DNA of 51,795 bases from Alphaproteobacteria bacterium (GCA_965225945.1 CBDDBZ010000001.1:1-51795); one strand, 5' to 3'; positions 1-51,795 are shown, counted from the stretch's first letter. Notes: generated by a model not told the origin, from the letters alone. Program-made: numbers and translations.

Positions 1-534
1 ACCCTGGTTGCCCGTGGCATGCGCGGTGTCGCCTATATCGTTTCCGATGATCATCCAGGCCTCGGCGCCGCGCGCAAGGCCGTCCTCGGCGGCGCCGTCT
101 GGCAGCGCTGTCAGTACCATCTAGCTCAAAACGCCATCCATCACGCCCCCAACCTCGCCATCCGAAAGGCCATCGGCAAGGAGCTGCGCCGGGTCTGGAA
201 CGCCGCCGACGGCAAGGCCGCCGAGGCCGAGCTGGGCCATCTGGTGGCGGCCTACCGCGATAGCGCCCCCAAGCTCGCCGATTGGCTGGAGACGGCGATC
301 CCCGAGGGCCTCGCCGTCTTCGCCCTGCCCGAGCGCCACCAAAAGCGCATGCGAACCTCGAACCCCATGGAGCGATCCATCCAGCAGGAGATCAAGCGCC
401 GCACCGTAAAGGTCAGGGTCTTTCCCAACGAGGCCTCGCTCGAACGTCTGGTCACCGCCATCCTCGTCGAAATCGACGAGAAATGGGAAACCACCGAAAA
501 ACCCTACATCACTTGGAAAGCAGAGGATGACTGA
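1..534 (+). CDS. IS256-family (Mutator) transposase, 5'-truncated by window edge
   Basis: Open from base 1; IS256 motifs IVSDDHPGL, WQRCQYH, RTSNPMER, FPNEASLERL. Confidence 0.9.
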   Translation, partial: TLVARGMRGVAYIVSDDHPGLGAARKAVLGGAVWQRCQYHLAQNAIHHAPNLAIRKAIGKELRRVWNAADGKAAEAELGHLVAAYRDSAPKLADWLETAIPEGLAVFALPERHQKRMRTSNPMERSIQQEIKRRTVKVRVFPNEASLERLVTAILVEIDEKWETTEKPYITWKAEDD

Positions 535-552
535 TCCTTGCCTATCCGGTTA

Positions 553-650
553 TCACCCACACCCACTATATGTAGTGTGCACCCATTTTCCTGAGTAAAG
601 CTCGGTGCAGGTCGAAGCGGAGATATCTCCGGCGATGCCGAGCAGGGACT
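553..650 (-). pseudogene. 3'-terminal remnant of an IS1595 transposase
   Basis: SLLGIAGDISASTCTELYSGKWVHTTYSGCG aligns with the C-terminus SLLGIAGDTSAPTYAELYSGEWRHPTCSGHGR of ORF 44083-45102. Confidence 0.85.
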
Positions 651-869
651 CGGACGGCATTGTAGCGGCTTTTAGGCGACACTTTAGCGTGGTGGAAATC
701 CTAATCATTGAGTCGGATTTGGCAAAACGCCACGTTGCATAAAGGACCGTCACTTCATTGAAATTTATCTGAAATCGGAGGTGAACGACACCGATGGAAT
801 ATTCCAGGAAATCAGAGCTTCATTGAATTGTAGGATTCGAGTGCCGGATTATTCACAAATAGCTCTGTG

Positions 870-921
870 AACAAGTTCGCTCAATACGTCATATTAAACA
901 AGTTCGCTCAATACGTCATAT
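870..921. repeat. Tandem duplication, 25 bp identical, period 27
   Basis: AACAAGTTCGCTCAATACGTCATAT at 870-894 and 897-921. Confidence 0.9.
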
Positions 922-1178
922 GAAGTAAACGGATTGAGGATCACGTTCTTGCGTGTCGCTTCGTCTTCGCTGCGACTCAAAACGCGCAGGAGACTAACAG
1001 GCGCGGACGGGTTCTTCGCAACGATTCGTGCCAGCGCGTCGCTTTCTTCGACTAGTGCCGTCAATCGCTCAGACGATGTCGTTTCATCAGCAGCTTCCCG
1101 TCTGGCCGTGGGTTTCTTCGTTTTTCCCTTGGTCGCCACCGTTCCGTCCACCGATGTTAAGTACGTGACGTGAATCAA
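894..1178 (-). CDS. Cargo ORF, leucine-rich-repeat-variant (LRV)-like helical repeat protein, probably truncated
   Basis: Repeats VAKNPSAPVSLLRVLS / VILNPFTSYDVLSELV resemble LRV units; AT-richer than host; stop lies within a tandem duplication. Confidence 0.45.
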   Translation of the reverse strand: MIHVTYLTSVDGTVATKGKTKKPTARREAADETTSSERLTALVEESDALARIVAKNPSAPVSLLRVLSRSEDEATRKNVILNPFTSYDVLSELV

Positions 1179-1410
1179 ACTCCGGTTCGGTTTTCAGAAC
1201 AATCAAGAATTAGCCGGATCGCCTCCTCAATGCGCCTGCGCCGGCCCTTGCCTGCAGTCCAAGGAGACACACTACATATAGTGGGTGTGGGTGATAACCG
1301 GATAGGCAAGGACTGATCAACGGCGTTCCGAATTTCCACACATCAGGTTGCTCAATCGCCGAATCTATAGTAGCCGCGCGGCAAAGTGTATGGTGGCACG
1401 ATCCTGCCGC

Positions 1411-4344
1411 TTAGCCCGCCGCGCGTTCCACCACCTGCTTGAAGACCTCGTGGGCCCTGGCTTGGCGGGCGCGGAGATCGTCCTCCAGGGCGGCGAAGTC
1501 CGCGACGCTGCCGACGTGCGCGAGCTTGCGGCAAAGATCCTCGGGCGCCGCCGCGTCGAAACCGTCGCCCTCGACGGCGATGCGGAGCAACCCGGTCAGT
1601 CGATGCAGCAGCCCCCAGGTTCGCCGCAGGTCATCGCCCTGGACGCCCTCCAACAGGCGGAGCGCGCTCGCGATCTCGATCGCCTGGCCGGTATGGCGCA
1701 CGACGACGTCCGGGTGGCGCGCGGCATGCGCCAGTTGCAGGTACTGGACGGTCAACTCGATGTCGACCAGGCCGCCCCGGACCTGCTTCATTCGCCAGAT
1801 GTCGTCGGTGCCGCGGTCCTTCACCAGCCGCTCGCGCATTTCGACCACGTCGCGGGCGAGTGGACCGGCCTCGCGCGGCCGGCGGACGACCTCGTCGATG
1901 GTCGTGGCGATCCGCTCGCTCAGCCGCGCCGGGCCGGCGATCACCCGTGCCCGGGTCAGCGCCATGTGCTCCCACGTCCAGGCCTCGTCGGCTTGATAAG
2001 TGGCGAAGCCGTCGAAGCGGGTCGCCACCGGCCCCTTGTTGCCGGAGGGCCTGAGCCGCATGTCGACCTCGTAGAGCTTGCCCTCCGCCGTCCGCACTGT
2101 CAGCGCCGCGAGAATCCGCTGCGCCAGGCGAGAGAAGTAGTGCGCGGGTTCCAGCGGTCGCTCCCCGTCCGACGCCCCCCCATCGCCGTAGTCGTAAATA
2201 AACAGCAGGTCGAGATCGCTTTCCGCCGACATCTCCCGACTGCCGAGCTTGCCCATGCCGACGACCGCGACAGCACTTCCCGCCACCCGGCCGTGGCGCT
2301 CGGCGAAGGCGGCCTCGACCCGGGGCACCAGTCCGGCGATCGCGCAATCGGCGAGGTCGGCGTAGTGTGGCCCCGCCGCCTCGCCATGGCTGGAGCCAGA
2401 GAGGATCTGCACGCCGATCTGGAACTTGCGCTCCTTGACGAAGCGGCGGACCCGGTCCAGCGCATCCTCGATGTCGCGGGCGACGCCGAGACCGCCGTCG
2501 AGACCGCGACGCAGCTCGTCCGCCGGTGGCGGCGGGGCGTGGAAATCCTCGGCCAGCACCGCGTCCAGGACCTCGGCGTTCATGGCGATATAGTTGGCGA
2601 GGCGAGGCGCGCTCCCCATCACCTCGGCCAAGAGGTTCAGCAGGCGCGGATAGGCGTGCAGCATGCTGAAGAGCTGCACGCCGGCCGGCAGCCCCCAGAG
2701 AAAGCGATCGAAGCGCGCCAGCGAGGCGTCGGGATTGACGGTGCGGGCGAGCGCCCGGAGCAGCACCGGCATCAGGTCGGTCAGCAGCTCTCGGCTGCGC
2801 GCGCTTCGCATCGCCCGGTATCGGCCGTGGTGCCAGCCGCGTAACGTCGTGGAGACGCCCGCCGGCTGGGCGTAGCCGAGCGCGGCCAGCGTCTCCAGGG
2901 TGTCGGGATCGTCGTCGCTGCCGGTAAAGACCAGGTTGCCGCCCTCGGAAAGCGCGGGCGCCGCCTCGAAGAGGGCGGCGTAGTGGCGCTGCACGCATTC
3001 CAGATGCGCCAACAGATCGCGGCGGAACTCCCCCGTCTCGCCATAGCCGGCGAAGCGGGCGACGTGGTCGATCCCCTCGGCGCTCGCCGGCAGCAGGTGG
3101 GTCTGCTCGTCGGCGATCATCTGCAGGCGGTGCTCCACCATCCGATGGTAGCGATAGGCCCGCATCATTTCCTCGCCGACCTCCTCGGTGATCCAGCCCT
3201 TGAGGGCGAGCGCCGCCATGGCGCCGGCGGTGGTGCGGTCGCGGAGGTCGGGATCGCGCCCGCCGGCGATCAACTGCTGGGTCTGGACGAAGAACTCGAT
3301 ATCGCGGATACCGCCCCGGCCGAGCTTGATGTTGTGGCCCTCGACGGCAATTCGTTTGTGGCCCTTGTGGTCGTGGATCTGCCGCTTGATCGAATGCACG
3401 TCCTGGATCGCCGCGAAGTCCAGGTTACGGCGCCAGACGAAGGGTTGGAGCCGCTCCAGGAAAGCCTCGCCGGTGGCGATGTCGCCAGCGGCGGCGCGCG
3501 CCTTGATCATCGCCGCGCGCTCCCAGTTTTGGCCCATGCTCTCGTAGTACTGTTCCGCCGCCGCCATCGCGACCGCCGCCGGCGTGGCGGCCGGATCGGG
3601 CCGCAGGCGGAGGTCGGTGCGGAAGACGTAGCCGTCGCCGGTCGCCTGCTGCAGCAGCCGTACCAAGCCCTTGGCCAGGCGGACGAAGCAGGCTTGCACA
3701 TCCTCCTTGCCTCGGTAGGGCACGGCCTCGGCGTCGAAGAAGATCGAGAAGTCGATGTCGCTCGAATAGTTGAGCTCGCGGGCACCGAACTTGCCCATGG
3801 CGATGATCGCGAGACCCGAGCCGAGCTCCGGGCGCGCCGGGTCGGTAAGATCGAGATCGCCCTTGGCGGCGGCTTGCAGCAGCAACACCCGTATCGCCGC
3901 CTGCACGGCGCCGTCGGCGAAGCGAGAGAGCGCGCCGGTGACCCGGTCGATGTCCCAATGGCCGGCCAGGTCCGCCAGCGCGATCAGCAAGGCCACCCGG
4001 CGCCGCGCGCGACGCAGTGCCGCCATGGGATCGGCGCCCTCAAAGGGCACCGCCTCGACCTCGGCCATCAGCCGATCGAAGGCGGCATCGGGCGGTGGGC
4101 CGAACAGCTCGGGGATGGCGCCGGCGTCGCGCACCAAGGCGCGGCCGAGAAAGGGGCTGTTGCCGAAGACGGCGGCCAGCAGCTCCCGCCCGCCCGGCGC
4201 GTCGACGAGCGTGGCCAGGGCGTCGGCGAGGCCCGGCTCGCCGTCACCCGCGCGGGCCAGATCCTCCATGCCGCGGTTCACCCGCTCGCCGTCGAACGGC
4301 GGAGGTGGCGACGACATTCCCTCGAGCATGGCGAGCCGGACCAT
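1411..4344 (-). CDS. glnE: Bifunctional glutamine synthetase adenylyltransferase/deadenylylase
   Basis: Two nucleotidyltransferase domains: MGKFGARELNYSSDID...DLRLRP and MGKLGSREMSAESDLDL...DMRLRPSG; IKLGRGGIRDIEF; start uncertain (4344 or 4317). Confidence 0.95.
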   Translation of the reverse strand: MVRLAMLEGMSSPPPPFDGERVNRGMEDLARAGDGEPGLADALATLVDAPGGRELLAAVFGNSPFLGRALVRDAGAIPELFGPPPDAAFDRLMAEVEAVPFEGADPMAALRRARRRVALLIALADLAGHWDIDRVTGALSRFADGAVQAAIRVLLLQAAAKGDLDLTDPARPELGSGLAIIAMGKFGARELNYSSDIDFSIFFDAEAVPYRGKEDVQACFVRLAKGLVRLLQQATGDGYVFRTDLRLRPDPAATPAAVAMAAAEQYYESMGQNWERAAMIKARAAAGDIATGEAFLERLQPFVWRRNLDFAAIQDVHSIKRQIHDHKGHKRIAVEGHNIKLGRGGIRDIEFFVQTQQLIAGGRDPDLRDRTTAGAMAALALKGWITEEVGEEMMRAYRYHRMVEHRLQMIADEQTHLLPASAEGIDHVARFAGYGETGEFRRDLLAHLECVQRHYAALFEAAPALSEGGNLVFTGSDDDPDTLETLAALGYAQPAGVSTTLRGWHHGRYRAMRSARSRELLTDLMPVLLRALARTVNPDASLARFDRFLWGLPAGVQLFSMLHAYPRLLNLLAEVMGSAPRLANYIAMNAEVLDAVLAEDFHAPPPPADELRRGLDGGLGVARDIEDALDRVRRFVKERKFQIGVQILSGSSHGEAAGPHYADLADCAIAGLVPRVEAAFAERHGRVAGSAVAVVGMGKLGSREMSAESDLDLLFIYDYGDGGASDGERPLEPAHYFSRLAQRILAALTVRTAEGKLYEVDMRLRPSGNKGPVATRFDGFATYQADEAWTWEHMALTRARVIAGPARLSERIATTIDEVVRRPREAGPLARDVVEMRERLVKDRGTDDIWRMKQVRGGLVDIELTVQYLQLAHAARHPDVVVRHTGQAIEIASALRLLEGVQGDDLRRTWGLLHRLTGLLRIAVEGDGFDAAAPEDLCRKLAHVGSVADFAALEDDLRARQARAHEVFKQVVERAAG

Positions 4345-4545
4345 GGGAGCCAAATTGGGAGCCCGGCGCCGAAGGGTCAAGCGATGCCGCCCGGCCATGC
4401 GAGTGGCCCGAGAAGGTGAGCGGGTCGGACGGAATCGGAGATCGTGGCCGAGCACGGCGCTGTCGGAGAGACGTCGAAAGCGATCGGTTGATCGTCCCGC
4501 GCGCCCGGGCGATCAACCGATCGCCCTGCCCGATGCTGCCCGGCC

Positions 4546-5277
4546 TCAGTTGACGGCGCCGATTTCCCGCAGCTTTTCCTTCAGGTAGGGATGGTCGGGC
4601 GATATCGACTGTGCCTTGCGATAGTCGGCGACCGCGCGCTCCTTGTTGCCGCGCGCCTGATGCACGGCACCCCGGCCGATATAGGGTCCGGCCATGTCCG
4701 GCTGCAGGCCGATGGCCGTCGTGTAGTCGGCCATCGCGCGATCGAAACTGCGTTCCTGGCGGTAGGTCTCGCCCCGATTCAGATAGGCCTGCGCAAAATC
4801 CGGGCGCAGCCAGATGGCCAAATCGAAATCCTTGATCGCCTTGTCGAACTCGCCGGTCTCGCGAAGGACGATACCGCGGCTGTTGTAGGCGTCGGCGAAA
4901 TCGGGATCGAGCTCGATCGCCATTTCGAAGTCGCCGATCGCCGCCTCGTACTCGAACTCCGCCGCGCGCGCGTTGCCTCGGACGTTATAGGCGAAGTGAT
5001 CCTCCGGATCGAGCTCGATCGCCGTGTCGCAATCCAGCACCGCCGATTCGAACAGGCCGAGCGAGTAGATTGCCGCGCATCGATTGCTGTAGGCGATCGC
5101 CAGACCTTCCTTGGTCAACTCGCCGGACTCGATGCCCCGCGTGTAGAGCTCGACCGCCAACGTCGGATCGCCCCGAGTGAAGGCTTCATAGCCGGCATTG
5201 ACATCGTCGGCACCGTCGGCCCACGCCGACATCGCCACACACGAGGCGACGAGGACTCCCATCAGTAGCGCGCGCAT
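4546..5277 (-). CDS. Exported tetratricopeptide-repeat protein
   Basis: Signal-peptide-like N-terminus, ~6 TPRs (AYSNR, AYNVRG, AYNSRG, AYLNRG); GGAGG upstream of ATG 5277. Confidence 0.85.
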   Translation of the reverse strand: MRALLMGVLVASCVAMSAWADGADDVNAGYEAFTRGDPTLAVELYTRGIESGELTKEGLAIAYSNRCAAIYSLGLFESAVLDCDTAIELDPEDHFAYNVRGNARAAEFEYEAAIGDFEMAIELDPDFADAYNSRGIVLRETGEFDKAIKDFDLAIWLRPDFAQAYLNRGETYRQERSFDRAMADYTTAIGLQPDMAGPYIGRGAVHQARGNKERAVADYRKAQSISPDHPYLKEKLREIGAVN

Positions 5278-5409
5278 TCCCTGGACCTCCGCCAAGCACT
5301 TGAGCGAACAGACCTTTCCTTCAGTATGGCCAAGACGGTGCGTTCGGGCAACCGAGAGAGAATGGTCGATCCCGAGGGGTTGCCGAAAGACCACAGCGCG
5401 CTATCCGGC

Positions 5410-5702
5410 TCAATCCGCCTCGATCGGCGCCGGTTCGAAGCCCAGGGGCGCCATTTCAAAACCGTCGAACACGAAAGCGGGCGATACGGCGCGGGCGAGG
5501 AGAGCCCAGGCGCCGAGGCTTCGCGCCGATTGCCGGCGTCCGCGACGCCCGCCGCCAGCAGGTAGTAGATCAGCGACATTGCGGATCGCGGGCCGGCCGG
5601 CGCCGGTGCCCGATAGGTTTCGCGAGAATGCCCGCCCTCGGGGTGCGGCGCCAGCCGCAGGATCTCGACGACCCGCGTGGCCTCGCCCGATCTGTCGAGC
5701 AT
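5410..5702 (-). pseudogene. Cupin_5/DUF985 protein with internal deletion and frameshift
   Basis: N-terminal LAPHPEGGHSRETYR...IYYLLAAG in one frame, C-terminal QSARSLGAWALL...VSPAFVFDGFEMAP in another; central cupin core absent. Confidence 0.75.
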
Positions 5703-5765
5703 CTCCCCTCCGCCTCCCGCGTATTGGCACCTATTCGTCGATCGAGCTCATGCTAAACTCGGCCC

Positions 5766-6518
5766 ATGCGACCCGACGTCTTCGAATTGCGGGAGTTCTA
5801 TCACGGCCGGCTCGGCCGGGTGACGCGCAATCTGCTGCGCGATCGGGTCCGTGCGCTCTGGCCGAACGTGCGGGGCTTGCGCGTGCTCGGCCTCGGCTAC
5901 GCGACGCCCTATCTCGGTCCCTTCCAGGGAGAGGCCGAGCGGGTGCTGGCCTTGATGCCGGCGCCGCAGGGCGTGGTGCGGTGGCCGGCGAGCGAGCCGA
6001 ACCTGGTGGCGCTCACCGAGGAGCACGACCTGCCGATCGCCGACGCCAGCGTCGATCGGGTGCTGATGGTGCACGAGTTGGAGAATACCGAGCGGGCGCG
6101 GGGCCTACTGCGCGAAGCCTGGCGGGTCCTGACCTCGGGCGGGCGGCTGCTGGTGGTGGTGCCCAACCGGCGAGGGCTCTGGGCGCATTTCGAGCGAACC
6201 CCCTTCGGCCATGGTCGACCTTATAGTCCGGGGCAGCTCTCGCGATTGCTCAAGGAGGCGATGTTCCAGCCGACGCAGCGCGGTGCCGCGCTCTATGTGC
6301 CACCGGCACCGAGGATCCTGCTGCGCGGCGCCGGCGCCTGGGAACGTGGCGGCCGTGTACTCGCCCCCGGGCTCGCCGGCGTTCTGATGGTCGAGGCGGA
6401 CAAGCAGATCCATGCGGTGACGGCGGCCGACGCCCGGGTCCGGCGGCGGCCGATCCCGATCGCCACCGCCTCGCGCGACGGGGCCAATCGGGCCCGCGTG
6501 CTCGAGGACGGCGAGTAG
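5766..6518 (+). CDS. SAM-dependent methyltransferase-like protein (YafS-like)
   Basis: RVLGLGYATPYL, LPIADASVDRVLMVH, VVPNRRGLW...TPFGHGRPYS. Confidence 0.85.
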   Translation: MRPDVFELREFYHGRLGRVTRNLLRDRVRALWPNVRGLRVLGLGYATPYLGPFQGEAERVLALMPAPQGVVRWPASEPNLVALTEEHDLPIADASVDRVLMVHELENTERARGLLREAWRVLTSGGRLLVVVPNRRGLWAHFERTPFGHGRPYSPGQLSRLLKEAMFQPTQRGAALYVPPAPRILLRGAGAWERGGRVLAPGLAGVLMVEADKQIHAVTAADARVRRRPIPIATASRDGANRARVLEDGE

Positions 6519-6620
6519 ACCCGCCCGGAGCCTCCGGCGCCGAGCTTTTCTTTGCTTTTGCCATGGCCTGCGACTATATGTCGGGCCCTGTTTTCGGGAG
6601 TCCGCCGGAGTCCATCAGTC

Positions 6621-7517
6621 ATGTCCACGGACGATCCCAAACTCGACGACCTGCGCCGCGAGATCGACCAGATCGACGCCGCGCTGCACGACGGGATCAT
6701 GCGTCGCGCAGCGCTGATGGATTGCGTGCTCAGGGCGAAGCGGGCCGATGACGCGCCGACGATCCCGATGCGCACGGGGCGCGAGACGGCGATCCTGCGT
6801 AGCCTCGCGGCGCGCCACGAGGGGGCGCTGCCGACGGCCGTCGTGCTCCGGGTCTGGCGCGAGATCATGAACGCGGCGACGGCGCTTCAGGGGCCGCTCT
6901 CCATCGCCGTCTGCGCGCCGGCGAAGAGCGTCGGCTACTGGGACCTGGCGCGCAATCACTTCGGTGCGGCGACGCCGATGAGCCTGCACGTCTCCCCGAA
7001 CGTGGTGCTGCGCCAGGTGCTGGAGCGGCCGGGCACCGTCGGCATCCTGCCGGAGCCGCAGGACCAGGAGGAGGAACCCTGGTGGCTCGCCCTGACGAGC
7101 GAGGCGCCGGAGGCTTCCGCCCTCCGGATCATCTGGCGGTTGCCCTTCTTCGTCGCGCCGATGGGACGCTTCGAGGAGTTGACCGCTTACGCCGTCGCCC
7201 GCACGCCGCCCGAGCCCACCGGCAACGACGTCACCATCCTGGCGCTCGACACCGAGGCCGACATCAGCCGGGGGCGGCTGATCGAGGGCTTGGCCCAGGT
7301 CGGCTTGCGGGCGCGGGTTCTGTTGACCCACGAGGGCGAGACGCCGCGCGGGCGCATCCATCTGGTCCATGTCGACGATTTCGTCCTCGAGGACGACCCC
7401 CGTCTCGTCGACGTCGTGGAGGACATCGGCGAGAGTTTGCTCCGTGCCCTGGTCCTCGGCGCCTATCCGATGCCGCTGATCGACGCCGGCCCGACCGAGG
7501 AGGCGCATGAGGCATGA
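6621..7517 (+). CDS. Chorismate mutase with C-terminal extension
   Basis: LDDLRREIDQIDAALH...GRE AroQ motif; overlaps hisC start, followed by tyrC. Confidence 0.85.
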   Translation: MSTDDPKLDDLRREIDQIDAALHDGIMRRAALMDCVLRAKRADDAPTIPMRTGRETAILRSLAARHEGALPTAVVLRVWREIMNAATALQGPLSIAVCAPAKSVGYWDLARNHFGAATPMSLHVSPNVVLRQVLERPGTVGILPEPQDQEEEPWWLALTSEAPEASALRIIWRLPFFVAPMGRFEELTAYAVARTPPEPTGNDVTILALDTEADISRGRLIEGLAQVGLRARVLLTHEGETPRGRIHLVHVDDFVLEDDPRLVDVVEDIGESLLRALVLGAYPMPLIDAGPTEEAHEA

Positions 7518-8614
7518 CTTCCCCCCGACCGCGCGACGGCATCCTCGCGATCGCGCCCTATGTCGGCGGCGACGCGGTGGTCGAGGGCGCGGCCCGGACG
7601 ATAAAGCTGTCGAGCAACGAATCCGCGATCGGACCGAGCCCGGCGGCGATCGAGGCCTATCGGAAACTGGGGGGCGAACTGCACCGCTATCCCGACGGCG
7701 CCAGCGAGGCGCTGCGCGCCACGATCGCCGAGGTCTACGGGCTCCAGCCCGAGCGGATCATCACCGGCAACGGCTCCGACGAGATCATCTGCACCCTGAT
7801 CGCCGCCTATGCCGGGCCGGGAAACGAAGTGCTTTACAGCCGGCACGGTTTCTTGATGTATCCGATCGGCGCGATGGCGGCGGGCGCCACGCCGGTGCAG
7901 GCGGCGGAACGGGACTATACGGCCTCGGTCGACGCGCTGCTTTCCGAGGTGAACGAGCGCACCCGGATGGTCTGCCTCGCCAATCCCAACAATCCGACGG
8001 GCACCTACGTCGGCGTCGACGCGTTGCGCCGCCTCCACGCGGGCCTGCCGTCGGACGTGCTGCTGGTGATCGATTCCGCCTATGCTGAGTTCGTCTCGGC
8101 GAACGACTACGCCGATGGCGCCGAGTTGGTGGCGGCGGCGGAAAACGTTGTGATGACGCGCACCTTCTCCAAGCTTTACGGCTTGGCGGCGCTCCGCCTC
8201 GGCTGGGCTTATGTGCCGGAGGACGTGGCCCAGGTCTATCACCGCGTCCGCGGCCCCTTCAACGTCAACCGGGCGGCGCAGGTGGCGGGTATCGCGGCCT
8301 TGCGCGACGCCGTCCACGCGGCGGCCGCGCGCGCCCACAACGATCGCTGGCTGCCCTGGCTGCAAGAGGCCTTCACCCGGCTCGGGCTGCGGGTGATCCC
8401 GAGCGTCGGCAATTTCGTTTCCGTCCGTTTCGGGGCCAAGGGCCCGAGGTCGGCGCCGGCGGCACTCGCCTTCCTGAACGCGCGCAATGTCCTGCCCCGC
8501 GCCATCGCCGCGTACGGCATGGCCGACCACTTGCGCTTCACGGTCGGCCTGGAGGACGAGAACCGCGCGGTGATCGCGGCCGTCGAGGCTTTTCTGGCGA
8601 CCTCGGATGACTGA
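7514..8614 (+). CDS. hisC: Histidinol-phosphate aminotransferase
   Basis: KLSSNES, RYPD, GNGSDE, NPNNPTG, RTFSKLYGLAALRLGW. Confidence 0.95.
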   Translation: MTSPRPRDGILAIAPYVGGDAVVEGAARTIKLSSNESAIGPSPAAIEAYRKLGGELHRYPDGASEALRATIAEVYGLQPERIITGNGSDEIICTLIAAYAGPGNEVLYSRHGFLMYPIGAMAAGATPVQAAERDYTASVDALLSEVNERTRMVCLANPNNPTGTYVGVDALRRLHAGLPSDVLLVIDSAYAEFVSANDYADGAELVAAAENVVMTRTFSKLYGLAALRLGWAYVPEDVAQVYHRVRGPFNVNRAAQVAGIAALRDAVHAAAARAHNDRWLPWLQEAFTRLGLRVIPSVGNFVSVRFGAKGPRSAPAALAFLNARNVLPRAIAAYGMADHLRFTVGLEDENRAVIAAVEAFLATSDD

Positions 8615-9557
8615 AGACGCCTCACCCTTGATCGGACGCCTGGCGCTGATCGGCGTCGGCCTGATCGGCTCCTCGATCGCCCGGGCGGTAAAACGCGGTG
8701 GTCTCGCGGGCCATATCGCCGGCTGCACCCGGAGCGAGGCGAGCCGAGATGCCTGCCTCGAGCTCGAAATCGTCGACAGCGCGCATGTCGATCCCATCGA
8801 GGCGGCCCGGGACGCGGACCTGGTGATCCTCTGCTGCCATCTCGGCAGCTATATCGACGTGGCGAAGGCGATCGGGCCGACCCTGAAGCTCGGCGCGGTG
8901 GTGAGCGACGTCGGCTCGGTGAAGGCGCAGGTGTTGTCCGAGATAGGCCCGCTCTTGCCCGAGGGGGTACATCTGATCCCGGGCCACCCCGTCTCCGGGA
9001 CGGAGCATTCGGGCCCGCGCTCGGGCTTCGCGGAACTGTTCGACGACCGCTGGTGCATTTTGACCCCGGGGCCCGACGCCGACGCGGCGGCCCTGGCGCT
9101 GGTCGGCGAATTCTGGCACCGGATCGGCAGCCGGGTCGAGATCATGGATGCACGCCACCACGACCTCGTGCTGGCGGTGACCTCCCACCTGCCGCATCTG
9201 ATCGCCTACAACATCGTCGGCACGGCGGCGGACCTCGAAACCGTCACCAATAGCGAGGTGATCAAATATTCCGCCGGCGGCTTTCGCGACTTCACCCGGA
9301 TCGCCGCCTCGAACCCGGAGTTCTGGCGCGACGTCTTCCTGAACAACCGCGAGGCGGTGCTGGAAGTCCTCGGCCGCTTCACCGAGGATCTCTTTGCCCT
9401 GCAGCGGGCGATCCGCTGGGGCGAGGGCGACGAACTCCACCAACTGTTCTCCCGCACGCGCGACATCCGCGGCCGGATCATTGCCGCCGGGCAGGAGACG
9501 CCGGCAGCGGATTTCGGCCGCCGCCCGCCGCCGGAGGAGGAAGAAGAATCGGCGTAA
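8607..9557 (+). CDS. tyrC: Cyclohexadienyl (prephenate/arogenate) dehydrogenase
   Basis: GVGLIGSS, SDVGSVK, GHPVSGTEHSG, HD...TSHLPHL, GGFRDFTRIAAS. Confidence 0.93.
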   Translation: MTEDASPLIGRLALIGVGLIGSSIARAVKRGGLAGHIAGCTRSEASRDACLELEIVDSAHVDPIEAARDADLVILCCHLGSYIDVAKAIGPTLKLGAVVSDVGSVKAQVLSEIGPLLPEGVHLIPGHPVSGTEHSGPRSGFAELFDDRWCILTPGPDADAAALALVGEFWHRIGSRVEIMDARHHDLVLAVTSHLPHLIAYNIVGTAADLETVTNSEVIKYSAGGFRDFTRIAASNPEFWRDVFLNNREAVLEVLGRFTEDLFALQRAIRWGEGDELHQLFSRTRDIRGRIIAAGQETPAADFGRRPPPEEEEESA

Positions 9558-10557
9558 GCCGGGCGACCGTGATCGGGCCGAGGAGAAGCCGTCCGTCCTG
9601 CATCGTCACCGGCACCGAAAGTTCGCCGCCCGCCACCAGCGCCAACAGGTTCAGGATCGGCAGGGCCTCGTCGAAGTCGGCGCGGCGCATCACGCCCGCC
9701 AGCACGGCACGCTCCAGCAGCTCGCGATGCCCCTTCACCTTGGCCGTCATCGCGCCGACGAGGCGCGTTTCGGCATCGAGCGCCAGCGTACCCTCGGCCC
9801 GGATCTCGACCTTGCCCCAGACCACCCTCAGCTCCCGGATCTCGACCGCGCCGCCGCCGTCGCGCCAGGCGAGCACCATCGCCCCGATTTCGCCCAGTGG
9901 CGGTTCCGGTCCCAAGACGCTCGCCAGCAGGTCCAATCGATCGAGGGGTGCCATCCACGCCGCGTCGCCCACGGCCAGGCGATCGGCGCGCAGCGAGACC
10001 TCGCCGATGGTGTCTCCGGTCGCCGCCGGGCGTAGGTGAAGTTGCACCCGCTCGGCGACGATGGAGGCCGGGCGCACCACGCCACCCGCGCGGATCTCCA
10101 AGCTCCCGGCGAGCTGTTTCAGATCGATGGCGAGGTCGCGGAGGCGCCCGGTTCCGTCCTGGCGGTGACTGGCGAGGCCGTTCCCGATATCCAGCTCGAG
10201 CAGCACTTGGCGCCCCGGACCGGCCGCGACCGGCCCCAGGCGATGGCGGCCGGTGAGATCGAGGATGACGTGGTGGAAGTCCCAGGGCTGGATCACCGCG
10301 GAAAGGCGGTCGGCCTCCCAGGCCGGCGCGTTTCGATCGTCGGCCATCGCCAAGCGGGGCCGGGCGATATCGACGACCACGCGATAGGGAAAACCGCGCC
10401 GCTCCAGGCCGGCGTACGCCGCCACCCGGCCCTCGGCCCGGCGTGCCTCGGTCCAGTCCTCGATGGCCCCGACCACGACGCTGGCGACGACGGCGTAATA
10501 GCCCACATAGGCGGCGACGGCGAGCGCCACCGCGCCGATCAACGCCCAGTAACGCAC
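9478..10557 (-). CDS. DUF2125-family membrane-anchored protein
   Basis: N-terminal TM helix, GFPYR motif, LAWRDGGG.VEI, convergent to tyrC as in other alphaproteobacteria. Confidence 0.75.
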   Translation of the reverse strand: MRYWALIGAVALAVAAYVGYYAVVASVVVGAIEDWTEARRAEGRVAAYAGLERRGFPYRVVVDIARPRLAMADDRNAPAWEADRLSAVIQPWDFHHVILDLTGRHRLGPVAAGPGRQVLLELDIGNGLASHRQDGTGRLRDLAIDLKQLAGSLEIRAGGVVRPASIVAERVQLHLRPAATGDTIGEVSLRADRLAVGDAAWMAPLDRLDLLASVLGPEPPLGEIGAMVLAWRDGGGAVEIRELRVVWGKVEIRAEGTLALDAETRLVGAMTAKVKGHRELLERAVLAGVMRRADFDEALPILNLLALVAGGELSVPVTMQDGRLLLGPITVARLTPILLPPPAAGGGRNPLPASPARRQ

Positions 10558-10587
10558 CCCGCTACGGCCGGTTTCGGCGGCTGATGC

Positions 10588-12045
10588 CTAGCCGTCGATC
10601 CCGCCCATGCAGAGGTATTTCACCTCCAGATAGTCGTCGATGCCGTATTTCGAGCCTTCCCGGCCGATGCCGGATTCCTTGACCCCGCCGAAGGGCGCGA
10701 CCTCGGTCGAGACCAGGCCGGTGTTGATGCCGACCATGCCGTATTCCAGGCCCTCCGAAACCCGCCAGATCCGGCCGATGTCGCGGGAATAGAAATAGGA
10801 GGCGAGGCCGAACTCGGTATCGTTGGCCATCTCGATCGCCTCGGCCTCGCTCGAGAAACGGAAGATCGGCGCCAATGGGCCAAAGGTCTCCTCCCGCGCC
10901 ACGACCATCTCGGGCGTGACGTCGACCAGCAGCGTCGGCTCGAAGAAGCTGCCGCCGAGGGGGTGACGGGCGCCACCGACGACGACGCGGGCGCCCTTGG
11001 AGAGCGCGTCGGCGATGTGCTCCTCGACCTTGGCTACCGCCGCCATGTTGATCAGCGGGCCCTGGTCGACCCCCGCCTCCAGGCCGTTGCCGACCTTGAG
11101 GGCGGAGACCGCCTCGGCGAGTTTGGCGTTGAAGGCATCATGGACGCCGTCCTGCACCATGATCCGATTGGCGCAGACGCAAGTCTGCCCGGTGTTGCGA
11201 TATTTGGAGATCATCGCGCCCTCGACCGCCGCGTCGAGATCGGCGTCGTCGAAGACGATGAAGGGGGCGTTGCCGCCGAGCTCCATCGAGACCTTCTTTA
11301 CCGTGCCGGCGCATTGCTCCAGCAGGATCTTGCCGACCTCGGTGGAGCCGGTGAAGGTGAGCTTGCGGACGATCGGATTGGCGGTGATCTCAGCCCCGAT
11401 GGCACCCGAGGCGCCGGTGACGACGGAGAGGACACCCGCCGGCAGGCCCGCGCGCGCCGCAAGTTCGGCCAGCGCGAGCGCCGAATAGGGCGTCATGGAG
11501 GCCGGCTTCACCACCATGGTGCAGCCGGCGGCGAGCGCCGCGCCCGCCTTGCGGGTGATCATCGCTGCGGGAAAGTTCCACGGCGTGATCGCGGCGGTGA
11601 CGCCGATCGGCTCGCGCAGCACGACGATCCGCTTGTCAACCTGATGCGCGGGGATGGTATCGCCGTAGACCCGCTTGGCCTCCTCGGCGAACCACTCGAT
11701 GAAGCTCGCCGCATAAACCACCTCGCCCTTGGCCTCGGCCAACGGCTTGCCCTGCTCAAGCGTCATGATGGTGGCGAGATCGTCGGCGTTTTCGAGCATC
11801 AGATCGTGCCAGCGCCGGAGGATTTGGCTGCGCTCCTTGGCGGTCTTGGCCCGCCAGGGCGGAAGCGCGCGGTTTGCCGCCTCGATCGCACGGCGGGTCT
11901 CGCTGGCGCCCATTTTCGGTACCGTGCCGATGGCCTGGTCGTCGGCCGGGTTGGTGACCTCGATGGTGGCGCCGTCGTCCGCGTCGCGCCAGCCGCCGTC
12001 GATGTAGCATTGCTGGCGAAACAGCGTCTGGTCCTGGATCTGCAT
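10588..12045 (-). CDS. gabD: NAD(P)-dependent succinate-semialdehyde dehydrogenase
   Basis: ITPWNFP, FTGSTEVG, MELGGNAPF, GQTCVCAN, EETFGP, GREGSKYG. Confidence 0.93.
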   Translation of the reverse strand: MQIQDQTLFRQQCYIDGGWRDADDGATIEVTNPADDQAIGTVPKMGASETRRAIEAANRALPPWRAKTAKERSQILRRWHDLMLENADDLATIMTLEQGKPLAEAKGEVVYAASFIEWFAEEAKRVYGDTIPAHQVDKRIVVLREPIGVTAAITPWNFPAAMITRKAGAALAAGCTMVVKPASMTPYSALALAELAARAGLPAGVLSVVTGASGAIGAEITANPIVRKLTFTGSTEVGKILLEQCAGTVKKVSMELGGNAPFIVFDDADLDAAVEGAMISKYRNTGQTCVCANRIMVQDGVHDAFNAKLAEAVSALKVGNGLEAGVDQGPLINMAAVAKVEEHIADALSKGARVVVGGARHPLGGSFFEPTLLVDVTPEMVVAREETFGPLAPIFRFSSEAEAIEMANDTEFGLASYFYSRDIGRIWRVSEGLEYGMVGINTGLVSTEVAPFGGVKESGIGREGSKYGIDDYLEVKYLCMGGIDG

Positions 12046-12226
12046 GGTTCCTCTCCTCGCCTGTTCGGCGTTGCTGGGTTGCGACCAGCTTACCCCGAGC
12101 CGGCGGTAGGCCCAAGCGATCCCGAGCGCGTGTAGCTAGCTAGCTACCTGCCCCCGCGACCATCTCGCGCGCGTCGAGTATCCGGGGTAGGTTCCGGCGC
12201 TGCGAGAGCAGGGTGGAGGGGTGGCG

Positions 12227-13276
12227 ATGAAACTCGGCTTGTCGATCGGCTATTCGGGGGCGGCGATGGAGCTGCCGGTGGCCAGGGTCCAGCGGGCGGA
12301 AAAGCTCGGCTACGACTCGGTCTGGACGGCGGAGGCCTATGGCTCCGACGCGGTGACGCCCTTGGCCTATCTCGCCGCCCGGACCAGCCGAATCAAGCTC
12401 GGCACCGCGATCATGCAACTCGCCGCCCGCACGCCGGCCAACGCCGCCATGGCCGCCGGCACCATCGACGCCATGGCCGGCGGCGGCCGCTTCATCGCCG
12501 GGCTCGGCGTCTCGGGCCCGCAGATCGTCGAGGGCTGGTACGGCCGCCCCTGGGGCCGGCCCTACCATTGGCTCAGGGACTATGTCGAGATCATGCGCAA
12601 GGTCTTCCGCCGCGAGGCGGGCCTCGCCCACGACGGCAAGCAGATCGCGCTGCCTTACGAGGGCGAGGGCGCCATGGGCGTCGGCAAGCCGCTACGCTCG
12701 ATCCTGCACATGAACCCCGATATCCCGATCTACATCGGCTCCGGCGGCGAGGCGACGGTGCGGCTGACGGGCGAGGTCGCGGACGGCTGGCTGCCGCTCG
12801 GCTTCACCCCCGGCAGCTTCGAGGAATACCGCCCCTGGCTGGAGCAGGGCTTCGCGCGGGCCGGCGGCGCCAAGAGCTTCGATGATTTCGAGATCCAGGC
12901 CTCGGTCCATGTCGAGATCGAAGAGGACGTTCAGGCCGCGCTGCTTCGGCTGAAACCGAGGGAGGCGCTCTACATCGGCGGCATGGGGCACCGGGACAAG
13001 AACTTCCACAAGGAGATGATGATCCGCCGGGGCTACGCCGACGCGGCGGCGCGGATCCAGGAGCTCTATCTCGACGGCGCCAAGGACGAGGCGGCGGCGG
13101 CGGTGCCGGACGAGTGGGTCGACGCCAAGGCGCTGGTCGGCCCGCCGGCGCGGATCAAGCAGCGCTATGCTGCCTGGGAGGAATCCGGCGCCACCGCGCT
13201 CACCGTCAGGACCAAGCAGGACGCGGCCGTCGACCTGATGGCCGAGGCCGCGCGGCTCGACCTGCCGGCCGCCTGA
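12227..13276 (+). CDS. LLM-class (luciferase-like, possibly F420-dependent) oxidoreductase
   Basis: GYDSVWTAEAYGSD, IKLGTAIMQ, GLGVSGPQIVEGWYG, GEVADGW. Confidence 0.9.
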   Translation: MKLGLSIGYSGAAMELPVARVQRAEKLGYDSVWTAEAYGSDAVTPLAYLAARTSRIKLGTAIMQLAARTPANAAMAAGTIDAMAGGGRFIAGLGVSGPQIVEGWYGRPWGRPYHWLRDYVEIMRKVFRREAGLAHDGKQIALPYEGEGAMGVGKPLRSILHMNPDIPIYIGSGGEATVRLTGEVADGWLPLGFTPGSFEEYRPWLEQGFARAGGAKSFDDFEIQASVHVEIEEDVQAALLRLKPREALYIGGMGHRDKNFHKEMMIRRGYADAAARIQELYLDGAKDEAAAAVPDEWVDAKALVGPPARIKQRYAAWEESGATALTVRTKQDAAVDLMAEAARLDLPAA

Positions 13277-13435
13277 GAGTCGAAGGTCTACCAGGCCGAA
13301 CGGCTCGACAAGCTGGGGATGAACGTGGTCGAGGTGGAGCCACGTGACGCCCATGCGTTCGGCGGCGGCCTCCACTGCCGCACCGCCGACGTGCGGCGCG
13401 AGGGCGGGCTGGAGGGCAATTTTCCCAAGCCGTGA
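13277..13435 (+). pseudogene. C-terminal fragment of a glycine/inosamine amidinotransferase-family gene
   Basis: My translation: ESKVYQAERLDKLGMNVVEVEPRDAHAFGGGLHCRTADVRREGGLEGNFPKP*; GGGxHCxTxD is the catalytic-Cys motif. Confidence 0.75.
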
Positions 13436-13462
13436 GGGCGTGGCGCCAGCGCCCACCGCCCC

Positions 13463-14641
13463 TCAAGGCCGGCGATTTCGCCTGAGATCGTCCTCGTCGT
13501 CCCACAGCAAAAAGTCCGGGCCCAGGTCGCGCAAGGTGGGACAGCCCATCTGCGCCATCGTCAGGTCCAACTCCTCGCTCAGGATCTCGATCGCCCGGCC
13601 GGCGCCGTCGATCCCGCCAGCCGCGGCCCCATAGAGCGTGGGCCGGCCCATAAAGACGAACTTGGCGCCGAGGCAGAGCGCCACGACGATGTCGGCGCCG
13701 CGCCGGACGCCGCTATCGAGCATCAAGGTCACCCGCTCGCCCACCGCCTTGTCGATCGCCGGCAGCACCTCCAAGGGCGAGGGCGCGCGGTCGAGCTGGC
13801 GGGCGCCGTGGTTGGAGACGATGATGCCGTCGATCCCGATTTCGGCGGCGCGGATCGCGTCGTCGGGATGCATGATCCCCTTCAGCACGAAGTTGCCCGG
13901 CCAGAGCTCGCGGAAACGCTCCACGTCCTTCCAGTCCAAGGGCGCGGTGGTCTGGCCGCTGACGAAGTCCGCGACGGTCTCCGGGTCCGGATCGTCACCG
14001 GCATAGGGCGCCCAGTTGGCGAAGAAGGGAAAGCCGTGCTTCATGTAGTCGGCCATCCAGGCGGGATGGCGTAGCGCCTCCAGCTTGGTCCGAAACGTCA
14101 TCTTGAGCGGCCGAGTGAAGCCGTTCCTGATGTTGCGCTCCCGCTTCGAATGCACCGGCACGTCGACCGTCAGGACGAGGGTCGAGAGGCCCGCGTCGCG
14201 CACCCGGCGGATCATGTCCTCCGAGATCGACTTGGTCCGCGCGGCGTACATCTGGTACCAGCCGTTATCCGGCGCGACGCGGGCCAGATCCTCGATCGAG
14301 GCGGTGCTTGCGCCGGACATGGTGAAGGGGATGTTGCGGCGCTTCGCCGCCTCCGCCAGCATCAGGTCGGCGCCCGGGCGAAACAGCGCGGCCATGCCGG
14401 TCGGCGAGATGCCGAAGGGGCTGGCGTATTCGCGGCCGAAGATCGCTTGGCTTTGGTCGCGAACCGAGACGTCGACCAGATAGCGCGGCACCAGGCGATG
14501 CTCGCGAAACATCCGCTCGTTCCGCGCCAAGCCGTCCTCGTCCTCCGTCCCGCCCTCGATGAAGTCGAAGGCGATCTTGGGTATCCGACGCTTCGCCAGC
14601 CGGCGCAGATCGTCGATGTTGACGGCGTTCTCGAGCTTCAT
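13463..14641 (-). CDS. FMN-dependent alpha-hydroxy-acid oxidase/dehydrogenase
   Basis: LTVDVP, LKGI, VSNHGARQLD, DSGVRRGAD. Confidence 0.92.
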   Translation of the reverse strand: MKLENAVNIDDLRRLAKRRIPKIAFDFIEGGTEDEDGLARNERMFREHRLVPRYLVDVSVRDQSQAIFGREYASPFGISPTGMAALFRPGADLMLAEAAKRRNIPFTMSGASTASIEDLARVAPDNGWYQMYAARTKSISEDMIRRVRDAGLSTLVLTVDVPVHSKRERNIRNGFTRPLKMTFRTKLEALRHPAWMADYMKHGFPFFANWAPYAGDDPDPETVADFVSGQTTAPLDWKDVERFRELWPGNFVLKGIMHPDDAIRAAEIGIDGIIVSNHGARQLDRAPSPLEVLPAIDKAVGERVTLMLDSGVRRGADIVVALCLGAKFVFMGRPTLYGAAAGGIDGAGRAIEILSEELDLTMAQMGCPTLRDLGPDFLLWDDEDDLRRNRRP

Positions 14642-14701
14642 CGGCCGGGCCCTCTCCCTTGGTTCGGCCGACGCGCACGCGGGCGGGGCGGCCGGTAGTC
14701 C

Positions 14702-15595
14702 TCAGCCGGTCTCGGCGAGCGGTTCCCGTTCCTCGACGTGGCCCAGGATCGAGCTGCGGGAGCCGCGCTGGTTCTCGTAGATCGAACCCTCGTTACGCGC
14801 CGGCGGTAACGGCATGCGGACCGGCACGGGGGCGAGCCTGGCCACCACCGAAGGCGTGCCGGCGACCATGGCCGCGTCGTATTCCTCGATTTCCGGCGTC
14901 CCCATCAGCGGCCAGGCGTCGGCGGCGGTGTATTGCTGCAGCAGGACGCGGCGATGGCTGTTCGACTGGTTGGGCGGCGAGCCATGCACCGCGCGGACGT
15001 GATGCACGGTGATCGAGCCCGCCCGGCCCGTCAGCGCCACGGCTCGAGGGTAGATCGCATCGGCCGCCGCATCGTTGATGGCGCCACAAAAATAGCCCTC
15101 GGCGTGATGATCGTAGGTCGGGCCCCTGTGGCTCCCCGGCACGATCCTGAGGGCGCCGTTCTCCAACGTCATGTCGTCGATCATGATGCCGACGGCGCAG
15201 AGGTCGTCGTTGGTATGGGGATAGAAGGCCCAGTCCTGGTGCCACTCGACCGGCGCCCCGCCGCCGGCCGCCTTCATGTTGAGCTTGGAGATCTGGTAGC
15301 GGACGTCGGGACCGATCAGCCGCACCACCACCTCGACGATCCCCGGGTGTCGGATCGCCCGCTCGTAGACCTCGTGAAAGGCTTGCGGCGTCTTCAGGCG
15401 GCGCACCTTGGGCGCGTCGGGGCCGTGCCCGTCCTCGAGATCGTAGAGCTCGGTGTGGCCTGTGACCTCGCGCGACTGCTCGACGAAGTCCTCGGTGACG
15501 CGCCGTAGTTCCGCCACCTCGCCCTGGGAAAGCACGTCGGCTACGACGAGGTACCCGTTCGCCCGATAGAACTCGACGTCGCGCTCGCTCAGCAT
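14702..15595 (-). CDS. Phytanoyl-CoA dioxygenase (PhyH)-family Fe/2OG oxygenase
   Basis: FYRANGYLV, WHQD, NGALRIVPGSH, HGSPPN; start MLSERDV at 15595. Confidence 0.9.
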   Translation of the reverse strand: MLSERDVEFYRANGYLVVADVLSQGEVAELRRVTEDFVEQSREVTGHTELYDLEDGHGPDAPKVRRLKTPQAFHEVYERAIRHPGIVEVVVRLIGPDVRYQISKLNMKAAGGGAPVEWHQDWAFYPHTNDDLCAVGIMIDDMTLENGALRIVPGSHRGPTYDHHAEGYFCGAINDAAADAIYPRAVALTGRAGSITVHHVRAVHGSPPNQSNSHRRVLLQQYTAADAWPLMGTPEIEEYDAAMVAGTPSVVARLAPVPVRMPLPPARNEGSIYENQRGSRSSILGHVEEREPLAETG

Positions 15596-15654
15596 GTGGA
15601 TCTCCCGCCGGAAGGGCGCCTGGCTGGGCTGGATATTACGCCCGCGCGGGCCGG

Positions 15655-16575
15655 TCAAGGAAGAGGCGGCGGTCGAGATTTGCGTCCATTGCTTTGACCG
15701 CCGGCCGCGCCGCGCCGTTCGCGGCGCAGCACGTAGAGGGTGCTGGCGATAATGATCAGGCTGCCGAGCCAGGTCGCCACCCCCGGAGAATCGCCGAAGA
15801 CGAGCCAACCCCCCACCGCCACCCATACCATCTTGGTGTAGTTGAAGGGCGCCAGAGTCGAGGCCTCGGCCCGCTGGAAGGCGCCGATCAGACAGAGGTG
15901 CGCGGCCACCCCGAAGGCGCCCAGCGCCATGAAGACGCCGTAGTCGGCCGCTTCGAGCGGGCGCCAGAAGAAGGGCACCGCCAGGCTGCACCAGAAGAGG
16001 CCGCCGAGGCCGGTGAAGAACAGCATGGTGAAGGTCCGCTCGCTCGCCGCCAGGGCCCGGGTCGCGATCTGGAACAGCGCCATGGTCACGGCCGTGACCA
16101 GCGGCATGAGCGCGGACCAATGGGCGAACTCGCCACCGGGACGCACGATCACCAGCACGCCCGAGAGGCCCACGATCACCGCGCCCCAGCGGTGACGGTC
16201 CACCGGCTCCCCCAACAGCAGCGCGGCGAGGGCGACCATGAAGAGCGGCGAGGTGAAGCTGATCGCCGTCGCCTCGGCGATCGGCAGGTGGACCAGGGCG
16301 ACATAGAGCGCGGCGATGGAGGCGACCAGCAGGAACGCCCGGGCCATGTGCATCACCGGCCGCCGGGTCCTGAACGCGTATCGTCGCGCCCCCGGCACGG
16401 CCAAGGCCCAGAGCACCAGATAAGTGGCGATGGCGAGGAAGTAGCCCCAGGTGATCTGGACGGGATGCAGATCCCGGGTGAGGTACTTGGCCCAGGTGTC
16501 GATGATGGCGATGAAAAGGATCGCGCTCGAAAACAGACCGATCGCCAGCGTGGTCCGCGCCTTCGGCGCGATCAT
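15655..16575 (-). CDS. DMT/EamA-family transporter
   Basis: ~10 hydrophobic segments, LPIAEATAISFTSPLF, LLGE, EASTLAPFNY. Confidence 0.9.
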   Translation of the reverse strand: MIAPKARTTLAIGLFSSAILFIAIIDTWAKYLTRDLHPVQITWGYFLAIATYLVLWALAVPGARRYAFRTRRPVMHMARAFLLVASIAALYVALVHLPIAEATAISFTSPLFMVALAALLLGEPVDRHRWGAVIVGLSGVLVIVRPGGEFAHWSALMPLVTAVTMALFQIATRALAASERTFTMLFFTGLGGLFWCSLAVPFFWRPLEAADYGVFMALGAFGVAAHLCLIGAFQRAEASTLAPFNYTKMVWVAVGGWLVFGDSPGVATWLGSLIIIASTLYVLRRERRGAAGGQSNGRKSRPPPLP

Positions 16576-16640
16576 GCCTCCCCCGGCGCGAAGCCGCCAC
16601 CGCCGGCGATCCGGGCCCGCCCGCGCACGCGGAGCCAGCC

Positions 16641-17420
16641 CTAGGCGGTGACGCCGCCGTCGACCGGTAGCGCCGCGCCGGTGACGAAGGAGGCCTCGTC
16701 CGACAGCAGGAAGAGCGCCGCGTTGGCGATCTCGTGCGGCTGGCCGGGGCGGTTCATCGGGGTTTGCCCGCCGCGTTTCAGGACCAGCTCCTCCTTGTCC
16801 ATGCCCTGGGTCGACTGCTGGTCGGGCCGGGCGACGAAGACCCGGAGCATCGGCGTGTCGACCGGTCCGGGGCAGACCGCGTTGACCCGGATGTTGTCGC
16901 CGGCGAGCCGCTTGGCGAGCGCCTTGGTGAAGCCGACGACGGCGAACTTGGCGGCCGAATAGACCGGGCTGAACTGCGAGCCCTGCAGGCCCGAGCTGGA
17001 CGCGGTGTAGAGCAGCGCGCCGCCGCCGCGCGCCCGCATTTCCGGGATCGCCGCCTCGGTGGTGACCAGGATGGTGCGCAGGTTCAGTTCGACGGCGAGG
17101 TCGAAATCCGCCATGTCGATGCCCTCGATCGCCGCCGGACCCGGATGGCCGACGTGATCCCAGACGAAATCCAGGCCGCCGAAGGCGCTCGCCGTCTCGG
17201 CGACGATACGGCGCGAATCCTCGTCTTTTGTCAGATCGGCGACGATACCCTTGGCGCGCCCGCCCGCCGCCTCGATCTCCGCCACCACGGCCGCCACCGC
17301 CTCGGCATCGATATCGACCACGCCGAGGGCCGCACCCTCGGCCGCGAAGCGGACCGCGCCCGCCCGTCCCATGCCCGAGCCCGCCGCCGTCACGATTCCC
17401 AGCTTGCCCTCGAGCCGCAT
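16641..17420 (-). CDS. SDR-family oxidoreductase
   Basis: TAAGSGMG, YSAAK, IRVNAVCPG. Confidence 0.92.
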   Translation of the reverse strand: MRLEGKLGIVTAAGSGMGRAGAVRFAAEGAALGVVDIDAEAVAAVVAEIEAAGGRAKGIVADLTKDEDSRRIVAETASAFGGLDFVWDHVGHPGPAAIEGIDMADFDLAVELNLRTILVTTEAAIPEMRARGGGALLYTASSSGLQGSQFSPVYSAAKFAVVGFTKALAKRLAGDNIRVNAVCPGPVDTPMLRVFVARPDQQSTQGMDKEELVLKRGGQTPMNRPGQPHEIANAALFLLSDEASFVTGAALPVDGGVTA

Positions 17421-17510
17421 CCTCGTTCCTCCCGATTGATCTCGTGCGACGCCAATTCCGCGCCGCCCGGCGGATCCTAGCCTATTGCCCGCCGGCGCGG
17501 AATCGCGGCC

Positions 17511-19001
17511 TCAGCCGTAGCGCGCCTCCAAATGTCGGCGGAAGGTGGCGACGTCGAAGCTTCGCCCGGTGGCCCGGGTCAGCAGGGTCTCGGCGCCGCC
17601 CGGCAGCCGGCCGTGGCGATGCACGTTCTCGCGCAGCCAGGCCAGCAGCGGGCGGAAATCGCCCCGGGCCAGCGGCGCGCGCACCTCTCCCGCCGCCTCC
17701 GCCACCTCGAACAGTTGCGCCGCGGCGATCGCGCCCAGCGTGTAGGTCGGAAAATAGCCGAAGCTGCCGCCCATCCAGTGGATGTCCTGCAGGCAGCCGT
17801 CGGCGTCGTCGGGCGGGCGGATGCCGATCAGCTCCTCGTGCAGCTCGTTCCACGCCCCCGGCAGATCGGCCATGGCGAGATCGCCCGAGAGCAGCGCCAC
17901 CTCCAGCCGGTGGCGCAGGATGATGTGCAACGGATAGGTCACCTCGTCCGCGTCCACCCGGATCAGGCTCCGCGCGACGCCGTGGGCGTGGCGGGCCAGG
18001 TTCTCGGCCGTCCAGGCGGGACCGTCGACGCCGAGCGCGCGGCGCACCTCGGGCGCGACGAAGGACAGGAACTCAGGCCCACGGCAGGCCTGCATCTCGA
18101 TGATCAGCGACTGGCTCTCGTGGATCGCCATGCCAAGCGAGGCGCCGACCGGCTGGTAGCGCCATTCGAGCGGCAATCCTTGGCCGTAGAGCGCGTGGCC
18201 GGTCTCGTGCAGCACCGCCATCACCGAGGGCCAGGGGTCGGCCTCGTCGTAACGCGTGGTGATGCGTGAATCGTCCCTGACCCCGCCGGTGAAGGGATGA
18301 TGGCTCTCGTCCAGGCGGCCGTGCTCGAAATCGAAGCCGAGGACCCGCATGAGCCGCTCGGCCAGTTCGCGTTGCCGCGCCCGGGGAAAATTCCCCTCGA
18401 GGGGGAGCGCCGGCGGCGCCTCGCCCTGGCGCGCCAGCGCGCGGTCCACCAGATCGGGGAGAAATTGCGCCAATTCGTCGAGGATCGCCGTCACCCGGTC
18501 GAGGCGCAGGCCCGCCTCGTGCGCGTCCAGCAGGGTGTCGTGGACCGAGAGGCCGAAGGCCTCCCCCCGCGCCGTCGCCGCCTCGCGGACCAGTGCCAGG
18601 ACTTTCTCCAGATGCGGTCGCTGGCGGGCGAAGTCGTTCGCCGGCCGGGCCTCGCGCCAGCACATCTCGGAGGCGGAGTTGGCCCTGGTCAGCGCCTCGT
18701 TGAGCGCCACCGGCACTGCCTGTTGGATCCGGAAGATGCGCCGCATCTCGCCGAGGTTGGCGCGCCGCCAGTCGTCGAGCGCCTCTTCGTCCGCCTCCGC
18801 CGCCGCCAGATCGTCGCCGAGCGTCGGCGCGCTCAGCATTTCCTGGCGCAGCCGGCCGAGGTAGGCGAGCTGTTCCGCCCGCCCGGCGGCGGCGCCCGAG
18901 GGCATGATGGTGGCGTGATCCCAGCCCAGGATGGCGCCGGCCTCGCCCAGCAGCGCGGCGCCGCGAAACCGTTCGACCAGGCGTTCGTAGGCACTCGCCA
19001 T
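17511..19001 (-). CDS. Carboxypeptidase M32 (Taq-like)
   Basis: HPF, RITTRY, HETGH, HESQS, IRVDADEVTYPLH, GCLQDIHW, FGYFPTY. Confidence 0.95.
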   Translation of the reverse strand: MASAYERLVERFRGAALLGEAGAILGWDHATIMPSGAAAGRAEQLAYLGRLRQEMLSAPTLGDDLAAAEADEEALDDWRRANLGEMRRIFRIQQAVPVALNEALTRANSASEMCWREARPANDFARQRPHLEKVLALVREAATARGEAFGLSVHDTLLDAHEAGLRLDRVTAILDELAQFLPDLVDRALARQGEAPPALPLEGNFPRARQRELAERLMRVLGFDFEHGRLDESHHPFTGGVRDDSRITTRYDEADPWPSVMAVLHETGHALYGQGLPLEWRYQPVGASLGMAIHESQSLIIEMQACRGPEFLSFVAPEVRRALGVDGPAWTAENLARHAHGVARSLIRVDADEVTYPLHIILRHRLEVALLSGDLAMADLPGAWNELHEELIGIRPPDDADGCLQDIHWMGGSFGYFPTYTLGAIAAAQLFEVAEAAGEVRAPLARGDFRPLLAWLRENVHRHGRLPGGAETLLTRATGRSFDVATFRRHLEARYG

Positions 19002-19022
19002 CGCTCGTGCGGGCGGCCTAGG

Positions 19023-19463
19023 CTAGAGGCTGAGCGGCTCGCGGGTCGCGACCAGGCCGGGGTTCTCGTGCCAGATGGCGGGGTCCGCGTCGACGAAGAC
19101 CTCGAGCTGGTTGCCGTCGGGGTCGTGGAAATAGATCGACTTGGTGACGATGTGATCGGCCGTCCTGGCGATCTCGACTCCGTGCGCCTCCAGATGCGTC
19201 TTGGCCTCGCGCAGCGTCTCCAGATCGTCGCCGATCTTGAAGGCGACATGCGCCAGGCCGGGCGCGTCGTCGGGGGCGTCGGGCGCCGCCTCGCCGACCG
19301 CGATCAGCGCCAGATCGTGATGGTTGTCTTCAATGGAGAAGAAGCTCATCTGGCCGGAATACCCGCCGACCTGCTTCAGCCCGAGGACATCACGGTAGAA
19401 CGATATCGAACGCTCCAGATTTCTGACCTTGAGTACGACATGACCCAGCCCGTGGACTTGCAA
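19023..19463 (-). CDS. VOC/glyoxalase-family protein
   Basis: LGHVVLKVRNLERS, HVAF, SIYFHDPDGNQLE; GAGGAGG then TTG start at 19463. Confidence 0.88.
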   Translation of the reverse strand: MQVHGLGHVVLKVRNLERSISFYRDVLGLKQVGGYSGQMSFFSIEDNHHDLALIAVGEAAPDAPDDAPGLAHVAFKIGDDLETLREAKTHLEAHGVEIARTADHIVTKSIYFHDPDGNQLEVFVDADPAIWHENPGLVATREPLSL

Positions 19464-19558
19464 TTGCCGATCCTCCTCGCTCGCCGCTCGCGCGCGGCCG
19501 TTGCCAGGCACGAATGTAGTCCTGCGGGCCACCCGGGTCCAGGCCGGATCGGCCGCGC

Positions 19559-20524
19559 TCAGGCGCCGTGCTTGACGCGGACGAGCTTGCGCAAGCTCGG
19601 CAGGTCGTGGGGCGGCGGGTCCTCGGAGAACCGCGGCCAGGCGGTGAAGGAGACCTCGCCGAGGTAGACGTCGCCCCGGCTGTCGACCGCCAGGCCGTGC
19701 GGCGCGATGAACTGGCCCGGCGCCAGCCCGGCGCGGAGGTCACCGACCCGGGCGACCGCCTTGCCCAGGTTATCGACGATCGAGAGACGCGGGCCGATGT
19801 TCGGCACGTCGAAATTGACCGCCATGCCCGGGCCGAGCTCGCCGATGTAGCAGAGCGGGTCCTTACCCGTCTCCATGCAGAGGCCACAGGGCCGGTGCAT
19901 GTCGTGCCACTGGGTCTCGAACTTGCCGTCGCCGTTGAACACCTGGACGCGGTGGTTCTCCCGGTCGGCGACGTAGACCCAACCGTCGGCGTCGCAGCAG
20001 ATGTTGTGGGGGATGTTGAACTGGCCCGGATCGGTGCCGGGCTCGCCCCAGGAGAACAGCAGCTTGCCGTCGGGCGAAAATTTGTGCACCCGCGCGTTGC
20101 CGTAGCCGTCGGAGACGTAGAGCTCGCCCTGGGGCGAGAGCGCGGTGTGGGTGCAGCGGTGGAACGGCTCGCCCGCCATGTAAGCGCTCGGCTCGCCGGG
20201 AATGCCGAGGGTCATCACCACCTTGCCATCGAGCGTGCAGGCCCGCATCGTGTGATCGCCGTCGTCGGTGCAATAGAGCGTCTCGTCCGGGCCGATGTGG
20301 AGGCCATGCGCCCGGCGGAACAGCCCCTCGCCCCAGGAGCGCAGGAAGTTGCCGTCGGCATCGAAGACGATCATCGGGTGTTCGCCGCGATTGAAGACGT
20401 AGACGTTGTCGTTGTGGTCGACCGCGACCGCCGCGACGTCGTTGAAGGCCCAGCCGTCGGGCAGCTTCGCCCACTCCCGCTCGACCCGATAGGTGAACGC
20501 GCCGCTTCCCAGGATCACCGACAT
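19559..20524 (-). CDS. NHL-repeat beta-propeller, peptidyl-alpha-hydroxyglycine amidating lyase-like
   Basis: YVSDGYGNARV, PGQFNIPH, YVADRENHRVQ, FIAPHGLAVD. Confidence 0.88.
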   Translation of the reverse strand: MSVILGSGAFTYRVEREWAKLPDGWAFNDVAAVAVDHNDNVYVFNRGEHPMIVFDADGNFLRSWGEGLFRRAHGLHIGPDETLYCTDDGDHTMRACTLDGKVVMTLGIPGEPSAYMAGEPFHRCTHTALSPQGELYVSDGYGNARVHKFSPDGKLLFSWGEPGTDPGQFNIPHNICCDADGWVYVADRENHRVQVFNGDGKFETQWHDMHRPCGLCMETGKDPLCYIGELGPGMAVNFDVPNIGPRLSIVDNLGKAVARVGDLRAGLAPGQFIAPHGLAVDSRGDVYLGEVSFTAWPRFSEDPPPHDLPSLRKLVRVKHGA

Positions 20525-20660
20525 CGCCGTCCCTCCCCGTCTCCGATCGCTTCGGTGAAGAGTAGACCGCCAGCGGCCGCGAGGCCACCGGCGGTCTTGC
20601 GCACCGAGTGCCACCATCGCATCATCGCGTCCCGCCACGGAACCGGAGGCCCGTCGAGGC

Positions 20661-21011
20661 ATGCGCATTCACAACCTCTATAGCGACGACGACGGGCAAT
20701 CCCATTTCCGCGATATCGAGGTCGAATGGGTGAGCGAGAGCCCGTCGGGCAAGCTCTCGGAACGGCTGCCGGCCAGCGGCATCATCTTTCGCCAGGTCCC
20801 CGCCGAATACGACCTCGACTGGCATCCCGCACCCCGGCGCCAGTACATCATCAACCTCGACGCGGGCGTGCGGATCACCGCAAGCGACGGCGAGGCCCGC
20901 GAGATCGGCGCCGGCGAGGTGATCCTGGTCGAGGACACCACCGGCCAGGGCCACCTCAGCCAAGCGCTCGCGGCAGAGATCCGCCACTGCATCTTCGTGC
21001 CGATCGATTGA
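20661..21011 (+). CDS. Small cupin-fold protein
   Basis: DWHPAPRRQY...EDTTGQGH pattern. Confidence 0.75.
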   Translation: MRIHNLYSDDDGQSHFRDIEVEWVSESPSGKLSERLPASGIIFRQVPAEYDLDWHPAPRRQYIINLDAGVRITASDGEAREIGAGEVILVEDTTGQGHLSQALAAEIRHCIFVPID

Positions 21012-21057
21012 TCGATCCGACGGCGCGGCACCTGGCGCCCGCCTCGGGGCCGAGGGC

Positions 21058-22257
21058 ATGGTCTTGAGTTTCGAGCGCCGGGTGCTGGTCTGGATGTGCG
21101 TGCTGATCGCGGTCAATCAGCTCGGCTTCGGCTCGATCGTGCCGGTCATGCCGCTCTATGCGCTGACCTTCGGCGTCTCCGCCTCGGCGATCGGCCTCGC
21201 CGTCGCGGTCTATGGTCTGGCGCGCTTCGTGATGGCGATGCCGGCGGGCCAGCTCGCGGACCGGCTGGGCCGGCGGCCGACGCTCGCCATCGGCGGCCTG
21301 ATCTCGGCGGCGGGCAATATCTGGTGCGCGCTCGCCACCGGGTACCCCGAGTTCATCCTGGCCCGCTTCCTCGCCGGCGCCGGGGCCGGCCTGGTGCTCA
21401 CCACGGGGCAAATCGTGCTCGCCGACATCACCACGCCCGCGCGTCGCGGCCGGACCATGGCGATTTACCAGGGAACCTTCATCTTCGCCGTCGGCATCGG
21501 CCCGCTCCCCGGCGGCATCCTCGCCGAGCTCTATGGCCTGGCGGCGCCGTTCTGGGCCTATGGCGGCCTCGGCTTGGGCGTCAGCGCCGTCGCCTGGTTC
21601 GCGGTCGGCGAGACCCGGGGGCTCGCAGCCGAGGGCGCGGCCGGCGCCGCCGCGCGACCAACATTTCTGACCCAGATCCGGCTGCTGGCCGACCAGATCG
21701 GCTTCCTGCTGGTGTGCGCAATCGCCTTCATGAACGCGGTGGTCAGGACCGGCGGCCTCTTTACCATCATACCCGTCCTGGGGAGCGTGCGCCTGGCGCT
21801 CTCCGCCACCCAGATCGGCTTCGCCCTGGCGCTCGGCAGCCTCGTCGGCCTGCTGGCTGCCTATCCGGCCGGCATGCTGGTCGACCGCTTCGGCCGCAAG
21901 GCGGTGACCGTGCCGGCGACGATGCTGACGGCGGCCTCGATGGTGCTGTTCTGCCTCGCTCCCTCGCTTCCCTGGTTCACCGCCGCCTGCGTGGTCTGGG
22001 GCGTGGCCTCCTCGGTCGGCGGCAGCGCGCCGGCCGCCTATGCCGCCGATTCCGCCGCGCCGGGCATGAACGCGGCGGCGATGAGCACCTACCGCATGGC
22101 CGGCGACTTCGGCTACGTGGTCGGCCCGATCGCCCTCGGCTTGATCGTCGACGCCCAGGGCCCGGTGGCGGCGCTGCTGCTGGCGGCGGCGCCGTTGGCG
22201 CTCGTCGGCCTGCTGTTCGCACGCTTCGCGCCGGAGAGCTATCGCGGCGACAGGTGA
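21058..22257 (+). CDS. MFS transporter
   Basis: ~12 TM segments; GQLADRLGRR and GMLVDRFGRK motifs. Confidence 0.92.
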   Translation: MVLSFERRVLVWMCVLIAVNQLGFGSIVPVMPLYALTFGVSASAIGLAVAVYGLARFVMAMPAGQLADRLGRRPTLAIGGLISAAGNIWCALATGYPEFILARFLAGAGAGLVLTTGQIVLADITTPARRGRTMAIYQGTFIFAVGIGPLPGGILAELYGLAAPFWAYGGLGLGVSAVAWFAVGETRGLAAEGAAGAAARPTFLTQIRLLADQIGFLLVCAIAFMNAVVRTGGLFTIIPVLGSVRLALSATQIGFALALGSLVGLLAAYPAGMLVDRFGRKAVTVPATMLTAASMVLFCLAPSLPWFTAACVVWGVASSVGGSAPAAYAADSAAPGMNAAAMSTYRMAGDFGYVVGPIALGLIVDAQGPVAALLLAAAPLALVGLLFARFAPESYRGDR

Positions 22258-22289
22258 GGGCCGGCTTCGGGGACTTGTCGGGCGGACTC

Positions 22290-22961
22290 TCAGGGCACGG
22301 GCGACGCGAGGACGCAGCGATCCTCGGCGAAGGCGAGGGGGGCCTCGGTCAGGGCTTTGAGCCCGTCCGGCGTCAGCCCCTCGACCATCTCGCGGACGAG
22401 AAAGCCCTCGGGCGTCACGTCGACGACGGCGAGATCGGTGTAGATCCGGTCCACCACGCCGAGGGCGGTCAGGGGGTAGCTACAATGCCCGACCAGGCGG
22501 GGCGCGCCGTCCTTGGTGGTGTGCGCCATCAGCACCCGTACCGAGCGCGCGCCCATCGCCAGGTCCATGGCGCCACCGACCAGCGGCCCCTTGTCCCCGC
22601 GAGCTGAATCCCAGTTGGCGAGGTCGCCCGAGGCGGAGACCTGGAAGGCGCCCAGCAAGGTGACGTCGAGATGGCCGCCCCGGATCATCGCGAAGGCATC
22701 GCCCGAGCCGACCACGGCGGCACCCCGCGCCAGTGTCACCCGTCGGCTGCCGGCGTCGACCAGGTCGGCGCTGGCCGCCTCGGCCGACGCGAGGGGACCG
22801 ACGCCGACGAGGCCGTTTTCCGAATGGAACAGGATCTCCCGGCCCGGCGGCGCATGGTCGGCCGCCAGCACCGGCAGGCCGAGCCCGAGGTTGACGTAAG
22901 CACCCTCGGCCAAGTCCTGGGCGGCGCGCCAGGCGATGGCTTCGCGGCTCAGCGCTTTCAC
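22290..22961 (-). CDS. 3-oxoacid CoA-transferase subunit B
   Basis: YVNLGLGLP, HSENG, GDLANW, GGAMDL. Confidence 0.92.
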   Translation of the reverse strand: MKALSREAIAWRAAQDLAEGAYVNLGLGLPVLAADHAPPGREILFHSENGLVGVGPLASAEAASADLVDAGSRRVTLARGAAVVGSGDAFAMIRGGHLDVTLLGAFQVSASGDLANWDSARGDKGPLVGGAMDLAMGARSVRVLMAHTTKDGAPRLVGHCSYPLTALGVVDRIYTDLAVVDVTPEGFLVREMVEGLTPDGLKALTEAPLAFAEDRCVLASPVP

Positions 22962-22971
22962 GGGCCGCTCC

Positions 22972-23640
22972 CTACGCCACGTCCGCCACGACGCGCTGGA
23001 CGAAAATGCCGGCGATGTCGACGGCGTGGGGGTCCAGCGGGTCGTCGGACAGCTCGGCCACCTCCACCACCGTGGTTTCCGCCGCCGTCGCCATCGCGGA
23101 GGCGAAATTCAGCTGCGTGCCGGTGAAGGAAATATTGCCCCAGCGGTCGGCCCGCTCCGCCCGGATCAGCGCGAAGTCGGCCCGAATCGCGTATTCCAGA
23201 ACGCACGGCCGGCCGTCGAAGTCGCGGATTTCCTTGCCCTCGGCGAGCCGCGTGCCGGCCCCAGTGGGCGTAAAGAAGGCCGGGATGCCGGCGCCGCCGG
23301 CGCGAATGCGCTCGACTAAGCTGCCCTGCGGCACCAGCTCCAGCGCCAGTTCGCCGTCGAAGATCTGCCGCTCGAAGCGGGCGGTGCCGGCGCCCCGGCT
23401 GCGGGCGGCGCTGGAGATCGCGGCGCGGATCCGGCGCGCCTCGAACAGCTCCGGCGCGTGGATCTCGATCATCCGCAGGCTGTTGACGATCACCGTCAGG
23501 TCCCCCGCCCCGCCCGCCGCCAGCGCCTTGATCAGGGCGACCGGCAGGCCGGCGCCGCCGAAGCCGTTCACCATCACCCGGGCCCCCGAGCCAAGCCCGG
23601 CGAGCGCCGCTTCCATACTCGCTACGCGCTTGTCGATCAC
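22972..23640 (-). CDS. 3-oxoacid CoA-transferase subunit A
   Basis: MIDKRV, GFGGAG, VPQGSLVERIRAGGAGIPAFFTPTG. Confidence 0.92.
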   Translation of the reverse strand: MIDKRVASMEAALAGLGSGARVMVNGFGGAGLPVALIKALAAGGAGDLTVIVNSLRMIEIHAPELFEARRIRAAISSAARSRGAGTARFERQIFDGELALELVPQGSLVERIRAGGAGIPAFFTPTGAGTRLAEGKEIRDFDGRPCVLEYAIRADFALIRAERADRWGNISFTGTQLNFASAMATAAETTVVEVAELSDDPLDPHAVDIAGIFVQRVVADVA

Positions 23641-23765
23641 GGCGTGAAGACGCCCTCGCCGCTCTCCGGTCGGTCCAACGAGCGGTAGGCTTCCTCCGCC
23701 TGGTCGAACACCCCGTCGGCGCCGAGATCGGTGGCGAGTTCGCCGAATAACACCACGGCCTTCAT
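23637..23765 (-). pseudogene. 42-aa mini-ORF, hollowed remnant of an MDR/zinc-binding dehydrogenase
   Basis: AAGGAG RBS; MKAVVLFGELATDLGADGVFDQAEEAYRSLDRPESGEGVFTP*; stop overlaps next start (GTGA). Confidence 0.6.
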
Positions 23766-23819
23766 GGCGCCACGCTCCTTATCCGCCGACATCGGCGGAA
23801 ATCCAAACCATTCGGGCGA

Positions 23820-24791
23820 TTACCCGCCTCCGGCCCGGTAACCACGCGGCAGGTCGAGGCCGACGCCCTCCAGCGCGCCGAACAGGCGATGCAGCGTCGC
23901 GACGTCGGCCTCCGGCAGGGGCGGCTTCATGATCGAGGCGACGTTGCGGCGCAGGTGCGCGACATCGCCGGTGCCGAACAGGACCACGTCCGCGCCCTCC
24001 TGGTGCGCGGCGTAGCGATAGGCGGCGTCGATCACGTCGTCGTCGCCGCTCTCGTGGAGCAGAAAATCCAGCGGCGCCGAAGCCGCGGCCAGATCCCTCG
24101 GCAGTCGGTTCTCGGCCGCCAGCTTCGCGATCGTTTCGCGCCGATAGTCGGGATCGCTGAAGATCCGCCGGACCACGAACATCAACAGCGTGCCGATGCG
24201 CTTTTCCCGGGTCAGGGGAAAGACCAGGGCCCGCGCGTTCTGGTGCATCATGTGGAAGGCGAACATCACCACCTCCCAGTGGGGCTCATGCAGGGCGCGG
24301 GAGAGCATCTCGTGGCCCGAATCGCGTACCGCGGCCTCGGTGATGCCGAGATGGCACAACTTGCCGCGCTGCTTCTCCGCCAATAGCGCCGGCACCAGGA
24401 CCTCGCGGACGTGGTCGTATTCGGCCGGCCGCACGCCGTGGAAATGGAAGACGTCGACATGGTCGGTGCCGAGGCGACGGAGCGAGGCCTCCAGGTTCGC
24501 CACCACGCCCTTCGCGTCCAACAGCGCGCCGTCGCGGCGAATTCGGCTCTTGGTCGAGATCACCACCGAATCGCGATCCACTTCGCGGATCGCCTTGCCG
24601 ACGATCTCCTCGGTGCCGTAGGCCTCCGCCGTGTCGATCAGGTTGACGCCGAGGTCGATGGCCTCGCGCACCAGGGCCACGGATTCCGCCTCGCTCCGGC
24701 CGGTGGCCTTGCCGAGCCGGCTGGAGCCGCCGCAGCCGAATCCGGCGACACCCACCCGCAATCCCGTCCGCCCCAGCGTCGTCCGCCGCAT
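23820..24791 (-). CDS. Aldo/keto reductase
   Basis: LGRTGLRV, IDTAEAYG, ISTK, SLRRLGTDHVD. Confidence 0.9.
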   Translation of the reverse strand: MRRTTLGRTGLRVGVAGFGCGGSSRLGKATGRSEAESVALVREAIDLGVNLIDTAEAYGTEEIVGKAIREVDRDSVVISTKSRIRRDGALLDAKGVVANLEASLRRLGTDHVDVFHFHGVRPAEYDHVREVLVPALLAEKQRGKLCHLGITEAAVRDSGHEMLSRALHEPHWEVVMFAFHMMHQNARALVFPLTREKRIGTLLMFVVRRIFSDPDYRRETIAKLAAENRLPRDLAAASAPLDFLLHESGDDDVIDAAYRYAAHQEGADVVLFGTGDVAHLRRNVASIMKPPLPEADVATLHRLFGALEGVGLDLPRGYRAGGG

Positions 24792-24944
24792 GCCGTCCCC
24801 CCCGTGATCGGAAATTGGACCGGCGGATGCCGATCCGCGCCCTGAGCATAGCACGCGCCGTTGCCTGAACCGTCGCCCTCGTGTGAGAGTGCCGCCTCCT
24901 TGCCCTCGGGCGGCCCGCCGGCCAGCCTCCGAGGATGCGATCAG

Positions 24945-25064
24945 ATGAAAGCCGTGGTTCTGGGCGAGATGAACCTGCCGATCGACCGTACCTTCCCGTT
25001 GGCCGAGGCGGCGGCACACATGGGTGCCAACGCGCATTTCGCCAAGTTCGTGCTGGAGGTGTGA
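24945..25064 (+). pseudogene. 39-aa mini-ORF, hollowed remnant of an MDR/quinone oxidoreductase
   Basis: MKAVVLGE joined to MNLPIDRTFPLAEAAAHMGANAHFAKFVLEV*, the typical MDR start and end. Confidence 0.7.
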
Positions 25065-25074
25065 GGGGGGCGGG

Positions 25075-25413
25075 ATGGCGGTGCGTTTGGACAAGCCCTG
25101 GCGGGCGCTGACGGCGGAAAACGTGGAGGCGGTGGGCGGCCATCTGGGCGTCTATCAGTTGGCCGACGCGGCGACGCGAATCCTCTATATCGGCGTCGCG
25201 GGCGGGCGGACGCTCTTCGGCCTAAAAGGCGAGCTGCGCCGCGTCCTGGAGGCGCCGCCCGAGGGCGCCAGCCAATTCCGCGTCGAGGTCACCATGAGCT
25301 ACCGGACCCGGCACTTCGAGCTTTTGCAAGCGTATCGCTCGGACCACGACGGCCTGCCGCCCGCCAACACCGACGTCGACGTGGCGAGCCTCGGCCGCCT
25401 TCGCCTGGATTAG
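25075..25413 (+). CDS. Small conserved hypothetical protein with GIY-YIG-like motif
   Basis: GVYQL...ILYIG...E pattern; 112 aa. Confidence 0.65.
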   Translation: MAVRLDKPWRALTAENVEAVGGHLGVYQLADAATRILYIGVAGGRTLFGLKGELRRVLEAPPEGASQFRVEVTMSYRTRHFELLQAYRSDHDGLPPANTDVDVASLGRLRLD

Positions 25414-25621
25414 GGCGCCCGGTGACTCCGCGCCCGGTGACTCCGCTTGCCGCCGCGTGCGTAGTCGGCTAGAACGGCTGGGGAGCGAAATCGCGAACCC
25501 GAGCGGTTTCGATCGGGGGGGCCCGTAGACCTCGTAGGACATTTCCCGTCGGATCGCTCGCGCGAACGACGGACCCACGGGCGGCGGCGCCAACCAGGCA
25601 ACAATAATCGGGAGCATTGGG

Positions 25622-26761
25622 TTGCGAAGCGCCAAGCTAGCCGTCGTCGTCATGACCATCTCGCTCGCGGGATGCGCCGTCGACTCCGAGGATCTCTGGC
25701 CGTTCGGCTCCAACGAGCCGGCGCCACCACCGCCCGCGCCGGTATCCCAAGGCGCGGCGCCGCCACCGCCACAGTTTCCGAGCGCGGGGTCGCCGGCATC
25801 GCTCGCGCCCGTGACGCCGGTGCGGGTGGGCGAAACCGGCACGCTGGTCGGCCGAAAGACCGCCGAGCTGCGCCGCGAGCTCGATCGCCTGAACCAGCGG
25901 CTCTCCGAGCAAGGCGAGCGTCTGACCCAGGTCCGCCGGGCGACGGTGGAGAACGCGCAGCGCTATCACGGCACCGTCGCGGCGGTGACCGCGCGCCTGC
26001 AGCTCGGCACCACGCCGGGCAATCCGGTGCTGGTGAGCCAGTGGAACGCCGCGCAGGCCGAGCTCGACCGGATCAACGGCGACATCATGGCCTTGAACAC
26101 GCTGGCCAACGAGGTAGCGAGCAATTCGGCGCTGGCCAACTACGTGCTGGAATCGTCGCGCGCCGCCTATGGGCTGACCGGCGCGATCGACGAGGATCAT
26201 CGCCAGCTCGCGATCCTCGAGGACGATACCAACCGCACCGCCGTCCTGGTCGACCGCCTGTTGGCCGAGATCAACGAGGATATCGCTCGCCAGAGCGCCT
26301 ATGTCGGCACCGAGCGCGACAATCTCGCGACCCTCAGCCAAGCGGTGAAAAACGGCGAGCTGTTCGGCTCCAACCTGGCGCTCCGCTCGGCCTACGGGCG
26401 GGGTAATGCGCCGATGTTCTCGAACTCCTCGACGCCCCGGGGCGGCTTTGCCATGGGCGGCCGCCGCCCCCTGGTGGTGATCCGCTTCGACCGCCCGGAC
26501 GTGGCCTATGAGCGGGCGCTCTATTCGGCCGTGGCCCGGGCGCTGGAGAACCGGCCGGCGGCGGCGTTCGACGTCGTCGCGGTGACGCCGGCGGCCGGCA
26601 AGGCGGCCCAGGTCGCGCTCTACCAGTCACAGTCGAAGCGCTTCGCCAATCGGGTGATGAAGTCGCTGACCGAGATGGGGATGCCGGCCAGCCGGGTCTC
26701 CCTCGCCGCGACCACCAGCCCCGGCGCGAGCACCAGCGAAGTCCACGTCTACCTGCGCTGA
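25622..26761 (+). CDS. Putative lipoprotein with Pro-rich linker and coiled coil
   Basis: Lipobox LAGC, PAPPPP linker, heptad region, C-terminal PLVVIRF domain. Confidence 0.75.
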   Translation: MRSAKLAVVVMTISLAGCAVDSEDLWPFGSNEPAPPPPAPVSQGAAPPPPQFPSAGSPASLAPVTPVRVGETGTLVGRKTAELRRELDRLNQRLSEQGERLTQVRRATVENAQRYHGTVAAVTARLQLGTTPGNPVLVSQWNAAQAELDRINGDIMALNTLANEVASNSALANYVLESSRAAYGLTGAIDEDHRQLAILEDDTNRTAVLVDRLLAEINEDIARQSAYVGTERDNLATLSQAVKNGELFGSNLALRSAYGRGNAPMFSNSSTPRGGFAMGGRRPLVVIRFDRPDVAYERALYSAVARALENRPAAAFDVVAVTPAAGKAAQVALYQSQSKRFANRVMKSLTEMGMPASRVSLAATTSPGASTSEVHVYLR

Positions 26762-26784
26762 ATGGATTTCGGCGCCGAGCCGCG

Positions 26785-28128
26785 TCACAGCGCCGCCAGG
26801 ACACCCTCCACCAGCTTGGCCGAGAGGCCGACATAGTCGGCCGGGTCGAGCAGGCGGTCGATTTCCGCCGCATCGAGATGCTCGCTGACGCGAGTGTCTT
26901 CGCAAAGCGCCCGGCGGAAGCCGATCCCCTCCTCCTGGGCCCGCATGGCGACCTCGTAGACGACCTCGTGCGCGGTCTGCTTGCCGATCGTCTCGCCCAA
27001 CACCAACATCACCCGCTCCGAGAGCAGCAGACCGCCCAGCAGATCGGCGTTCTCCCGCATACGCTCCGGCCGTACCTCCATGCCGGCCGTGACCGCCGCC
27101 ATCCGCCGGGCGAGCGCACCGCTATAGATCATCATTTCCGGCAGCGCCGCGAGCTCGATCCTGAGCAGGCCGGCGTCCCGCTCGTGTTCGTGGATCGCCG
27201 CGTCGGTGAGGGCTAGAAACTGCGACCTGACGAGGCGGGAGAGGGCGAAGGAGAGCTCCACCGAGGACGGGTTCTGCTTGTGCGGCATGGTGGAGCTGCC
27301 GACCTTGCCCATGTGGAAGGGTTCACGTAGCTCGCCGATTTCCGGTTTCTGCAGGCTATATATCTCCCGCGCCATCTTGCCCAGGGTGGCGCTGACTTGA
27401 AGCATGAGTGAGGCCAGCTCGACGATGCGGTCGCGCGCCGAATGCCAGCAGATCGCCGGCACGCCGAGCTCGAGCTTGGCGAGTGCACGGGCCTGCATCT
27501 CGATTCCTTGGCTGCCGAAAGAGGCCATGGAGCCGACGGCCCCGGTGATGTTGCCGACGAAGATCCGCGTCTCCGCCTCGTCCATCCGCCGGCGATGGCG
27601 GCCCAGCTCGTCGATCCAGACCGCGAGCTTGTAGCCGAAGGTGATGGGAAGCGCATGCTGACCGTGGGTGCGGCCGACCATGACCGTCGCCTTGTGGCTC
27701 TCGGCCTGGGACGCCAGGTTCGCCGTCACTCGGCTGAGGTCGGCCCGGAGCAGGCGCCAGGCCTCGCGCGCCTGCAGGATCGCGCCGGTATCCATGATGT
27801 CCTGGGTCGTGGCGCCCCAATGGATGAACTCTCCGGCGCCGTCCTCGCAGAGCTGCTCCAGCGCGCGAAGCGCCGGCACCAGGGGATGCGCGGTCTCGGC
27901 GATGCCGGCGCCGATCGCCGCCAAGTCCACGTCCTCGACCCTCGCCTTGGCGCGGATCTCGCGCGCGGCGGCCTGCGGGATCATGCCCAGTTCGCCCTGC
28001 GCCTCGGCCAGCGCCACCTCGACCGCGAACCATTTGCGGACCCGGTTCTCGTCGCTATAGACGCTTCGGTAGTCGTCGGGCGCGAAACTCGGACCATAGA
28101 GCACGGAATCGATTACATGGCTGGCCAC
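26785..28128 (-). CDS. Adenylosuccinate lyase / PcaB-like fumarase-superfamily lyase
   Basis: HWGATTQD, GRTHGQHA, GSSTMPHKQNP; GTG start at 28128 after AGAGGAG. Confidence 0.9.
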   Translation of the reverse strand: MASHVIDSVLYGPSFAPDDYRSVYSDENRVRKWFAVEVALAEAQGELGMIPQAAAREIRAKARVEDVDLAAIGAGIAETAHPLVPALRALEQLCEDGAGEFIHWGATTQDIMDTGAILQAREAWRLLRADLSRVTANLASQAESHKATVMVGRTHGQHALPITFGYKLAVWIDELGRHRRRMDEAETRIFVGNITGAVGSMASFGSQGIEMQARALAKLELGVPAICWHSARDRIVELASLMLQVSATLGKMAREIYSLQKPEIGELREPFHMGKVGSSTMPHKQNPSSVELSFALSRLVRSQFLALTDAAIHEHERDAGLLRIELAALPEMMIYSGALARRMAAVTAGMEVRPERMRENADLLGGLLLSERVMLVLGETIGKQTAHEVVYEVAMRAQEEGIGFRRALCEDTRVSEHLDAAEIDRLLDPADYVGLSAKLVEGVLAAL

Positions 28129-28214
28129 GGCGGGCGCTCCTCTTGCTCTGGGCGGCGGGCCGATCATACCCGCTCGACCGGCGCCGTCGACCGGCGCGCG
28201 AGGCTGCGCCTCGG

Positions 28215-28244
28215 TTGACGCTTGCGCGACGCGCCACCTATTGT
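28215..28244 (+). promoter_or_regulatory. Possible sigma70 promoter for the zapA locus
   Basis: TTGACG-N18-TATTGT upstream of ATG 28292. Confidence 0.35.
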
Positions 28245-28291
28245 GACCGCTGGGACGCCGGGTCGCGGCCGGCGACGATTCGGGCGAGCGC

Positions 28292-28579
28292 ATGGGCAAG
28301 GCCGAAACGATCAGGAAACGGCTGGAAGCGGCGATCGATCGCGTGGAAACGGCGCTCGAGACGGCGGAACGCCGGCGTGAGGCGGCACGAGAATTGGACG
28401 GGCTAGATAGCGACGAGGCGGCGGGACGGCTGGCCGACGCGGAGGCGAAGAGCGCACGGCTGAGCGGCGAACTCGAGACGCTCGAGGGGGAACACGCGGC
28501 CTTGCGCGAAATCGCCGACACCGTCTCCGATCGGCTCGACAAGGCGATCGGCGAACTTCGGACCGTTTTGGAGGGCTGA
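28292..28579 (+). CDS. Coiled-coil protein upstream of zapA (DUF4164-like)
   Basis: All-helical, ends VSDRLDKAIGELRTVLEG; conserved position before zapA. Confidence 0.75.
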   Translation: MGKAETIRKRLEAAIDRVETALETAERRREAARELDGLDSDEAAGRLADAEAKSARLSGELETLEGEHAALREIADTVSDRLDKAIGELRTVLEG

Positions 28580-28580
28580 C

Positions 28581-28934
28581 ATGGGTCAGGTCTCGATCAC
28601 CGTCAACGGACGCGACTATAAGATCGCCTGCGACGACGGCGAGGAAGAGCACCTCGCCTACCTCGCGAGCTACATCAGTCACCATGCCGATGACCTGGTG
28701 GGCAGCGCGGGGCAGGTCGGCGAGGCGCGGTTGTTGCTGATGACCGCCCTGGTGCTGGCGGATGAGCTGTCGACCGCTTTTTCGGAACTCGACGAGCTGC
28801 GCGGTGGCGGGGACGGAGGCAACACTAGCGGCCTCATGCGCCCCGCCGGAACGGACAACGGCGATGCCCGCGAAGCGATGGAGGCGCTGGTCGCGAGCCT
28901 CGAACGTCTTGCCGAACGCTTGGAAAGCACCTAA
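28581..28934 (+). CDS. zapA: Cell division protein ZapA
   Basis: MGQVSITVNGRDYKIACDDGEEEHL...RLLLMTALVLADEL. Confidence 0.92.
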   Translation: MGQVSITVNGRDYKIACDDGEEEHLAYLASYISHHADDLVGSAGQVGEARLLLMTALVLADELSTAFSELDELRGGGDGGNTSGLMRPAGTDNGDAREAMEALVASLERLAERLEST

Positions 28935-28941
28935 TTATGCC

Positions 28942-29113
28942 GTTCGGACGGGCCTCTGCGATGCGCGTCAGGCTAAGCGTGTCCCTGGGCCAGTGCACGT
29001 TGTGACGGGAGCTGTCCCTTCCGGAGCCCTGGCTTCGGTATCACGGCGCCCACCTGCTGAGGCAGGCCACAGCGGACCGATAGACGCCAACGGCACTCGC
29101 GGACCCGTCCGAC
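28942..29113 (+). ncRNA. ssrS: 6S RNA
   Basis: Between zapA and fau; 5' TCGGACGGG pairs with 3' CCCGTCCGA; internal GTCCCTGGG, GGGAGCTGTCCCT, GGCGCCCACCT segments as in alphaproteobacterial 6S; ends approximate. Confidence 0.85.
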
Positions 29114-29218
29114 CCCTGTCCCGACGCACAGAGTCCGACCGATAAGTCCCCGAGGCGGGTGATGTGGCCAAAAGTCGCCGATGGCGATATTTGGGTCAGA
29201 CACATAGAGCCGGCGAGA

Positions 29219-29857
29219 ATGCGCGAACGAGTGGAAGCGCCCGAGGGGGCGGCCCTGACCGCCGAGAAAGCCGCCATGCGGGCGCGCCAGGCGCGGCGGC
29301 GGTTCGAACTCAGCCTCGCCGCCGGCCGCGAGGCGGCGGGGGCGGCGCGCGATCATCTCCTGGCGAGCTTCGCCTTCGGGCCGGACCAGGTGATCGCCGC
29401 CTACTGGCCCTTGGTGGCGGAGTTCGACGCGCGGGCCATGTTGCGGGCCCTGCATCGGCGAGGCCATCCTTGCGTGCTGCCGGTGACGGGACCACGCGGA
29501 TCGGTGCTCCGCTTCCTGCGCTGGAGCCCGGAGACGCCGCTTCGCCTCGGCCGCTTCCGGATCCCGGCGCCGCCGCGCGAGGGGGCGGAATTGCGGCCCG
29601 AGGTGTTGCTGGTCCCGCTGCTCGCCTTCGATCGCCGGGGCCATAGGCTCGGCTGGGGCGGGGGCTATTATGATCGGACATTACGCTCGCTCCGCGCCGA
29701 CGGGGGGCCACGGCCACTGGCCATCGGTGTCGGCTTTGCCGGGCAGGAAGTGGCGCGGGTACCGAGCGGGCCGAACGACGCCGCTCTCGACGCTATCGTC
29801 AGCGAGGCCGGTGCCTGGCGCGTCGCGTCCGAGGGCAATTGCGGGGGGTTGAGCTAG
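29219..29857 (+). CDS. fau: 5-formyltetrahydrofolate cyclo-ligase
   Basis: LVPLLAFDRRGHRLGWGGGYYDRTL. Confidence 0.92.
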   Translation: MRERVEAPEGAALTAEKAAMRARQARRRFELSLAAGREAAGAARDHLLASFAFGPDQVIAAYWPLVAEFDARAMLRALHRRGHPCVLPVTGPRGSVLRFLRWSPETPLRLGRFRIPAPPREGAELRPEVLLVPLLAFDRRGHRLGWGGGYYDRTLRSLRADGGPRPLAIGVGFAGQEVARVPSGPNDAALDAIVSEAGAWRVASEGNCGGLS

Positions 29858-30673
29858 GTGAAGGTTCTCTATCTCGGCGATATCGTCGGCCGCGCCGCGC
29901 GCAACGCGGTCTACGAGCAGCTGCCCGGGTTTCGCCGCCGGCTCGGCCTCGACTTCGTCGTGGTCAACGCGGAAAACGCCGCCGCCGGCTTCGGTCTGAA
30001 CGAGCGGATCGTGAAAGACCTGCTGGCCGCCGGCGCCGACGTCATCGTCACCGGCAATCACGGTTTCGACCAGCGGGAATCATTGCCCTTGTTCGATTCT
30101 GAGCCGAGGCTGCTGCGTCCCCACAACTACCCCGCCGGCACGCCGGGCACCGGGCTCGGCGTCTACGACCTGCCGGACGGGCGCAAGGCCGGCGTGCTGC
30201 AGCTCATGGGGCGGCTGTTCATGGACCCGCTGGACGATCCCTTCGCCTGCGTCGAGGCGGCGCTCGCCGAGATCAGGCTCGGCCGCGACGTGGACTTCCT
30301 GCTGGTCGACGTGCACGCCGAGGCGACCAGCGAAAAGATGGCGCTCGGACATGTGCTCGACGGCCGCGCGAGCGCCGTCGTCGGCACCCACACCCACGTG
30401 CCGACCGCCGACATCCAGATCCTGCCCCGGGGGACCGCCTATCAGTCGGATACCGGAATGTGCGGCGACTATAATTCCGTGATCGGCATGGAGAAGACCG
30501 AGCCGATCAACCGTTTCCGCCACAAGATGTCCTCCGCCCGGCTGAAACCGGCGATGGGGGAGCCGACGATCTGTGGCATCTATCTCGAGGTTGATCCCCG
30601 AACCGGCCTCGCGCGCCGCGCCGCGCCGCTCCGCCAAGGGGGTCGCCTGTCGCAAGCCTGGCCCGGCGGTTAG
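29858..30673 (+). CDS. YmdB/TIGR00282 metallophosphoesterase
   Basis: GDIVG, NAENAA, TGNH, DVHAEATSEK, GTHTHVPT. Confidence 0.93.
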   Translation: MKVLYLGDIVGRAARNAVYEQLPGFRRRLGLDFVVVNAENAAAGFGLNERIVKDLLAAGADVIVTGNHGFDQRESLPLFDSEPRLLRPHNYPAGTPGTGLGVYDLPDGRKAGVLQLMGRLFMDPLDDPFACVEAALAEIRLGRDVDFLLVDVHAEATSEKMALGHVLDGRASAVVGTHTHVPTADIQILPRGTAYQSDTGMCGDYNSVIGMEKTEPINRFRHKMSSARLKPAMGEPTICGIYLEVDPRTGLARRAAPLRQGGRLSQAWPGG

Positions 30674-31475
30674 GCGAGATCACGCACATCGGTCTTGTGT
30701 GAGCGTCGTCGTTGCGCGACCCTAGCGGCTGCGCGGAGAGATATTTCGACGCCGTCGGCCGCGCCGTCCACCAGGGCGGCGATCGAGCGGGCCGGCGAGC
30801 TCGGGGGAACGCGGATGTCACGCATCGACCTACAAAACGAGAAACACGTCCTGGAGGCGGCGAGCGAGAACCTCAGCGACGGCCTGCTGGGCGAGGCGGC
30901 CGGTGCCTATGGCGAGCTGCTGTCGCACTATGAGGCCCTGGTGCGGCGGCTCGATCGCGACGCTCCCGCCGCCGAGCGGCGAAGCCCCGAGGCGATGATG
31001 GAGAAGCTGATCGAAATCGGCATCGCGCTCTCGGCCGACCACAACTCCGACCGGCTGATGGAATCGATTTTGCGCGAGGCCAAGGATCTGACCAATGCCG
31101 ATGGCGGCACCCTCTACCGGCGGACCGACGACGACCAGCTCAGGTTCGAGATCATTCGCAACGATTCCCTCGAGATCGCCAAGGGCGGCACCACGGGGGA
31201 GGCGATCGAGTTCGACCCGTTGCCGATGTACGACGAGAACGGCGAGGCGAACTATCAAAACGTCGCGACTCACGTCGCCCTCAGCAAGCGGACCATCAGC
31301 ATTCCCGATGCCTACGACACGGAGGATTTCGACTTCACCGGCACGAAGCGGTTCGACGAAGCCATGGGGTATCGCTCGAAATCCTTCCTGACGGGTAACT
31401 ACCCAGGTCTGATTGGCCCGAGCGTTTGTATGTGAGGGATCGTGGGGGTCCGGGCTGGTAGCGGTGCCGGTGTTC

Positions 31476-33014
31476 TCAGAGGCGCAGTTGGGGGATTAGT
31501 TGCATCGGATCGGGATGCACCAGGGTCTGGAGGACGTTCCAGCCTTGCTTTCGGGCGGTGGCGATGACGGCACGCATTCTGGCGAAGTTGTAGGCACCCC
31601 TCTCGGAGCGGAAGCCACCGGAGATCTTCTGGCGCAGCTTGGCCATTCGGAGGTCACGTTCGGCCTCATTGTTCGTAAACGGCGTGCGCGGGTCGGTGAG
31701 GAATCGCAGGCATCCCTCCTTGTGCTTGCGGAGGCGGAGCGCGAGGTTATGACCGATGCGGCGTTTCTTTCGTCCGCGCTTGCCGGTCCGGAGCGGCGGC
31801 TGCGCCTCGTGGAAGGCGATGGCGTGGTCGAGGATGCGGGCCCAGGCCCGCGAGATCCGGGCCACCAGGGAGGCGGGCACGTCGCGGCCGTTCTCACGGG
31901 AGAAGCGGGTAGCCCTGTGTGCGCGCTCAAGGAGGCGGTGCATGCTCTTTGCCCAGTCTTCCTTCTCGATGTCGATCAGGGCCTGGAGTTCGCGCAGGTG
32001 ATGGGCGTTGCAGGCGCCGTGGCGCACGCCCTTGAGGGTGAAGTAGGCGGCGTAATCGTCATGGATGAGGATGCCTTCGAGGTCCTTTTCGACATCGCCG
32101 CGTCCCGCGCCGATGCGCAGGACGGTCAGGAATGGGGTGCACAGCACGTGGAGCCAGCGGGTACGGGCGGCGATCCGCAGGCCGGTTTCGTCGAGGTGCT
32201 TGACCGGGACCGCTGTGCGGATCACGTCTGCGACATGGGCGAGGAAGGGCTCGAAGCGCCTGGCGATTCGCCGGCCCATGGCGGTGATCGTGGCTGTGGA
32301 GATGGACACTGCGAAGAGGTCGCTCATGAGTTCGGCCAAGCGCTTCTCGGGAACGAACTGGGCGTACAGCAGGTAGCTCACCCAGGCGGTGATGCGTGGC
32401 CCGTACTGGACCGGGGCGGTCACGCCGTCCGGGAAGACGGCTCCTGTCACGGTGGCGCAGGCGCCGCAGAGGCAGCGATGGGCGCGGTGTTCGGTGACCT
32501 CCAGGGGGCGTGGCTCGGGCACATCGAAGACCTGTCGACAGACGGGCGCGCGGTGACGGTCGGCGTCCGACAGCGGTGCGCCGCAGCCCGAACAGGCGGA
32601 GGGGTCATGATCCACAACATGGTCCGGGCTCTCGGTCCGCGCCAGCGTCGTTCCCTTGTGGCCCGGCTGGCCGCCGCTTGGCCTGCCGGACTTGCCGCGC
32701 TGGCTTCGGGTGCGCCTCTGGGTTCCGCTCTTCTTGCGCAGGCCGTCGCTGGCGGGCGGCTTGCTGCTGGTGGTGCTGTCAAGCGCCGCGCTCCGCTCGA
32801 GCTCGGCGATGCGGTCCCGCAGGGTCGCGTTCTCCCGCTCGAGCGCGGCATTCTCCCGGACGAGCGCCGTGGCCAGGCGCAACAGCCCCTGGCCCCATTC
32901 CCGGAAGGCCTTGACGACTGTGATTGCGAAGGATGAGGGGTCAAGAAGATCTTGCAGGCACGCGAAGGCCTCGTCATGGGCGGCGAGGTCCTCGTGCCAG
33001 CGCGACAGCGTCAC
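31476..33014 (-). CDS. IS66-family DDE transposase (TnpC type)
   Basis: Coiled coil + SSKPPASDG, CSGCG/CLCGAC zinc finger, HLDETG, IHDDY, CNAHHLREL, TNNEAERDLR. Confidence 0.93.
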   Translation of the reverse strand: MTLSRWHEDLAAHDEAFACLQDLLDPSSFAITVVKAFREWGQGLLRLATALVRENAALERENATLRDRIAELERSAALDSTTSSKPPASDGLRKKSGTQRRTRSQRGKSGRPSGGQPGHKGTTLARTESPDHVVDHDPSACSGCGAPLSDADRHRAPVCRQVFDVPEPRPLEVTEHRAHRCLCGACATVTGAVFPDGVTAPVQYGPRITAWVSYLLYAQFVPEKRLAELMSDLFAVSISTATITAMGRRIARRFEPFLAHVADVIRTAVPVKHLDETGLRIAARTRWLHVLCTPFLTVLRIGAGRGDVEKDLEGILIHDDYAAYFTLKGVRHGACNAHHLRELQALIDIEKEDWAKSMHRLLERAHRATRFSRENGRDVPASLVARISRAWARILDHAIAFHEAQPPLRTGKRGRKKRRIGHNLALRLRKHKEGCLRFLTDPRTPFTNNEAERDLRMAKLRQKISGGFRSERGAYNFARMRAVIATARKQGWNVLQTLVHPDPMQLIPQLRL

Positions 33015-33676
33015 GGGTCCTCGGCATCGACGGCCATCATGGCGGCCAGCACCGCGAGGCGTTCGCCCGCCGGCAAGGCCTTGTAACGCCGGCCCCAGTT
33101 GGCCGCCTTACGCTTGATGCGCTGGCGGTCGGTGAAGTTCCGGCCTGCGTAGCTCGCCCAATGCACCCGGTCGGGCGCGAAGTTGAACCACACGACCTCG
33201 GTCCGCACCTGGGCCTGGGTCGTCACCTGCAGCGCCAGACTGCGCCAGCCCGCCAGCATCTCGTCATAGAGCGCCGAGGGATGGCCCGAGACCATCACCT
33301 GGCAGGGCAGATCCTTGAGCAGGTCCAGGAGCGCGACATGGTCGACCTCCTCGTAGTCGAAGCGATAGCGCCGTGCCGAACGGCGGGTCGCGTGCAGATA
33401 GGGGGGATCGCTGTAGACCAGCTCCGGGCCCAGAAACGGGAACGAGGCCAAAAAGGCATGGGCACAGCCATGCACCAACTCGACCGGGTAGTCACAGGCA
33501 AAGGCCTCGAGCGCCTGCGCATCGCGGTCGATGCCGATCGAGCGCACGCCCGTTGGCTTGCGCTTCATCAGCGCACCGCCCCCCAGGTGGCTCTCGATGT
33601 AAACGCTGTGCGGCGGCATCAGCGCAATCAGCGCCTGGCACAGACCGCTCGTCGCCTTCGACCCAAAATATTCCAC
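33011..33676 (-). CDS. Compact Dam/D12-class N6-adenine DNA methyltransferase-like protein
   Basis: YFGSK (motif X), YIESHLGGG (motif I), IGID, YSDPPY (motif IV), VMVSG, RTEVVWFNF; GTGA overlap with transposase start. Confidence 0.85.
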   Translation of the reverse strand: MEYFGSKATSGLCQALIALMPPHSVYIESHLGGGALMKRKPTGVRSIGIDRDAQALEAFACDYPVELVHGCAHAFLASFPFLGPELVYSDPPYLHATRRSARRYRFDYEEVDHVALLDLLKDLPCQVMVSGHPSALYDEMLAGWRSLALQVTTQAQVRTEVVWFNFAPDRVHWASYAGRNFTDRQRIKRKAANWGRRYKALPAGERLAVLAAMMAVDAEDP

Positions 33677-33704
33677 GCGCCGCTCCCGTCACACGAGAGC
33701 GCAA

Positions 33705-33742
33705 CCCATAGACGCCCGATTCTATGGAGTCAAGAGACGATC
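33705..33742 (-). promoter_or_regulatory. Putative promoter/operator of the MTase-transposase operon
   Basis: Minus strand TTGACT-N17-TATGGG; inverted repeat CCATAGA-N8-TCTATGG; GANTC at 33718-33722 and 33727-33731; GATC at 33739-33742. Confidence 0.5.
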
Positions 33743-35295
33743 AACGACGCGGCGGCGGAAACCCGGCCCCGGCGACCACCTACATCATCCTCTCGCGGTC
33801 AGGAGCGGGGTACCTGGGTAGTTACCCTGACGGTACCGATGAAGACGCGCCAGGGCGACGTGATCGGCGTCCTACAGTTGATCAACGCCCGCGATCCCTC
33901 GAGCGGGAACGTGGTGAGCTTCCCTCGGGAAATCGAGGACTATGTCGGCGCGCTCGCCTCGCAGGCCGCCGTGGCGCTGGACAACCAGCAACTGTTGGAA
34001 GCCCAGAAGGACCTGTTGGATTCCTTCATCATGCTGATCGCCGGCGCGATCGACGAGAAATCGCCTTACACCGGCGGCCACTGCAATCGGGTGCCGGAAC
34101 TTGCGATGATGCTGGCTCGGGCCGCCTGCGAGGCCGAGGAGGGTCCCTTCGCCGACTTCGGCTTCGACGAGGAGCAGTGGTACGAGTTCCAGGTCGCCGG
34201 CTGGCTGCACGATTGCGGCAAGGTCACCACGCCCGAATATGTGGTCGACAAGGCGACCAAGCTGGAGACCATTTACGACCGCATCCACGAAGTCCGCACC
34301 CGCTTCGAGGTGCTCAGGCGCGATGCCGAGATCGCCTATCTGAAAGGATGCCTCGACGGCGGCGAGGAGGCGGCATTGGCGGGCCGGCGCGACGAGGCGA
34401 TCCGGGGCCTGGAGGACGACTACGCCTTCGTCGCCGAGTGCAACATCGGCGGCGAATTTATGTCGGACGAGCGGATCGAGCGGCTCGGAAAGATCGCCGA
34501 AGTCACCTGGACCCGACATTTCGACGACCGTCTCGGCATCGGCCACGACGAGCAAAGCCGCAAGGAGCGCACGCAGGCCGCACCGCTGCCGGCACTCGAG
34601 CTGCTGCTCGCCGACAAGGACGAACACCTGATTCACCGCCACCATCGCGAGACGCCGCCGGACGAGGAAGACCGGGGCTTCCGGATGGAAGTTCCGAAGC
34701 ACGAGTACGACAACGGCGAGCTGCATAATCTGACGATTCGTCGCGGCACGCTGAACGCTGAGGAACGCTACAAGATCAATCACCACATCATTCAAACCAT
34801 CATCATGCTCGAAAAACTGCCGTTTCCGAAGCATCTGGAGCAGGTGCCGGAATATGCCGCGGGCCACCACGAGAAGATGGACGGCACCGGCTATCCCCGG
34901 CGGCTGGCGCGCGACGAGATGTCGGTGCCGGCCAGAATCATGGCCATCGCCGACATCTTCGAGGCGCTGACCGCCTCCGATCGGCCTTACAAGAAGGCCA
35001 AGACCTTGAGCGAGTTGCTCCGCATCATGGGCTTCATGCGCAAGGACCAGCACATCGATCCCGAGCTCTTCGAGCTGTTCCTCGAAAGCGGCGTCTACCG
35101 GCAATACGCCGAGGAGTTCCTGGAGACGGCGCAGATCGACGAGGTCGATATCGCGGGCTTTTTGGAAGATAGCTAGAGGGTCGAGGCGGCGTTCCGCTCG
35201 CTCACCGATACCCCGCATCGTCGTCGGGAGCGGAACGCCGCCACGACCCAAAATCATCCCGGTCAAACGTTTCAACCTGGTCGGAAAGTGCTCTA

Positions 35296-36429
35296 ATGTC
35301 CTGATCGATAAATTGATATGATTATGTCTCTATTTGTTTTCAGGAGGCGCGATTGATGGCGAGAGTGGCGGTGACGATCTCTTTGAGCGATGACGAGCGC
35401 GCCGAATTGGAGGCGCTGTCTCGTCGTCGCAAGACGTCGCAGGGGCTTGCGCGGCGGGCTCGGATCGTCTTGGCGGCGGCGGAAGGGTTGGAGAACAAGG
35501 AGATCGCCGTTCGTCTCGAGGCGAGCGCGGACACCGTGGGCAAGTGGCGTCGCCGCTATGCGGCGGAGGGCCTCGACGGTCTGTACGACGAACCCCGCCC
35601 CGGCGCGCCGCGTCAAATCGGCGATGACGCCATCGCGGAAGCGGTCCGGCTGACGCTGGAAGAGACGCCGCCGGACGCGACCCATTGGAGCCTTCGCTCG
35701 ATGGCGCGGGCGAGCGGCCACGCGCCCTCGACCATTCATCGCATCTGGCGGGCCTTCGGCTTGCAGCCGCATCGCTCGGAGACCTTCAAGCTGTCGAGCG
35801 ATCCCTTCTTCGTGGAGAAGGTCCGCGACATCGTCGGTCTGTATTTGGCGCCGCCGGATCGTGCCCTGGTTCTCTGTGTCGACGAAAAGAGCCAGATCCA
35901 GGCCTTGGACCGTTCCCAGCCCCTCTTGCCGATGCGCCCCGGGCAGGCGGAGCGGCGCAGCCACGACTACAAGCGCCACGGCACGACCTCTCTCTTCGCG
36001 GCCCTCGACATCGCCACGGGAGAGATCATCGGCAAATGTTTCCCGCGCCATCGGGCCCGAGAGTTCCGCAAATTCCTCGACCTCGTCGAGGCGAACGTCC
36101 CTGGTGATCTCGACATCCACATCGTCATGGACAACTACGGGACCCACAAGACCAAGGCGATCCGCGACTGGTTCGCCAAACGGCCGCGCTGGCAGGCCCA
36201 TTTCACACTGCTGACCGACAAGCAGATCAGGCGCGGCGTCCATCGCTCCACCAAGGAGTTGGAGCGCACCATCCTCGACTACATCGACACGACAAACCAG
36301 AACCCCAAACCCTTCAAATGGACCAAATCCGCCGATGACATCCTCGCCGCCATCCAGCGCTTCTGCCTCCGAACAATCGAAATCGCTGAACAGCAGGCGA
36401 AAATCATGCGAACTTCGGAATCGGGACAC
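35296..36429 (+). mobile_element. IS630-family element
   Basis: TA on both sides (35294-95, 36430-31); imperfect IRs ATGTCCTGAT... / ...ATCGGGACAC; stop codon uses the target TA. Confidence 0.88.
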
Positions 36430-36432
36430 TAG
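35356..36432 (+). pseudogene. IS630 transposase with in-frame deletion of the third catalytic motif
   Basis: [26 protein letters not shown] present; HFT joins directly to [10 protein letters not shown], lacking the PTSASWLxQVERxF segment seen in the second IS630. Confidence 0.8.
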
Positions 36433-36668
36433 CCGGACTCTATTGAATGTAACCGATCCGAGCGTCCGCCCACAAGCCGAACGGCGCCAGGTTTCACTTT
36501 GCTTTTCAAGGGTGTGACAAAATGGCCCCGGCTCGTCGCGCCGAGCGGCGCTGATAGGCTTGCCCTTTCCGGACGCGTGGCGGGAAGCGGAGATGGCCGG
36601 GCTCGGTGGGCCGAGTGCGCTCGCCGGCACGCTCGCGCGACACGAATGTCGAGATCCTGGCCTATCTC

Positions 36669-37847
36669 CTAGCGATTCAACTCCCACATGGCGCGATCGA
36701 GGCCGGCGAGGGTCAGCGGGAACATCCGGCGGCCCATGATCTGCTCAAGCATCTCCAGCGAGGGCGTATAGCGCCAATGGCGCTCGGGAACCGGATTGAG
36801 CCAGACCGCATGCTTGAAGTGGTCCAGCATGCGGGTCATCCAGACTTGGCCCGGTTCCTCGTTCCAATGCTCGACGCTGCCGCCGGGATAGACCACCTCG
36901 TAGGGGCTCATCGTCGCGTCGCCGACGAAGACCAGCTTCCAGTCGGGCCCGTAGGTGTGCAGCACCTGCCAGGTCGCGATCACCTCGGCGTGGCGGCGAC
37001 GGTTATCCTTCCAGACCCGCTCGTAGAGGCAGTTGTGGAAGTAGTAATATTCCAAATGCTTGAACTCCGTCCGCGCGGCCGAGAACAGCTCCTCCAAGGT
37101 GCGGATGTGGTCGTCCATCGAGCCGCCGACATCGAGCAGTAGCAGCACCTTGATGGCGTTCCTGCGCTCGGGCCGCATCTGGATGTCGATATAGCCGCCG
37201 TTTTCGGCGGTCGACTTGATGGTGCCGTCGAGATCCAATTCGTCCGGCGAGCCCTCGCGGGCGAAGCGGCGAAGGCGCCTGAGCGCCACCTTGATATTGC
37301 GGGTGCCGAGCACCACCGAATCGTCGAAATTGCGGTATTCCCGCTTGTCCCAGACCTTGACCGCGCGGCGATGGCGCGAGCCTTCCTGGCCGACGCGGAT
37401 GCCCTCGGGGTTGTAGCCGTAGGCGCCGAAGGGCGAGGTGCCACCGGTGCCGATCCACTTGTTGCCGCCATGGTGGCGCCCCTCCTGCTCCTCCAGGCGC
37501 TTCTTGAACGCCTCCATGAGCTTTTCCCAACCGCCCATGGCTTCGATCTGGGCTTTCTCCTCGTCGGTCAGGTAGAGTTCCGTGAGTTTGCGCAGCCATT
37601 CCTCCGGGATCTCGACCCCGACCGCGTCGTCCTCCGGCTCCAGCCCCTTGAAGACCTGGCCGAAGACCCGGTCGAACTTGTCGATGTTGCGCTCGTCCTT
37701 CACCAGGGACGCGCGGGAGAGGTAATAGAACTTCTCGACGCTGTATTCGGCGACGCCGGCCTTCATGGCATCCATCAGAGTCAGGTATTCCTTCAGGCTG
37801 ACCGGCACCTTGCCCTTTTTCAGCTCGTAGAAGAAATCGATCAGCAT
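36669..37847 (-). CDS. vWA-domain protein, MoxR partner
   Basis: KWIGTGGTSPFG, MIDAS DVGGSM, FVGDATMSPYE, WLNP. Confidence 0.88.
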   Translation of the reverse strand: MLIDFFYELKKGKVPVSLKEYLTLMDAMKAGVAEYSVEKFYYLSRASLVKDERNIDKFDRVFGQVFKGLEPEDDAVGVEIPEEWLRKLTELYLTDEEKAQIEAMGGWEKLMEAFKKRLEEQEGRHHGGNKWIGTGGTSPFGAYGYNPEGIRVGQEGSRHRRAVKVWDKREYRNFDDSVVLGTRNIKVALRRLRRFAREGSPDELDLDGTIKSTAENGGYIDIQMRPERRNAIKVLLLLDVGGSMDDHIRTLEELFSAARTEFKHLEYYYFHNCLYERVWKDNRRRHAEVIATWQVLHTYGPDWKLVFVGDATMSPYEVVYPGGSVEHWNEEPGQVWMTRMLDHFKHAVWLNPVPERHWRYTPSLEMLEQIMGRRMFPLTLAGLDRAMWELNR

Positions 37848-37870
37848 CGGATGGTCTCGCGGTCGCGGGA

Positions 37871-38722
37871 TCAGTTTCCCTGGCTCTCTCGCCGCGCGAG
37901 GAACGCCAGGCGCTCGAAGAGGTGCACGTCCTGCTCGTTCTTCAGCAGCGCGCCGTGCAGCGGCGGGATCAGCTTCCTCGGATCCTTGCTCCGCAGGACC
38001 TCGGGCGAGATGTCGTCGACCATCAGCAACTTCAGCCAATCCAACAATTCCGAGGTCGAGGGCTTCTTCTTCAGTCCCGGGACCTCGCGGATCTCGTAGA
38101 ACACGTTCAGCGCCTCGCGCACCAGGTCCTTCAGGATCGAGGGATGATGCACGGCGATGATCTCCAGCATCGTCTCGCGCTCGGGGAAGCGGATGTAGTG
38201 GAAGAAGCAGCGGCGCAGGAAGGCGTCCGGCAACTCTTTCTCGTTGTTCGAGGTGATGACGACGATCGGGCGGTGCCGCGCCTTGACCTCCTCGCGGGTC
38301 TCGTAGACGTGGAATTCCATCCGGTCGAGCTCCAGCAACAGATCGTTCGGGAACTCGATGTCGGCCTTGTCGACCTCGTCGATCAGCAGCACCGTCGTCT
38401 CGTCGGCGACGAAGGCCTCCCAGAGCTTGCCGCGCACGATGTAGTTGGAAATGTCGTGCACGCGCCCGTCGCCGAGCTGCGAATCGCGCAGCCTGGAGAC
38501 CGCGTCGTATTCGTAGAGCCCCTGCTGCGCCTTGGTGGTGGATTTGATGTGCCACTCGATCAGCGGCTTATCCAGCGCCTTGGCGATCTCGTGGGCGAGG
38601 ATGGTCTTGCCGGTGCCGGGCTCGCCCTTGACCAGGAGCGGCCGCTCGAGGGCGATCGCGGCGTTGACGGCGACCATCAGATCCTCGGTCGCGATATAGG
38701 TATCGGTGCCGGAAAATTTCAT
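37871..38722 (-). CDS. MoxR-family AAA+ ATPase
   Basis: GEPGTGKT, LLIDEVDK, TSNNEKELPDAFLRRC. Confidence 0.93.
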   Translation of the reverse strand: MKFSGTDTYIATEDLMVAVNAAIALERPLLVKGEPGTGKTILAHEIAKALDKPLIEWHIKSTTKAQQGLYEYDAVSRLRDSQLGDGRVHDISNYIVRGKLWEAFVADETTVLLIDEVDKADIEFPNDLLLELDRMEFHVYETREEVKARHRPIVVITSNNEKELPDAFLRRCFFHYIRFPERETMLEIIAVHHPSILKDLVREALNVFYEIREVPGLKKKPSTSELLDWLKLLMVDDISPEVLRSKDPRKLIPPLHGALLKNEQDVHLFERLAFLARRESQGN

Positions 38723-38828
38723 GGTGGCTCTTCGGTGCTGGCGTCCGGGGCGGGCGGACAATAGGGCGCGGCCCGCCGGCGCGCAAGACGAGGCGCGCCG
38801 GCCGGGGCCGGAAGCTGGGGGGCGGACG

Positions 38829-39122
38829 TCAGTCCTTGTTCGCGGCCTCGAAGGCGGCCTTCTGCTCCGCCGTCGCCTCGCGCTGATACTTGGCCTTCCA
38901 CTCCGAAAAGGGCATGCCGTAGACGATTTCGCGCGACTGCTCGCGGCTGATTTCGATGCCGCTCTCGCCCGCCGCGTCCTGGTACCAGTTGGAGAGGCAG
39001 TTGCGGCAGAAGCCGGCGAGGTTCATCAGGTCGATGTTCTGCACGTCGGTGCGTTCGCGCAGGTGAGATACCAGACGGCGAAAGGCCGCCGCCTCCAATT
39101 CCACACGTGCCTGGTCGTCCAT
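38829..39122 (-). CDS. DUF1244-family protein
   Basis: ELEAAAFRRLV.HLR.RTDVQNIDLMNLAGFCRNCL...YGMP. Confidence 0.9.
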   Translation of the reverse strand: MDDQARVELEAAAFRRLVSHLRERTDVQNIDLMNLAGFCRNCLSNWYQDAAGESGIEISREQSREIVYGMPFSEWKAKYQREATAEQKAAFEAANKD

Positions 39123-39458
39123 GCCTCGTCTCCTTCGAAGGGAAGATTTGCGTCTCGTTCCGAAAATAGACTGCCCGGCGCCATCTCGCCAGGGGTGTCG
39201 GCGAGGGGTGTGCGGCCGGGTCGGGAGTCGGCACGAATTTATTACCCGCCGGACGCGCCGGCGAGACGATCGGCGATGGCATTCGCCGCGCCGAGCGCTT
39301 ACAACCGGCGCTTCCCTCACCGGAGCCTTCGGCTCCTCTCCGCTCGGCCGCGAGAGGGCGATGCAACCTGGTGCCGCGGGTTCGCCACCCGAACCGGGCG
39401 AAAGCCGACACGGTCGGCGCCCCGACCTCGAGCCGAATAATTCTCTGAGGTTCATGCC

Positions 39459-40049
39459 ATGAGTCACGACACCTGGGCGCATCGAATGGTACGGCCCGCC
39501 GTCAGACCGCTGGCGCGGACCGCCATCGCGCCCAATCACCTGACCTGGCTCCGAATCGTGAGCGGTATCGCGGCGGCGGTCGCCCTCGCGCAAGCCGACA
39601 GGAGCTGGCTCCTGGCTGGCAGCGCGCTCTTCCTCGCCTCCTTCCTGCTCGACCGGGCCGACGGCGAACTCGCCCGGCTTTCCGGCAAGGCAAGCGCCTT
39701 TGGTCACAAACTCGATCTGGTCGGCGACGGCTTGTGCAACGCACTGGCCTTCGTCGGCTTGGGGCTCGGCTTGCGGCACGGTGGTTTAGGTCCGTGGGCG
39801 ATTCTCATGGGGCTGGTGGCCGGGCTCTCCGTGGTCGGCGTGCTGGCGATGGTCTGGCGCATCGAGAGGTTGCGGGGCGAGCGGTCGGGCGAGCTGAGCT
39901 CGGTGGGCCTGTTCGATGTCGACGACGCCATTCTGGCGGTGCCGGTCTTCATCTGGCTCGGTCTCGAGGAGGTCCTGTTGATCCTGGCCGCGGTCTCAGC
40001 CCCGCTGGTTTGCGGCGGCTTGATCATCAAATTACGCCGACGGCTCTAG
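39459..40049 (+). CDS. CDP-alcohol phosphatidyltransferase-family protein
   Basis: PNHLT, DRADGELAR...GHKLDLVGD motif. Confidence 0.88.
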   Translation: MSHDTWAHRMVRPAVRPLARTAIAPNHLTWLRIVSGIAAAVALAQADRSWLLAGSALFLASFLLDRADGELARLSGKASAFGHKLDLVGDGLCNALAFVGLGLGLRHGGLGPWAILMGLVAGLSVVGVLAMVWRIERLRGERSGELSSVGLFDVDDAILAVPVFIWLGLEEVLLILAAVSAPLVCGGLIIKLRRRL

Positions 40050-40163
40050 CCACGACGCGCGACCCGGCCGAACCACCCATTCTCCCGTCCCGCCACGCAT
40101 GGAAACGTAGCCTCGGCGCGGCCTTCGAGGGGGTTCCGGGCGAGCAACCGGGCCGGATCGGGG

Positions 40164-40580
40164 TCAGCCCGGCATCTTGTCGAAGGCCTTGGCCGCTTCG
40201 TTCAGGAGCGTCGAAGGCAATTTCCGCGAGACGAAGACGTTGGCCTTCGGCTCGAACCAGCTCGCGTCGTCGATGACACCGACGCGCACGCTACGGCGCT
40301 CGGGCGAGGCACTGTTGGCACCGAACAGCTGAGAGCCGCAGTTCGGGCAAAAATACTTGGTCATGGTCGATCCGCGATCGCTCTCGTGCTGGTAGCTCGC
40401 CGGCTCGCCCTTGCTCACGCTCAGCGCTTCCACCGGCACCATGACCAGGCTGGCGAAGGCGCTGCCGCCGGCGCGCCGGCAATCGTCGCAATGGCAGTTG
40501 GCCTGCATGATCGCGTCGCTGCTGCTCGAGAGTTCGATCTCGCCGCAGAGGCAGCGCGCGGTGAATCCGGTCATCTCCAT
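40164..40580 (-). CDS. GFA-family zinc-binding protein
   Basis: CLCG, CHCDDCRR, FCPNCGS. Confidence 0.9.
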   Translation of the reverse strand: MEMTGFTARCLCGEIELSSSSDAIMQANCHCDDCRRAGGSAFASLVMVPVEALSVSKGEPASYQHESDRGSTMTKYFCPNCGSQLFGANSASPERRSVRVGVIDDASWFEPKANVFVSRKLPSTLLNEAAKAFDKMPG

Positions 40581-40785
40581 TCCTCCTCTGGTTCCGGCGG
40601 TTCACCGCCGACGTTCCTCGCAAGATCACCGAAGTCGCCCTCGAAGTCCAACCTCGTTTCGGCCCGAGGCTTCGGCCCTACATTGCCCGGGGCGGGGGCG
40701 CCGGTATTGCCGCGCCCTTCACCGCCGGCGGCGATCGGGCTATCCTCGGCCCAACGGAATCGAAGCGGAACGGAGGCCAGCGCGA

Positions 40786-41655
40786 ATGACCTATCGACAA
40801 ATCGAGGTCCACCCGCTCTCGGGCGCGCTCGGCGCCGAGGTCCGGGGCGTCGACCTGGCCGAGGTGGACGACGCGAGCTTCGCCGAGATCCACCGTGCCT
40901 GGCTCGATCACCTGGTGCTGTTCTTCCGCGACCAGGAGCTCTCGAGCGAAGCGCAGATGGCCTTCGCCCGGCGCCTCGGGCCGCTTCACGTCCACCCCTA
41001 CCTGGTCCCCGCCGAGGGCCACCCGGAGGTGATCGAGATCGTCAAGCAGCCGGGCGATAGCCAGAACTTCGGCGGCACCTGGCACTCCGACCTCACCTAT
41101 CTGGAAAGCCCGATGAAGGGCGCGATGCTGCTTGCGCGCGAGGTGCCCGAAGCCGGCGGCGACACGCTGTTCGCCAACATGTATCTCGCCTACGAGAGCC
41201 TCTCGCCCGGCTTTCGCCGGCTATTGGCGGGGCTGGTCGCCATCCACAACGACCGCGCCACCGGCTTCTATGACCGCGACCGGGTCGGCACCATGGCAGT
41301 CCTCGAGAGCGCCGAGGCCAAGCACGCGGCCGAGGGGCCGAGCTGGTTCGCCCATCCCGTGGTCCGCAGCCATCCCGAGACCGGGCGCGACCTGCTGAAC
41401 GTCAACGCGGCGGTGACGCTTCGATTCGAGGCTATGAGCGAGGCCGAGAGCCGGCCGATCCTCGATTATCTCTTCCGCCATATCGAGCGGCCGGAATTCA
41501 CCTGCCGTTTCCGCTGGGAGGCGGGCTCGGTGGCGCTCTGGGACAACCGCTGCACCCAGCATCGCGCGATCAACGATTATGCGGGCAAGCGCCGGGTGAT
41601 GCGCCGCGTGCTGATCGCCGGCGACCGGCCGTTCCAGCGCGCGGCGGCGGAATAG
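40786..41655 (+). CDS. TauD/TfdA-family Fe/2OG dioxygenase
   Basis: WHSD, GGDTLFAN, HPVVRSHPETG, WDNRCTQH. Confidence 0.93.
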   Translation: MTYRQIEVHPLSGALGAEVRGVDLAEVDDASFAEIHRAWLDHLVLFFRDQELSSEAQMAFARRLGPLHVHPYLVPAEGHPEVIEIVKQPGDSQNFGGTWHSDLTYLESPMKGAMLLAREVPEAGGDTLFANMYLAYESLSPGFRRLLAGLVAIHNDRATGFYDRDRVGTMAVLESAEAKHAAEGPSWFAHPVVRSHPETGRDLLNVNAAVTLRFEAMSEAESRPILDYLFRHIERPEFTCRFRWEAGSVALWDNRCTQHRAINDYAGKRRVMRRVLIAGDRPFQRAAAE

Positions 41656-41714
41656 GGTTTCCGCCCGGGCCACCCGGCGAACCGAAACCACACCTCGAGG
41701 GGAGGGAAACGCCC

Positions 41715-42491
41715 GTGCAGCCGGAGCTCATCAAGACCGTGCTGGTCGAGGATACCATCGCCCTGGTGAGGCTCGACAACCCGCCCGTCAACGCCCACAG
41801 CCAACAACTGCTCGAGGAGATCGCCTGGACCTTCGACTCGCTGAGCGACCGGGAGGATGTCCGGGTGGTGGTTCTCACGGGCGAAGGCAAATGTTTCTGC
41901 GCCGGCGCGGACCTCAAGGAGCGGGTCGGCGCGAAGCGCCGCGACGGCGACCACTGGCAAAATAGCCGTCGCGCGCGCGAGGCCTATCACTCCATCATGG
42001 AATGCCGGAAACCGGTCATCGCCGCCATCAACAGCCCCGCGCTCGGCGGCGGTCTTGCGCTCGTCGCGTCGTGCGACATCCTGCTCGCCAGCGAAGCGGG
42101 CTGCATCGGCCTGCCGGAGATCACCGTCGGGCTTCTGGGGGGCGGGCGCCATGCTCAGCGCCTGTTCGGCGATTCGCGGCTGCGCCGGATGATGCTGACC
42201 GGCTTGCGCGTGTTCGGGCCCGAGTTGTATCGCCTCGGCGTCGTCGAGGACTGCACCGCGCCCGAGGAACTGCTGGCCGAGTCGCTTGCCATCGCGCGTG
42301 AAATCTCGGCCAAGAGCCCGATGGCGGTCAAACTGGCCAAACACGCGCTCAATCAGATCGAGGAAATGAGCCTGCGGGACGGCTATCGCTTCGAGCAGTC
42401 GATGACGGGCGAGCTGAGCGGAAGCGAGGATTCCAAGGAAGCGATGCGCGCCTTCGTCGAAAAGCGCGAACCGGTCTTCAAGGGGCGCTGA
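41715..42491 (+). CDS. Enoyl-CoA hydratase/isomerase-family protein
   Basis: FCAGADLK, ALGGG, LPE, AFVEKR.PVFKG. Confidence 0.92.
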   Translation: MQPELIKTVLVEDTIALVRLDNPPVNAHSQQLLEEIAWTFDSLSDREDVRVVVLTGEGKCFCAGADLKERVGAKRRDGDHWQNSRRAREAYHSIMECRKPVIAAINSPALGGGLALVASCDILLASEAGCIGLPEITVGLLGGGRHAQRLFGDSRLRRMMLTGLRVFGPELYRLGVVEDCTAPEELLAESLAIAREISAKSPMAVKLAKHALNQIEEMSLRDGYRFEQSMTGELSGSEDSKEAMRAFVEKREPVFKGR

Positions 42492-42665
42492 AGGCGGCGG
42501 GCCGCGAATTATTATTTGGCGTTACGGACAAGGGAAAGCCTTGGCGGGCAATTGACGCGCGGCACGTCTTGAACCGCGATCCTCGACGTTTTGGGCCAAT
42601 TCGACCGACCACCGTGTGGAAGACCACGAACGGCGCGCCATCCAGGTCAAACGAGGAGTTTCGTA

Positions 42666-43589
42666 ATGACGAAAAACACAATCGAGTTCGGCACGGCGTT
42701 GCGTTCACCCTATGACGTCGCGCGATTGTCTCGCCAGATCGAGGCCCTCGGCTTCGACATCCTCGGTTGCGGCGAGCATGTCAGCTTCCATGGCGACACC
42801 GCCAATGGTTTCATCTCGCTTTCGGTGGCGGCCGGCGCGACGAGGGATATTCGTCTGATGAGCACGATCACGCTGGTGCCGCTCTACCCCGCCGCCCTGC
42901 TCGCCAAGATGGGCGCGGCGCTCGACGTCGCCTCGGGCGGACGCTACACCATGGGCGTCGGCGTCGGCGGAGAGTTTCCGAATGAATTCGAGGCCTGCGG
43001 CATACCGCTCAGCGAGCGCGGATTGCGAACCGACGACGCGCTCGAGGTGCTCACGCGGACCTGGACGGCGAGCAACGTCACCTACGACGGCCGCTACACC
43101 AAGCTGGAGAATTTCAGCCTGAAGCCGTTGCCGATTCAGAAGCCGCGCCCGCCGATCTGGGTCTCTGGACGCACCAACGCCGCGATGGGCCGCGCGGCGA
43201 AATACGCCGACGGTTGGCTGCCCTACATGTACACGCCGGAACAGCTCGCCGAGAGCATTGCCACGATCCGCGCGCGAGGCGAAGACCAAGGTCGTGACAT
43301 GACCGATTTCACCTTCGGAATGTATATCTTCACCGCCGTCCATGAGGAGAACGAGCGCGCCGTGAGCTTCGCCGTCGATCGACTGAGCAAGCAATATTCG
43401 CAGGACTTCACCAAGCTGGTGGGCAAATACGCCTTGGCCGGGGACCCTCGGCACTGCCAGGCGCGCCTACGCGAATACATCGATGCCGGGGCGAGCACGA
43501 TTTTCGTATCGTCGGCCTGCCCGGACGATTACCTCGACACGAACCTGGAGATGATCGCCTCGGAGATTATCCCCGCGTTTCGTCCATAA
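42666..43589 (+). CDS. LLM-class flavin-dependent oxidoreductase
   Basis: GEH, LDVASGGR, PIQKPRPPIWV, YADGW. Confidence 0.9.
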   Translation: MTKNTIEFGTALRSPYDVARLSRQIEALGFDILGCGEHVSFHGDTANGFISLSVAAGATRDIRLMSTITLVPLYPAALLAKMGAALDVASGGRYTMGVGVGGEFPNEFEACGIPLSERGLRTDDALEVLTRTWTASNVTYDGRYTKLENFSLKPLPIQKPRPPIWVSGRTNAAMGRAAKYADGWLPYMYTPEQLAESIATIRARGEDQGRDMTDFTFGMYIFTAVHEENERAVSFAVDRLSKQYSQDFTKLVGKYALAGDPRHCQARLREYIDAGASTIFVSSACPDDYLDTNLEMIASEIIPAFRP

Positions 43590-43724
43590 GGCAGGCACAA
43601 GCTGCTTGCGAATAACTTCCACATGTCCGGAAATGCGGGTGTCGCCTACGGGTCTGGTCAGGAATCGTGCGCCCACCGGATGCACGCGGCTCATGGACCG
43701 CTGGTAAATGGAATACTGCCCGAA

Positions 43725-43977
43725 GAAAAGGGGTCATTCTCCTTTTTAACTGGTTTGCATGGCCGGCCACGGGGTCTCGGGGTGGACTCAAGGCCGAGCC
43801 GACGGGCGGTGCGCGGCCCCCAACGATCGGTGCCGAACGGCGTCCCGCGATCGACGCCGTGACGAGGCGCCGCGAGTTGCGCCGCCGGTTTCGCGCGCCC
43901 GCCGGAGGCACGGCCGCGAGGCATGCGCCGATCCCAACGCATCCGTTCCGCCGAATAAAGTACAATGACCCCTTTTC
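43725..43977 (-). mobile_element. Hollowed RAYT-like (Y1/HUH) transposase relic between inverted repeats
   Basis: 14-bp IR GAAAAGGGGTCATT (43725-43738 / 43964-43977); inside, MPRGRASGG fused to ...VDRGTPFGTDRW...TARRLGLESTPRPRGRP. Confidence 0.65.
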
Positions 43978-44069
43978 CGCCTCCTAGTGTACCGACTCTA
44001 ACGCCTGTCGCCCACGAGCGACTTTTTCGAGTATGGCGGTGGCGGAAGCGGTCCATACGAAGGGTTTTG

Positions 44070-45174
44070 CTTGCCTATCCGGTTAACGCCCATGACCGCT
44101 ACATGTAGGGTGCCGCCACTCTCCCGAGTAAAGCTCGGCATAGGTTGGAGCAGAGGTGTCGCCCGCGATGCCGAGCAATGAGCGGAAGGCGTTGAACGGG
44201 TAGAACCGCCTGTTGAAGCGGAAGGTGAACTCGTTGAGGTAGGCTTGTAGGTGCTGGTGGCTAACGCCGTGGTGGATACCGATCAGCCACGTCTTCAGGT
44301 TGGCGAAAACCAGATGGATGATCGGCAGGTATTGCTCGGCAACCTCTGGATCACCACACTCGGCAACAGCGAAGTGCTCATAGCCGCGCTTACCGAGGCC
44401 AGCATAGCCGCTCCAATCGTCAGTAACGATCAGCGATCCCGGCGCGACGGTGCTCTCGACGAACCCACAGAGCGACTCGGCGCTACGGTCGAGCACGACG
44501 GCGAGCCGAACGCGTCCGGCATAGCGTCCGTCTTTCCGGTTGTCGAGCTTGGTGCCCGGCTTTCGATGACGCACCTCGATGGCACAGGAGACGAGAACCT
44601 TGTGGTGAACACCACGGCCTTCCCCACGCGTTCGCCCGCCAACCCAGGTTTCGTCCACCTCAACATGGTTCTTGGGCTGTCCACCGATCCTGTCTTGGTT
44701 GGGCCGCACCATGCCCGAGCGGAGCTTGTGGAGAATTTGAAAGGCCGTCTCGTAGCGCGAAAGACCAAGTTGCCGCTGAAACTGCACGGCGGACATGCCG
44801 GGCGTCTGACTGGCGACCAGATAAGCGGCCCAGAACCAGACGTTCAGCGGAGTGTGGCTACGCTCCATCACTGTTCCCACCGTCAGCCCGGTGTTCTGGC
44901 GGCACTTGCGGCAGCGCAGGACGCCAGGGCGGTTTTCAAAGTGGAACGGCTCTCCCGCCGTGCCGCAGTGCGGGCAGGCAAAGCCGTCTCCCCAGCGGGC
45001 TTTCTCCAGGTAGGCGGCGCAGGCCGCATCATCGGGGAAAAGTCGCTGGAACTCGGGTAGCGAATGCGGGAATGGGAGATCGGCGCGGTCGAGAACATCC
45101 ATGGCGCGCTCCCCTATATCCGGTTTGCGCCCATTCTAGCCCTAGTGGGTGTGGGTGTAAACCGGATAGGAAAG
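44070..45174 (-). mobile_element. IS1595-family element, full length
   Basis: Ends CTTGCCTATCCGGTTA (44070) and CTTTCCTATCCGGTTT (from 45174, minus strand). Confidence 0.92.
44083..45102 (-). CDS. IS1595-family transposase
   Basis: Zinc ribbon CPHC..CRKC, VEVDET, IVTDDW, HHGVS..HLQAYLNEF.FRFNRR. Confidence 0.93.
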   Translation of the reverse strand: MDVLDRADLPFPHSLPEFQRLFPDDAACAAYLEKARWGDGFACPHCGTAGEPFHFENRPGVLRCRKCRQNTGLTVGTVMERSHTPLNVWFWAAYLVASQTPGMSAVQFQRQLGLSRYETAFQILHKLRSGMVRPNQDRIGGQPKNHVEVDETWVGGRTRGEGRGVHHKVLVSCAIEVRHRKPGTKLDNRKDGRYAGRVRLAVVLDRSAESLCGFVESTVAPGSLIVTDDWSGYAGLGKRGYEHFAVAECGDPEVAEQYLPIIHLVFANLKTWLIGIHHGVSHQHLQAYLNEFTFRFNRRFYPFNAFRSLLGIAGDTSAPTYAELYSGEWRHPTCSGHGR

Positions 45175-45195
45175 CAACGAACCAGGACCACCGCA

Positions 45196-45700
45196 GTGCG
45201 TCATCGAAAGCCGGGCACCAAGCTCGACAACCGGAAAGACGGACGCTATGCCGGACGCGTTCGGCTCGCCGTCGTGCTCGACCGTAGCGCCGAGTCGCTC
45301 TGTGGGTTCGTCGAGAGCACCGTCGCGCCGGGATCGCTGATCGTTACTGACGATTGGAGCGGCTATGCTGGCCTCGGTAAGCGCGGCTACGAGCACTTCG
45401 CTGTTGCCGAGTGTGGTGATCCAGAGGTTGCCGAGCAATACCTGCCGATCATCCATCTGGTTTTCGCCAACCTGAAGACGTGGCTGATCGGTATCCACCA
45501 CGGCGTTAGCCACCAGCACCTACAAGCCTACCTCAACGAGTTCACCTTCCGCTTCAACAGGCGGTTCTACCCGTTCAACGCCTTCCGCTCATTGCTCGGC
45601 ATCGCGGGCGACACCTCTGCTCCAACCTATGCCGAGCTTTACTCGGGAGAGTGGCGGCACCCTACATGTAGCGGTCATGGGCGTTAACCGGATAGGCAAG
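45196..45700 (+). mobile_element. Partial inverted copy of the same IS1595 (3' half and right end)
   Basis: Mirror of 44070-44574; one difference seen (44380 vs 45390). Confidence 0.92.
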
Positions 45701-46872
45701 GGTTTTGGATCGGCATTGTGGTGCTCGAGGTATTCCTGAATGGCTGTTTCGAGTTCGGCGACGCTCTTGAACACGCCGCAACGGATTTGATCGCTGGTGA
45801 TCAGGCCGAAGAAGCGTTCGACCTGGCTGAGCCAGGAGGCGGATGTCGGAGTGAAGTGCATATGGAAGCGAGGATGTTTTGCCAACCACGCCTTGACCTT
45901 GGGATGCTTGTGGGTGGCGTAGTTGTCGGCGATCAGATGCAGGTCGAGCTTCTTGGGCGTCTCGGCGTCGATACGGCGCAGGAATTTCAGCCATTCCTGA
46001 TGGCGGTGCCGCTTCATGCAGTGGCCGATGACCTTGCCGGTGGCGACGTCGAGCGCGGCGAACAATGTCGTCGTGCCGTGGCGCTTGTAGTCATGCGTCA
46101 TGGTGCCGGCTCGGCCCTTCTTGATCGGCAAGCCGGGCTGTGTGCGGTCGAGCGCCTGGATCTGGCTCTTCTCGTCGACCGAGAGAACCAGCGCCTTGTC
46201 CGGCGGATCGAGATAGAGACCGACGATATCGCGCACCTTCTCGACGAAGTGTTCGTCATTCGACAGCTTGAAGGTCTTCACCAGGTGCGGCTTGAGGCCG
46301 TGCGCCTTCCAGATCCGCTGCACGCTGGTGTAGCTGAGGCCGACGGCACGGGCCATCTTGCGGATGCTCCAATGCGTCGCCGCCTCCGGCGTCTCGTGCA
46401 AGGTCTTATGCACAACCCGCTCGATCACCTCGGCGCTCAGCGGCGGCTTGCGTCCCGGTCGCGTCGCATCGCGGCGCAGTCCGGCGATGCCTTTGGCAAG
46501 GTAGCGCTCCTGCCAGCGCCACACCGTCACCTTACTTTTGCCGACCAACCGGACGATCGTCATCGTGCCGATCCCGTCAGCCGACAGCAACACGATCCGT
46601 GCCCGCCAAACCAGCTTCTGCGGCGTGTTCCGCCCAGAAACCAACCCTTCCAGCGTCGCCCGCTCCGCGGGAGACAGCCAGATGCATGCCAATGTCTTCG
46701 TCATTCCCCCAGAATCGCAGAACGCAAGCCCTTTGGGAAACTTTTGTTAGGATCGGAACACTAGAGAGGAATTGATCGTAATCACCGACAGAAATTCCAT
46801 TTTCGCGAAACGGATTTTCCCCCTGCCACCGAGAACTCGCCTTGCGAGGCCATGCCAAACCGGGGACCGCCG

Positions 46873-47781
46873 CTAACCGGCCTCCTCCGGCGGCAGACGG
46901 ACCTCGACGCCGGCGCGCTCCTCTTGCAGGGTCAGCACCTTGGAGGTGTCGAAGCCGCCCCAGCCGCGCGCCATCGCCGCGCGCAGCTCGCGCTCGCAGA
47001 TCGCCGCCAGCTCCATCGGCACCCCCGTCTCGGCCGCCAGCCCAGCCGCCAGGCCGAGGTCCTTGGCCGCCAGCGCCAGGGCGAAGCGGGGCTCGAAATC
47101 GCCCCTGAGATAGGTCTCGCGCAACCGCACCTTGAGGTTGCTCATGCGGCCGAGCGCGCCTTGGGTGAAGACCTCGACCAGGACCTCCGGCGCGACGCCG
47201 GCCTTGACGCCGGTGGTCCAGCATTCCGCCATGACGAGATCGAGGGTGAAGGAGGCGCTGTTGTGCAGGATCTTGGCGACGCAGCCGCTGCCGATGGCAC
47301 CGGTGTGGATGATCCGCTCGGCGATCGCCTCGAGGTACGGCCGCGCGCGGGCCACCGCCGCCCCCTCGCCCCCGACCATCACCAAGAGATCGCGGATCCG
47401 CGCGCCCTCGACGCCGCCGCTCACCGGCGCGTCGAGCATGGCCACGCCCTCCGCGGCGAAGGCCGCGTGCACACGGCGCGCCAGCGCCGGCGCGTTGGTG
47501 GTGTGATCGATGAAGAGCATGCCCGGCCGCGCGCCCGCGAGGAGCCCATCGGGGCCCAGCGTCACCGCCTCCATCTCCGGCGGCCCCGGCAGGCAGGTGA
47601 CGACGACGTCGCAGGCCTCGGCCACCTCGGCGGGTGAATGGGCACGCCTCGCCCCCGCCGCCGTCAGCGAGGCGCCGGCATCGGCGCGGCGGTCGTGGAC
47701 CACCAACGCGTTGCCGGCGGCGAGGAGCTGGTGCGCGATGGGCGTCCCGATGTTGCCGGTGCCGATGAAGCCCGTGGGCAT
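46873..47781 (-). CDS. Beta-hydroxyacid dehydrogenase (3-hydroxyisobutyrate/tartronate semialdehyde reductase family)
   Basis: GFIGTGNIG, LDAPVSGG, AKILHN, F.L.LAAKDL. Confidence 0.9.
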   Translation of the reverse strand: MPTGFIGTGNIGTPIAHQLLAAGNALVVHDRRADAGASLTAAGARRAHSPAEVAEACDVVVTCLPGPPEMEAVTLGPDGLLAGARPGMLFIDHTTNAPALARRVHAAFAAEGVAMLDAPVSGGVEGARIRDLLVMVGGEGAAVARARPYLEAIAERIIHTGAIGSGCVAKILHNSASFTLDLVMAECWTTGVKAGVAPEVLVEVFTQGALGRMSNLKVRLRETYLRGDFEPRFALALAAKDLGLAAGLAAETGVPMELAAICERELRAAMARGWGGFDTSKVLTLQEERAGVEVRLPPEEAG

Positions 47782-47797
47782 GGCGCGCGCGCCGGAT

Positions 47798-48919
47798 TCA
47801 GAGAGCGTAGAGCCGACGGGAGTTGTCCCAGAGGATCTTTCGCTTGGCTTCCTCCGCGAGTTCGAGATCCAGGAACAGGTTCATCGCTTGCGGGTATTTC
47901 GCGTCGCCATGGGGGTAGTCGGTGGTGGTCACCAGGCAGTCGTCGCCGATCACGTCGACCACGTGGGCGACGAAGTCCTCGTCACACTCGACCGCGCAGA
48001 AGCCCTGCCGGGCGAAATATTCCGAGGGCTTCAGCTTCAGGTCAGCCATCTCGCCATAGGGCCGGCGCCAAACATAGTGGTCGTCCATGCGGTCGAGCCA
48101 GAACGGCAGCCAGCCGCACTGGCCCTCCAGGAAGGCCATGCGAAGGCGGGGGAAACGCTCCATCACGCCGCCCATGATCACGTCCATGCAGGTCAGCATC
48201 TGCTCGACCGGATGGGTCGAGATATGGGCGATGCCGAGCAGTTGGAAGCGGTCGGTGCCCGCCGCCTTCATGCGGCTGCCCGTGGTCTCGTGGAAGCCGA
48301 CGGCGATGTCGAGATCCTGGCAGGTGGCCCAGAGCGGGTCGTAGTAGGGATCGTGCCAGGCCCGGTCGTTGAACAGGTTGGGGCGCAGGAAGATCGCCTT
48401 CATCTCTAGATCGCGGACCGCGCGCTTGGTCTCCTCGACCGCCGTCTCCACGTCGTGCGGCGAGACCGCGGCGGCGCCGAATAGGCGCTTGGGGTCGGCG
48501 GCCTGGATATAGTCGTACAGCCAGTCGTTATAGGCCCGGCAGACGGCGGCGGCGAAGCGCGGCTCCATCCGCTCGAAGGCGATGGCATACATCCCCGCGG
48601 TCGGATAGAGCACCGCCAGGTCCAGCCCCTCCTTCTCCATCGCGATCACCTGCGAGGGCGGATCGAAGTCGCGCGCGATCTCTTCCGCGTAGCGCTTCGC
48701 CATCGCCTCCTCTTCCGCGTCGCTCTGCGCGGGCCAGTCGCCGCCCGGAATCGTCGCCATCACCTCGCCCTCGACGACGGTGCGGATGTCCCAGCGGCGC
48801 TCGCTCAGCCGCTTGGGCGCGCGGTCGCGAAACTCGGCATCGATGTAACGGTCCCAAAGATCGACCGGCTCCATCACGTGCATCTCCGCATCGATGATCT
48901 GGAATCCCTGCTTGGCCAT
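47798..48919 (-). CDS. Amidohydrolase_2-family protein
   Basis: IIDAEMH, LYPT, AYNDW, RFPRLRMAFLE, TDYPH. Confidence 0.9.
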   Translation of the reverse strand: MAKQGFQIIDAEMHVMEPVDLWDRYIDAEFRDRAPKRLSERRWDIRTVVEGEVMATIPGGDWPAQSDAEEEAMAKRYAEEIARDFDPPSQVIAMEKEGLDLAVLYPTAGMYAIAFERMEPRFAAAVCRAYNDWLYDYIQAADPKRLFGAAAVSPHDVETAVEETKRAVRDLEMKAIFLRPNLFNDRAWHDPYYDPLWATCQDLDIAVGFHETTGSRMKAAGTDRFQLLGIAHISTHPVEQMLTCMDVIMGGVMERFPRLRMAFLEGQCGWLPFWLDRMDDHYVWRRPYGEMADLKLKPSEYFARQGFCAVECDEDFVAHVVDVIGDDCLVTTTDYPHGDAKYPQAMNLFLDLELAEEAKRKILWDNSRRLYAL

Positions 48920-49058
48920 GGCTCGTCCTCCGCTTCCCGTCGCGATGTATCCTTCGATTTCCACGCCTAACCTCGAAGAGTCCAATCGAGGCGATATCGC
49001 GGCTCCGATGGGCTATGATGGCGGGGCTCGCAACGGGCAAACCCTGAGGAGAATGAAC

Positions 49059-49802
49059 ATGGCCATCCGCAAGCGTATCGGGGTGTTGATCCCCTCCACC
49101 AACACGAGCTGCGAGGCGGACTTTCAAATGGTCGCGCCGAGCGACGTGACCATCCACGGTCAACGTCTCTGGCTGACCAACGACGCCCGAGGCGATTCCG
49201 CCATGGAGCGGATGAACGCCGAGATCGAGAGTGGCGCCCGCTATCTGGCGACCGCGAAGGTCGACGTCGTCGCCTACGGCTGCACCACCGGCAGCTTCTA
49301 CAAGGGCCCCGGATGGGACCGCGACATGATCGCGCTGATGGCCCGAGAGGCGGGCGTGCCGGCCGTCGCCACCAGCCCCTCGGTGGTCGAGGCTTTGCAT
49401 CACTTCGGCGCCCGCAAGATCTCCGTCGCCAGCCCCTATCCCGCCTGGAACAACGAGAAGCTCGAGGCCTATATGGAGGCGGCCGGCTTCGAGGTACTGA
49501 ACGTCGAGGGCGAGCCCTGGGCGGCCGAGGCCGGCGCCCAGGGGATCAACGACCAGGACCCCGAGGTCGTGGTCGAGTTCGCCGAGCGGGCCTGCCGGCC
49601 GGAGGCCGACGTGCTGTTCTGTTCCTGCACCGCGTGGCGCTCGATGGAGGTGGTGGCGGAGCTGGAGCGCCGCACCGGCAAGCCGGTCGTGACCTCCAAC
49701 CAAGCCACCGTGTGGGCCGCCTTCCGCGCCCTCGGCATCGACGCCCCGATCGAGGGCTACGGAAGCCTGCTGGCGGACCGGGAGACGCGCAAAGCGGCAT
49801 GA
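49059..49802 (+). CDS. Maleate cis-trans isomerase / Asp-Glu racemase-family protein
   Basis: IGVLIPSTN, YGCTTGS, SCTAW, KPVVTSNQA. Confidence 0.9.
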   Translation: MAIRKRIGVLIPSTNTSCEADFQMVAPSDVTIHGQRLWLTNDARGDSAMERMNAEIESGARYLATAKVDVVAYGCTTGSFYKGPGWDRDMIALMAREAGVPAVATSPSVVEALHHFGARKISVASPYPAWNNEKLEAYMEAAGFEVLNVEGEPWAAEAGAQGINDQDPEVVVEFAERACRPEADVLFCSCTAWRSMEVVAELERRTGKPVVTSNQATVWAAFRALGIDAPIEGYGSLLADRETRKAA

Positions 49803-49814
49803 TCTCGGCGCCGC

Positions 49815-50955
49815 TCAGCCGAGTGCGCGCATCACCGCGTCGACCAGGCGCTCGGCATAGGGGCTGGCGCCCGGGCCGGGGGCGAGTCGGTTGGGGGTGA
49901 AGCCGAAACCGAGGCGGCGGTTCGAATCGGCGAAGCCCAAGGCACCGCCGATGCCGGTATGGCCGAAGGACGCGGGGTTGCCGCTGAAGGGCGCGTAATC
50001 GTTGGCCAGGCGAAAGCCCCGCGCCATCCGGCAGTCGAGGCCGAGCGCGTCGACATGGCGCCAGCGTTCTTCCACCGCGATTCCCGCCATCCGCCGGCTC
50101 AGCAGCCGTTTCGCCCTCGCCGCGAAGGTCGTCGGCCAGCACGGCGTAGAGGCGCGCCACCCCTCGCGCGCTGCCATGACAGTTGAAGGCGGGCATCTCC
50201 GCGGGCGCGGAAACGCTCCGTGTTGAAGTCTTCCTCGCCCGGGGCCGAGCGGCAGCGGCGCCCAGCAGCGCCCGATCAGGCTATCCGAGTCGGTGATCGC
50301 CTCCAGCAGCGGATCGCCCGGCGTCCAAACCACGTCCGCCGTCGCCGCGCGGGCCTCCGCGTCGAGGCCGAAGGCGAGCGCGATGTCCAGCGGCTCGGCG
50401 ATGTCTTCGCGGACCGCCTGGCCGAGGCTTCGCCCGTCGACCCGGCGGAAGATCTCGCCCACCAGGTGGCCGTAGGTGAAGGTGTGGTAGCACCCGCCCT
50501 CGCCCGGCGGCGTCATCGGGCGCGCCGCTTGGATCGCCTCGACCATGGCCGTCCAGTCGTAGGCGGCGCCGCGGGGCGCGCCGAAGGCGCCGGGCAGCCC
50601 CGCCTGGTGCGAGAGCACATGGTCGATGGTCGTGGCCTCCTTGCCGGCCTTAGCGTATTCCGGCCAATACTCGGCCACCCGATTTTCCAGCCCGACCGCG
50701 CCAGAATCGATCAGCCGCAACAGGCGGCAGCGCCGCCACGGGCTTGCCGACAGAGAAGACGCAGACGGTCGTGTCCTCTTCCCAAGGCTCGCTGCGCGCG
50801 CCGTCGCGATGCCCGCCCCATAGGTCGACCACCAATTCGCCGTCCACCATCACGGCCACGGCCTCCCCGAGCTCTTGCCCGTCGGCGAGGTTGGTGGCCA
50901 GGGCCTCGGCCACGGCCTCGAAGTCCGGATGACAGTGGCCCGTGACGTCGGTCAT
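49815..50955 (-). pseudogene. Beta-lactamase-family serine hydrolase/esterase with several frameshifts
   Basis: VDLWGG...FSVGK (SxxK), LSHQAGL, YH..TYG, EMPA, FGHTG.GG spread over different frames; shifts near 50720, 50240, 50200, 50110. Confidence 0.8.
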
Positions 50956-51038
50956 GCTCGGCCCCTCCCCAGGCCGGAGTATGGTGCCAGCGGTGCGCGT
51001 CGGGTAGTACGCACGGGCGCGCTGGAGGAGGTGAGGTG

Positions 51039-51795
51039 ATGAGCGAGATCGAATATGGACTGTTCGTGCGCGGCCAGTACCGCGCCGGCGACGACATGGC
51101 GAAACGCTTCGAGGAAGTGTTGGCGCAGGTCCGGCTCGCCGACCGGCTGGGCTTCGCCGATCTCCTCACCGGCATGCATTACGCCGCCGCACCGTTGCAG
51201 CAGTATCAATTGATTCCGCTGCTCGCCCGCCTGATGGCGGAAACCGATTCCATGCGCATCATCACCGGGATCGTCCTCTTGTCGCTCCATAAGCCGCTCG
51301 ACATGGCCGAACAGCTCGCCACCCTCGACGTGATGTCGGGTGGCCGCCTGGTGTTCGGCGCCGGCCTCGGCTACCGCGAGGTCGAGTTCAAAGGCTTCGG
51401 CACCACGCAATCGGAACGCGTGCCCCGCCTGGTCGAGAACCTGGTGGCGATCAAGCGACTCTGGACCGAGGACGCGGTCACGATGAAGGGCTCCCACTTC
51501 GAATTGATCGACGCGACCGTATCGCTGAAGCCGCTACAAAAGCCGATGCCGCCGATCTGGTTCGGCGCCAACGCCGACGGCGCGGTGCGCCGGGCGGCCG
51601 AGCTGGCCGACACCTGGTTCATCAATCCGCACCAACGCATGGCGACGATCGAGCGCCAGCTCTCGCTCTACAACCAGGCGCTGGAAGAATTCGGCAAGCC
51701 GCCACCCGCCGAGCTGCCGTTGATGCGGGAGATCTTCGTCGCCTCCAGCCGCGAGGAGGCAACCCGTCTCGCCCGGCCCTATCTCGAGGAAAAAT
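51039..51795 (+). CDS. LLM-class flavin-dependent oxidoreductase, 3'-truncated by window edge
   Basis: My translation MSEIEYGLFVRGQY...AEQLATLDVMSGGRLVFGAGLGYREVEF...PLQKPMPPIWFG; absent from ORF track as it has no stop. Confidence 0.88.
   Translation, partial: MSEIEYGLFVRGQYRAGDDMAKRFEEVLAQVRLADRLGFADLLTGMHYAAAPLQQYQLIPLLARLMAETDSMRIITGIVLLSLHKPLDMAEQLATLDVMSGGRLVFGAGLGYREVEFKGFGTTQSERVPRLVENLVAIKRLWTEDAVTMKGSHFELIDATVSLKPLQKPMPPIWFGANADGAVRRAAELADTWFINPHQRMATIERQLSLYNQALEEFGKPPPAELPLMREIFVASSREEATRLARPYLEEK

Follow-up and report, generated by a model that had tools for sequence, protein, structure and literature searches.

An active IS66-family insertion sequence (IS) of an alphaproteobacterium harbours, next to its transposase gene and within its inverted repeats, a portable unit of roughly 0.75 kb composed of a sigma-70-type promoter with an inverted repeat, a leader hairpin and a gene for a 221-residue methylase-like protein. 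The same cassette recurs in elements of other transposase families. In our judgement, there is about an even chance that it is a self-repressing unit that governs expression of the transposase.

The IS was found in a 51,795-nucleotide stretch of DNA (GCA_965225945.1, CBDDBZ010000001.1:1-51795), called the window below. It is 2431 bp long (31395-33825), with perfect 14-bp ends and an 8-bp target duplication. The features of the region are as follows:

30695..31394, plus strand: 5' part of the host gene, whose reading frame continues in the 3' part beyond the insertion; the same-genus genomes L136 and L137 have uninterrupted orthologues
31387..31394: first copy of the target-site duplication, CCTGACGG, abutting the outer edge of the end; it occurs once at the empty site of L136 and L137
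31395..31408: terminal inverted repeat (TIR) at the transposase-distal end, GTAACTACCCAGGT, 100% complementary according to a repeat finder; boundary of all genome copies
31476..33014, minus strand: gene of a 512-residue IS66-family DDE transposase with DUF6444, a weak zf-IS66 and DDE_Tnp_IS66; its GTG start overlaps the upstream stop
33011..33014, minus strand: GTGA overlap in which the stop (TGA) of the methylase-like ORF shares bases with the GTG start of the transposase ORF (sequence and ORF calls)
33011..33676, minus strand: Upf31-family methylase-like gene, 221 residues, with a Rossmann methyltransferase fold, HLGGG and DPPY motifs and a basic C-terminal helical tail, and devoid of a Dam-type target-recognition domain
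33681..33702, minus strand: stem-loop in the leader, downstream of the -10 box and upstream of the start codon, with a GGGAG ribosome-binding site in its 3' arm
33705..33733, minus strand: cassette promoter, TTGACT, 17-nt spacer and TATGGG, assigned by likeness to the upf31 promoter region tested in PMC11997246
33722-33726 and 33707-33711, minus strand: arms of the inverted repeat CATAG-N10-CTATG inside the cassette promoter, overlapping the -10 box
33812..33825: TIR at the cassette-proximal end, exact complement of GTAACTACCCAGGT (sequence, repeat finder and copy comparison)
33826..33833: second copy of the target-site duplication, CCTGACGG (sequence and copy comparison)
33826..35176, plus strand: 3' part of the host gene, coding for an HD_5/HD domain signalling protein (PF13487, E 2e-47)

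Only two long co-oriented ORFs are present within the element, both on the minus strand (33676..33011 and 33014..31476). The sequence, the repeat finder and the ORF calls all confirm the anatomy proposed in a previous, sequence-only reading, namely 14-bp TIRs, an 8-bp duplication, two ORFs and a GTGA overlap. The clean interruption of the target gene described in that reading was also borne out, as the two halves are in frame and the gene is uninterrupted in both L136 and L137. Frame arithmetic shows that a single reading frame of the HD_5 domain protein spans the insertion. In the two congeneric genomes, the two flanks meet directly, with one copy of the octamer in common, which identifies an empty site, and the element is absent from both genomes searched.

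Whole-genome blastn provided the number of copies that the same reading had called for: 14 copies span positions 1-2431 of the element, one spans 1-2427 (4 bases short) and one is split or interrupted. All 16 are at least 99.88% identical, and perfect 8-bp duplications flank 9 of the 14 full-length copies. The methylase-like gene is present and intact in every one of the 16. Recent activity, which had been suspected, is supported by the near-identity of the copies, by the empty site in two congeners and by the absence of the element from both. Thus, this is an active, multi-copy insertion sequence. The methylase-like genes mark IS copies at which assemblies break into contigs of about 2.3 kb. 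Contigs from RNA libraries of three studies contain the element and span the gene junction; such contigs cannot show transcript, start or strand, and DNA carry-over is possible in them.

The 512-residue protein passes the curated IS66 models (PF03050, E 3.9e-41; NF033517, 290.7 bits for a cut-off of 180), a match far above chance level. IS66 elements typically have TIRs starting with GTAA and generate 8-bp target duplications, and the window element has both hallmarks. The nearest annotated relatives of its transposase, at 48% identity or less, belong to plasmid-borne, single-ORF IS66 elements; ISGst1 and ISGka4 are names found in annotations of single-ORF IS66 relatives. The canonical tnpA and tnpB (PF05717) genes were not found upstream of tnpC in the element, which has two ORFs only, the upstream one without a Pfam match. 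TnpB_IS66 was found only in the relatives L090 and L091 of a lineage that we called IS66c. IS66 elements without tnpA and tnpB make up the ISBst12 group. The window element is an IS66-family IS of this tnpA/tnpB-less kind, in which the transposase gene is not the sole gene, as the conserved 221-residue gene lies within the ends of all 16 copies.

To follow the cassette across IS families, we collected 80 loci from 46 isolates. They were retrieved using the cassette gene itself, and therefore the IS-borne share is no unbiased estimate for the wider protein family. The partner transposases fall into classes IS66b (36 loci), IS4/ISAs1-like (18), IS66a (11), IS701a (5), IS66c (3) and IS701b (2), with no transposase at five loci. 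A transposase gene is located directly downstream in 75 of the 80 loci, and two of the other five end at a contig end. The shared promoter, leader and gene lie within three lineages of IS66, within IS701 and within IS4/ISAs1-like elements. The latter name was used because the matches to the ISAs1 models are weak (Pfam DDE_Tnp_1_assoc and DDE_Tnp_1 below cut-offs, and no NCBIfam model passed). Within-genome comparisons of copies placed the cassette inside the inverted repeats of the other families, each with ends and a duplication length of its own. DNA similarity between the window IS and the IS701-family element L027 is limited to positions 77-833 of the former, at 83% identity; this segment begins 16 nt upstream of the -35 box and ends 18 nt beyond the stop codon. 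A possible fourth carrier family, IS1634 (L060), was rejected, as it turned out to be a nested insertion separating the cassette from an IS701-like transposase gene.

The phylogeny of the cassette protein indicates several partner switches between cassette and transposases. In the 'careful' tree, three changes are required for the IS701 partners, all of them forced by starred branches, and two for the IS4/ISAs1-like partners, one of them forced. None of the partner classes is monophyletic in any of the 200 bootstrap trees. The IS-borne clade spans nine phyla, which implies frequent horizontal transfer.

The sequence-only reading had placed the methylase gene in the accessory-gene slot of IS66 elements. 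This idea had to be abandoned, given that the same cassette occurs in IS701 and IS4/ISAs1-like elements and coexists with TnpB_IS66 in the IS66c lineage; therefore, the cassette is not a replacement for the classical accessory genes. As for its presence beside related transposases, the expectation that close homologues would have it holds for the diverged relatives of the window IS, whose transposases are 71-100% identical and all of which keep the gene (L015-L025, found via the gene). It does not extend to more distant IS66 transposase homologues (27-58% identity), none of whose 28 loci in a sample of 400 genomes has the cassette gene, nor to the second IS66 element of the same genome, which is devoid of it. 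The view that the element includes the gene as an integral part rather than as casual cargo is nevertheless upheld by its presence in 16 of 16 copies and in diverged relatives, by purifying selection (dN/dS 0.13-0.30 in 13 of 13 pairs) and by tight coupling to the transposase gene.

The methylase-like protein belongs to a large family (5554 cluster representatives at E <=0.001). It contains the sequence VYSDPPY and, like the D12-class enzymes, combines a SAM-binding glycine loop and DPPY on a Rossmann fold. Fold searches returned methyltransferases, with Escherichia coli Dam among the top structural matches (TMq 0.54). Profile searches matched phage and type II DNA methyltransferases (PHROG 56, E 1e-19; PADLOC MTase_II, E 7e-22), with weak matches to dam (TIGR00571) and DpnM. 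In the alignment, no variation is seen at G32-G34 and D90-P92 and hardly any at Y93; the GGG motif and D50, like DPPY, are fully or almost fully conserved. Of 118 close homologues, 117 retain DPPY, as do 108 of the 114 full-length representatives of the family. The earlier label of DNA adenine methyltransferase is thus appropriate for the fold and the motifs but not for family membership. No Pfam model, including PF02086, matched the protein, and TIGR00571 gave 24.2 bits for a cut-off of 114.85, over profile positions 175-250 only. The structure model shows no inserted target-recognition domain before DPPY, where strands 66-69 and 86-89 are separated by helix 72-78 alone. A homodimer prediction scored 0.27 (mark, 0.42).

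The closest studied relative is Upf31 of the IncP-1beta plasmid pBP136 (43% identity over 222 columns, full length, E 9e-65). According to the accessible part of PMC11997246, Upf31 represses its own promoter, for which its C-terminal part is required, and its reported effects act partly via KorB. In the same work, Upf31 gave neither GATC methylation in DpnI/MboI digestions nor a SMRT kinetic signature. Full-length homology and a promoter of its own, with an inverted repeat beside and overlapping the -35 and -10 boxes, place the window gene in the Upf31 family. The upf31 promoter region of pBP136 carries TTGACAGCATCG, and that of a Pseudomonas IncP plasmid relative TTGACATCATCG...CGATG, i.e. 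CATCG-N10-CGATG. CATAG-N10-CTATG is also present in one Xanthomonas and one Shewanella plasmid relative. Of seven plasmid relatives inspected, three (Methylomonas, Sphingobium and Acinetobacter) showed no comparable promoter repeat. Relatives at 45-55% identity are stand-alone genes annotated 'DNA adenine methylase' in 189 plasmid records, 134 of them conjugative, and those inspected are found in backbone regions close to transfer genes. The Sphingobium plasmid homologue, encoded beside the IS1380-like ISSp1 transposase, was considered as an extra carrier and rejected, since different genes follow it in two other records with the same protein, which makes the adjacency incidental.

We analysed the regulatory sequences of the cassette. 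A simple sigma-70 consensus scan returned no promoter-like site in the window element, because its -10 box is TATGGG. The promoter-repeat motif was detected in a relaxed form in 64 of 78 loci (missed in the other 14) and in a strict form in 50, with 35 distinct versions and a spacer that is nearly always N10. CATAG-N10-CTATG occurs 16 times in the genome, always in IS copies, with about 1.7 occurrences expected from composition. The centres of its two arms are separated by 15 bp, an unusual spacing for a dimer on one helix face. Folding of individual leaders gave a modest signal (median z -1.68 for 31 distinct leaders). When 22 leaders were aligned with MAFFT, RNAalifold found no consensus structure, because stems from different lineages are out of register in the alignment. 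No separate promoter region for the transposase lies between the methylase-like and transposase genes, and the transposase gene starts in the upstream stop codon. Among the 75 loci with a transposase, the genes overlap by 4 nt in 30 and otherwise in four, and the transposase starts 3-36 nt downstream in 32.

These observations suggest how the cassette might operate. An active IS66-family IS would have acquired a portable promoter, leader and Upf31-family gene. The transposase is probably made only as the second cistron of the cassette operon, because it has no promoter region of its own and its start falls within the cassette gene's stop codon. Upf31 suggests by analogy that the protein may bind the inverted repeat over the -10 box and repress its own promoter, which would place transposase synthesis under negative feedback; acting in trans on all copies, this feedback would make the protein a copy-number governor. 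DNA binding, repression, co-transcription and an effect on transposition are thus what we infer. As the putative repressor would recognize its own promoter rather than transposon ends, the cassette could be used before any transposase, and its repeated capture by IS66, IS701 and IS4/ISAs1-like elements would be explained. Its presence before unrelated transposases in many bacteria makes it probably a built-in regulator of jumping and not chance cargo. Catalysis might still take place, because DPPY is conserved and a pure repressor would not need it. We hold somewhat more tentatively, short of even chances, the broader proposal that the governor has been captured repeatedly by unrelated DDE transposons (IS66, IS701 and IS4/ISAs1-like) for copy-number-dependent control in trans, and that it may also m6A-mark its own operator, which would confine expression to the time after replication.

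Other explanations need to be weighed against this self-repressing cassette. The protein may be a working N6-adenine DNA methyltransferase, with methylation rather than occupancy controlling the operon, which we consider unlikely. Adenines in CATAG of its own promoter and -10 box would then be methylated, and operon expression and transposition would be tied to the hemimethylated state after replication. The methyltransferase fold with its resemblance to Dam, the profile matches, the conservation of the GGG motif, D50 and DPPY and the overlap of the conserved repeat with the -10 box are all consistent with such an enzyme, and the SMRT analysis of Upf31 could miss one acting at a handful of sites. 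However, Upf31 yielded no sign of GATC methylation or of a kinetic signature (accessible part of PMC11997246), the whole-protein dam score is far under its cut-off and the model of this 221-residue protein predicts no counterpart of the Dam target-recognition domain. In addition, CATAG/CTATG is not enriched in the element (3 observed, 2.5 in shuffles) and was not found in the IS ends. Methylation control at the ends, as in IS10, is therefore without sequence support, as the ends contain no candidate recognition motif.

It is still less probable that the gene is anti-restriction or host-methylome cargo, an orphan methylase that would shield element-bearing DNA or the host during horizontal transfer, with the IS as its vehicle. 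The stand-alone relatives on mostly conjugative plasmids, near transfer genes where inspected, and the spread over nine phyla would fit this role, but a chromosomal IS at 16 copies would gain little from DNA protection, and no activity was detected for Upf31 (accessible part of PMC11997246). Cargo would explain neither why the gene travels with its promoter nor its fixed, co-oriented and coupled position directly upstream of the transposase gene in every family. That position, kept in repeated, independent captures by three transposase families and with a transposase directly downstream at nearly all loci, also makes a chance acquisition, in which the gene would be neutral passenger DNA of no use to the element, very improbable. 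Transporter ISs with passenger genes are a recognized class (accessible part of PMC9330008) and distant IS66 relatives do without the gene, but the purifying selection on it and its integrity in all copies already disfavour this explanation.

To our knowledge, self-limitation of ISs is understood in a few model elements only, with each regulator tied to one transposase family. If the governor reading is true, the cassette would be the first transposase-independent regulatory module common to several IS families, and such a family-exchangeable module would represent a new principle of transposon self-control. It would also provide a function for a large family of annotated 'DNA adenine methylases' and a link to the unexplained Upf31 phenotype of IncP-1 plasmids. 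In practice, metagenome annotation should avoid interpreting such genes as restriction-modification or epigenetic ones. We found no published description of an IS-borne Upf31-like or methylase cassette in the accessible parts of the literature consulted, which included PMC9296519, PMC9330008 and PMC11410982.

Comparison with known systems shows how the window element relates to each. The Upf31 proteins of the IncP-1beta plasmids pBP136 and R751 have 224 residues, compared with 221, and share with it HLGGG, DPPY and the basic C-terminal tail, as well as a promoter with TTGACA (TTGACT in the window element) followed by a CAT(A/C)G half-site. In contrast, upf31 is a plasmid backbone gene in the KorB network with CATCG half-sites, whereas the IS version has CATAG, precedes a transposase gene and is carried by an element without KorB; autorepression has been demonstrated for Upf31 alone (accessible part of PMC11997246). 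Dam, DpnM and T4 Dam, N6-adenine DNA methyltransferases of the D12 class, have in common with the methylase-like protein the Rossmann fold, an N-terminal GSK motif, the glycine-rich SAM loop and DPPY, but it lacks a Dam-type target-recognition domain and fails both PF02086 and the TIGR00571 cut-off. The ISBst12-type elements resemble the window IS in their DDE_Tnp_IS66 and DUF6444 transposase, GTAA ends and 8-bp duplication; they consist of the transposase alone, whereas the window IS adds a promoter and a 221-residue gene that overlaps the transposase start. As in transporter ISs, a further gene is enclosed by the inverted repeats and mobilized together with the IS, but here this passenger opens the transposase operon as its first cistron and is encountered again in other IS families.

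Dam methylation controls IS10, IS50 and IS903. This control is summarized in the accessible part of PMC9296519. The proposed likeness is that transposase synthesis would be limited at the transposase promoter, by a site that is methylation-sensitive or bound by a protein. Those systems depend on a host enzyme and also have sites in the transposon ends, whereas the window element carries its own candidate enzyme and no candidate site in its ends. Finally, the element-encoded repressors InsA of IS1, OrfA of IS911 and the Tn5 inhibitor protein damp transposase expression or activity in trans. Similarly, a trans-acting product of the window element would provide copy-number control. However, those repressors are transposase derivatives or bind in the manner of the transposase, each being restricted to its family, whereas the methylase-like regulator proposed here is unrelated to the transposase and interchangeable among families.

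The element at positions 31395-33825 is 2431 bp long between the outer ends of its inverted repeats, and CCTGACGG adjoins both ends on the outside as a target duplication. Its two long ORFs are co-oriented on the minus strand, and the GTG start of the 512-aa ORF shares bases with the TGA stop of the 221-aa ORF (GTGA). The sequence, a repeat finder and an ORF search thus bear out the inverted repeats, duplication and overlapping ORFs claimed by the sequence-only reading. The features are:

31395-31408: terminal inverted repeat GTAACTACCCAGGT, with its exact complement at 33812-33825 (sequence and repeat finder)
33676-33011, minus strand: methylase-like ORF of 221 aa containing VYSDPPY (ORF search)
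33014-31476, minus strand: transposase ORF of 512 aa with a GTG start (ORF search)
33681-33702, minus strand: predicted leader stem-loop, found at the same place in related loci as lineage-specific stems burying the ribosome-binding site

Profile matches identify the 512-aa protein as a transposase of the IS66 family (PF03050, E 3.9e-41; NF033517, 290.7 bits for a cut-off of 180), with an additional DUF6444 match and a weak zf-IS66 match. The element splits the gene of an HD_5 domain protein, whose reading frame runs on across the insertion. Just 3' of this gene lies a 359-aa ORF (35353-36432, plus strand) that by eye resembles IS630/Tc1-type transposases.

The host genome (6.27 Mb, 39 contigs) harbours 14 copies covering element positions 1-2431, one covering 1-2427 and one split by another insertion, all at least 99.88% identical. 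All 16 occurrences of the 221-aa gene in the genome fall within these copies. A perfect 8-bp duplication flanks nine of the 14 full-length copies, at mostly AT-rich targets; its absence from the other five may be caused by recombination between copies. The orthologous HD gene is unbroken in two congeneric genomes, where the octamer is present once, and the element is absent from both genomes as searched, apart from a 41-bp match (98%) to one element end in one of them (G402:C5:1200002-1200042), which may be a solo end remnant. The near-identical copies, the uninterrupted gene and the lack of the element in the congeners therefore support the recent activity proposed from the sequence; this is a live, multi-copy element. 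The copy at 239517-243982 of host contig C38 is interrupted by an insertion of ~2 kb, with element positions 145-159 on both sides. Two other copies (C37:248802-251232 and C33:300329-302759) agree in their 12-nt flanks and in their duplication, GAATATTT. This points to duplication of the region or to redundancy in the assembly, not to two insertion events.

The 221-aa protein had been called a DNA adenine methyltransferase. A Rossmann methyltransferase fold, the glycine loop and DPPY agree with this name, but Pfam gives no match and TIGR00571 (dam) matches the DPPY half only, at 24.2 bits for a cut-off of 114.85. PHROG 56 (E 1e-19) and the PADLOC type II methyltransferase model (E 7e-22) both match it, and a profile search of PDB sequences yielded a weak DpnM match alone (E 0.008). 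In the AlphaFold model (alignment of 24 sequences, mean pLDDT 76), two C-terminal helices come after a Rossmann methyltransferase core, and a single helix takes the place of Dam's target-recognition domain. Foldseek matched this model to many SAM-dependent methyltransferases, and one of its best matches is Escherichia coli Dam (TMq 0.54). The family alignment shows no variation in the glycine loop and D-P-P and almost none in Y. Of 118 close homologues 117 retain DPPY, as do 108 of the 114 full-length family representatives. The protein is not a standard Dam.

Relatives are numerous: a word-index search found 3793 proteins and an exhaustive search of cluster representatives 5554 matches, both at E <=0.001. 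The top 120 of the 3793 are 71-99% identical, and many come from contigs just 1-3 kb long, which fits repeats that break assemblies. In a plasmid collection, relatives occur in 189 records (134 conjugative), all below 60% identity; they are annotated 'DNA adenine methylase' and are stand-alone genes in the records inspected.

The gene is not a general companion of IS66 transposases. The second IS66 element of the same genome (roughly at least 25 copies, e.g. 1934-3394 of locus L013 on contig C31) consists of one ORF, whose 486-aa product is 52% identical to the transposase of the element at 31395-33825, and has no methylase-like gene. In a 400-genome sample of the phylum, 22 genomes encode a transposase homologue (27-58% identity), and none of the 28 loci fetched from them, with flanks of 1.5 kb where the contig allows, encodes the methylase-like protein. 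The closest annotated plasmid-borne transposases, at most 48% identical, belong to single-ORF IS66 elements. The cassette of promoter, leader and gene therefore marks particular IS66 lineages, not the family. Beside the second-type copy at L013 is a tandem pair of identical DDE transposase ORFs, 373 aa each (3594-4715 and 4892-6013), a further sign of an IS-crowded genome.

We scanned one genome per species and obtained at least 360 stretches encoding a relative, of which the best 80 were analysed (46 isolates, nine phyla; 72 of the 80 from Pseudomonadota). Downstream genes were classed by tblastn with six representative transposases and by Pfam/NCBIfam on representatives, and element boundaries were set by comparing copies within genomes.

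Genes downstream of the cassette at the best 80 of at least 360 loci, with the units bounded
IS66a (the window's type): 11/80; transposase 71-100% identical
IS66b: 36/80; transposase 28-35% identical; L048 248 bits, NF033517; unit 2240-2294 bp, ends GTAACTACTC, 8-bp duplication
IS66c (third IS66 lineage): 3/80; 327 bits; unit 3631 bp, ends GTAAGCG, 8-bp duplication
IS701 family: 5/80; L026 309 bits, NF049999; IS701 unit 2537-2781 bp, ends CTCGACTTTGT, 5-bp duplication of the form CTNAG
IS701-like: 2/80; L052 157.7 bits, just below the cut-off of 170
IS4/ISAs1-like: 18/80; profile matches all below cut-offs; unit ~2145 bp, ends CAGCAGTTCTCATTTTG, 9-bp duplication
Without transposase: 5/80; two of the five stop at a contig end

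In every bounded carrier class, the ends enclose the methylase-like gene, which precedes the transposase gene (tnp) in the same orientation. The far end of IS66c carries the gene for TnpB_IS66 (PF05717, E 7e-29) together with an opposite-strand ORF of 100 aa; the layout is convergent (3885-7515 in L090/L091), with cassette and tnpC running inward from one end and the other two genes from the other. Since TnpB_IS66 is present beside the methylase-like gene, the latter is no substitute for the classical accessory genes. The idea that it fills the IS66 accessory slot thus did not hold, as IS701 and IS4/ISAs1-like elements carry the same cassette.

Some carriers depart from the basic plan. Carriers of the IS701 family have an extra ORF of ~176 aa, with a weak DUF3024 match (E 0.002), between inverted repeat and cassette and divergent from the latter (L026 3472-4002 and L092 3611-4516, both minus strand). 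One of the two IS701-like loci, L060, has an IS1634-family element (4939-6651) inserted between its cassette gene and tnp. In place of tnp, the cassette genes at L029, L068 and L089 have a truncated ORF, a hydrolase gene and an MFS gene of opposed orientation downstream. An IS66b-like end still lies upstream in L029, so this locus, at least, looks like a decayed element.

A maximum-likelihood protein tree (83 rows, 59 distinct sequences, 200 bootstrap trees) sets the IS-borne proteins apart from two plasmid outgroups and places the window's protein within a starred clade mixing IS66 and IS701 partners. Starred branches force all three changes required for the IS701 label, one of the two for the IS4/ISAs1-like label and six of the 11 for the IS66 label. 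None of these three labels forms a single clade in any bootstrap tree. The DNA of the window's element and that of an IS701-family element (L027) resemble each other (83% identity) solely over a stretch that begins 16 nt 5' of the -35 box and ends 18 nt beyond the stop codon; the transferable unit is therefore promoter, leader and gene. The cassette is shared across transposase families.

The gene is under purifying constraint, with dN/dS of 0.13-0.30 in 13/13 pairs within and between carrier families. Among the 75 loci with tnp (best 80 of at least 360), the two genes share a 4-nt ATGA/GTGA overlap at 30 and another overlap at four; the first in-frame tnp start lies 3-36 nt past the stop at 32 and at +67 at three, and the junction is degraded or interrupted at six.

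All carrier classes have TTGAC-N2-CATAG-N10-CTATG upstream of the gene, the second repeat arm (CTATG) lying within the -10 box, which resembles TATGGT and is 17 nt away from the -35 box. Among the 78 anchored loci of the best 80 of at least 360 (two could not be anchored), the relaxed motif is present at 64 and the strict one at 50, in 35 distinct versions, and is missing at 14. CATAG-N10-CTATG occurs 16 times in the host genome, always within copies of this IS, versus ~1.7 occurrences expected from base composition. A generic promoter scan made no call at the window's cassette promoter, whose -10 box is TATGGG. Most leaders are predicted to fold a stem-loop just 3' of the -10 box, with the ribosome-binding site in its 3' arm (31 distinct leaders: median z -1.68; 24 with z < -1, nine with z < -2). 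IS4/ISAs1-like carriers have no such stem-loop; their start codon lies a few bases 3' of the -10 box, and they may produce a nearly leaderless mRNA.

The closest studied relative is Upf31 of the IncP-1beta plasmid pBP136 (gene of 675 bp), 43% identical to the window's protein over its full length (E 9e-65). According to PMC11997246, the prediction for Upf31 was a Dam-like methylase, yet tests for GATC methylation and for a SMRT kinetic signal were both negative; a fragment of 68 bp upstream of upf31 has promoter activity, which the full-length protein represses ~50-fold, its C-terminal part being needed. The authors propose that it binds the inverted repeats CAGCATCG in the promoter (PMC11997246). 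The pBP136 promoter sequence is TTGACAGCATCG. For a relative on a Pseudomonas IncP plasmid the sequence is TTGACATCATCG-N-CGATG, i.e. CATCG-N10-CGATG, and Xanthomonas and Shewanella plasmid relatives have CATAG-N10-CTATG, as in the IS cassette; three other plasmid relatives inspected have no such promoter repeat. The promoter and operator architecture thus predates its capture by ISs.

From the observed anatomy, mobility, cassette sharing, selection and homology, we infer a mechanism. By analogy with Upf31, there is in our estimate an even chance that the 221-aa protein represses its own promoter via the inverted repeat. As tnp is the coupled second cistron, such autorepression would put transposase synthesis under trans-acting negative feedback. 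The cassette would be portable between transposases because its regulator would recognise its own promoter rather than transposon ends. The main rival holds that catalysis matters, m6A in the operator making expression replication-coupled. The strict conservation of DPPY speaks for it, but the negative Upf31 methylome (PMC11997246) and the predicted absence of the recognition domain speak against it, and we regard it as possible but doubtful. The two readings are compatible, not exclusive.

Anti-restriction cargo would fit the plasmid relatives but leaves the fixed operon position unexplained, and we consider it unlikely. That the gene is neutral cargo is highly improbable, being contradicted by both the selection on it and its repeated capture. 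Our full-text literature searches turned up no published description of the cassette, which may nonetheless have an entry in ISfinder or TnPedia. Self-regulated ISs that carry an accessory or passenger gene are already known as a kind; the unusual feature is a putative regulator common to different transposase families.
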